A stretch of DNA of 37,473 bases, from the NCBI GenBank assembly GCA_018303785.1, contig JAGVXM010000014.1, forward strand, positions 1 through 37,473, written 5' to 3'. The position numbers and the translations under genes were made by a program. Origin of the DNA: Candidatus Pacearchaeota archaeon. GTDB taxonomy: Archaea > Nanobdellota > Nanobdellia > Pacearchaeales > GW2011-AR1. Positions 1 to 37,473 of this stretch are shown piece after piece (position 1 is the stretch's first letter; each line of letters opens with the position of its first letter). Under the pieces are notes generated by a model. That model saw only the letters and a list, made by a program, of their open reading frames with translations, was not told the DNA's origin and ran no database searches.

Positions 1-558
1 TAAACCATAAAACTGTTTGAATTGGTCGCTAATATCTCTATAACTTAATCCTTTGTAAAAACAATCCATCGCTAAGCAAACAAATTTAGAATTTCCTTTG
101 ATGTTCTTTATCGGTTCTAAGACAAATCGTTTCTTGCACGACTTACAACAATAAAGCTGTTTCATTCCTAATTTTGTTTTGCGTTGTCCTCGCCTAAAAA
201 TTTCTTCGTGAGAACAATAAGGGCAAACGTCTTTCTGCGGTTGCTCGATAATTAACTCGATTTCTTTTTCTACTTGTGGCTCTACTTCATATTTTGCTTT
301 AACTTTTTCAAAAAGTAAAATTGCCTTGATGTGTTTGCAGTAAAGATTTTTACCTACACACCTTCGCTTAAAGTCTTGGCACTCACAAGAATAACTATCA
401 ATATGAGTAACCCTGTATTTCTTAGTGCTATCAAATTGAGAAGGAACAAGATAAGTAAACTCGTCTATCTGCGAGGGGTTGCCATTCTGTAAGATGGCTT
501 TTGCTCGTTCGTTTCTCCATTCCGAGAAATTCTTGATATATTCTTGTGTGTTTTCCAT
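1..558 (-). CDS. SWIM zinc finger + Zn-ribbon + HTH transposase, probably IS6-like DDE (N-terminal 186 aa; continues off the window)
   Basis: Manual translation from ATG at 558: MENTQEYIKNFSEWRNERAKAIL...YSCECQDFKRRCVGKNLYCKHIKA (SWIM CxC...CxH)...VCPYCSHEEIFRRGQRKTKLGMKQLYCCKSCKKRF (InsA-like Zn ribbon)...AMDCFYKGLSYRDISDQFKQFYGL (HTH as in IS6-family N-termini). Open to position 1; the DDE domain is not visible. Confidence 0.8.
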   Translation of the reverse strand, partial: MENTQEYIKNFSEWRNERAKAILQNGNPSQIDEFTYLVPSQFDSTKKYRVTHIDSYSCECQDFKRRCVGKNLYCKHIKAILLFEKVKAKYEVEPQVEKEIELIIEQPQKDVCPYCSHEEIFRRGQRKTKLGMKQLYCCKSCKKRFVLEPIKNIKGNSKFVCLAMDCFYKGLSYRDISDQFKQFYGL

Positions 559-559
559 A

Positions 560-607
560 TTACCTATTTACTAATTATATTAAGCAATAGCTAATATATA
601 AACCTTT
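560..607 (-). promoter_or_regulatory. Transposase promoter (BRE/TATA) and candidate operator
   Basis: Minus strand reads GAAAGGTTTATATA (TATA at 595-602). The 16-mer TTACCTATTTACTAAT at 560-575 is repeated at 1054-1069. Confidence 0.55.
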
Positions 608-636
608 CTGTTTTTCAGCAGATATGTTTTTAAGGC

Positions 637-665
637 GTATTTACATAATAATACAAAGTAAATAC
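637..665. promoter_or_regulatory. Inverted-repeat operator GTATTTAC-N13-GTAAATAC upstream of the AbrB-like gene
   Basis: Perfect 8-bp inverted repeat (637-644 / 658-665) between a TTTTTAAG box (627-634) and ATG 669. Confidence 0.5.
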
Positions 666-668
666 ACA

Positions 669-845
669 ATGAAAAGAGAATTTGATAGAAAAATCTGGAA
701 AACAGGAAATTCCTATGTCGTAACAATTCCATCGGAAACGGTAGAGAGATATGACTTACAAGACAAATTTATAACAGTAGCAATTACCGACGAGGAAAAT
801 TCTTTAATTCTTAAAAGCAAAGGGAGTAAGAAAAATGCAAGATAA
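669..845 (+). CDS. AbrB/MazE/SpoVT-type DNA-binding protein
   Basis: MKREFDRKIWKTGNSYVVTIPSETVERYDL has the GNS-x-VVTIP swapped-hairpin signature. Start moved from 624 to 669 by alignment with the paralogue at 18643-18792. Confidence 0.85.
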   Translation: MKREFDRKIWKTGNSYVVTIPSETVERYDLQDKFITVAITDEENSLILKSKGSKKNAR

Positions 846-1041
846 ATTAAGAGCAATGATAAAGTGGTTTGAAAAAAGAGTTGATGAAGTTGAGAATGAT
901 TATAAGGAAAAACATAAAGACGATTTTGACTTTGCCAAAATGAAAAAATACGCTAACAGAAAATTAAAAAAAGAAAGACAGATATTAATTCAAATGAACA
1001 TATCCCCCGCAATCAATCTCGTAGGAAACCGAAAGGTATAA
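835..1041 (+). CDS. Small hypothetical protein
   Basis: 68-aa ORF overlapping the AbrB-like gene end; no motif recognised. Confidence 0.6.
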   Translation: MQDKLRAMIKWFEKRVDEVENDYKEKHKDDFDFAKMKKYANRKLKKERQILIQMNISPAINLVGNRKV

Positions 1042-1069
1042 ATACTAATCATGTTACCTATTGACTAAT

Positions 1070-1336
1070 ATGGTTAATCCAATTCCAAAATGGGTGTGGA
1101 GAAGATATGCTAAACTCTGGCAAAAGTTCAAGAATAAATCATTTACTTTTGAACAAGCCCAGAAAGAGTTAAAGCATTTAGATAGGAATCTAATCAGCGT
1201 TATGTTCAACGAACTAAAAAACGCTGGTTGGCTCAATGTTAATTTAAGCGAGGAAGATACACGAAAGAGGGTTTACACTTTGAACAATCCAGTAGAAATC
1301 GTGGAAAAGGTAAAAAATGATACTACAAAAAATTAA
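1070..1336 (+). CDS. Winged-helix (MarR-like) DNA-binding protein
   Basis: SVMFNELKNAGWLNVNLSEEDTRKRVYTL matches a recognition helix plus DxRxR wing. ATG 1070 is preferred over TTG 1061, with TATAAATA at 1037-1044. Confidence 0.75.
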   Translation: MVNPIPKWVWRRYAKLWQKFKNKSFTFEQAQKELKHLDRNLISVMFNELKNAGWLNVNLSEEDTRKRVYTLNNPVEIVEKVKNDTTKN

Positions 1337-2438
1337 AACAGAACATAGCGATGAGAAAACAGGTTTGGTTGTTAAGAGAATAACAACATCAGAATGGGAA
1401 CACCTTAACCACAAAATTTCGGCAAACAACTCCTTATTTAATTGTGAACAACAACGGCTCGCTTATTCGAAACCAATCTTAAACATTCCATTTCAGACAC
1501 ATCATATATACTACAATAAAGAAAGACACATTTGGGACTTTGACGGATTAGAAGAAAGCAAAGAACACGCTAAAAAACAAAAGAGATTTTATTTACCATT
1601 CCAACAACGAACAGAAAAGCAATGGTTAGCTCTTGACTTTTCCGAAGCAGAGGGCGACTTTCAAGATTTAGTTTATAGAGGTCTGCCTCTCGTTCCTTAT
1701 TCAATTCCACCCACAGCATCGTTAGATGAATGGAAAATAAGGAAAGCTATCGCAGAAAAAATATTACATCCAAGCCAAGTATTAGTAGTTATTTTCTATT
1801 CTAAACACGACACGAAAAAGTTTGAAGCCATATTTAATTACGAGTTTGAACACTCAAAATTAATCGGGATGCAATGTTACAATATTAACGATAACAATAC
1901 ATTTACAAATTTAATGAAAATAAAGCTACGCAACTCTATGTTACAAGTTGGAGATGAAGCACCATTACTTTTGGCTTTGAATTACGGAAAGATACAACGC
2001 AGTTTCTCAAATGTTTCAGGCAGTTTCGCTTATGGATGTTTTGGATTTGATATTTTCTCTGAAAGGCAAATAAATATTAAAAATTTGCCATCTGAAATCA
2101 TAAAGCAAATCAAAAATAAAACTCCAGACGAGATTATGAGGTATGATAAAATAATTGGCGGTTACAACTTATCAGCAGAACAGGAATTTTGGGATGGTAG
2201 AAATATAACGAGAGAATTTTTAGAAAGCGTTAAAGTATCTGAAGGACTTACGCCATTCCAAGCAATTCAATGGGCTAACCATCGTGGACAGCAAGAAGAT
2301 TTTGATATGCTTAATGATGCCATATTAGAAACAGCTTATCCAGAGAAAGAAGATACAGCTTTAAGGTGTATTAGTGACAAGGAAAGGTGGTCTGTTTTTT
2401 GGAAAACTAAAATGCCTCAAACGGCAGAGGCAGTTTAA
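1317..2438 (+). CDS. Hypothetical protein, possibly a degenerate tRNA-guanine-transglycosylase (TGT)-like TIM barrel
   Basis: 373-aa ORF coupled to its neighbours. It weakly resembles the TGT N-terminal beta hairpin, the strand-8 motif (GCFGFDIFS vs GIDMFD) and the C-terminal helix (ANH...MLNDAILE). The CDS is secure; the function is not. Confidence 0.45.
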   Translation: MILQKIKTEHSDEKTGLVVKRITTSEWEHLNHKISANNSLFNCEQQRLAYSKPILNIPFQTHHIYYNKERHIWDFDGLEESKEHAKKQKRFYLPFQQRTEKQWLALDFSEAEGDFQDLVYRGLPLVPYSIPPTASLDEWKIRKAIAEKILHPSQVLVVIFYSKHDTKKFEAIFNYEFEHSKLIGMQCYNINDNNTFTNLMKIKLRNSMLQVGDEAPLLLALNYGKIQRSFSNVSGSFAYGCFGFDIFSERQINIKNLPSEIIKQIKNKTPDEIMRYDKIIGGYNLSAEQEFWDGRNITREFLESVKVSEGLTPFQAIQWANHRGQQEDFDMLNDAILETAYPEKEDTALRCISDKERWSVFWKTKMPQTAEAV

Positions 2439-3425
2439 ATGGAACAAAAATCACTAAATAAAACCCTCAATAAAGCAAGTAAGTCAAAGAATGATGATTT
2501 TTATACTCAACTAACTGATATTGAAAAAGAGTTAAAACACTATAAACCATATTTCAAAAACAAAGTAGTTTTTTGTAACTGTGATGACCCTCGTGTAAGT
2601 AATTTCTTTCATTATTTTTCATACAATTTTGAGCAATTAGGATTGAAAAAATTAATTACTACATGCTACAAAAATCGGCAAATGAATTTGTTTAGTGAAA
2701 ACAAATCTGAAAAAGCTATTTACTTAGAATATACTGGTGACAAAAATAAAAACAATATTCCAGACCCAAAAGAAATAGGAATTAAACATTTAAAGGGAGA
2801 TGGAGATTTTCGTAGTAAAGAATGTATTGAACTGTTAAAACAATCCGATATTGTTGTTACCAATCCCCCCTTTTCATTGTTCAGAGAATATGTTGCACAA
2901 TTAATAAAATATGATAAAAAATTTATAATCCTCGCACAGCAAAATGCAATATCCTACAAAGAAATTTTTAAATTACTCAAAGAAAATAAAATCTGGTTGG
3001 GAGTGGATAATAATGGGACAAAATGGTTTCAAGTTCCTGACAATTACGAAATAACAACCGAATCCAGAAAGAAAATTGAGAATGGTAAAAAGTTTTTTAG
3101 TATGGGAAGTATTGTTTGGCTTACAAACTTAGATATTGAAAAAAGGCATGATGATTTAATTCTTTACAAAACATATAGCTCAAAAGATTACCCTAATTAT
3201 GATAATTATAATGCAATAAATGTTGATAAAGTAAGTGATATTCCTAAAGATTATAAGGGCGTAATGGGTGTTCCTGTAACTTTTTTAGACAAATATAATC
3301 CAGAACAATTTGAAATAATTGGACAAATGGTGACTACCAAAATTGATGAATTCAATCATGGATACCCTTATATCAAGGGTAAGAAGATTTACGCAAGAAT
3401 TTTGATTAAGAATAAGAAAATTTAA
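2439..3425 (+). CDS. Adenine-specific DNA methyltransferase, EcoRI family
   Basis: KNDDFYT, VVFCNCDDP, GDGDFRSKEC, VVTNPPFSLFREY (motif IV NPPF), GVMGVPVTFLDKYNPEQF. Confidence 0.92.
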   Translation: MEQKSLNKTLNKASKSKNDDFYTQLTDIEKELKHYKPYFKNKVVFCNCDDPRVSNFFHYFSYNFEQLGLKKLITTCYKNRQMNLFSENKSEKAIYLEYTGDKNKNNIPDPKEIGIKHLKGDGDFRSKECIELLKQSDIVVTNPPFSLFREYVAQLIKYDKKFIILAQQNAISYKEIFKLLKENKIWLGVDNNGTKWFQVPDNYEITTESRKKIENGKKFFSMGSIVWLTNLDIEKRHDDLILYKTYSSKDYPNYDNYNAINVDKVSDIPKDYKGVMGVPVTFLDKYNPEQFEIIGQMVTTKIDEFNHGYPYIKGKKIYARILIKNKKI

Positions 3426-3449
3426 ATAATTGGTTTTTAATATAATTCT

Positions 3450-4526
3450 GTGAAAATAGAACTCAAGAAGATTACAGTAAGCGAATTATCAAAAGGTTAT
3501 CAAGACAACGCAGAAGCGGGTGTAGTTGGGTTCGGTGGTAAGCTTGACATTCGTCCACCTTTTCAAAGAGAATTTGTTTATAAAGATAAACAACGTGACG
3601 CAGTTATCAATACTGTTACAAAAGATTTTCCTTTAAATGTAATGTATTGGTCGGTTCGTGATGATGGAACTTTTGAAATAATAGATGGACAGCAGAGAAC
3701 AATTTCACTCTGTCAATATGTTCTTGGTGACTTTTCAATTAATGGATTAGCGTTTCATAATTTACCCAAAGACAAAAGAGAACAGATATTAAAATATCCC
3801 CTAACGATTTATTTGTGTTCAGGAACTGACAGCGAAAAATTAGAATGGTTCAAAACAATTAACATCGCAGGAGAAGAACTTACAGACCAAGAATTACGAA
3901 ATGCTGTTTATTCTGGTTCATGGGTTTCTGATGCCAAACGCTATTTTTCTAAAAATAGCCGACCAAAAATAGGTGATGATTATTTAAGTGGTTCTGCAAT
4001 CCGACAAGAATATTTAGAAACAGCTATTGACTGGATTTCAAAGGGAAAAATAGAGGATTATATGTCAAAGCATCAGCATGAACCTAATGCAAATGAATTA
4101 TGGTTATATTTTCAAGCAGTTATAAATTGGGTAAAAGTTACCTTCCCCAACTATCGTAAAGAGATGAAAGCTGTTTCTTGGGGAGTTTTATATAATGAGT
4201 TTAAAGATAAAAAACTCGATTCAAAAAAGTTGGAAAAAGAGATAACTGAATTAATGAAAGATGATGATGTTACAAAAAAGTCTGGTATTTATCCTTATGT
4301 TTTGACAAGAAACGAGAGATACCTAAACATTCGTGCCTTTACAGATAATCAAAAGAGAGAGGCATACGAAAGACAAGAGGGTATTTGTCCAAAATGTAAA
4401 GAACATTTTAAGATAGAGGGAATGGAAGCAGACCATATAACTCCTTGGCATGAAGGCGGAAAAACTATGGCGGAAAATTGTCAGATGTTATGCAAACAAG
4501 ATAATAGACTTAAATCTGGGATATAA
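3450..4526 (+). CDS. DUF262 (GmrS/ParB-like) + HNH endonuclease
   Basis: RPPFQREFVY and IIDGQQRT (DUF262), FKTIN, C-terminal CPKC...EADHITPWHEGG...NCQMLC...N (HNH). GTG start. Confidence 0.9.
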   Translation: MKIELKKITVSELSKGYQDNAEAGVVGFGGKLDIRPPFQREFVYKDKQRDAVINTVTKDFPLNVMYWSVRDDGTFEIIDGQQRTISLCQYVLGDFSINGLAFHNLPKDKREQILKYPLTIYLCSGTDSEKLEWFKTINIAGEELTDQELRNAVYSGSWVSDAKRYFSKNSRPKIGDDYLSGSAIRQEYLETAIDWISKGKIEDYMSKHQHEPNANELWLYFQAVINWVKVTFPNYRKEMKAVSWGVLYNEFKDKKLDSKKLEKEITELMKDDDVTKKSGIYPYVLTRNERYLNIRAFTDNQKREAYERQEGICPKCKEHFKIEGMEADHITPWHEGGKTMAENCQMLCKQDNRLKSGI

Positions 4527-4535
4527 CTTGCAAAA

Positions 4536-4586
4536 AAGCCACGCCACTTGACAGCACTATTCAAGCCACGAATTCTTGACACTCTC
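4536..4586. repeat. Tandem imperfect repeat / candidate transposon terminal inverted repeat
   Basis: AAGCCACG-CCA-CTTGACAGCACT (4536-4558) and AAGCCACG-AATT-CTTGACACTCTC (4563-4586). The reverse complement starts GAGAGTGTCAAG, reminiscent of IS6-type GGCACTGT ends. Confidence 0.6.
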
Positions 4587-4754
4587 ATGAACTCGCTTGA
4601 TGACGATTTTGGCAACTTAAATTATTATTAAAGCTCGCATACTCACTTTTTTATGTTAAGCTTACGATTAATTATAACAAATTTTATAAATAATTCGTGA
4701 TGAAATAAAAGGACAAAGACAAACGCTTAAAAAACCCTCTTTCTTATTTATTTC

Positions 4755-5009
4755 ATGTCTATTGATACTCTATTGTTACAAGAATTTGTCCAGAATCTTC
4801 CTCCAGAAATGATTGGCAGAATTGGAACTTTAGTTACAATTTTTCAGGCTTTAGGTATTGTTTTTATTATTTATTTTATATTTTTAATTGTAAAAATAGT
4901 ATTAGATATACGTTCTAAAATATTCATTAAAAAGACGTATGGAATTGTTCAAAGCATTGAGGAGAAGTTGGATAAGCTTGCTATAAATAAAAGTAAGAAG
5001 AGGAAATAA
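4755..5009 (+). CDS. Small single-pass membrane protein
   Basis: Hydrophobic stretch LVTIFQALGIVFIIYFIFLIV followed by a basic tail. Confidence 0.75.
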   Translation: MSIDTLLLQEFVQNLPPEMIGRIGTLVTIFQALGIVFIIYFIFLIVKIVLDIRSKIFIKKTYGIVQSIEEKLDKLAINKSKKRK

Positions 5010-5010
5010 T

Positions 5011-5337
5011 TTATTTCTTTAAAATAATTTCAATAGCCGACACAAAAATTCTTTTGCCTTCCTTATTTTCGAATTGTTCACTTGAAATTCTTATGTCATC
5101 AATTTTTATGTTTTCATCTTTGAGAAAGGTTCTTCGTGCGACTTCAACTATATCTACTGCCTTTGAAATGAATTTTCCTCGCGCGGAAACAATAACTTCA
5201 TCCTGCCCTTTATTTTGGAATTGCATCACAACACTTGTTACATAGTTCATAAAAGGTTTTACACCTACGAAAATTATATTGTCTTTGTCGTTCACTGACG
5301 TTTCTTTATTGTTCTCTGTTTCCTTTTCTTCTGCCAT
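5011..5337 (-). CDS. albA: DNA/RNA-binding protein Alba
   Basis: IFVGVKPFMNYV, ARGKFISKAVDIVE, VSAIEI. Confidence 0.95.
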   Translation of the reverse strand: MAEEKETENNKETSVNDKDNIIFVGVKPFMNYVTSVVMQFQNKGQDEVIVSARGKFISKAVDIVEVARRTFLKDENIKIDDIRISSEQFENKEGKRIFVSAIEIILKK

Positions 5338-5346
5338 GATTGCTCT

Positions 5347-5538
5347 TTACTTTTTTTCTAGCTTTTGCCTTTTTACTTTTCGTGCAATAAATCCAGCAGT
5401 TTGGTTTCGTATCTTTTTACTTGGGATCAGTCCTTTGAGAATTTCTTTGTTATCATCAAACTTGTCAGTAAAGCTATTTTCCTCTAAGATCAACGTGTTT
5501 GCTGTTCTCTTGACCAGTTTAGATTTTATTCTTCCCAT
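5347..5538 (-). CDS. rps17e: 30S ribosomal protein S17e
   Basis: MGRIKSKLVKR...FTDKFDDNK...SKKIRNQTAGFI. Confidence 0.95.
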   Translation of the reverse strand: MGRIKSKLVKRTANTLILEENSFTDKFDDNKEILKGLIPSKKIRNQTAGFIARKVKRQKLEKK

Positions 5539-5648
5539 TTCTGATGTCCAATAGTAATATTTAGAATATGTCTTTTTAAATATTATTGTTTTAAATTTTT
5601 ATGGTGATCAGAATGCCTGCGTATTTTTAATGCACTGCAGTATTTTTG

Positions 5649-6620
5649 TTACAATTCAATCTTCTTTGCTTTAAGAATAGAGGAGTATTTCTTGAGATAT
5701 TCACTGGCTTTTTTGCTTATTGATCCTGTGTAGAGCAGGAATGCTGGTAGAGGAATTTTTTGAGCATTAGACAACAAGGCAATGAAATCAGATTCGCTTA
5801 TGGATTTTTTGTCTTTTGCAAGAGTGTAAAAGTGAATACTTCCTAATTGCGATTTTATTTCGGTTATGCATAACAGTTCTTTATTTTTGTATTCTTTTTC
5901 CTCAATAATTTTTAAACCAATTTTTTCAATGTATTCTGTTGCTTTAATTACAAATGACGATTTTGGCCTAACCTTTATCTCTTTTATTTTTTCTGGAATA
6001 ACTAAAGGATTTTCAAATGTTTTAATTGTTTCAAAATTATTTTCTTTCAGCTTTTTCGCAACTGGTTTTTTTCCTTGAATTACTTCTTTTATTTCTAGTT
6101 TAGGAGAATTTGCTATCTCAATGATTGGTTCTGATTTTTTTGGAGTTTCCGGTTCTTTTATTTCTTGTTTTACTTCTGGCTTGAACTTCCAGGATAAGAC
6201 CTTATTTCTGGCATCATCTTCGATTGTGTCGTGAAAACGCCAGTATAATTCGTTATCTACCATAAAACCAAAGGAAAAATCTTTTATTAATCGTAATGCC
6301 ACGCGAATCGCAGGCTCTTGTTCTCTATCTTTTATTATTTTTCTTTCTTTCAATAATAAAAATGCTTCTGCTTCTTTTGGATGCATGTAATTATAAAAAT
6401 CTTCAACCTTTGATTCTTGTCCTGCTAAAAAATATACTGGTGATCCTCCTACTTTGAGACTGCTGATTTTTATTTTTTTATCATCCACTAATTCAGATAA
6501 GAATGCGGAAATAAAGAGAGTACTTAAGTTCAATTCTTTTGCAAAGTGAATCGGTAAACAAGGTCCTCTTCTTTGGATTACTGCAAGAATTTTACTATGC
6601 GCCTCATTTATTTGCATCAT
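5649..6620 (-). CDS. Hypothetical protein (N-terminal winged helix, Lys/Glu/Pro-rich linker, C-terminal alpha/beta domain)
   Basis: ILAVIQRRGPCLPIHFAKELNLSTLFISAFLSELV...KVGGSPVY resembles a wHTH. Confidence 0.7.
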   Translation of the reverse strand: MMQINEAHSKILAVIQRRGPCLPIHFAKELNLSTLFISAFLSELVDDKKIKISSLKVGGSPVYFLAGQESKVEDFYNYMHPKEAEAFLLLKERKIIKDREQEPAIRVALRLIKDFSFGFMVDNELYWRFHDTIEDDARNKVLSWKFKPEVKQEIKEPETPKKSEPIIEIANSPKLEIKEVIQGKKPVAKKLKENNFETIKTFENPLVIPEKIKEIKVRPKSSFVIKATEYIEKIGLKIIEEKEYKNKELLCITEIKSQLGSIHFYTLAKDKKSISESDFIALLSNAQKIPLPAFLLYTGSISKKASEYLKKYSSILKAKKIEL

Positions 6621-6664
6621 AAAAAAATTTATGATTTCACGTTAATAAAATTATGTGTTCTTTA

Positions 6665-7210
6665 TTAAATCGAGAGTAAAATAAAAATTCCTAAGGTATT
6701 CATAATGAAACTTATTATGGCGAGAACATGAGTTTTTATTTTTGTCAGTCCTGCAAGCATGCTAACTCCTAATTCGTCGGGTAATGGAGAGGCGATAATG
6801 AAGCCTGCAAGCGCAAATAACATATAATTTTTGAATCGTGCGAGTGGTTTTTGTGAGAGGAGATAATTTATCTCTTTAATCGCCTTTGTTTTTTTAAGCC
6901 TATTAAATTCATCTATGAAAGATAATTTTATGATCTTAAAAATAAGTAAATCAGATAATAATGCGCCTAAACCACCGATAAATGCCGCGATAAAAATATT
7001 TTGTGGATCTAAAGTTAAAAAATAACCGACAGAAAATGGAGCTGTAAATCCAAATGAAAAAAATATTCCAGCGATGAACATGCCTAAGTAATTATCAGCT
7101 AATTGGATTTTATTTTTGACTAGAGGATTACTAAATATATAGAATGAAACAAAAAAACAGAGTAGTAGTATTGCTAGTTTTGGGTAGCGAAATTTGAATA
7201 GTAGTTTCAT
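6665..7210 (-). CDS. Integral membrane protein (DedA/VTT-like)
   Basis: Several TM segments, GGLGALLSDLLIF and ASPLPDELG. Start trimmed to ATG 7210 to avoid overlapping the upstream gene. Confidence 0.75.
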   Translation of the reverse strand: MKLLFKFRYPKLAILLLCFFVSFYIFSNPLVKNKIQLADNYLGMFIAGIFFSFGFTAPFSVGYFLTLDPQNIFIAAFIGGLGALLSDLLIFKIIKLSFIDEFNRLKKTKAIKEINYLLSQKPLARFKNYMLFALAGFIIASPLPDELGVSMLAGLTKIKTHVLAIISFIMNTLGIFILLSI

Positions 7211-7211
7211 A

Positions 7212-7469
7212 TTATGGTCTTGGGCAGCTGAGATCGTTAGTACAAATGCCATTATTCTCTACTGCAGGATCTTTATGGCAACAAATCAAACCGGATTGGC
7301 ATTCATTAGTTGTTGTGCATTGTTGACCTTCTTCATAGCTTATCTTTTTGTTGTCAATTACCACCAACCCTTGAGATTCTTTATCTTCTTTGGGTGTTAA
7401 AAAATAGAATAATAAGCCTATATTTATTAAAATTAAGATTATTAATACTATTATCCAGCTATTTTTCAT
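7212..7469 (-). CDS. Small membrane-anchored Cys-rich secreted protein
   Basis: N-terminal hydrophobic anchor; CxxxxECxxGLxCC...C...C; GGTGA SD-like motif upstream. Confidence 0.75.
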   Translation of the reverse strand: MKNSWIIVLIILILINIGLLFYFLTPKEDKESQGLVVIDNKKISYEEGQQCTTTNECQSGLICCHKDPAVENNGICTNDLSCPRP

Positions 7470-7539
7470 AGGTGATAAACTAATTTTGTATTAATAAATA
7501 TTTACAAAGATTTTTTAATCTATTGCTATTTATTTTTTT

Positions 7540-7797
7540 ATGCTTGAAAATAATTTTGAAGATAAATTCGGATTATTTAGAGATTTGGAATGGGAAAATC
7601 AAGAATCTGAGGGTAGAATTAATGTCAGCATTCCTGAATCGATTGAAGAGAGTTTAAGAAAGTATTCTAAAGAAATTGGAACAGAAAGTGTCGAGGAAAC
7701 TATTCATTTATTGTTAACTAATTATCTTCGTGCACGAGGTAATATGACTGAGGTGAGAATAATCGGTAGTGATCATAGCTATCCTCCATTTGATTAA
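7540..7797 (+). CDS. Ribbon-helix-helix (CopG-like) protein
   Basis: RINVSIPESIEESLRKYSKEIG-ESVEETIHLLL fits the beta-alpha-alpha pattern. Confidence 0.55.
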   Translation: MLENNFEDKFGLFRDLEWENQESEGRINVSIPESIEESLRKYSKEIGTESVEETIHLLLTNYLRARGNMTEVRIIGSDHSYPPFD

Positions 7798-7834
7798 GTT
7801 AAAACTTTTTAAACTAATCCCTCTATGAGTATAT

Positions 7835-10800
7835 ATGGCTGAAGTGAAGGACATGGATTTTTATCAGATAGAGAAGAAGTGGCAAGAGAGATGGGAGAAG
7901 AAAAAAATTTTCCAAGTTTCTGAGAGTTCTAAAAAGAAAAAGTATTATGTGTTAGAACAATTTCCTTATCCTTCTGGTAGCGGCTTACACGTTGGCCATT
8001 CTTTTATATACACCGTCGGAGATATATATGCGCGATTCAAACGAATGCAAGGATTTAATGTGTTATATCCCATGGGATTTGATTCTTTTGGTCTTCCTGC
8101 TGAAAATGCGGCAATACAAGCACAAAGTCATCCGAAAAAATTTACTGAAGAGGCTATTCGAAATTTCAAGAGTCAGATGAAAACGTTCGGTTATAGTTAT
8201 GATTGGAACCGAATGATTGAAACACACAAACCAGATTTTTACAAATGGGATCAATGGATTTTCCTCAAGATGTTTGAAAAAGGGCTCGCATATAGAAAAA
8301 AATCTCCAGTTAATTGGTGTCCAAAATGTAATACTGTATTAGCAAATGAACAAGTTCAAAATGGAAAATGTTGGAGGCATGAGGAAACTACTGTAGAAAT
8401 AAAACAGCTAGAACAATGGTTTTTTAGAACGACTTCCTATGCTGATGAATTATATTCTAATCTTGAAAAGCTTGAATGGCCTGAATTTATCAAAACTGCA
8501 CAAAGAAATTGGATTGGTAAAAGTCATGGGACTGAGATTATATTTGAAATTGAAACTGAACGAAGGCCAAATTTTATTTTATTGCACGGTTATACTAGTT
8601 CTCCTAAAGAGAATTTTTTTCCATGGTTGAAAAAAGAATTGGAAAAAAGAGGATACACAGTTCAGGTTCCCGTTTTACCGAATACGAATAATCCCGACGT
8701 TTCTGAACAGGTGGATTTTGTTTTAAAAAATTGTAAGTTTGATGAACAGACTGTTTTATTGGGGCATAGTTTGGGAAGTGTGATCGCATTGAAAGTTTTG
8801 GAAAAAGTTAAGAAGCCCATAAGAAAATTGGTTTTAGCTGCAGGATTTTCTGAGCCTAAGTTTTTAGATAAAAAAAGATCGTTTGAAAAAACGTTTGATT
8901 GGAAATTTGATTTTGAGAAAATTAAAAAAAATGTTTCAAAGATAAAAATTCTTCGTGCAACGAATGATAGTGCAGCCCCTCAAGAAAGAGCTGAAACATT
9001 GCAACAGCATTTTGGTGGAGAGATACTTGATTTTACTGCGGAGAATAATCATATTAGCGGTAAAGAAGAGCATGTTGTTTTGCAGCAATGTTTGGAAACT
9101 TTTCCAATTTTCACGACGAGACCTGATACTATTTTTGGAGTAACTTTTATGGTGATAAGTGCACAGCATCCTCAATTGATGGATTTTATAACTGAAAAAC
9201 AGAAAACTGTTGCACAAAAATTCTTGAAAAAAATAACAAGTACCAAGCAGGAAGATATGGATAAGCTGGGAAAAGAGGGAGTTTTTACTGGTAGTTATGC
9301 GCGTAATCCATTGAATGGAGAAAAAGTACCAATTTATGCCAGTAATTTTGTCATTGCTGATTATGGTTCTGGAATGATCATGGCAGTACCTGCACATGAT
9401 CCAAGAGATTTTGAGTTTGCAAAAAAGTATGATATTCCAATTAAGCCTGTTTTATTGAAAAAAAGCGACGAGAGTTATAGTTATGTTATGGGCATAAATG
9501 AAGAGGATATAAAAAAAATAGGTATTACTATAATTGAAAAAACAAAATCTGGTTTCTTTAAAATCAAGATTCCCCCTGATAAATTAGAAGATTATAAAGC
9601 GTTTATCCGCAAAAATATGAAAGCTGGTTTTTGGAATGAGTTTACCACAAAAAAAGGATTTTACTTTATTTTCAAACACAAAGATGGCAAGATTGAGGAA
9701 ATGGAGTTAAACGAAAAAACTAACGATATTATAGATAAATATGGGATGATATTTAATGGAGAAATTCCAAAAAATAATCCTGAAAATGTTTATAGCTGGT
9801 TAGCAAAAAATGATTTCTACAAAGAATTATTGATTCACCCTGGTCCTGGAATTTTAATTAATTCTGAAGACTTTAATGGTTTAGATACTGAAGAGGCAAA
9901 AGAACATATCACTATTTATTTAGTTGAAAAAAAATTAGGAAGGAAAGCTGTAAATTATAAACTTAAGGATTGGTTGATTTCTCGCCAAAGATTTTGGGGA
10001 ACTCCTATTCCTATTGTTTATTGTGATAAATGCGGTATTGTTTCTGTTTCTGAAAAAGATTTGCCCGTAAAATTACCTGAAGATATTAAATTTAACAGCA
10101 CAAAAAATCCGTTAGTTAATTATAAACCTTTTATTGAAATCTCCTGTCCGAAATGTAAATCTCTAGCACGACAAGAAACTGATACTATGGATACATTTGT
10201 AAATTCGAGCTGGTATTTTTTGAGATATTGTGATCCAAAAAATGATAAAAAAATATTTGATACAAAAAAAACTGATTATTGGATGCCTATTGATATTTAT
10301 ATTGGTGGGAAGGAGCACGCAACGATGCATGACATTTATTTTAGATTTTATACTAAATTCTTAAGAGATATTGGTTTATTGAAATTTGATGAACCTGCTG
10401 TCAAATTATTTAATCAAGGTTTTATCTTAGGTGAAAATAATGAAAAGATGTCAAAATCTAAAGGCAATGTGGTGTTACTTAATGAAGCTGCTAAAAAATA
10501 CGGCGTTGATCCGACGAGGTTATTCTTGGTTTCCAATGCTTCTCCCGAAAGCGACAAAGCATGGAGCAATGCCGGTGTTGAAGGGAGTGTAAAGTTCATA
10601 AAAAAAATTATTGATTACTTTGCTCATTTTAAATCAGGAAAAACGTCGAAACGAGCTGAAAGTAAAATGCATAAATACACAAAAGAAATTACCGCTTACA
10701 TTAGTAATTTTCGATACGACCTAGCTGTAATACGCTTGAGAGAATTATTTGACATTTTAAATGAGGAAACAATTAGTACGAAGGATGCTGGAATCTATTT

Positions 10801-11188
10801 GAAATTACTACATCCATTTTGTCCGCATGTCAGTGAAGAATTGTGGGAAAAATTAGGAAATAAAGGTTTTATTTCTTTAGAATCATGGCCGGAAGCTGAT
10901 GAAACAAAAATTGATCAAACAATCGAGAAACAAGACGAAGCCGTGAATCAAGTTGTTAATGATGTTATGAATATTTTGAAAATCATGCGCGAGAAACAAG
11001 AGAAGGAAGGGGAACAGATTTATTTGTATGCTTTGCCGAATGAAGTTAGTTTTTATAATTCTGAAAGAATATCAATTAAGATCGGAAAAAAGGTCAGTGT
11101 TTTTGCGGTTAATGATAAAAACAAATTTGATCCTGAACAAAAATCTGGAAAAACAAAGCCTGGAAAACCTGGAATTTATATTGTATGA
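7835..11188 (+). CDS. leuS: Leucine--tRNA ligase, bacterial-type, with an inserted alpha/beta hydrolase and a second inserted domain
   Basis: FPYPSGSGLHVGH (HIGH), KMSKSKGN, editing TTRPDT and AVPAHDPRD, DWLISRQRFWGTPIP. Confidence 0.97.
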   Translation: MAEVKDMDFYQIEKKWQERWEKKKIFQVSESSKKKKYYVLEQFPYPSGSGLHVGHSFIYTVGDIYARFKRMQGFNVLYPMGFDSFGLPAENAAIQAQSHPKKFTEEAIRNFKSQMKTFGYSYDWNRMIETHKPDFYKWDQWIFLKMFEKGLAYRKKSPVNWCPKCNTVLANEQVQNGKCWRHEETTVEIKQLEQWFFRTTSYADELYSNLEKLEWPEFIKTAQRNWIGKSHGTEIIFEIETERRPNFILLHGYTSSPKENFFPWLKKELEKRGYTVQVPVLPNTNNPDVSEQVDFVLKNCKFDEQTVLLGHSLGSVIALKVLEKVKKPIRKLVLAAGFSEPKFLDKKRSFEKTFDWKFDFEKIKKNVSKIKILRATNDSAAPQERAETLQQHFGGEILDFTAENNHISGKEEHVVLQQCLETFPIFTTRPDTIFGVTFMVISAQHPQLMDFITEKQKTVAQKFLKKITSTKQEDMDKLGKEGVFTGSYARNPLNGEKVPIYASNFVIADYGSGMIMAVPAHDPRDFEFAKKYDIPIKPVLLKKSDESYSYVMGINEEDIKKIGITIIEKTKSGFFKIKIPPDKLEDYKAFIRKNMKAGFWNEFTTKKGFYFIFKHKDGKIEEMELNEKTNDIIDKYGMIFNGEIPKNNPENVYSWLAKNDFYKELLIHPGPGILINSEDFNGLDTEEAKEHITIYLVEKKLGRKAVNYKLKDWLISRQRFWGTPIPIVYCDKCGIVSVSEKDLPVKLPEDIKFNSTKNPLVNYKPFIEISCPKCKSLARQETDTMDTFVNSSWYFLRYCDPKNDKKIFDTKKTDYWMPIDIYIGGKEHATMHDIYFRFYTKFLRDIGLLKFDEPAVKLFNQGFILGENNEKMSKSKGNVVLLNEAAKKYGVDPTRLFLVSNASPESDKAWSNAGVEGSVKFIKKIIDYFAHFKSGKTSKRAESKMHKYTKEITAYISNFRYDLAVIRLRELFDILNEETISTKDAGIYLKLLHPFCPHVSEELWEKLGNKGFISLESWPEADETKIDQTIEKQDEAVNQVVNDVMNILKIMREKQEKEGEQIYLYALPNEVSFYNSERISIKIGKKVSVFAVNDKNKFDPEQKSGKTKPGKPGIYIV

Positions 11189-11538
11189 AAGCTAGTTCTG
11201 TTGGATGGGAATTATACATTCAATTAAGTGCTGATGAAATCTCTCGTCTTTTAACTGAAAAACTTGAGGGAAAGATTCGCGTGCATGATAATGACGCTTT
11301 TCTTGGAGAATTTCCATTTTCATTATTTGTACAGTCAATTGGTCGAGAACAATTATACGTCGAGCTTAAAACTAAACCTTCGCATGTGTATGTTGATAAG
11401 GTCCAAGAATATTTTATTTATTTATCGCCTGATGGATACCAGCAGCTGAGAGAAAGGGGGAGGACAGGTGATAGAATGTATCTTAATGCTGGTTGTAAGG
11501 TTCTCATTAGTCTAGATGAAAAATCTAAATATTTATAA
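11185..11538 (+). CDS. Hypothetical protein
   Basis: 117 aa, ATGA overlap with the leuS stop. Confidence 0.7.
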   Translation: MKASSVGWELYIQLSADEISRLLTEKLEGKIRVHDNDAFLGEFPFSLFVQSIGREQLYVELKTKPSHVYVDKVQEYFIYLSPDGYQQLRERGRTGDRMYLNAGCKVLISLDEKSKYL

Positions 11539-11707
11539 AACAAATTATATTTTTAATTTTATGGACCGATCTGGTGGTGAAATTTGAATATCTCGAAAAT
11601 CAGTTTTATATATAATTTTATTTTCTTATTTATTTACAATATGCAAATCTGATTGTGATAATAATGACCGAAACAAAAGATGGGCTTCCTATCGAGCAAC
11701 ACAGGAA

Positions 11708-11854
11708 ATGAAAATTAAACATCTTTCATCACAACTCGAAGAAAAAACCGGCTATTATAATGAAAATACTTTATTAGATCGCTATCACGAAATTAACGGA
11801 GAAGAAATTCCTATAGAAGTTGACGGGAAACTAATTAGGGGGTATTTTAAATGA
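11708..11854 (+). CDS. Small hypothetical ORF (48 aa), possibly the remnant of a longer frameshifted gene
   Basis: MKIKHLSSQLEEKTGYYNENTLLDRYHEINGEEIPIEVDGKLIRGYFK by manual translation; ends tail-to-tail with the next gene. Confidence 0.35.
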   Translation: MKIKHLSSQLEEKTGYYNENTLLDRYHEINGEEIPIEVDGKLIRGYFK

Positions 11855-12260
11855 TCCACTTGCGTATATCTTGAATACTATCCAAAGCTTTTACAAATTC
11901 TTCATAACTAATATAATGGCCTATAATGGTATTTACTTTTAAATCCTGTTCTCGAGGAATAAATCCTGTCCAAGGATATCTTTCATACTTAATCCTTATT
12001 GTCGGAGTTTGTCTATTATTATTTAGAGCAAATTTTTCAAGAGCTTCAAATACTTTTTTAGGATTTTTAGCATCTTGAACTAGGGGCATTAATGCATATC
12101 TTTCCAATAATTGTAAATGTTCTACAGGTCCTGCACTTATTATTTCATCGGCTCCTCTTTCACTAGAATTAGCAGAATTATAGATGTTCCACCCATTTTC
12201 GCGAATCTTTTTAATAATGCTATCCTCTGCTTGAGGTAAATAATAATTTTCTTGTGTCAT
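11847..12260 (-). CDS. Hypothetical protein
   Basis: 137-aa ORF directly behind the upstream gene. Confidence 0.7.
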   Translation of the reverse strand: MTQENYYLPQAEDSIIKKIRENGWNIYNSANSSERGADEIISAGPVEHLQLLERYALMPLVQDAKNPKKVFEALEKFALNNNRQTPTIRIKYERYPWTGFIPREQDLKVNTIIGHYISYEEFVKALDSIQDIRKWII

Positions 12261-12261
12261 G

Positions 12262-12489
12262 TTATTTTCTGTTATTTATTTTCACTGCAAAATAATATAT
12301 TACAGCTCCCAGCATTCCTAAAAATACTAGGATAAGAATCCATATAACTCGTTCATTTTCATTTTTGAATTTCCTCTTTGCAGCGTCAATAATCATTAGG
12401 ATCCAAAAGATAAATAAAAATACAGCTAAAGCTATACCTGTCATTATTAGAAAAATGATGGCCATAATCATCCATAATGAAGTTATCAT
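12262..12489 (-). CDS. PLDc N-terminal-like small membrane protein
   Basis: FWILMIIDAAKR...ERVIWILILVFLGMLGAVIYYF. Confidence 0.8.
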   Translation of the reverse strand: MITSLWMIMAIIFLIMTGIALAVFLFIFWILMIIDAAKRKFKNENERVIWILILVFLGMLGAVIYYFAVKINNRK

Positions 12490-12518
12490 ATTTTAGTGTA
12501 CTTTTAGGGTTTAAAAAT

Positions 12519-14294
12519 TTATTTATTTGAAACGATAGCTTTTATTCTTCTAATCCCTGCGGCAGAAGCTTCTTCTTTTATAATTTCAAAGTGGCCGATT
12601 TCAGCGGTGTTTTCAACATGGGGGCCTGTGCAAATTTCTTTAGAAAACCATCCTTTTTTTTCCTTTGGATCGGATATTGTATAAACAGAAACTTTTTCTG
12701 GATATTTATGACCAAATTCTGCTTGTGCTCCAGATTTAAATGCTTGTTCTAAAAGAATTTCTTCTCTTTTTACATTTAGTGATTGTTTTATTTTATCATT
12801 AACTAACTGCTCTACTTTTTTTATTTCTTCTTCAGTTAATTTTCTGGGAAATGAAAAATCAAATCTAAGTCTTTCGGGTGTAATATTAGATCCTCGCTGT
12901 TTTACGTCTTCACCCATAATTTTTCTTAACGCTTCATTTAGTAAATGTGTTGCAGTATGTAATCTGGTTGTTTCTTCGCTTGCATCAGCCAATCCTGATT
13001 TGAAAACTTCTGTTGCTGTTCGAGAAAGCTCTTGATGTTTTTTTTCTTCAGCTTCAAATTCTTTTATATCTAAGGAAATATTTTTTTCATCAGCTAACTC
13101 TTTAATTATTTCAATAGGAAATCCATAGCTTTGATATAATAAGAATGCATCTTTGCCTGAAAGAACTTTTTTTTCTTTAATTAATTTTGAGAACATAATC
13201 ATGCCTTTTTCTAGAGTTTCAAGAAATTTCTTTTCTTCTTGTTCTAACTCTTTTAATATTTTGTTTTTATCAAAAGTGTAATCATCGTAGATAGTAAAAA
13301 CTGGTTTTGCAATATTCGTTATAAAATTTTTTAGCTCTATATTTCTTCCGTATCTAATTGCGCGTCTTATTAATCTTCTTAATACATATCCTCGTTCTGA
13401 GTTACTAGGCAAAATTCCGTCGGCAATAATGAAAATGCTGGCTTTTACATGATCTGCGATAATTCTCATTGCCTTTTCATTTCCTTTATATTTTTTCCCT
13501 GAAATTTTTTCAATAGTTTTTATCAAAGGTAAAAATGAATCTGTTTGATATACATCATCTAAATCATTTAGAACTGCAGCTGTTCGTTCAACACCCATTC
13601 CCGTATCAATATTTTTTTGATTTGCTTCATTGTATCCTGACCCGTCTTTTTCATATTGCATCAAAACATTGTTCCAGATTTCAACCCAATTTTTATTTTC
13701 AGGATCAAATTTTTCTGGAGGTTTAGTTTTTGCTTTCCAAAAAAACATTTCGGTATCCGGTCCGCATGGTCCAGTAACTCCTGCTGGTCCCCACCAGTTT
13801 TTCTTACTCTCTAAAACTCCTCCTTCTAAAAGTGCTATTCTATTTTTTGGTATTCCTAATAAAAGCCAAATTTTTGCTGCTTCAGTATCTTTAGGAACTT
13901 GAGGTACTCTTTTATCTCCTCCAAAACAAGTTATTCCCAACCTGTCTACAGGAATCTTTAATTCTTTTGTTATAAATTCAAATGAGAATGTTATGGCATC
14001 TTTTTTCCAGTAATCACCTAAACTCCAATTACCTAACATTTCAAACAGAGTCAAATGAGTTTCATCACCAACTTTGTCGATATCTTGCGTTCTTATGCAT
14101 TTTTGTACGTTCACTAGTCTTTTTCCTAATGGATGTTTTTGTCCTAATAAATACGGAACTAATGGATGCATTCCTGCTGTGGTAAATAAAACTGTTGGAT
14201 CGTTGGCCGGAATTAATGAAGCATTCGGTATTTCTTTATGCCCTTTATTTTTGAAGTATTCTATATATTTTTTAATTAGCTGCTTTCTGTTCAT
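12519..14294 (-). CDS. alaS: Alanine--tRNA ligase, short form without C-Ala domain
   Basis: DPTVLFTTAGM, FEMLGNWS, EIWN, IDTGMGVER, YVLRRLIRR; editing HTATH and ICTGPH; ends at GIRRIKA. Confidence 0.97.
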   Translation of the reverse strand: MNRKQLIKKYIEYFKNKGHKEIPNASLIPANDPTVLFTTAGMHPLVPYLLGQKHPLGKRLVNVQKCIRTQDIDKVGDETHLTLFEMLGNWSLGDYWKKDAITFSFEFITKELKIPVDRLGITCFGGDKRVPQVPKDTEAAKIWLLLGIPKNRIALLEGGVLESKKNWWGPAGVTGPCGPDTEMFFWKAKTKPPEKFDPENKNWVEIWNNVLMQYEKDGSGYNEANQKNIDTGMGVERTAAVLNDLDDVYQTDSFLPLIKTIEKISGKKYKGNEKAMRIIADHVKASIFIIADGILPSNSERGYVLRRLIRRAIRYGRNIELKNFITNIAKPVFTIYDDYTFDKNKILKELEQEEKKFLETLEKGMIMFSKLIKEKKVLSGKDAFLLYQSYGFPIEIIKELADEKNISLDIKEFEAEEKKHQELSRTATEVFKSGLADASEETTRLHTATHLLNEALRKIMGEDVKQRGSNITPERLRFDFSFPRKLTEEEIKKVEQLVNDKIKQSLNVKREEILLEQAFKSGAQAEFGHKYPEKVSVYTISDPKEKKGWFSKEICTGPHVENTAEIGHFEIIKEEASAAGIRRIKAIVSNK

Positions 14295-14333
14295 AAAAAA
14301 GGTAAGAGAAAGATATTTAAAAATGTGACGAGA

Positions 14334-15230
14334 TCAATAAGCCTTAGAACCTCTTAATTCATTAAGCATGTCTCGATAATAGTGTGCTTTTTTTCCCTGA
14401 TCTCCAGGCGTTGAAACTGATCCGTTAGGAAACATCAAATCTCTTCCAACATTTACGATAACATGGTCTTTATGAAAATACTTCCAAATAATTCCTGCCT
14501 CTCCTTCCTGCGCACCTACTCCCGGTAAAAGGACAAGCATTTTATCTCCTGCATACTCTCGTACTTTTTTTAATTCTTCTTCGGTTATATGATTTTTCTT
14601 GCTTGGCGCGCCCACCACAATACTTTCTAATCCAAATCTTTGCGCATCAAAAGCTAACTGAATATATTGTTTGACATGAGCTATTGCTTGATGATACAAG
14701 ACAATATCATTTGAATAAAATTGTTCATGTTCAGAAGAAATCTGCACCAAGTTATTTTTCTTTTGCGCATATTCGGGATTACTCATCAAGCACATATGGA
14801 TACCTCCAAGATTTCTCTTCTTTACTTGTTCTGCCGCTTCTTGCATATTACCTGCAAAGCATGCCAAAGTTACTGCATCAATTTTTTTATGTTGAGTATG
14901 ATACATGCCCGCATCATTGCTTGAACCAATATCTGCAAGTTTAGAATCATCGATAACAAGAAGATCGTGATTATGAGCATGAGCAGTTAAGCTCTGAAGA
15001 TCAAGCATATCATGATCATTTTTCCAATACTGAACATTCGGTTTTACCGCCGCACAATACGGCGCAACCGCTTTAATATAATTAAAAGCCCACACTTCTT
15101 TGGTAATATCTTGAGCAAGCCCTTCGTTCTCTCTTCCCATTTCAAATTCTGCTGGATCTAATCCTGCGCATAATACTGAATTTTTTCTTTCTACTACTTC
15201 AAGCCATTTTTCTCTAAATGTTTGCGTCAT
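14334..15230 (-). CDS. pyrF: Orotidine-5'-phosphate decarboxylase
   Basis: LCAGLDP, DSKLADIGSS (DxKxxDI), MSNP, LLPGVGAQ, VNVGR. Confidence 0.93.
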   Translation of the reverse strand: MTQTFREKWLEVVERKNSVLCAGLDPAEFEMGRENEGLAQDITKEVWAFNYIKAVAPYCAAVKPNVQYWKNDHDMLDLQSLTAHAHNHDLLVIDDSKLADIGSSNDAGMYHTQHKKIDAVTLACFAGNMQEAAEQVKKRNLGGIHMCLMSNPEYAQKKNNLVQISSEHEQFYSNDIVLYHQAIAHVKQYIQLAFDAQRFGLESIVVGAPSKKNHITEEELKKVREYAGDKMLVLLPGVGAQEGEAGIIWKYFHKDHVIVNVGRDLMFPNGSVSTPGDQGKKAHYYRDMLNELRGSKAY

Positions 15231-15916
15231 TGTTTTTTCTCAACCCTCGGAAAGCCATTTTTTTCTCCCCATCCAAAGGGATCTGCTCTCCATTCTTCTA
15301 AAGCTTTTATTTTATCTTCGTTGATATATTTAGTTTCTTTGGCAATATCTAGTAAATTTTCATATGTTAACAATGATTTGACTTTGCAGATGGGATCTAA
15401 TTTATCAAACTCTTCAATCGATTTGTCAAGCCCATAATTAAAAATTGAAAAACAATGGTTGCAATTACCTTTTGCGTTTCTTACCGCTTGTACTGCTTTT
15501 GCTGAACTTCCTCCTGTTGAAATAAGATCTTCAATAACGTAACCTCTATGATTGTTCAAATCTGCTTCAGCATCAATTCCTTCTATTTGATTTTTTAATC
15601 CATGATCTTTTGGTTTATCTCTAATATAAATAAGGGGTTTCTTTCTTCTGTCGGAAAGTATTGAGGCCCACGGAATTCCTGCAGTGGAAGTTCCTGCAAT
15701 AAATTGCTCTTGATCGTGAAAAAATCCTTCAAAAAATAATTCTTGTTCGAATGCTTGAAGAATTAATTCCCGATGTTCAGGATGTGATAAAAATAACCGG
15801 TTATCGTTATAGATTGGCATTCGATATCCCGATGCCCAGAGAAAAGGATTTTCAGGATTTAATTTAATTGCTTTAATATCTAAACCTGCTTTTGCAATTC
15901 TTGAGGAATATTCCAT
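15227..15916 (-). CDS. pyrE: Orotate phosphoribosyltransferase
   Basis: FLWASG..MPIYNDNR, YIRDKPKDHG, VIEDLISTGGS (PRPP motif); overlaps the pyrF start. Confidence 0.95.
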   Translation of the reverse strand: MEYSSRIAKAGLDIKAIKLNPENPFLWASGYRMPIYNDNRLFLSHPEHRELILQAFEQELFFEGFFHDQEQFIAGTSTAGIPWASILSDRRKKPLIYIRDKPKDHGLKNQIEGIDAEADLNNHRGYVIEDLISTGGSSAKAVQAVRNAKGNCNHCFSIFNYGLDKSIEEFDKLDPICKVKSLLTYENLLDIAKETKYINEDKIKALEEWRADPFGWGEKNGFPRVEKKQ

Positions 15917-15976
15917 AATTTATTAATGGCTAACAATTTTTAAATGTTCTCCAAAAAATTCATTGGTCTAAAGTAA

Positions 15977-16303
15977 TTAATTTTGTAGCCGCTCAAGTTT
16001 TCTTTTAATATCTTCTAATTCTTTTATTATTTCTCTAGGTTCGTTAATATCCCAATTAATTTCATCTTTATTATTTTTGTAATTTTGCTGCTGTGGCAAA
16101 TTTCCGAGAGTTATCTTAATTTTATTATACACAAAATCGATATCTTCCTTTAATTCTTTTTTTAAAGCTAATTCCCTCTTTCTTAAATTTTTATAATTTT
16201 TGAGCCTGCGCAATGAATTAAGAATTCCAATTTCGCAGTTTAAAATTGTTTTTTTTGTGTCAAGTGCGTCGACATAATCAATCTTAACATGCCGATATTC
16301 CAT
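15977..16303 (-). CDS. Hypothetical coiled-coil protein
   Basis: 108 aa, 1-nt stop/start overlap with the upstream gene. Confidence 0.75.
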   Translation of the reverse strand: MEYRHVKIDYVDALDTKKTILNCEIGILNSLRRLKNYKNLRKRELALKKELKEDIDFVYNKIKITLGNLPQQQNYKNNKDEINWDINEPREIIKELEDIKRKLERLQN

Positions 16304-16869
16304 TATAAACTGCTAAACAAATTAGAATCAATAGCATTCAATTTAGATTTAATTAATTGAGCTTCGCGTTCCCATTCATTTAATTCAATTTCCTCACGAT
16401 CTTTGATATCTTTAATTTTAGAAAGATTTTTTTCAATATCTTCTAACTTTTCTTTAATTTCTCGAATTGAATCTTGTGTTTCTTGAAATTTATCTAAACG
16501 GACATAGATTGGTTCTGCTGTTTTTGATTTTTTGGTTTCAAATTTACTCGGAGCCATGGATGCAGATATTTTTGGAGGTGCTTTTTGTTCGGTCACTGGT
16601 TCAAATGATGGCATTATTGATGGGCGAATTGCTTTCGATTCAGGAATCATCATAACTGATTTTTCAGGAGGAACATCAAACCTTGATTTTTGCATATCAT
16701 TATGAACTGTAGTTGAGATGTTAGGTTCAGGAAGTGTTGGAAGATAATTTGAAAGACTAGGAACAAATGCGTCATTCTCTTTTTTCGGCAATGCCAAGTC
16801 AGGAAGCCTTGGCAATTCATTGCTATCTGGCAAATCCGGAATTTTTTCTTCTTTTGTAAACCAACTCAT
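16303..16869 (-). CDS. Hypothetical protein (Pro-rich N-terminus, C-terminal coiled coil)
   Basis: LPRLPDL repeats, EPIYVRLDKF then a heptad helix; GAGGTGA SD upstream. Confidence 0.8.
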   Translation of the reverse strand: MSWFTKEEKIPDLPDSNELPRLPDLALPKKENDAFVPSLSNYLPTLPEPNISTTVHNDMQKSRFDVPPEKSVMMIPESKAIRPSIMPSFEPVTEQKAPPKISASMAPSKFETKKSKTAEPIYVRLDKFQETQDSIREIKEKLEDIEKNLSKIKDIKDREEIELNEWEREAQLIKSKLNAIDSNLFSSL

Positions 16870-16929
16870 ATTTCACCTCTTATACTAGGATATATATAAT
16901 TAAAAAGATTTGTTTATATAAATATTTGT

Positions 16930-17568
16930 CTACATATCTTTTAATTCTAATATTAATATGTCTTTTTTTAAATTGTATTTTATAATCGGTAGTTTGATGT
17001 TCAAATTTTTTGAATAAATTTTTTCTTCTGATAATGCTTTAATTTCGATTGAACTTTCTAACTCATTGATTAAAATATCTTCGACTGATTTAACGCCTGG
17101 AACCGAGATTTCATAAATAAGTCTTCCTGAATATCGCTTTAATTTTGATTCTGGCTCCTGTTTTGGTAAGTTTGAAAATTTTCTTAATTTATCTTGGATG
17201 TCTTTATTATTTATTACTCGCAATTGCCTCACGTTTTCAATCTCTTTTTTTTCTGGAAACACTTTTTTACCATTTATATAAAATTGAATATTCAATTTTC
17301 TTCCCTCTTTTGGGGCTTTTACATCTTTAACGAGCTCTTTTTGCAAATCTTTCATTTGACGTTCTAATATTTTCATTGCGTTATCAACGAATCTTTCAAT
17401 AAATGGAGTTTTTGACATTGGCATATCGCTTTCTGTAACGTCATTTTTGCCTAATATTCCAAAATCTTCTTTATCGTATTGCGAGTTTAAATTCTTGCCG
17501 CATGATGGGCAAAACTCAAATGCAGTTTTTATTTTATTTCCACATTGCGAACATTTTTTCTCGAACAT
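16930..17568 (-). CDS. Zinc-ribbon + Hsp20/alpha-crystallin-like domain protein
   Basis: CSQCG...FCPSCG at the N-terminus; YEISVPGVKSVEDI...IEIKA...LP...DILILEL resembles an alpha-crystallin core. Start set at ATG 17568. Confidence 0.75.
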   Translation of the reverse strand: MFEKKCSQCGNKIKTAFEFCPSCGKNLNSQYDKEDFGILGKNDVTESDMPMSKTPFIERFVDNAMKILERQMKDLQKELVKDVKAPKEGRKLNIQFYINGKKVFPEKKEIENVRQLRVINNKDIQDKLRKFSNLPKQEPESKLKRYSGRLIYEISVPGVKSVEDILINELESSIEIKALSEEKIYSKNLNIKLPIIKYNLKKDILILELKDM

Positions 17569-17666
17569 ACTTTTATATAACAAGTGTTTATTTAAAAGTT
17601 TTTGGATGGTGATTATGGCACGATAAAATATTTATATTGATTTTGAGTAGACATTAGAAAAGAGGC

Positions 17667-18359
17667 ATGGACAAAGATTTTGAATCAAGAAAACAAGAAA
17701 TTGGAAAGAGATATCATATTAATTTTTATAAATTGGAGAAGGAGCAGGAAAAACTAGCTAAGGGAATTGTTGTAAAAGATTCTTTTGATATTTCTCTTGC
17801 TGAAAGGTTTGGCGCTTTTGACACTATTTTTATTAATAATAAAATTCTTTGTTGTTTTATTGTCTGTGATTCTCAGTATGAAATAATTGATCGAGCGTAT
17901 GTTTTTGAAAAAGCTAAATTTCCTTATGTTTCAGGTTTTAGAAATTATCGTGAATTGCCGTCGATGATTGCAGCTTTTGAAAAAATAAATGAAAAACCTG
18001 ATGTTGTTTTTATTTCTGGTCAGGGCATTATTCATCCTCGATTAGGTTTAGCAAGTCATTTTGGTTTGGTTACTGGAATTCCTACTATCGGAGTTTCAAG
18101 CGGAGTTATAGAATGTGATGTAGAAAATGATAAAGATAATAGCGATATTTTAAAAAAAGGTAAAAGGGTTGGTAAGGTTTTGCTTGTAAAAATTGGCAGC
18201 AGCCCATTATATGTTAGTCCTGGACACAATATTTCTGTAAAGACAGCATATGAACTAAGCAAGAAGTTAGTCGTTATTCCTCATAAACGTCCTGAACCTT
18301 TACATCTTGCTAGTAAATACACGAGTAAGGTACGAAAAGAAATTATTGATCATGTATAA
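17667..18359 (+). CDS. nfi: Endonuclease V family protein with non-canonical active site
   Basis: FPYVSGFRNYRE, GQGIIHPRLGLASHFG, PTIGV, PLYVSPGH, PEPL. Confidence 0.9.
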   Translation: MDKDFESRKQEIGKRYHINFYKLEKEQEKLAKGIVVKDSFDISLAERFGAFDTIFINNKILCCFIVCDSQYEIIDRAYVFEKAKFPYVSGFRNYRELPSMIAAFEKINEKPDVVFISGQGIIHPRLGLASHFGLVTGIPTIGVSSGVIECDVENDKDNSDILKKGKRVGKVLLVKIGSSPLYVSPGHNISVKTAYELSKKLVVIPHKRPEPLHLASKYTSKVRKEIIDHV

Positions 18360-18646
18360 TTTTTTAGTTTTGGGATAAATATTCTTACCAATAAACTTAC
18401 TATTAATACTGAGATTGTTGTAAACAAAAAAATGTAGACAAAATAGGAGGTTATTGAATATGTTTTTTCTGTAAAAGGGCTTTGTTGAATTTCAGATTCG
18501 TTAGTTTCATTATTCATTACAAATCCAGTTATTTTTTTAGGATTATTCTCTTGAAGTTTTCCCATATAGAATACAAGGGTGAGTGATAAGACGACAATTG
18601 CAATTACTAGTGTTGTTCGTGCAATCACCCCTCTTTTATTTATCAT
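18350..18646 (-). CDS. Small membrane protein with class III-like signal (KRG)
   Basis: MINKRG followed by a hydrophobic helix, ITGFV, and a second C-terminal TM. Confidence 0.7.
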   Translation of the reverse strand: MINKRGVIARTTLVIAIVVLSLTLVFYMGKLQENNPKKITGFVMNNETNESEIQQSPFTEKTYSITSYFVYIFLFTTISVLIVSLLVRIFIPKLKNYT

Positions 18647-18792
18647 TTTTCTTTTTTTACGTCTTCTGGATCCAAGTCCACGGCGATAAAATCTCCTTCT
18701 TGTAATTCAAATCGATCAATTGTATCTTTGGGAATTGTTACTACAAATGAATTTCCCACTTTCCTAATCTTCGCATCGAATTTTCGTTTCAT
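18643..18792 (-). CDS. AbrB/MazE/SpoVT-type DNA-binding protein (49 aa, below the ORF-track cutoff)
   Basis: MKRKFDAKIRKVGNSFVVTIPKDTIDRFELQEGDFIAVDLDPEDVKKEK; ATGA overlap with the downstream gene. Confidence 0.9.
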   Translation of the reverse strand: MKRKFDAKIRKVGNSFVVTIPKDTIDRFELQEGDFIAVDLDPEDVKKEK

Positions 18793-18861
18793 AATTGTTT
18801 GTTTTAGAATATATTGAAAAACAATTATATTTTAAGACACTAAGGGAAAAATCCCTTAGTG
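18791..18861. repeat. Two perfect 10-bp inverted repeats in the AbrB leader
   Basis: ATAATTGTTT (18791-18800) / AAACAATTAT (18819-18828); CACTAAGGGA-AAAA-TCCCTTAGTG (18838-18861). Confidence 0.7.
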
Positions 18862-18885
18862 CACCTCTTTATCCCTTTCAGAGTT

Positions 18886-18960
18886 GTATATATAATGTAT
18901 ATACAGGTATATAAATTTTTCTGTATATACATGGTATATACGTATATATTTTGTATATAC
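18886..18960. promoter_or_regulatory. Array of seven GTATATA(C) boxes surrounding a BRE/TATA promoter
   Basis: GTATATA at 18886, 18897, 18907, 18923, 18934, 18942 and 18953 (four are the palindrome GTATATAC). The minus strand reads GAAAAATTTATATAC at 18921-18907. Confidence 0.7.
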
Positions 18961-19047
18961 ATGACTTTTGTATTTTTTAGACACTATCTATTTATTATTT
19001 ATGTTTTGTTTTCGTGTTGATGGCGAAGGAAAATTGATTTAGATCAA

Positions 19048-19524
19048 TTGAATTTTAAGCAAATACTTGAAGAAACAGTAGCGAGTAGTGCGATTGGAAG
19101 AATATTAGCGAGTTATGGATCTAAAATGATTGGACGAGAGAAAAGGAATGCACGGTTACTTTCAACATTGTTAAATGCGAATAAAAAAGCTCCTTCGTCT
19201 TATGCAATCGTAAAATTAACCCACGAAAAAAAGAAAAAGAAGTATACCTATACTCAAGCAGTGGAATGGTTTCAAATTACATATCCTAAAGAAGCTGAGC
19301 CCTTATTGTCAAAATTGAATGAAGAATATAATACAAAAGAAAAGGCAATTGTTTATGGGTTGAAAAAAGGTAAAAATTTTCCTGATGAGTATTACGTTAA
19401 AGTTTTAGAGGATTTGCTGGAAATACCCTCACAAGAAGCAATTATTCTGTATCATGGAGTTTTGAAGCCATTTATTGGCAGGGTTACAGAAGAAGGCGGA
19501 TTAATAAGATTAGTAGTTGGTTGA
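19048..19524 (+). CDS. Hypothetical protein
   Basis: 158-aa ORF with TTG start (start uncertain). Confidence 0.7.
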   Translation: MNFKQILEETVASSAIGRILASYGSKMIGREKRNARLLSTLLNANKKAPSSYAIVKLTHEKKKKKYTYTQAVEWFQITYPKEAEPLLSKLNEEYNTKEKAIVYGLKKGKNFPDEYYVKVLEDLLEIPSQEAIILYHGVLKPFIGRVTEEGGLIRLVVG

Positions 19525-19568
19525 TTAATTTCAGATAATTTTTTATAGCTCGAATTTCTGAATTGAAT

Positions 19569-21026
19569 ATGTCAAGAGAGAAATTTTACATAACGACTCC
19601 AATTTATTATCCTAATGATATTCCCCATATAGGTCATGCTTATACTACTTTGGCTGCAGATATTATTGCGCGGTGGCAAACATTACTGGGAAAAGAAGTA
19701 TTTTTTTTGACGGGGACTGATGAACATGGGAAAAAAATTGAGCTTGCTGCGCGACAGAAAGGAAAATCGCCCAAGGCTTTTGTTGACGAATTGATACCTT
19801 CTTTTGTTGATGCGTGGAAAAAATTAAACATACGCTACTCCAGATTTTTACGAACTACTGAAAAAGAACATGAGGCTGTTGTTCAGTCATTATTGAACTC
19901 TGTACGAAAAAAAGGAGACATTTATCTGGGAACTTATGAAGGATATTATTGCACTGATTGTGAAGCATATTACACAGAAAAAGATGCGCCTGAATTAAAA
20001 TGCCCTATTCATCATAAAACTTTGGAAAAGCTTCAGGAAAAAAGTTATTTCTTTAAATTAAGCAAATATCAAAAACAATTGTTATCGTATTATAAAAAAA
20101 ATAAATTATTTTTGTCTCCGGAATTTAGAAGCAATGAAATTATTAATAGAGTCAGCGAGGGATTGCAGGATTTAAGCATTTCTAGAACAAGTTTTTCGTG
20201 GGGTATTCCTATTCCTTTTGATGAAAAACATATTACTTATGTTTGGTTCGATGCATTGGCAAATTATTTGACGGGTATAGGTTATCTAAATGATAAAAAA
20301 AAATTTAAAAAATTTTGGCCTGCTGATGTACATTTAGTTGGAAAGGATATATCTTGGTTTCATTGTGTTATTTGGCCTGCAATGCTTTTTTCTGCTGGCA
20401 TTGAACCTCCGCGACAGATTTTTTCACATGGATGGTGGACTTTTGATAAAGAAAAAATTTCAAAATCACGAGGAAAAGTAATAAATGTTGACGAGCTTAT
20501 TGCAATCGCTGGAGTTGATTCTGCAAGGTATTTTTTATTTCGAGAGACCCCATTCGGACAGGATGGTGATTTTTCTGAAAAGGAATTGATAGAAAAACAT
20601 AATAATGAGTTAGCGAATAAATTAGGAAATTTGTTTTCTCGCGTAACTAGTTCAGCTGAAAAAAATGGAATTAAAAAAATTGAAAATAAATTAATAAAAA
20701 AATTGGCATTGAAGGAGATTGAGAAAAAAATGGAAGATTTAGAAATTGATAAGGCATTGTCAACAATTTTTTCATTTATTGATAAGTGCAACGAATATAT
20801 TCAGGAAAAAAAGCCATGGGAATCAGAGACTACAGATAAAGATAAAATATTATACGAATTAATTGACAGCATTAAAGCAATTGCTATTTTGTTGTGGCCT
20901 TTTATTCCTGAGACGAGTGAGAAAATTGCACGGCATTTAGATTTTGAAATTTCATATGAAAATATTAAGAAAGCTTATCAAGGAAATACAATAAAAAAAG
21001 CAGATATTTTGTTTAAGAAAATTTAA
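19569..21026 (+). CDS. metG: Methionine--tRNA ligase, short bacterial-type
   Basis: YITTPIYYPNDIPHIGHAY, TGTDEHG, CxxC...CxxH knuckle, YVWFDAL, KISKS. Confidence 0.97.
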   Translation: MSREKFYITTPIYYPNDIPHIGHAYTTLAADIIARWQTLLGKEVFFLTGTDEHGKKIELAARQKGKSPKAFVDELIPSFVDAWKKLNIRYSRFLRTTEKEHEAVVQSLLNSVRKKGDIYLGTYEGYYCTDCEAYYTEKDAPELKCPIHHKTLEKLQEKSYFFKLSKYQKQLLSYYKKNKLFLSPEFRSNEIINRVSEGLQDLSISRTSFSWGIPIPFDEKHITYVWFDALANYLTGIGYLNDKKKFKKFWPADVHLVGKDISWFHCVIWPAMLFSAGIEPPRQIFSHGWWTFDKEKISKSRGKVINVDELIAIAGVDSARYFLFRETPFGQDGDFSEKELIEKHNNELANKLGNLFSRVTSSAEKNGIKKIENKLIKKLALKEIEKKMEDLEIDKALSTIFSFIDKCNEYIQEKKPWESETTDKDKILYELIDSIKAIAILLWPFIPETSEKIARHLDFEISYENIKKAYQGNTIKKADILFKKI

Positions 21027-21046
21027 TTATTTTTTGTGTCGGCTAA

Positions 21047-23056
21047 TCATCTGCTTTGTACATCTTGCAAGAATCCTTGCTTAGGCTGAAAAACGTCGCC
21101 GGATTTTTTAAGTTTTTCAATTGCATCTTCAAATTCCAGATCTGTTAAATCTGGTAGTTCTTTTCTGATTTCTTCCATAGGAATTTGTTTTCCAAATTTT
21201 TCTTCCATTCTTTTTAATGTTTCTTTTAGGAGAATAACTTTGTTTCTTTTGTTTGAAGAAATTTTCGAAGAAAATCTGTCTATATCGAAGGTTTTTGTTT
21301 CAGGATCATAACCGACTTGCATTAGGTAGTATTTTGTTAAACGAATTGCAACATCTGCATCCTGTTGATCTACTGTTGCGGATAGCCTTGATTTTGCATG
21401 GGCTTCGGCTAGACGTACTAGTCCTTGTAGTTGTCGAGCTGAAATTGAGATCGATCTTGATTCCCCTTCTATACTCATGCGTCGCATTTTAACATAAAAT
21501 CCTTTAATTTCATTGACCGCATCTTCCGTTAGCTTAGGGAATATTTTTTGTTTTGCAAATGCAATATATTTTTTAAATAACTCAATATCAATGTCTGGTT
21601 TAACTCCTTTCATTTGATGCATGTTCAAAACATGTGTAGCGATTGCATTATCCTGATCTTTATTTGGCAGGTCACGTAAAATAAATATTAAATCAAAACG
21701 ATTAATTAATGTTGGAGGTAAGTCAATTTGTTCGGTAATTGATTGTGTTGGTTCAAATCTTCCGAATTTTGGATTTCCTGCAGCGAGTACTGAGGTTTCT
21801 GCACGAAGTGTTGCCTGTACGTTTGCTTTTGAAATTGTGACGGTTTGTTGTTCAAGTGCTTCATGCATCGCGCTTCTGTCTTGAGGATCCATCTTTTCAA
21901 TTTCGTCAATGCAGATTATTCCTTTATTTGCTAAAACCATTGCTCCTGCTTCGAGCGACCATCCTTTGAGAAATTCATCTTTGATAACTGTTGCGGTTAT
22001 TCCTGCTCCAGTGGCTGCTTTACCTACAATGTATCTTCCTTTTGGCGCAATATTGGAAATAAATTTTAAGGTGACGGATTTTGCAACTCCTGGATCTCCT
22101 ATAAGGAATAAATGAATATCGCCTCTTGATACTGTTCCATCATCGCTTATTTTTCTGACTCCGCCGAACATTTGTAAAACTAATGCTTCTTTAATTTCCT
22201 CATATCCCCAAATACTAGGTGCAATGCTTTCGCGCAATTTTCTGAATACTTCAGGATCTTCGGCTAGTTCTTGAATCTGGCGTTCATCTTCTTCAGTTAT
22301 ATCTAACTCTTCATAAGTTGTTTCTAATGGGATTACGTTGTTTGCTTCAATAGCTAAATCAAACCGCGTAGAAATGGATCCAGAGGGTAAGGGAACTGGA
22401 ACTTCTTTTAATATGCCTAATACTCTTACTTTGCTTCCTGGCGTCGTTTTTTCCTCCATAATTGGTTCAACCATATCTTCATTCAAAAAGACATTCATTC
22501 TTCGTGGCTGTTCTCCTCCCGTTAATGATTCTGGTGATTCTTCAATTACTAATCGTTGTGCGTCTACCATTATTTTTGAAATTAATCTAAATGCTCCTTT
22601 TCTTCCACATGAACATCTAGATGGCTCCCGAAACTTTTTTTCTATTTGGAGAACTGAAATAACTGTTCCACATGAAGGACATTCAAATTTAGCGTTTACA
22701 ACTTGAGGTCTTACTTCTGAAGCTTGACGAACTAATCCCTCAAAAAATATTAATTTATTCAAATGATTTGCTCTAATGGTTCTTATCTTTACTTTTTGCG
22801 TTTCTGGTAAATTATTGAATCTAATTCTTGGAATTTTTATTAAACCTGTCTCTTCTAATGCAGTTTCCAATAATTGCAGCATTTCTTCCGGACTTGACAT
22901 AATTGCTTCTGCTAACATTGGGGAAGTTGAGGCTAGGTCATCAAAATTGACAAAAACTACTTTTCTTCCTTTCCTGACACTATCTCCGATTTCTTTTTTA
23001 TAGGTGTCAAAAAATAATTTCGCCTCTTCTATCAACTCTTCTGTAACTGATACCAT
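21047..23056 (-). CDS. mcm: Replicative helicase MCM
   Basis: CPSCG...CSCG Zn motif, GDPGVAKS, IDEIEKM, AAGNP, NRFDL, ISARQL; no intein. Confidence 0.97.
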   Translation of the reverse strand: MVSVTEELIEEAKLFFDTYKKEIGDSVRKGRKVVFVNFDDLASTSPMLAEAIMSSPEEMLQLLETALEETGLIKIPRIRFNNLPETQKVKIRTIRANHLNKLIFFEGLVRQASEVRPQVVNAKFECPSCGTVISVLQIEKKFREPSRCSCGRKGAFRLISKIMVDAQRLVIEESPESLTGGEQPRRMNVFLNEDMVEPIMEEKTTPGSKVRVLGILKEVPVPLPSGSISTRFDLAIEANNVIPLETTYEELDITEEDERQIQELAEDPEVFRKLRESIAPSIWGYEEIKEALVLQMFGGVRKISDDGTVSRGDIHLFLIGDPGVAKSVTLKFISNIAPKGRYIVGKAATGAGITATVIKDEFLKGWSLEAGAMVLANKGIICIDEIEKMDPQDRSAMHEALEQQTVTISKANVQATLRAETSVLAAGNPKFGRFEPTQSITEQIDLPPTLINRFDLIFILRDLPNKDQDNAIATHVLNMHQMKGVKPDIDIELFKKYIAFAKQKIFPKLTEDAVNEIKGFYVKMRRMSIEGESRSISISARQLQGLVRLAEAHAKSRLSATVDQQDADVAIRLTKYYLMQVGYDPETKTFDIDRFSSKISSNKRNKVILLKETLKRMEEKFGKQIPMEEIRKELPDLTDLEFEDAIEKLKKSGDVFQPKQGFLQDVQSR

Positions 23057-23167
23057 CTTTAATTAGAATACTCTAATAATTTATAAGTATTTATCGTTTT
23101 AGTTGTTTAGAGCAAAACTTATACAGGAGTATAGATATCTTTAAATTTTGATTTATGATCAATATGA

Positions 23168-23650
23168 ATGTTCCGTTATACGGTTACAGATTTAGAAAAA
23201 TCATTAACTGAAAAACACCATATTTTTATTGGAGAACCAGTAGAAATCGAATGTTTTAAGAATATTTCTCTTTTTGAATTAGCTGGTGTGGAAAATTATA
23301 ATTTTATTATGGAGCGCATTATTGCAGCAAATTCTCTAAATACATTGCAAACTGCTCAACATAAATTTATTTTGCCTAAAGCTAATGGAGTTTGTTTGTT
23401 CAACCAGAAAACTGGTTTGGATAAAAATTTAAATATGGATATAGCCGAATGCTACTTGAAATATTATTTTGAGGAGAGGCATCCCTCAAAAGTTATTGGA
23501 ACAATTATTAGTGATATGAGTGATCCTGCTTATTCATCTTTTGAAATACCTATGATACGTCTTTATGGAAAAGGATATTGGAATGAATGTAATATTGCTG
23601 TTGGAAAAATTACCTTCAATATTTCAGGATATTGTTTTTACAAGAAATAA
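23168..23650 (+). CDS. Hypothetical protein
   Basis: 160-aa ORF ending flush with the tbp stop. Confidence 0.65.
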   Translation: MFRYTVTDLEKSLTEKHHIFIGEPVEIECFKNISLFELAGVENYNFIMERIIAANSLNTLQTAQHKFILPKANGVCLFNQKTGLDKNLNMDIAECYLKYYFEERHPSKVIGTIISDMSDPAYSSFEIPMIRLYGKGYWNECNIAVGKITFNISGYCFYKK

Positions 23651-24205
23651 TTACCTGTTTTTTTCAGCTTCTTTTAGAACTTTAATCAATTGTTCCATTG
23701 ATTCGTTTAATTGCTGATTATTTTTAGTTCCTGTGCAAACTAGTTTACCGTTGCTGAATAATAAGAATGTTGCGGTAGGATTATCCAATTTATAGACTAA
23801 TCCTGGAAATTGTTCGGGTTCATACTCTGTATTTTCTAATTCTAATGATAAATAGTTTAGATTGAGCATCATATTAATATTTCCCGATGCAACAATATTT
23901 TGGACTGTGATTTTAGGCTTATCTGTTACTTTAACGCTAATTTTTCTTAAGATCTTAATTACTTGATCTATAACTTCCTTTACTTGAGCTATTGATTTTG
24001 TTCCTGTGCATACTAGATTCCCTGAAGAAAATACGAGAACTGCAGATTTTGGCTTTTTAATTCTTAAAACTAATCCTGGAAATTGTTCTGGGTTGTATTC
24101 GGTATTTGGAATTGTTCGAGCTAATTTTGTCAAAGGAACTTCTTTTCCTAATGAAGTTGTTGCAACAATATTTTGAATCTTTAAAGAAGAATTTGTCTCG
24201 GCCAT
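23651..24205 (-). CDS. tbp: TATA-box-binding protein
   Basis: Two repeats QNIVA...YxPEQFPGLV...FSxGxLVCTG. Confidence 0.97.
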   Translation of the reverse strand: MAETNSSLKIQNIVATTSLGKEVPLTKLARTIPNTEYNPEQFPGLVLRIKKPKSAVLVFSSGNLVCTGTKSIAQVKEVIDQVIKILRKISVKVTDKPKITVQNIVASGNINMMLNLNYLSLELENTEYEPEQFPGLVYKLDNPTATFLLFSNGKLVCTGTKNNQQLNESMEQLIKVLKEAEKNR

Positions 24206-24365
24206 GTATTACTTTTAAATGATTATTGAATTTAAAGTATATTTTTATTTATAAATCTTTCTTATCCATTTATTTTTGACGTCGATAAAAAATATGCTTA
24301 GAGAAAGCTTTTTAAATGAAAGTTGTAAAATTTTGTCGTAATTTATATAAATTATAAGAGAATGG

Positions 24366-24836
24366 ATGAAATTATTTAGAAAGCCGAGACCCGGTCCTAG
24401 AATTAATAAGCTTGAATCTTTGTTTCGTTATTTATAATCTGAATTTAATTCCTCTTTAGACATTATTGATTATATGGATGTGCTCAAACGTGATACGCCG
24501 ATTTTATTTCGTCCTCATTCAAATGGATTTTTTTTACAAAATGAGGATTGTATTTTGCGGTATACATCCGTTTCGGGATTGAGTAGAGATAACCTTAATT
24601 TGGTATTTAATCAAAAACCTAAGCTGAGTCTTAGCTCACAGTGTTCTTCATCGAATTATTTTCCATGCACATATATTATTGCTGAAAACCCCGATCATAA
24701 TGAAGAACCTAGAACAGTTCATATTTCTGATGAAAAGTTTAGATTAAAATAGTGGTTTACTGAAGGGAGTGAATTATTAACATTGGCTGCACAGAAATTT
24801 GACCTTCATGGGCATTATAAAAGATACAGTGCTTAA
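24366..24836 (+). pseudogene. Probable pseudogene (one frame, two internal stops) containing ORF 24474-24752
   Basis: ATG 24366 follows a TATA-like box. The same frame has TAA 24435-24437 and TAG 24750-24752, and the final TAA 24834-24836 overlaps the ligase stop. Confidence 0.45.
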
Positions 24837-26524
24837 ATCGATTTTTCAACTTCTTTTTTTATCTCTGCTAAACGTGCAATATCATCAATACTTCGATCTG
24901 GACGCAAACGCGTTATTCTGGGGAATCTTAATGCAAATCCTGAAGAATAAGTAGGAGATTTTTGAATGTTTTGATAGACAACTGTTACTACAATCTCTGG
25001 TTTGACTTTGACATTTCTTCCTGATTCTGAAAGGATTAATGGCTTTAATTTTTTAGTTAATTCAATAAAGGATAATCCTTCTTCCTCTTTTTCTTTGAGG
25101 CCTGTAGAAACTTTACCAATTTCGAGCAATTCTTCTCCGTGTCTGCATGCAAGATCATAACTCGTGAGCCATCCTGCACGTTTACCTGTTCCATATTCTG
25201 CGCCAATAATTGCTAAATCAAATTCGTTATCGACGGGTTTTATTTTTACTCCGAAACCTACTCTTGCTCCAGGCTTGTATGGCGCATCAAGATTCTTCAT
25301 CATTATACCTTCTTCACCATTATCCAAAGCTTTTTTGTAAAATGATTTCGCCATTTTAAGATCGTCAGTTATAAGCGCTTCCGATGGACGAATTTTTAAC
25401 GGCTCTTTTTTTATTATTTTTTCAAGTATTTTTCTTCGTTCCTTAAATGGCTCTTTGATTAATGATTTACCATTGTAAAATAAAATATCAAAAACATTTA
25501 TTTCAATAGGCAATTCTTTCTCTAATCTTTCAATGTCATATTTTCTTTTAATTCGTTGACTTATTTCTTGGAAAGGGCGATATTTTTTTGTTTTTACATC
25601 ATATCCTACTGCTTCACTATCTAAAATAAAACTTTTTCCCTGGACATATTTTTCTACATATCTTTTTACTTCGGGGAATTGTTTTGTGACATTATCTAAC
25701 CGTCGAGTGAAAATTTTTATTTCCCCATTTTCTTCTTTATTTATCATCATTCTAAAACCGTCATATTTGTAATCTAGAAGCGCCGGTCTTCCTACTCGCA
25801 TAAAGCCTTCTTCAATTGAGTTTTCTTTAAGAAATAACATAACTTTTACAGGTCTTCCTGGTTCTAAAGAAGAATCTTCTAATGCCTTAATACCCCTTTT
25901 TGCTTTTTCAAAAACAATTTTCCAATCAATTGTTTTATCGTAAGTATCTTGTATTATTCCGGTTATCTGTTTTTTATCTTCTTCTTGATCGAAACATGCT
26001 TTTACTATTGCATCGCGTAAAGTACCATCTGCAACTCCAATACGCAAATCTTGCAATAATGTTCTTACAATAAATTTTGCTTCTTTACCGTCGGCAGAAG
26101 TCAGCAATTCTGAAATTAAAGACATTTTTTTATCAACTGTTCCCTGTCCTTCTAATTCTGGTAGTTTTCTCACGTTTTCTAGAATTTTATCAACAGTTAA
26201 TTTATGCGAGAAAAGCGTATGTTGTTTTTTGTTTCCTATTATTTCTTCAGAAACTTTTCCCAAATCTCCCAATTTTCTCCATTTGTTAAGAATTTCTGAA
26301 TCTGAAATGCCTGAGGCTTTTGCCAATGCTTTAATAATTAGTTTGTCAGAAATTCCAATCTCTTTTTCTGAATAATCCGGATATATTTTGCCTTGTAGCA
26401 AATAAATCGTATCTGCATTTGATTTTAATTTTTTTAAAAAATTTGCGAGAATTTCTGTTTTTTTAAGACGAGAAGGATTTTTTTCTAATTCTTCATATGT
26501 TTCACATAATTCTGAATATTTCAT
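24833..26524 (-). CDS. lig: ATP-dependent DNA ligase
   Basis: DYKYDGFR (KxDG), ILDSEAV, VFDIL, EGIMMK, ALRFPRITRLRPD. Confidence 0.97.
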   Translation of the reverse strand: MKYSELCETYEELEKNPSRLKKTEILANFLKKLKSNADTIYLLQGKIYPDYSEKEIGISDKLIIKALAKASGISDSEILNKWRKLGDLGKVSEEIIGNKKQHTLFSHKLTVDKILENVRKLPELEGQGTVDKKMSLISELLTSADGKEAKFIVRTLLQDLRIGVADGTLRDAIVKACFDQEEDKKQITGIIQDTYDKTIDWKIVFEKAKRGIKALEDSSLEPGRPVKVMLFLKENSIEEGFMRVGRPALLDYKYDGFRMMINKEENGEIKIFTRRLDNVTKQFPEVKRYVEKYVQGKSFILDSEAVGYDVKTKKYRPFQEISQRIKRKYDIERLEKELPIEINVFDILFYNGKSLIKEPFKERRKILEKIIKKEPLKIRPSEALITDDLKMAKSFYKKALDNGEEGIMMKNLDAPYKPGARVGFGVKIKPVDNEFDLAIIGAEYGTGKRAGWLTSYDLACRHGEELLEIGKVSTGLKEKEEEGLSFIELTKKLKPLILSESGRNVKVKPEIVVTVVYQNIQKSPTYSSGFALRFPRITRLRPDRSIDDIARLAEIKKEVEKSI

Positions 26525-26575
26525 TTGATTATCCTTTAAAATAAAGAAAATATGTTTTTTATATATTTGGTAGAA

Positions 26576-27148
26576 TTATTTTCCTCGTCTATGGCCTGCA
26601 CGCACTGACGGTCTGTTCTTATTTGTAGGACTTTTATTTCTTAATCCTCGAGATTTTTTCCCTGCGCTTGTTAATCCTCGAAAAACTCTGCCTTGATTAT
26701 TTTTTTCTGTAATCCAATTAATAACTTGGTCACTTTTAATTTCTGGCTGAGCTGGATCAACTAGAATTACTTCGAAAAAATAATGCTTTCCGTCTTGTGC
26801 TAAATAATAAGAATTTAAAACTTCTAAATTAGGGAATTTTTTTTGTGCTCTTTGTTCAGCTACCCACCGATAATTCATTTTCAATACTTTTGAAACGGTC
26901 ATTCGTTTACTTCTTCTTCCTTTTCGTGGCCGTGGATTTTTACGTCCGCCTCTCTTTACTCTAACTCGTGCAACCACATATCCTTTTTTTGCTTTATATC
27001 CTAACATTCTCGCCTTATCTAATCTAGTTGGCTTCTCAATTTTAGTAACTGCATTTTCAGTTCTCCAAGTGATCATAGAAGTTCTAACCATCTCTTGATT
27101 CGGTACTTTCCACGCCTCTCGTATATAATGGTATAATCCTTGCGCCAT
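26576..27148 (-). CDS. rpl15e: 50S ribosomal protein L15e
   Basis: PTRLDKARMLGYKAKKG, LEVLNSY, EVILVDP, RGLTSAG. Confidence 0.97.
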   Translation of the reverse strand: MAQGLYHYIREAWKVPNQEMVRTSMITWRTENAVTKIEKPTRLDKARMLGYKAKKGYVVARVRVKRGGRKNPRPRKGRRSKRMTVSKVLKMNYRWVAEQRAQKKFPNLEVLNSYYLAQDGKHYFFEVILVDPAQPEIKSDQVINWITEKNNQGRVFRGLTSAGKKSRGLRNKSPTNKNRPSVRAGHRRGK

Positions 27149-27372
27149 ACAAATCTTAGAAAGAGATGGTTTTTAAATCTTTCACATAAGTAAATGGTCC
27201 TACTCACATTCCCATTCTGGAATTTTTATAAAATAGTCAAAATGAGAATACTCTGCTCATAATTCCATTTTGATATTTATATTAATTGCCAAAATGAAAT
27301 TATTCGATTTGAACGAAATGTAATGTTTATTCGTAATCTAGGCAATTAGGTATTGTTTTTGCAATACCTATA

Positions 27373-27446
27373 TGGTCCTGCCAAGATTTGAACTTGGGAC
27401 CCCTACCTTATCAGAGTAGTGCTCTACCAGGCTGAGCTACAGGACC
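27373..27446 (-). tRNA. tRNA-Ile (GAT), no intron, CCA not encoded
   Basis: GGTCCTG TAGCTCAGCCTGGTAGAGC A CTACT-CTGATAA-GGTAG GGGTC CCAAG-TTCAAAT-CTTGG CAGGACC A folds as a cloverleaf. Confidence 0.95.
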
Positions 27447-27598
27447 TTTAATTGGTACTTTTACAATCCCTTATAGAGGTTATGTATAAGGGCCTTACAA
27501 ATCTAAAATTTGAAAGGTTTATAAGAGTTGTGTTATTTGGATGACTTTTAAAAGAAAGATATAAAAAGTATCTATGATTTTTATTCCTACTTCTCAAA

Positions 27599-28336
27599 AT
27601 GGCTAAACAGACTCTTAATACTAAACCCGCCGATAAAGACGCATCACAAATAGAACTTCTTAAAATAATTGTTGAAGATTTAATAAATAAACAGTCTGTT
27701 GTTATTATCGATTTACTTGCTGGCAAAAAAAATGTCAATGAATTTCATATTGCCGAGAAATTAGGATTAACAATAAATCAGACAAGAAATATTTTATATA
27801 AATTATCTGATTATGGGCTTGTTTCTTTTACGAGGAAAAAAGATAAAAGAAAAGGTTGGTATATTTATTTCTGGGAACTTAATACGCATCAATCTCTTAT
27901 ATTACTGAAAGAAAAATTAGAGAAAAAAATTGAGGTGTTGGAGTCACAGCTAAAAAATCGACGGGAAAGTCGTTATTATCTTTGTGAAACTTGCTCAATC
28001 GAAGTAGATGAAGAGAATGCGTTATTGAACAATTTTGTTTGTCCTGAGTGTGAAAATGTTTATATTCTTTCAGAAAGCGGTGAGATCATAAAAAATATTG
28101 AGAAAAATATTGTTAAGCTCAAGAAAGAGGTAGGATTTGTTAATGAAGAAGTACAAAAGCATCAAGTTAAACGTGCTAAACAGAAAGTACGAAAAATTGC
28201 GCGTGAAGAAAAAGTAAAAGTTGAGAAAAGAAGAAAGGCGCATCAAGAAAGAATGAAGCTTAAGGGAAAATTACCTAAAGTCATTAAGAAAACTACTGAC
28301 ACGAGAATTAAAAAAAAGATTAAAAAGAAAAAATAA
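27599..28336 (+). CDS. tfe: Transcription factor E (TFE alpha) with Lys-rich tail
   Basis: EFHIAEKLGLTINQTRNILYKL wHTH, GWYIYFW, CETC...FVCPEC. Confidence 0.92.
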   Translation: MAKQTLNTKPADKDASQIELLKIIVEDLINKQSVVIIDLLAGKKNVNEFHIAEKLGLTINQTRNILYKLSDYGLVSFTRKKDKRKGWYIYFWELNTHQSLILLKEKLEKKIEVLESQLKNRRESRYYLCETCSIEVDEENALLNNFVCPECENVYILSESGEIIKNIEKNIVKLKKEVGFVNEEVQKHQVKRAKQKVRKIAREEKVKVEKRRKAHQERMKLKGKLPKVIKKTTDTRIKKKIKKKK

Positions 28337-28343
28337 TATTTCT

Positions 28344-29246
28344 ATGGCCCCTTGGTTCGAAAAAAAATTAGGAAAAGAAAATTTGAGAAAGGAATCATTA
28401 CGGAGAATTGATAATTCGCATCAAAGTTTTTTCCGGAAATTGAGCATTACACAATGGCTTATTATTCTCAATGTTATCGTATATCTTCTTGTTTTTTTGA
28501 CGATTACTTTTGGTGCGAATGAGAAAAGAGTTTTTTCTTTAATTGCTCTTCAGCCAAATAATTTTTTCTCAGGGTCAATTTGGACTGCCTTTACAAGTAT
28601 GTTTACACATATTTGGCTCCCTCATTTAATTTTTAATATGATTTCGCTTTTATTTTTGGGAAATTTTTTAGAAAGAATAATTGGGAGAAAAAAATTTTTA
28701 TGGTTTTATATTTTCTCTGGATTAGTTGCTTCAATTTTTTATGCAGCCCTTTCTTATTTTTTTGGAAGTTCAGATTTAGGTGCGCGAATATTTGTTTCTC
28801 CTGAATCCTATGCAGTAGGTGCTTCTGGGGCTATATTCGGACTTGCTGGATTATTATCAGTTTTAACACCTTTTATGAGTGTTTACTTGATTGCTGGACC
28901 AATTATCGCTATCGTTGTTCAGTCTTTGATTGGCATGGTCATTGAACAAGAAGCAATTCTTGCTATGATAAATTTTGTTATAACAGTGTATATTTTTTTC
29001 TCAATCTTTTCCATGTTTTCACATTCTTCTGTTATGAGAAATATAGCAGTTCCGATACGAATGCATTTCTGGATACTTCCTATTGCTGCAATTGTACCGT
29101 TATTTATCGTCGGGTTGTTTGTCGAATTACCCATTGGAAATACTGCACACCTTGGCGGTTTAATTGCAGGAATTTTTTACGGATTTTATTTAAAAAATAA
29201 ATATAAAAAGAAAACTGCTATGATTAGCAAATATTTTAGCAGATGA
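28344..29246 (+). CDS. Rhomboid intramembrane serine protease
   Basis: TSMFTH..HLIFNM, VGASGAIFG (Ser), AHLGG (His). Confidence 0.93.
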   Translation: MAPWFEKKLGKENLRKESLRRIDNSHQSFFRKLSITQWLIILNVIVYLLVFLTITFGANEKRVFSLIALQPNNFFSGSIWTAFTSMFTHIWLPHLIFNMISLLFLGNFLERIIGRKKFLWFYIFSGLVASIFYAALSYFFGSSDLGARIFVSPESYAVGASGAIFGLAGLLSVLTPFMSVYLIAGPIIAIVVQSLIGMVIEQEAILAMINFVITVYIFFSIFSMFSHSSVMRNIAVPIRMHFWILPIAAIVPLFIVGLFVELPIGNTAHLGGLIAGIFYGFYLKNKYKKKTAMISKYFSR

Positions 29247-29283
29247 GTATATTTAAAAACTAATTTTACTTTTTATATTTAAG

Positions 29284-30000
29284 ATGCGAAAAAAACAGAA
29301 AAAGAAAAAAGATTTCATTTATGATCATTTCAGAAACGGTTTAAAAACAATTCGCGATTCGAAAATTTATTTATATTTTGCTGTTGGTTTGTTTTTATTA
29401 TTTACATTTATTGGATTTTTATTCCCAATTTTTTTTGATGAGCAAATTCAAAATACAATTACTGACCTTGTCAATAAAACTGAAGGGTTAGGACCTTATG
29501 GACTTATGAGATTTATAATAACCAATAATATTCTTACCTCTTTTTTTGGAATGATGCTGGGAATTTTATTAGGTTTACCGACCCTATTTGTTTTGGTATT
29601 GAATGGGTATATTCTTGGTTATGCTGCAAATAAAAGTGTGGCTATAGAAGGGATTCTAATTTTGTGGAGATTATTACCTCATGGCATTTTTGAATTGCCT
29701 GCAGTTTTGATTAGCTTGGGATTAGGAATTAAACTTGGCTACGAATTGATGATAAATTGTATTCATTCTATTGATAAAAAAGCTAATCAAGTTAAAATTT
29801 CTTTGTTACGATTATTATCTTTTGTATTTTTCCCGATTGCTTTTTTTGTCTATTTAGTTATGACATTTACGAGAGATAGATTACGAAATTTATTTATAAT
29901 AAATATTCGAAATTCGCTCGATGTTTTTATTTTTATAGTTGTCCCTTTGTTAGTTATTGCTGGAATAATTGAGGGTTTTTTGATTTGGGTTTTGAGTTAG
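29284..30000 (+). CDS. SpoIIM-family membrane protein
   Basis: IITNN, LVLNG, LLPHGIFELPA, LLVIAGIIEG. Confidence 0.9.
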   Translation: MRKKQKKKKDFIYDHFRNGLKTIRDSKIYLYFAVGLFLLFTFIGFLFPIFFDEQIQNTITDLVNKTEGLGPYGLMRFIITNNILTSFFGMMLGILLGLPTLFVLVLNGYILGYAANKSVAIEGILILWRLLPHGIFELPAVLISLGLGIKLGYELMINCIHSIDKKANQVKISLLRLLSFVFFPIAFFVYLVMTFTRDRLRNLFIINIRNSLDVFIFIVVPLLVIAGIIEGFLIWVLS

Positions 30001-30849
30001 ATTGAATAAATGGCCTTTTTGTTCCCAAAATTTTTTTATTTTCTCAATAAGGTTATCTGAAATATTGTTTGGTGTTGAAAAATCTTTTACATATTCAAAA
30101 TCTATGAGATTTATTGACCCAAAATTGTCAATTAAAAAAATATTAGGGAAATTATCATGTAATGACCTACGAAAATTATCATTAAATGGTTTAAAATATT
30201 CTAAACCTAAAATTCGTGGAACAACGTCAAATAGAGCTACAAAATCAAAGTCTCCTGAAAGAAGAGATGAACGATTTTCATTTAGAGCATCAAACAAGCA
30301 TCGTGTAACATACTTTTCATCGGTGTCCAAAGGTTTTTGTCTTCCTCCTTTATAACCATATTTTATCCCTGAGTCTCTTTTTAGTTCTAAGTCCATAGAA
30401 ATAAATTTAACTATTTCGTGGAGTGTTTTAAATTCAAAAGAATTTGATCTAATTTCCTTTCTTTTTGATAATTTGATATTATTGGCTAGTACTTCAATGA
30501 TATCCTCTATTAGTTTTTTATTTTCATTACCTCGATATGAATATGTATTTCCATTTTTTGCGATATATGCCGTTAGAATTCGATTAAATCTTCTTATCTC
30601 CGTTGTTGCAGGATAAATTGTACTTGCATTATTGAATCTTAGCAATTTATTATGATTTAATTCTTCTTTGTACGTATATAATAATTTATTGGGATCTAAA
30701 AAATCAATATATTGACCTTCAATTAGATGATTTCCCAGTCCATTATAATCTCTGCTGTAACCACTTTTTTTCGCGCTTGGATTAATATATACTCGTGTCT
30801 CATAATGGAATATTTCATCTAATGTTACTTGTGCAAGAGATTTTTGCAT
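29950..30849 (-). CDS. Hypothetical protein, possibly PIN-like fold
   Basis: DTDEKYV...LLSGDFDF resembles PIN/NYN acidic motifs. Confidence 0.55.
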   Translation of the reverse strand: MQKSLAQVTLDEIFHYETRVYINPSAKKSGYSRDYNGLGNHLIEGQYIDFLDPNKLLYTYKEELNHNKLLRFNNASTIYPATTEIRRFNRILTAYIAKNGNTYSYRGNENKKLIEDIIEVLANNIKLSKRKEIRSNSFEFKTLHEIVKFISMDLELKRDSGIKYGYKGGRQKPLDTDEKYVTRCLFDALNENRSSLLSGDFDFVALFDVVPRILGLEYFKPFNDNFRRSLHDNFPNIFLIDNFGSINLIDFEYVKDFSTPNNISDNLIEKIKKFWEQKGHLFNLTQNPNQKTLNYSSNN

Positions 30850-30869
30850 AATTAAGCATTAATTTTTGC

Positions 30870-32078
30870 TTAATAAAAATTTCTCTTATAGAACCACTGG
30901 GTTAATTTCTTTTGTTTCCCATATTCTTTTAGTAAAATTGATTTTTCTCTGAAAACTTTTATTGGCAATTTGAGTCTTATTTGTGCTTGTTGCAAGGCTT
31001 GGTCGATCGTTGCAAATCTTTCTGGTGTTTTTCTGAATGCATCGCGCGTACATTCTCGTAAAATCCCGACTCCTAATGGAGCATAATAATCTGGCCTAAC
31101 TTCCCTAAAAAATATAGCTGTTGCCTGTTTTTTAATTTTTTCAAGATATTCACAGACAGCAACGCGATTTGCATAATATGCCCCTACAACATTATTCGCA
31201 TAATATTTTCTTCCATGAAATAATTCAAAATCTTGCCAGAATTTTATTTCTCCGAATTTTATTTCTGCTTCAATAACTTCGAAAGAAAAATTTCCTGGAA
31301 GCAATAATATTTCATAGTGGTTGCCATTATATTCCTCATTAAATAACAGTATTTCGTTGATTTCTTCATAATGTCGAATATTTTCCAGGAAATTTTTTGA
31401 GATAGTATCATCTACTGCTGTAATGGACCATCGAGTAGGTACTAATCTCCTTCTTGTTTGTTGTCCTAATAGACCTGTGCTTAGTATTTTGTTAATATTG
31501 GATATTGCGATTTGGGATTTGTAAAGCTCTCTTATTGCATCTGCGGCTTTAACTTGGGTATCTGAAACAATGTAATCTACTTTTGGCTTGACTTTAGGGT
31601 TTTCTTGGAGTCTTGCATGATCGAGCGGAGCTGGATTTGCGATAATAGGAGAGAACCTACTTATTTCGAGAGATTTTGCTGGAGGTTTTTTTAAAAAAAA
31701 TTCAGTTGACACTGATTTGTAAGCAAGACTTAGTTCTTGCATTATGTTTAGGAATTTTCCCGAATAGGTTTTTTTTGTATTTACTTTAAATTTACCGTAA
31801 ATTAATTGACCTCTTCGCGATAGAATATCATAAATCGAAAACTTTTTTTCATACCATACTTCTGGATATGACATTGCCTCGGTTCCTTCGTAAACTTCGG
31901 GCGATAATATTCCAGCATTCACATGAGGGTAATTGAATCTACCTACGAAAACTTCAGGTGGAGATGCACCAGAAAAATGAGTTTTATTTGGCTGTACTCC
32001 TAAATCTGAATATATAATTCTTTTCTTATTGCCTAGAATTTTTCCTTCAAATAATCTTTTATTGTTATCGAACATCAC
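30870..32078 (-). CDS. nreA: Nre-family archaeal DNA repair protein
   Basis: SPPEVFVGRFNYP, RRLVPTRWSITAVDD, YYAPLGVG; C-terminal PIP box QKKLTQWF. Confidence 0.92.
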   Translation of the reverse strand: MMFDNNKRLFEGKILGNKKRIIYSDLGVQPNKTHFSGASPPEVFVGRFNYPHVNAGILSPEVYEGTEAMSYPEVWYEKKFSIYDILSRRGQLIYGKFKVNTKKTYSGKFLNIMQELSLAYKSVSTEFFLKKPPAKSLEISRFSPIIANPAPLDHARLQENPKVKPKVDYIVSDTQVKAADAIRELYKSQIAISNINKILSTGLLGQQTRRRLVPTRWSITAVDDTISKNFLENIRHYEEINEILLFNEEYNGNHYEILLLPGNFSFEVIEAEIKFGEIKFWQDFELFHGRKYYANNVVGAYYANRVAVCEYLEKIKKQATAIFFREVRPDYYAPLGVGILRECTRDAFRKTPERFATIDQALQQAQIRLKLPIKVFREKSILLKEYGKQKKLTQWFYKRNFY

Positions 32079-32115
32079 GCTATATGCGCAAACTAATATA
32101 AATTAATTTGGATGT

Positions 32116-32331
32116 TTACTCTCGTAAGTCGCTTATACCTAACAATAAGAAAAGAAGGCCGATCATTATTACAAACCAAATGATTCCTCCTTTAAGAAAA
32201 TCCCATGCAGCTGATCCGAAATTAAAAGAAATTCCGTAGACATTCCAATGGTAAACATGGGAATATCCTGCTATCAATACTGCAACGATTATTAGGACAA
32301 GTCCTATCAATATCTCTAACCATTTATTCAT
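32116..32331 (-). CDS. Small two-TM membrane protein
   Basis: Two hydrophobic helices; ends LGISDLRE. Confidence 0.8.
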   Translation of the reverse strand: MNKWLEILIGLVLIIVAVLIAGYSHVYHWNVYGISFNFGSAAWDFLKGGIIWFVIMIGLLFLLLGISDLRE

Positions 32332-32453
32332 TGTAAAGTTATTATAAAAAATTTGTTTATAAATATTATTGTAGTTTTTTGTGTGATTTCAAAAAAGGTA
32401 TGATTGTTATTACTTTCAAAGATGAAAATGTAGGCGGAAGCTTTGAGATAATT

Positions 32454-32717
32454 TCAATCGATATTCATTGATTTGATATAGGGCTCTAATTGAAATAATC
32501 TAAACAATGTGTTTTTTTGGATAAAATCCATTAATCCAATGATATTTGTTTGGGCATACAATTTATATCGTAAGTTTTGGCTTTCGAGATAACTGCAAAT
32601 TTCTTTTTTAGATGCTGGAGAGTGAGAGTCAATAATAACTGAAAGATTCTGTTCTGGATCTATTTTTTCTTCTAAAAATTTTTGCTTCTCTTCCATTAAT
32701 GGAAATTTTACACGCAT
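32454..32717 (-). CDS. Hypothetical protein
   Basis: 87-aa ORF; possibly a small alpha/beta domain. Confidence 0.55.
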   Translation of the reverse strand: MRVKFPLMEEKQKFLEEKIDPEQNLSVIIDSHSPASKKEICSYLESQNLRYKLYAQTNIIGLMDFIQKNTLFRLFQLEPYIKSMNID

Positions 32718-32817
32718 TTTTTATTTAACCATTCGTTATTAATAAAGCTTTTGCAATAGCTTCAAACTGGATCGAACCCTTCGCGCGATTTATAAAGTAG
32801 TTTCTTTTAAATAAATC

Positions 32818-32919
32818 ATGACTGACATTGAAAATCAAAGACACTCAAAAACTTTCAGTTTTTGGTGCCCTGAAAACTTTAAGTTTTCAGAGTTTTCAAG
32901 CCCGTCATTTTTCATGTGA
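32818..32919 (+). repeat. Palindromic (REP/MITE-like) element or structured leader encoding a 33-aa uORF
   Basis: Hairpins CACTCAAAAACT-TTC-AGTTTTTGGTG (32842-32867) and CTGAAAACTT-T-AAGTTTTCAG (32870-32890), enclosed by ATGAC..TTGAAAA / TTTTCAA..GTCAT. Confidence 0.6.
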
Positions 32920-32925
32920 TACAAA

Positions 32926-35331
32926 ATGACAGATGATAAATTCATCCTGATGGGATTAGATGATGATAACGCTAAAAATGTAGCAGAGGTATTGAAAAGT
33001 AAGACTGCAAAAAAAATACTTGATTATTTAAGTGAAACTAAAGAAGCTAGTGAAAAAGATATTGCAGACAAATTACAATTACCAATTAATACTATTGAAT
33101 ATAATTTAAAAAAACTTATTAGCGCAGGATTTGTCAAGAAATCCAGTAATTTTTTTTGGAGTGTAAAAGGTAAAAAAATTCCAATGTATACTCCTGCAAA
33201 AAAACATATAATTATTGGCGCGAAAAAGCCGACTATGAATATATTAAAATCAATATTGCCATTATTAATTATCGCATTGGGGTTAATTGCAGTTGTTCTG
33301 TTATTTTCATTTTATAATCGTGATCAGTATACATACACTGACGATTCTCTTAAAACATTTAAATCTGAAGATGAGTTGAAATCATTTTTGAAACAAAATG
33401 TGAATAAACATTATTATGGAGGGAGAACCGATAGTTTTACCGCTGCAAGCGCCGAGTCTTTAGATGTTCGATCAACTAAATCAACTGCAGGCTCTGATGA
33501 TTATTCTACTACCAATATACAAGTTACAGGTGTTGATGAAGCAGATATAATAAAAAATGATGGCAAATATATTTATGCATTGACCTATAATAAAGCATTC
33601 ATCATTGATGCTTTTCCACCTGAAGGAATGAAGGTTATTAGTGAAATAAAATTTAATGAGAGCGAAAGTGCAAGCCAAATGTTTGTTAATGGAGATACAT
33701 TGATTTTATTCACAAATACCTATATGTATGGGGGCGGATGCAGTGGTGATGTTTGCATAGCTCAAAGTGATGTAGCTATTGCGTCAGATGCTGTTAGCTC
33801 AAAAGTTGCAGAATCATCGATGATAGCTCCAGAGTATTATGGAAGTTCATGGACGAATATTTATCTTTATGATATCTCTGATAGGGAAAATATTAAGCTT
33901 GAAAAAGTTATTGAAATCGATGGTAATTATGTTAACTCTCGAATGATAGAAAATTATGTTTATTTAATTTCTAACAAAAATATAAACGTTAATAATCCTG
34001 TTCCTCCAATTTATAGATTGAATGGCCAAGAAGTGAAAACTTCAGTCGCAGATATTTATTACTGGGGATATCCTGATAGTAATTATATGTTTACATCTGT
34101 ATCTGCAATTAATGTTAATGATAGAGCATTAGATTCTAAAACTTTTTTAACTGGGTATTCTAGTTCGTTATATGTATCTGAAAAAAATATTTATTTGACG
34201 TCGACAAAATCGGTTGATTATGCAATTTATTCCGAGAAATATTTTAACGAGGTTGCTTTACCATTACTTCCTGGAGACGCCTCACTTTCAAAGATAATTA
34301 ATTCTGATGATGATGTTTATACGAGAATGTCTCGTGTCCAAGAATTTATCTACAGTCATTCGCTTACTTTGACTGGTAAAGAGAAAGAATTATTCGATCA
34401 ACAATTTCAGAAACTTCAAGAAACTTTTGAAACAAAAATTTCTAAGGAAACTGAAAGAACAGTTGTTCACAAAATAAGCATGGATAAGAATGTGATTAAT
34501 TTTGAGGAAACAGGTGAAGTTCCAGGAACTGTTTTAAACCAGTTTTCTATGGATGAACATAACGGGAATTTTAGAATTGCAACTACTACAGGAAATTGGA
34601 GAGACACTAGTTTAAATCACTTGTATATTCTTGATGAAGACTTAGATATTGTTGGTAGCGTTGAGGATTTAGCAAAAGGTGAGCGAATTTATTCGACTAG
34701 ATTCATGGGAGATAAAGTTTACATGGTTACATTTAGACAGGTAGATCCTTTGTATGTAATTGATGCTTCAAATCCAGAGAATCCTAAAGTTTTGGGTTAT
34801 CTAAAGGTTACTGGTTATTCGAGTTATTTACATCCCTATGATGAAGCTCATATAATCGGCATTGGTATGGAAGCAACTGAAGATGGTAGGGTTCAAGGGT
34901 TAAAGATCGCATTATTTGATGTTAGCGACTTTGAAAATCCAAAAGAAGCTTCAAAATACGATTTGAGCAATAAAGTTCCTGGTAAATACAGCTATTCCCA
35001 TAGTGATGCGCTATATGATCATAAAGCATTTTTATTCAGTAAAGAAAAAGGTATTTTGGTAATTCCAGTTTCAATTTCTAGTTATTCTGAAGATTATTCA
35101 ACAAATGAATATTGGCAGGGAGCATACGTCTTCAATATAAATAGTGAGGCTATTGAATATAAGGGCCGAATATCGCATTATGAATCTGAGAATTATTTGT
35201 ATTATGTAAGAAGATCATTGTACATCGGAAATAGTTTATACACTTTTTCAGACCTAAAGATTAAGGCAAACGATTTAAGTGATTTGCGGGAAATTTCAAG
35301 TGTACTTCTTCAGAATGATTACATCAAATAA
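32926..35331 (+). CDS. ArsR-like HTH + TM + extracellular beta-propeller domain protein
   Basis: VLKSKTAKKILDYL...SEKDIADKLQLPINTIEYNLKKL (HTH); TM LPLLIIALGLIAVVLLFSF; YSTTNIQVTGVDEADIIKNDG, NQFSMDE, GERIYSTRF, VTFRQVDPLYVID (Beta_propel family). Confidence 0.9.
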   Translation: MTDDKFILMGLDDDNAKNVAEVLKSKTAKKILDYLSETKEASEKDIADKLQLPINTIEYNLKKLISAGFVKKSSNFFWSVKGKKIPMYTPAKKHIIIGAKKPTMNILKSILPLLIIALGLIAVVLLFSFYNRDQYTYTDDSLKTFKSEDELKSFLKQNVNKHYYGGRTDSFTAASAESLDVRSTKSTAGSDDYSTTNIQVTGVDEADIIKNDGKYIYALTYNKAFIIDAFPPEGMKVISEIKFNESESASQMFVNGDTLILFTNTYMYGGGCSGDVCIAQSDVAIASDAVSSKVAESSMIAPEYYGSSWTNIYLYDISDRENIKLEKVIEIDGNYVNSRMIENYVYLISNKNINVNNPVPPIYRLNGQEVKTSVADIYYWGYPDSNYMFTSVSAINVNDRALDSKTFLTGYSSSLYVSEKNIYLTSTKSVDYAIYSEKYFNEVALPLLPGDASLSKIINSDDDVYTRMSRVQEFIYSHSLTLTGKEKELFDQQFQKLQETFETKISKETERTVVHKISMDKNVINFEETGEVPGTVLNQFSMDEHNGNFRIATTTGNWRDTSLNHLYILDEDLDIVGSVEDLAKGERIYSTRFMGDKVYMVTFRQVDPLYVIDASNPENPKVLGYLKVTGYSSYLHPYDEAHIIGIGMEATEDGRVQGLKIALFDVSDFENPKEASKYDLSNKVPGKYSYSHSDALYDHKAFLFSKEKGILVIPVSISSYSEDYSTNEYWQGAYVFNINSEAIEYKGRISHYESENYLYYVRRSLYIGNSLYTFSDLKIKANDLSDLREISSVLLQNDYIK

Positions 35332-35483
35332 TTTGTTAAAAAAGTTTTAACCAAAAGCTTTTTAATGCAAATTCGATTTTCAACTGAAATTCATACTATA
35401 TTTTGGATTATAGTATTTAATAGATATGATGAGTAATGAAAGAATTTAAATTTCCGAATGTATTATAACAATATAAAAAGAGC

Positions 35484-36578
35484 ATGGAAGACACAAACAT
35501 TTTCAAAGCGGAGTTAAGCAACGAGATTAATGTTCCTAAAATAAAGATTGAGGAAGTTAAGGCTTTATCGAAAATTGACCTTCTTAAAAAATTAAGTTCT
35601 GGGACTGAGCTTCGCGAAGGAATTGAGAACATAGTTAAAGGAGGTATGGGCGCAATAATTGTTGCATCGAGTCCCAAAGTAATGGAAATTGCGAAAGGAG
35701 GCTTTAAGGTTAATTGCAAATTTAATTCAAAACGTTTGACCGAATTGGCAAAAATGGATGGGGCCATAATTTTATCGGAGGATTTCAGAAAAATTCTTTT
35801 TGCAAATGTATATTTGGTTCCTGACAGCAATTTAACAAGTATTGAAACCGGAATCAGACATCAAGTTGCTGAAAGAACGGCAAAACAAATTAATGGATTG
35901 GTTATTGCTGCATCTCAACGTCGTCGAGAAATTACCATTTATTATGGGAACAGTCGTTATGTTTTACAGCATACAGAATCTTTATTACGAAGAGCAACAG
36001 AAACACTTCAAATTTTGGAAAAGCAGAGAGACGCATTTAATGAATTAATAATTAACTTTAATGTTTTAGAAATAACAAATCTGGTATCAGTTGCGGACAT
36101 CTGCCGAATTTTGCAACGAATAGAGATAATGAAAAAAATGATCAATATAATTAATGAGTTGATTATCGAATTAGGAAAAGAAGGAATTATACTAAGAATG
36201 CGAATGCGAGAGATTGTGCGTGGCATTGAAAAAGAGGAAGATTTTTTAGTTAAAGATTATAGAATTAAGCTAAATAGAATACGAAGTTTTTTCGATAATC
36301 TTAATTTTGAGGAAATTTTAGATATCGATAATATTGGATTGAATTTGTTCAAGGACTCATTGGATAAAGAAATTTCTCCGAAAGGATATAGAATCTTGAA
36401 TAAAACTAATTTACCTAAACATGATATTGAGCTTTTGATAAAAAACTTCAACAGCTTAGAGGGAATTTTCGCCTCGGAAATTGAAGATCTCGAGCGAATT
36501 TTAGGTGTTAATGCACATAATTTCAAGAAAGAATTGAATCATTTAAGAGAACAGATTTTAGTTGGGAAGCGCGTATAG
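35484..36578 (+). CDS. disA: DNA integrity scanning protein / diadenylate cyclase DisA
   Basis: GTELREGIENI, ELAKMDGAIILS (DGA), ETGIRHQVAER (RHR-like), helical linker, SPKGYRIL and C-terminal HhH. Confidence 0.92.
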   Translation: MEDTNIFKAELSNEINVPKIKIEEVKALSKIDLLKKLSSGTELREGIENIVKGGMGAIIVASSPKVMEIAKGGFKVNCKFNSKRLTELAKMDGAIILSEDFRKILFANVYLVPDSNLTSIETGIRHQVAERTAKQINGLVIAASQRRREITIYYGNSRYVLQHTESLLRRATETLQILEKQRDAFNELIINFNVLEITNLVSVADICRILQRIEIMKKMINIINELIIELGKEGIILRMRMREIVRGIEKEEDFLVKDYRIKLNRIRSFFDNLNFEEILDIDNIGLNLFKDSLDKEISPKGYRILNKTNLPKHDIELLIKNFNSLEGIFASEIEDLERILGVNAHNFKKELNHLREQILVGKRV

Positions 36579-36612
36579 GAATATTTTTATAGTTTTTTTA
36601 ATTTCTTCTTTT

Positions 36613-37092
36613 ATGAATCTTAATGTCGCTTTTAGCAAAAGAAATTGTATTGCGCCGGGATATGCTCCGATAACTATTTGCATTTCGGATGGATTAGAAA
36701 CCTTGTTGCAAGGAAATAAAATTACTGTTCCTCAAGGCTATATTACTGATGCTATTCAATTATTTAGAAAAGCTCATCATAGTTTCCGCGTTTATGGATT
36801 TGCTGTTAAAGATGATCCCGTAGATGTTAATGGATATGATTTGTTGTACATTGATTTTTTGGGAGAGGCGTATGGAAGAGCTAAGCCAACATATACTCGC
36901 CGTATTGATGCCTTAGAAAAAAAAGTACGCGAAGGATTATTTTTAACGGAATGCCTGCCAACTGTTTTTTTAAATCAAGAAATTCCTGAGTCTTCTGTTG
37001 AGGACTATAGGGAATTGCAAAAAGTATATAGAAATTTGTATGAAATAGCAAGACGAGAACATCCTCATTTTTATTATGCCTGTTCTCTATAA
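36613..37092 (+). CDS. Hypothetical protein
   Basis: Long ORF; start moved to ATG 36613 to avoid overlapping disA. Confidence 0.6.
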   Translation: MNLNVAFSKRNCIAPGYAPITICISDGLETLLQGNKITVPQGYITDAIQLFRKAHHSFRVYGFAVKDDPVDVNGYDLLYIDFLGEAYGRAKPTYTRRIDALEKKVREGLFLTECLPTVFLNQEIPESSVEDYRELQKVYRNLYEIARREHPHFYYACSL

Positions 37093-37139
37093 TATACAAG
37101 AAGTTTTTTATTGAATACAATAAAATTATCTTGCATGCT

Positions 37140-37472
37140 CTATTTATGAAAATATTTTTTATAGTTAAGTTTTAATTCCATTTTATATGCATCTTCAGGC
37201 GTTTCATCGTAAAAATTTTTTAGAATTTTTGTTGCTTTAAATCCTTGTTTTCTTAGAAATAACTGCGCTGGGAGATTCGTTTCTCTTATTTCTATAATAA
37301 TTCTATCCCTTAGAGATGATGCATTACGTACAAGTTTATTAACAAGAGAGGCGCCAATGCCTTGTCTTCTATGATCCGGGTGAACGGCAAGATTCCAGAG
37401 ATATACACTTTTTCTCCTAAATTCATAAATTATGAATCCATTAATTTTTTTATCTTGCCGATAAATCCCTCC
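37140..37472 (-). CDS. GNAT acetyltransferase, RimI-like (5' end outside the window)
   Basis: Manual translation: ...GFIIYEFRRKSVYLWNLAVHPDHRRQGIGASLV...EIRETNLPAQLFLRKQGF...NFYDETPEDAYKM. Confidence 0.88.
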   Translation of the reverse strand, partial: GGIYRQDKKINGFIIYEFRRKSVYLWNLAVHPDHRRQGIGASLVNKLVRNASSLRDRIIIEIRETNLPAQLFLRKQGFKATKILKNFYDETPEDAYKMELKLNYKKYFHK

Positions 37473-37473
37473 T

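Follow-up and report, generated by a model that had tools for sequence, protein, structure and literature searches.

The first 4586 nucleotides of the window, by which the whole analysed stretch of 37,473 nucleotides is meant (G000:C8:1-37473), very probably (about 85%) make up most of an IS6-like unit transposon, roughly 5.3 kb long, of a DPANN archaeal host. An earlier note had proposed a unit transposon with cargo upstream of a single transposase. This interpretation as a whole is supported by 28 complete related insertions of 2.6–7.1 kb (L010, L012, L044, L045, L046, L167 and 22 distinct metagenomic insertions), in which transposase and cargo are enclosed by inverted ends. The observations behind it are confirmed as well: the transposase-like gene, AbrB, the small ORF, the wHTH gene, the 373-aa ORF, EcoRI_methylase and DUF262-HNH were all found where they had been placed, and housekeeping genes do return after the element (Table 1). 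Position 1 of the window is the contig end and falls inside the transposase gene, which is why window and assembly contain neither the DDE domain nor the left end, and why the checks suggested in the earlier note had to be answered mostly through orthologous elements. About 4.6 kb of the estimated 5.3 kb is present. The missing part was estimated from L012, where the distance from tip to start codon is 1253 nt, and comprises the left terminal repeat and another 226 aa of the protein, among them the DDE domain, ~695 nt altogether. Neither this remainder nor a second copy of the element was found on any contig of assembly G000. An intact left end is presumed for the window's own copy. Loss of the left part is also possible, so that this copy could be truncated or immobile.

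Table 1. Features of the element and its surroundings (window coordinates).
Feature	Position	Strand	Evidence or remark
Transposase, N-terminal 186 aa	1..558	-	SWIM E 7e-4; zinc ribbon (DUF7838, E 0.005); open at contig end
Domains within the transposase			SWIM zinc finger ~residues 55-82; zinc ribbon ~110-146; then start of HTH
Divergent control region	559..623	.	AT-rich, between transposase and cargo genes
AbrB/SpoVT/MazE-fold small DNA-binding protein, 73 aa	624..845	+	Pfam MazE_antitoxin E 1.1e-4
68-aa lysine-rich protein, probably helical, no known family	835..1041	+	Cluster with relatives
20-nt motif adjoining the wHTH start codon	1050..1069	.	Matches 556-575 at 18/20
Winged-helix (wHTH) protein, 88 aa from ATG 1070 (TTG 1061 possible)	1070..1336	+	Weak Pfam wHTH-type matches
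373-aa protein, predicted tRNA-guanine-transglycosylase (TGT)-like (beta/alpha)8 fold	1317..2438	+	Structure model
EcoRI-family N6-adenine DNA methyltransferase	2439..3425	+	Pfam EcoRI_methylase 4.8e-134; PADLOC MTase_II 2.2e-129
DUF262 (ParB/GmrSD_N-like) + HNH nuclease	3450..4526	+	Pfam GmrSD_N 5.6e-18, HNH 6.2e-11
Cargo-side terminal repeat	4537..4586	-	Inner bipartite site 4537-4553; outer 4564-4581; tip 4582-4586
Predicted right copy of the 9-bp target duplication, ATGAACTCG	4587..4595	.	From the 9-bp duplications of relatives
Housekeeping genes downstream of the element			Alba, S17e, LeuRS, AlaRS, MCM, TBP, DNA ligase

The repeat-like motif that had been noticed behind the last gene proved to be real as well as specific. 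It consists of two bipartite sites, both of the TGTCAAG / CGTGGCT type, and the last base of the element is 4586 exactly. The same two-site layout was found at the cargo-side end of all 27 complete relatives compared; the window itself has an intact end of the type found in orthologous elements. The four bipartite sites of each element co-vary across 27 elements: using a crude regular expression, all four right half-sites fell in the same class in 18/27 and all four left cores in 22/27, and the window's end agrees with this pattern. The inverted copy sought on the other side, beginning GAGAGTGT..., lies in orthologous elements just past the transposase stop codon and overlaps it. A perfect 9-bp duplication was observed in 27 of the 28 insertions, the exception (L087) matching at 8/9. 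A perfect 9-bp duplication together with inverted ends matching at a minimum of 11/16 was present in 23 of 79 metagenomic loci when the true transposase end was analysed, as against 1/55, 0/51 and 0/79 for decoy windows placed at +200, +400 and -400 nt, respectively. The target duplication does flank transposase plus cargo in orthologous elements, but its length is 9 bp instead of the 8 bp suggested previously. For this reason, the left copy, which should lie past the contig end, is expected to read ATGAACTCG.

These results bear on another reading, according to which a lone IS6-like insertion sequence happens to adjoin an ordinary defence island, so that mobility is limited to the transposase gene and the restriction-modification (R-M) genes are chromosomal neighbours. 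Canonical IS6 elements are 0.7–0.9 kb with one gene, a minimal relative of 1041 bp without SWIM or cargo exists (L048), and the region 559-623 could in principle conceal an end. However, the only bipartite-site pair in window 1-6000 is that at 4537-4581, with none between transposase and cargo, while the 28 related insertions have their second end on the far side of the cargo, and the duplication surrounds the whole unit. Furthermore, a transposase-plus-cargo unit of 4117 bp was found at two different sites (L112/L114 and L113) with 4117/4117 positions identical; homology ends at the tips, and the duplications differ between the sites. The island reading is thus largely refuted and very improbable.

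The check for empty sites in related genomes also came out as expected. The Alba-S17e-p323 block occurs in 6/6 congeneric genomes examined (TM84 was detected in 4), and element genes were not found within ~12 kb of the block in any of the six. In run X5, a contig was found whose match to the window starts exactly at 4587, after 21 unmatched letters, so that the two diverge at 4586|4587, and in four runs the element contigs are separate from the flank contigs, a comparison in which contig depth does not equal the share of cells. The different left neighbour at 4587 and the separate contigs point to a polymorphic rather than fixed site. This also makes it improbable that the window holds a dead relic, i.e., a former unit transposon whose copy is without left end or DDE domain and is now fixed. 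Such a relic would be in line with a contig that stops inside the transposase, the rest being on no G000 contig, and decay is seen in related loci, where the L048 transposase is without its N-terminal part and the TGT-fold gene of the module described below is frameshifted in L009 and L010. On the other hand, assembly breaks inside repeated genes are usual, all seven ORFs in window 1-4586 are open, and the right end keeps both sites.

The window's part of the transposase is 80% identical to the 412-aa L012 transposase over all 186 residues present. Full-length orthologues (412 aa) contain a SWIM finger, a zinc ribbon and DDE_Tnp_IS240 in this order, so that the DDE domain which the earlier note had hoped to find is present in them. 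The L012 protein reaches 38 bits for DDE_Tnp_IS240 (cut-off 27) besides its SWIM match, and the catalytic D, D and E with K/R at +7 are conserved (alignment A4). The best NCBIfam family of the full-length orthologues is IS6 (E 5.5e-26), although the score of 91.5 bits does not reach the equivalog cut-off of 125, which counts against the IS6 assignment, as does a duplication of 9 bp instead of the 8 bp of the family. A metagenome scan yielded at least 535 relatives of this transposase.

The closest known relatives are insertion sequences of the IS6/IS26 family, especially those of clades h and i, whose long transposases have a zinc finger and, in clade i, a further N-terminal extension, as described in Varani et al. 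2021 (PMC7986276); the excerpted text of that paper does not name the extension domain of clade i. Common to IS6/IS26 and the element are a DDE_Tnp_IS240-type core with K/R seven residues past E, an N-terminal zinc ribbon with HTH, terminal repeats that start with G and have a TGT core (in some relatives GGTTCTGTCGCAAA-like), and a single transposase gene reaching into one end. The present family differs in its size (2.6–7.1 kb versus 0.7–1.8 kb), the duplication (9 bp versus the 8 bp given for known IS6 elements in PMC7986276), the two bipartite sites per end, the cargo ORFs inside the ends, the SWIM finger at the transposase N-terminus and an NCBIfam IS6 score that, unlike that of canonical IS6, is below the cut-off. 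No report of a SWIM finger in an IS6 transposase was found in a full-text literature search. In the same excerpt (PMC7986276), ISDsp3 is given as the only IS6-family element reported with a passenger gene. Like the present family, ISDsp3 holds its passenger within the ends, but it is a single copy with one hypothetical passenger in a bacterium, whereas here a large archaeal family carries whole R-M systems and defence genes. Transposons as vehicles for defence genes, with variable cargo and conserved ends, are known from Tn7-like transposons (Benler et al. 2021, PMC8649781, in part) and from IS-linked or transposon-like R-M movement (PMC3031569 and PMC2853133, in part). From these systems the element differs by another transposase family, its much smaller size, machinery consisting of a single protein and a host among the DPANN archaea.

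A mechanism can be proposed from this layout, in which a single DDE transposase (SWIM finger, zinc ribbon, HTH and IS240-type DDE) stands at one end of the unit and all cargo is located between this gene and the opposite inverted end (4537-4586). The transposase would bind the two bipartite sites in each end and mobilise the unit as a whole, with 9 bp of target being duplicated. As in IS6, a replicative cointegrate may form and then be resolved by host recombination; this pathway is suggested by the family likeness.

Cargo differs between elements while the ends are conserved, as the earlier note had foreseen, and the number of ORFs (minimum 55 aa) called as cargo within the ends of related elements ranges from one to seven. 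A DNA methyltransferase is carried by 24/26 scanned elements; these enzymes belong to four different R-M types, including type II, IIG and III. The DUF262-HNH protein of the window matches the PADLOC REase_II model PDLC03418 (5.8e-143) over residues 1-356, and DUF262-HNH with the same methyltransferase family was also found in L005, L046, L067, L070, L082, L092, L103 and L141. It had previously been taken for a separate type IV enzyme, but it is most likely the restriction endonuclease partner of the EcoRI-like methyltransferase in a type II pair. The GmrSD/BrxU type IV enzymes (DUF262 + DUF1524) have the N-terminal DUF262 (GmrSD_N) in common with it. In contrast to these enzymes, the nuclease of the element has a C-terminal HNH (PF01844) with no DUF1524 listed. 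It invariably occurs together with an EcoRI-like methyltransferase, and its match to a type II REase model extends over the full length.

The transposase and the R-M genes are separated by a variable slot, in which relatives hold SoFic or RelA/SpoT-like defence genes and some other elements PDC-S33-type genes. The slot of the window contains AbrB, the small protein, wHTH and the 373-aa gene. This four-gene module, for whose proteins PADLOC gave no match, occupies the place that is filled by known or candidate defence genes in sister elements. The AbrB-like protein scores 29 bits against NCBIfam doc_partner, under the cut-off, and its position is taken in relatives by AbrB or a ribbon-helix-helix (RHH)-like protein, the latter read by eye. 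The 68-aa protein occurs only alongside the wHTH and TGT-fold genes, in one cluster (window, C30, L010, L012, L067). The wHTH gene is always directly upstream of the TGT-fold gene, which it overlaps by 20 nt in the window, and has 25 invariant columns across 11 homologues.

The control region likely holds archaeal TATA-type promoters, and a conserved stretch within it, ...TATATAAACCTTTC..., recurs in L005, L007, L010 and L012. The 20 nt adjoining the transposase start codon (556-575) and their near-copy before the wHTH gene possibly form a shared operator. By a rough estimate, chance alone would give an 18/20 match within 6 kb in about every second case, so the pair gains weight only from the recurrence of such pairs in relatives (L005, L007 and L012; L010 is less clear). 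The common motif, the position of the module next to the transposase, and its recurrence with two different IS6-like transposases (those of the window and C30) would suit a role in transposition or regulation, e.g., as target selector or regulator, rather than as cargo. Such a role is nevertheless hardly probable, as most complete elements are without the module: it was found in 3/26 elements scanned for cargo (L010, L012 and L067) and in 4/83 metagenomic and viral loci anchored on the transposase. Perfect duplications are present in elements that lack it, one of which moved recently, and SoFic or PDC-S33-type genes occupy the same slot elsewhere.

The 373-aa protein had been called an orphan, which holds for its sequence (no Pfam family and no Pfam TGT match were found) but not for its predicted structure. 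A confident model (pLDDT 92.8, pTM 0.91) indicates a TGT-like fold without sequence homology. Among the reference structures of the superfamily (PDB 1iq8, 6fv5, 3unt, 9ntn and 7ui4), which includes the archaeosine/queuine TGTs, Cap10 of type IV CBASS and DpdA, the model shares the whole-length (beta/alpha)8 fold with four members at Z 14.3–17.4: ArcTGT (Z 17.4, rmsd 4.3 Å, 289 aligned), QTRT2 (16.6, 4.3 Å, 296), bacterial TGT (16.3, 4.3 Å, 287) and Cap10 (14.3, 4.4 Å, 277). DpdA, with a Z of only 10.8, is inside the TIM-barrel background, the best unrelated barrel reaching 10.9 with 201 aligned. A viral structure library gave weak matches only, mostly of GH5 type. The protein differs from the superfamily in that profile-profile comparison with the relatives' ArcTGTs gave a probability of 0.6%, the CxCxxC zinc motif was not found in the sequence, and catalytic residues cannot be mapped on the model.

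DpdA is a DNA preQ0 insertase, and both DpdA and Cap10 are encoded among defence genes. The same is true of the 373-aa gene, with a small wHTH as the partner of its product, versus the DpdB-type ATPase that partners DpdA. Judging from the model, the protein is a candidate nucleic-acid base-exchange or glycosylase enzyme. It is tentatively proposed that the TGT-fold protein, with the wHTH possibly serving as its guide, may exchange or remove a base in DNA or tRNA in a defence or modification role. A toxin-antitoxin-like or abortive-infection module, in which the TGT-fold protein and its small partners would attack tRNA, with the DNA-binding proteins in the role of antitoxin or repressor, is rather unlikely. 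The first gene of the module is of an antitoxin type (AbrB/MazE or RHH-like), tRNA enzymes are the closest folds, and the same slot of sister elements holds Fic and RelA/SpoT-like genes, whose products often target translation. However, no family match to known toxins was obtained, toxicity is not indicated by anything, and the module has four genes, not two.

The element would represent a little-known kind of jumping gene: an IS6-like transposon, found in tiny DPANN archaea, with a complete R-M system and an unexplained enzyme-like gene between its ends. Its type II R-M pair would protect the host and, at the same time, put a cost on losing the element.

The IS6-like element whose larger part occupies window 1–4586 belongs to a lineage that forms a family of restriction-modification (R-M)-carrying unit transposons with their own end structure and a 9-bp target duplication. 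The window is the entire contig C8 of a 0.87-Mb, 86.8%-complete genome (G000), and the element is followed by housekeeping genes (see the table). An earlier note, made from the sequence, had proposed a cargo-bearing IS6-like transposon here. Every gene that it listed was found within window 1–4526, and its description of the host as DPANN-like agrees with the relatives of the locus, which come from Woesearchaeota or Nanoarchaeota. A 20-nt motif adjoins the start codons of the transposase and wHTH genes, in opposite orientation relative to the two genes, and may be a shared operator; similar pairs were seen in three related loci (L005, L007 and L012). Elsewhere in the window, amid the housekeeping genes, a 98-aa ORF of no family comes after the gene for an AbrB/MazE-like paralogue (51% identity to the first such protein across 53 aa), and the two may form a toxin-antitoxin pair. 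The leucyl-tRNA synthetase carries a serine-hydrolase- or alpha-beta-hydrolase-like insert directly before its editing domain (Pfam Ser_hydrolase 1.5e-11, residues 248–418).

Features of the window and related loci (window coordinates unless a contig or locus is named)
Feature	Location	Strand	Description
Transposase-like ORF	1–558	−	SWIM finger and zinc ribbon; open at contig end
20-nt motif pair	556–575, 1050–1069		18/20
AbrB/MazE-fold protein	624–845	+	
68-aa protein	835–1041	+	
Winged-helix protein (wHTH)	1070–1336	+	
373-aa protein	1317–2438	+	no family
EcoRI-family methyltransferase	2439–3425	+	EcoRI_methylase E 4.8e-134
DUF262+HNH protein	3450–4526	+	
Bipartite pair	4537–4553, 4564–4581		both of TGTCAAG/CGTGGCT type
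Tip of element	4586		
Expected duplicated target	4587–4595		ATGAACTCG
Housekeeping genes	4755 onward		Alba, S17e, LeuRS, AlaRS, MetRS, MCM, TBP, DNA ligase
Leucyl-tRNA synthetase (LeuRS)	7835–11185	+	1117 aa
AbrB/MazE-like paralogue and 98-aa ORF	18353–18813	−	
Second IS6-like transposon of G000	C30:13733–18874 (= L002:5734–10875)		5142 bp
Third IS6-like transposase of G000	C47:15534–17290 (= L003:6532–8291)		293 aa
TGT-fold homologue locus	L004:1–2355		
DDE_Tnp_1 (IS4-type) transposase	L006:5832–7172	−	446 aa, SWIM finger
Minimal relative	L048:10138–11178 (genome G375)		1041 bp
Complete member, contig filed as viral	L167:127–2974		2848 bp, perfect 9-bp repeat

The identity of the transposase was established through its relatives. 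The remainder of the gene, encoding the C-terminus, is absent from all G000 contigs searched. The full-length orthologues in L012 and L010 comprise 412–413 aa, the former being 80% identical to the 186 residues of the window, and their domains are arranged as a SWIM finger, a zinc ribbon, an HTH and DDE_Tnp_IS240. The DDE domain expected from the earlier note is thus present in the orthologues (38.2–38.3 bits in both; Pfam cut-off 27), and the window copy ends before that part. D220, D289, E329 and K336, the last lying seven residues past the glutamate, are conserved in the transposase alignment (A4). The best NCBIfam family is IS6 (NF033587; 91.5 bits, E 5.5e-26), but the score does not reach the equivalog cut-off of 125 bits, hence the name IS6-like. 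An IS6-like match at E 1e-20 or better was found in 63 of 401 sampled genomes of the phylum, and close relatives of 68–78% identity occur in five genomes besides G000. A metagenome scan returned at least 535 relatives. In one related locus (L006), a transposase of the DDE_Tnp_1 type occupies the position of the IS6-like gene, upstream of AbrB, the small protein, wHTH, the TGT (tRNA-guanine transglycosylase)-fold gene and the EcoRI-like methyltransferase; here, the same N-terminal SWIM finger is attached to a different transposase family.

The orthologous elements have a common layout. An inverted end starting GAGAGTGT lies directly past the transposase stop codon and overlaps it, where the earlier note had predicted an inverted copy, and the partner end is located beyond the cargo, not beside the transposase. 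Each end consists of two bipartite sites, in which a TGTYAAG-like core is followed, after 3–6 bases, by CGTGGCT, CGGGAG or a variant thereof; the outer site starts at base 5 of the end and the inner site about 30–45 bases inside. In related elements, the tip is either GAG or GGG and the TGT core does not vary, and a caaa part is found only in some members (L045, L047, L082 and L141). According to a crude pattern count over 27 elements, the four right half-sites are of one class in 18 and the four cores in 22. Such agreement within an element would be expected of sites to which its own transposase binds.

A perfect 9-bp direct repeat flanks the whole unit in L010, L012, L044, L045, L046 and L167. 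An automatic end scan of the 80 best metagenomic loci, out of the at least 535 relatives, gave 27 pairs. Three of them (L095, L126 and L135) combined non-canonical tips with a mismatch in the duplication and were dropped as chance. The remaining 24 canonical pairs have a perfect repeat in 23 cases and an 8/9 repeat in one (L087). As a control, the scan was repeated at decoy positions, which gave 1/55, 0/51 and 0/79 loci, versus 23 of 79 at the true end; no pair was found by the scan in 14 metagenomic loci with about 3.3–10 kb of cargo-side sequence, and no cargo-side end was found in L047. After removal of redundancy (L117 repeats L012; L114 is the same site as L112), the total comes to 28 distinct insertions of 27 distinct elements measuring 2621–7084 bp, and all 28 complete insertions carry the 9-bp duplication, 27 of them perfectly and one at 8/9. 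The target duplication proposed earlier was therefore found around the unit in relatives, but its length is 9 bp and not 8 bp. A minimal relative (L048) was also seen, in which the transposase begins at the zinc ribbon and has no SWIM finger, the cargo-side end overlaps the transposase start codon and the 9-bp repeat is 8/9; it may be either an ancestral form or a deletion derivative.

A 4117-bp element is present at two different sites (L112/L114 and L113) and is identical at 4117 of 4117 positions. Homology ends exactly at the tips, and the two sites carry different 9-bp repeats. This indicates that the transposase and the cargo move as one unit. A pseudo-compound transposon or an IS26-type translocatable unit was rejected, as none of the complete elements has another copy of the transposase on the far side of its cargo. 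The unit-transposon reading of the earlier note thus holds in the relatives, where the ends enclose transposase and cargo together and the duplication flanks the whole. What can be seen of transposition is its end products, namely single copies with duplications; by analogy with IS6, the pathway would run through replicative cointegrates.

In the window's own copy, the evidence for such a unit comes from the cargo-side end. The tip of its bipartite pair falls at exactly the coordinate that the earlier note had given for the end of the element, and no other such pair occurs within window 1–6000. Since the distance from the tip to the transposase start codon is 1253 nt in L012, about 695 nt should be missing at the left of the window, and the element should be about 5.3 kb long. 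As for the insertion site, all six congeneric genomes examined have the block of Alba, S17e and p323 (a gene at the insertion site) free of any element gene within about 12 kb, and a homologue of TM84, another gene at this site, was detected in four of the six. The upstream neighbours in three congeners are homologues of genes on contig C37 of G000, and in one of them (L161) the homologue of the gene at C37:149–703 adjoins Alba. Judged by this gene order, C37 in reverse is the likely left flank, and the left neighbour of the element is probably the start of that contig. Neither the end motif nor the 9-mer is found in the first bases of C37, nor is an end motif or a duplicated 9-mer present at any contig end of G000.

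The assembled contigs of four public sequencing runs were compared with window 1–6500. In all four, element and flank sit on separate contigs. The long flank contigs of runs X1–X3 end at 4616, and a 388-letter contig of run X5 matches the window from exactly 4587, after 21 non-matching letters. The X5 contig shows a different left neighbour at the predicted boundary, which could be another allele or a site that lacks the element. The word depth of the flank contigs was roughly twice that of the element contigs in 4/4 runs; as contig depth does not give the share of cells, this is only a hint that the site is polymorphic.

Two further loci with IS6-like transposases were found in G000. The one on contig C30 is a second IS6-like transposon with cargo; its inverted ends agree at 24/25 and its nine-base repeat at 8/9. 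It has homologous AbrB, small-protein, wHTH and TGT-fold genes (36% identity for the last), an IS6-like transposase that lacks SWIM and occupies the middle of the element, an N6_N4 methyltransferase, a 179-aa unknown and a 73-aa zinc-ribbon ORF; a relative (L013) carries a Dam-type methyltransferase. On contig C47, a third IS6-like transposase has a DUF4145 gene on one side and, on the other, an N6_N4 DNA methyltransferase gene cut off by the end of the contig; this locus may be another cargo-bearing element.

Small DPANN genomes are rich in R-M and other defence systems. A DNA methyltransferase is encoded in 24 of the 26 distinct complete elements scanned for genes (all except L167), and, as the earlier note had anticipated, the cargo varies while the layout of the ends is conserved. 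Seven elements carry an EcoRI-like methyltransferase with DUF262-HNH (L046, L067, L070, L082, L092, L103 and L141), ten carry fused type IIG or type I-like enzymes (L010, L073, L086, L088, L110, L112, L128, L132, L139 and L140), two carry type III Mod and Res (L012 and L084) and five carry two-gene type II systems (L044, L045, L075, L098 and L119), L098 with an ApaLI-like nuclease. The two elements that have no methyltransferase encode two small unknowns (L078) and an ATPase-wHTH protein (L087). In eight elements (L044, L045, L075, L098, L110, L119, L128 and L132), zinc-ribbon proteins of 66–84 aa with weak DUF7571/DUF7130 matches precede the R-M genes as the first gene after the transposase; they may be controllers of the adjoining R-M systems.

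In the window, both proteins have PADLOC matches to type II models: the DUF262-HNH protein along its whole length to REase_II PDLC03418 (E 5.8e-143), and the methyltransferase to MTase_II (E 2.2e-129). Together they are best read as one predicted type II R-M system. A pairing of the methyltransferase with an unrelated type IV enzyme was also considered, and is disfavoured by the full-length type II restriction-enzyme match. GAATTC avoidance, as a sign of specificity, was not seen in G000, where the site has an observed/expected ratio of 0.75 and falls outside the 12 lowest of 64 palindromes.

Elements that carry the EcoRI-like pair differ in what lies between the transposase and the methyltransferase. 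In the window, L005 and L067, as well as in the partial loci L006, L007 and L099, this slot is occupied by the module of AbrB, small protein, wHTH and TGT-fold gene; elsewhere it is filled by a RelA/SpoT-like protein in L046 and L070, the latter matching the PADLOC candidate PDC-S33 at 5e-122, by the Fic protein SoFic in L103 (3e-107), by AAA-type ATPases in L092 and L141, and by proteins without an assigned family in L082. Known or candidate defence genes therefore alternate with the module at one position, which is an association and not proof of function. The module appears dispensable for transposition, as most elements are without it and it is frameshifted in L009 and L010. L004 and L074 have the nearest homologue of the TGT-fold protein (91% identity), and between its gene and the end of the element lie a 128-aa unknown and a Holliday-junction-resolvase-like endonuclease in place of a methyltransferase; the reshuffling of cargo modules thus extends to close relatives. 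The wHTH gene always precedes and overlaps the TGT-fold gene. A predicted complex of the two proteins scored a median of 0.42 (runs of 0.69, 0.29 and 0.42) against 0.00 for the best control, with runs agreeing in at least 73% of contacts and a partner pLDDT of at least 79. Of the solved complexes used for calibration, 116 of 157 reached the mark, as did 2 of the 215 mismatched pairs, and scores of 0.60 or below comprised only 18 of the 157 solved complexes plus both passing mismatches. This is at most a hint that the wHTH may bind the TGT-fold protein.

The 373-aa protein itself belongs to a small family. It has 48 relatives in a 90%-clustered collection, 50 matches at E 0.001 or better in a set of 1.84 billion sequences counted by representatives, and members in 4 of 401 sampled genomes of the phylum and in one Caldisericia bacterial record. 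A model predicted from a 30-sequence alignment (pLDDT 92.8, pTM 0.91) was searched against 48,161 representative solved chains. The top four matches all belong to the tRNA-guanine transglycosylase superfamily: archaeosine TGT (Z 17.4, rmsd 4.3 Å, 289 aligned), QTRT2 (Z 16.6, 4.3 Å, 296), bacterial TGT (Z 16.3, 4.3 Å, 287) and Cap10 (Z 14.3, 4.4 Å, 277). The best other TIM barrel reached Z 10.9 (201 aligned) and DpdA Z 10.8 (257 aligned), and a first, weaker model gave an identical ranking. The protein is accordingly modelled with a TGT-type (beta/alpha)8 fold over its whole length.

Several results count against close kinship with TGTs. No Pfam match was obtained at E 0.01, including TGT (PF01702); hhalign of 30 orphan sequences against 13 archaeosine TGTs (ArcTGTs) of relatives gave a probability of 0.6%, with nothing in local or global mode. 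The zinc motif CxCxxC...H, present in 13/13 of those ArcTGTs, is absent from the window protein, none of whose four cysteines falls in that pattern. Matches in a viral structure library were weak and mostly to GH5 TIM barrels (best E 3.5e-4), phage TGT-like proteins ranking 16 and 19 (E 0.02–0.03). A PDB profile search returned a chance match only (E 0.95), and NCBIfam and PADLOC gave no match. Across 30 homologues, the conservation of D245 and D277 is 90% or higher, and these two might be counterparts of the TGT catalytic aspartates. In a protein atlas, the top look-alikes are unnamed archaeal clusters, and a cluster with PF01702 in 14% of its members, at rank 12 (score 0.84), is a lead only. 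An ArcTGT and a QueC homologue are both encoded in G000, whereas no QueD was detected in this incomplete genome. The possibility that the protein is the cognate restriction enzyme of the adjoining methyltransferase was rejected, as it accompanies type II, type III and type IIG systems already equipped with nucleases, and in L004 it occurs without a methyltransferase. It can be speculated that wHTH and the TGT-fold protein form a new transposon-borne base-exchange or base-excision system of DPANN archaea, a DNA-modifying or defence enzyme in a "defence slot" and a sequence-unrecognisable TGT branch beside DpdA and Cap10, and that the transposon family is the main R-M shuttle among ultra-small archaea; we give this combined reading a chance of about one in four.

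IS6/IS26 elements are known as tiny one-gene insertion sequences, by which other genes are moved only as pseudo-compound transposons or translocatable units. The available part of a published account of the family (PMC7986276) puts most members at 0.7–0.9 kb and the longest at about 1.8 kb; they have one transposase gene, 8-bp target repeats and short terminal inverted repeats that begin with a G dinucleotide and contain cTGTt/caaa motifs. According to the same account, clade h has a zinc finger, clade i is extended further at the N-terminus, and ISDsp3 is the single member with a passenger gene, one hypothetical. Compared with that description, the present elements are larger and carry cargo, apart from the minimal relative, duplicate 9 bp rather than 8 bp, and have longer ends with two bipartite sites each. 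In the accessible text of a 2026 archaeal insertion-sequence survey (PMC13343696), the words "passenger" and "SWIM" appear nowhere, "cargo" and "restriction" appear twice each, as seen in the reference list, and "DPANN" appears only twice. A search of full-text literature, covering main texts and few subscription journals, found no description of R-M-carrying IS6-like elements. In general, it is known that transposons can carry defence genes and that insertion sequences can mobilise R-M systems, as far as the parts available of PMC8649781, PMC3031569 and PMC2853133 go.

What is new relative to IS6/IS26 is a large archaeal branch that moves as true unit transposons, with a 9-bp duplication, two bipartite sites in each end and an additional SWIM finger. 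With one transposase and ends that are short and well defined, the elements might provide a genetic tool for organisms that are without any. Since some elements have known defence genes in the variable slot, new ones may be sought there, and the TGT-fold gene is the first such candidate from beside the R-M genes. As the cargo is almost always an R-M system, these elements provide a concrete vehicle for the spread of R-M and other defence genes among DPANN archaea.
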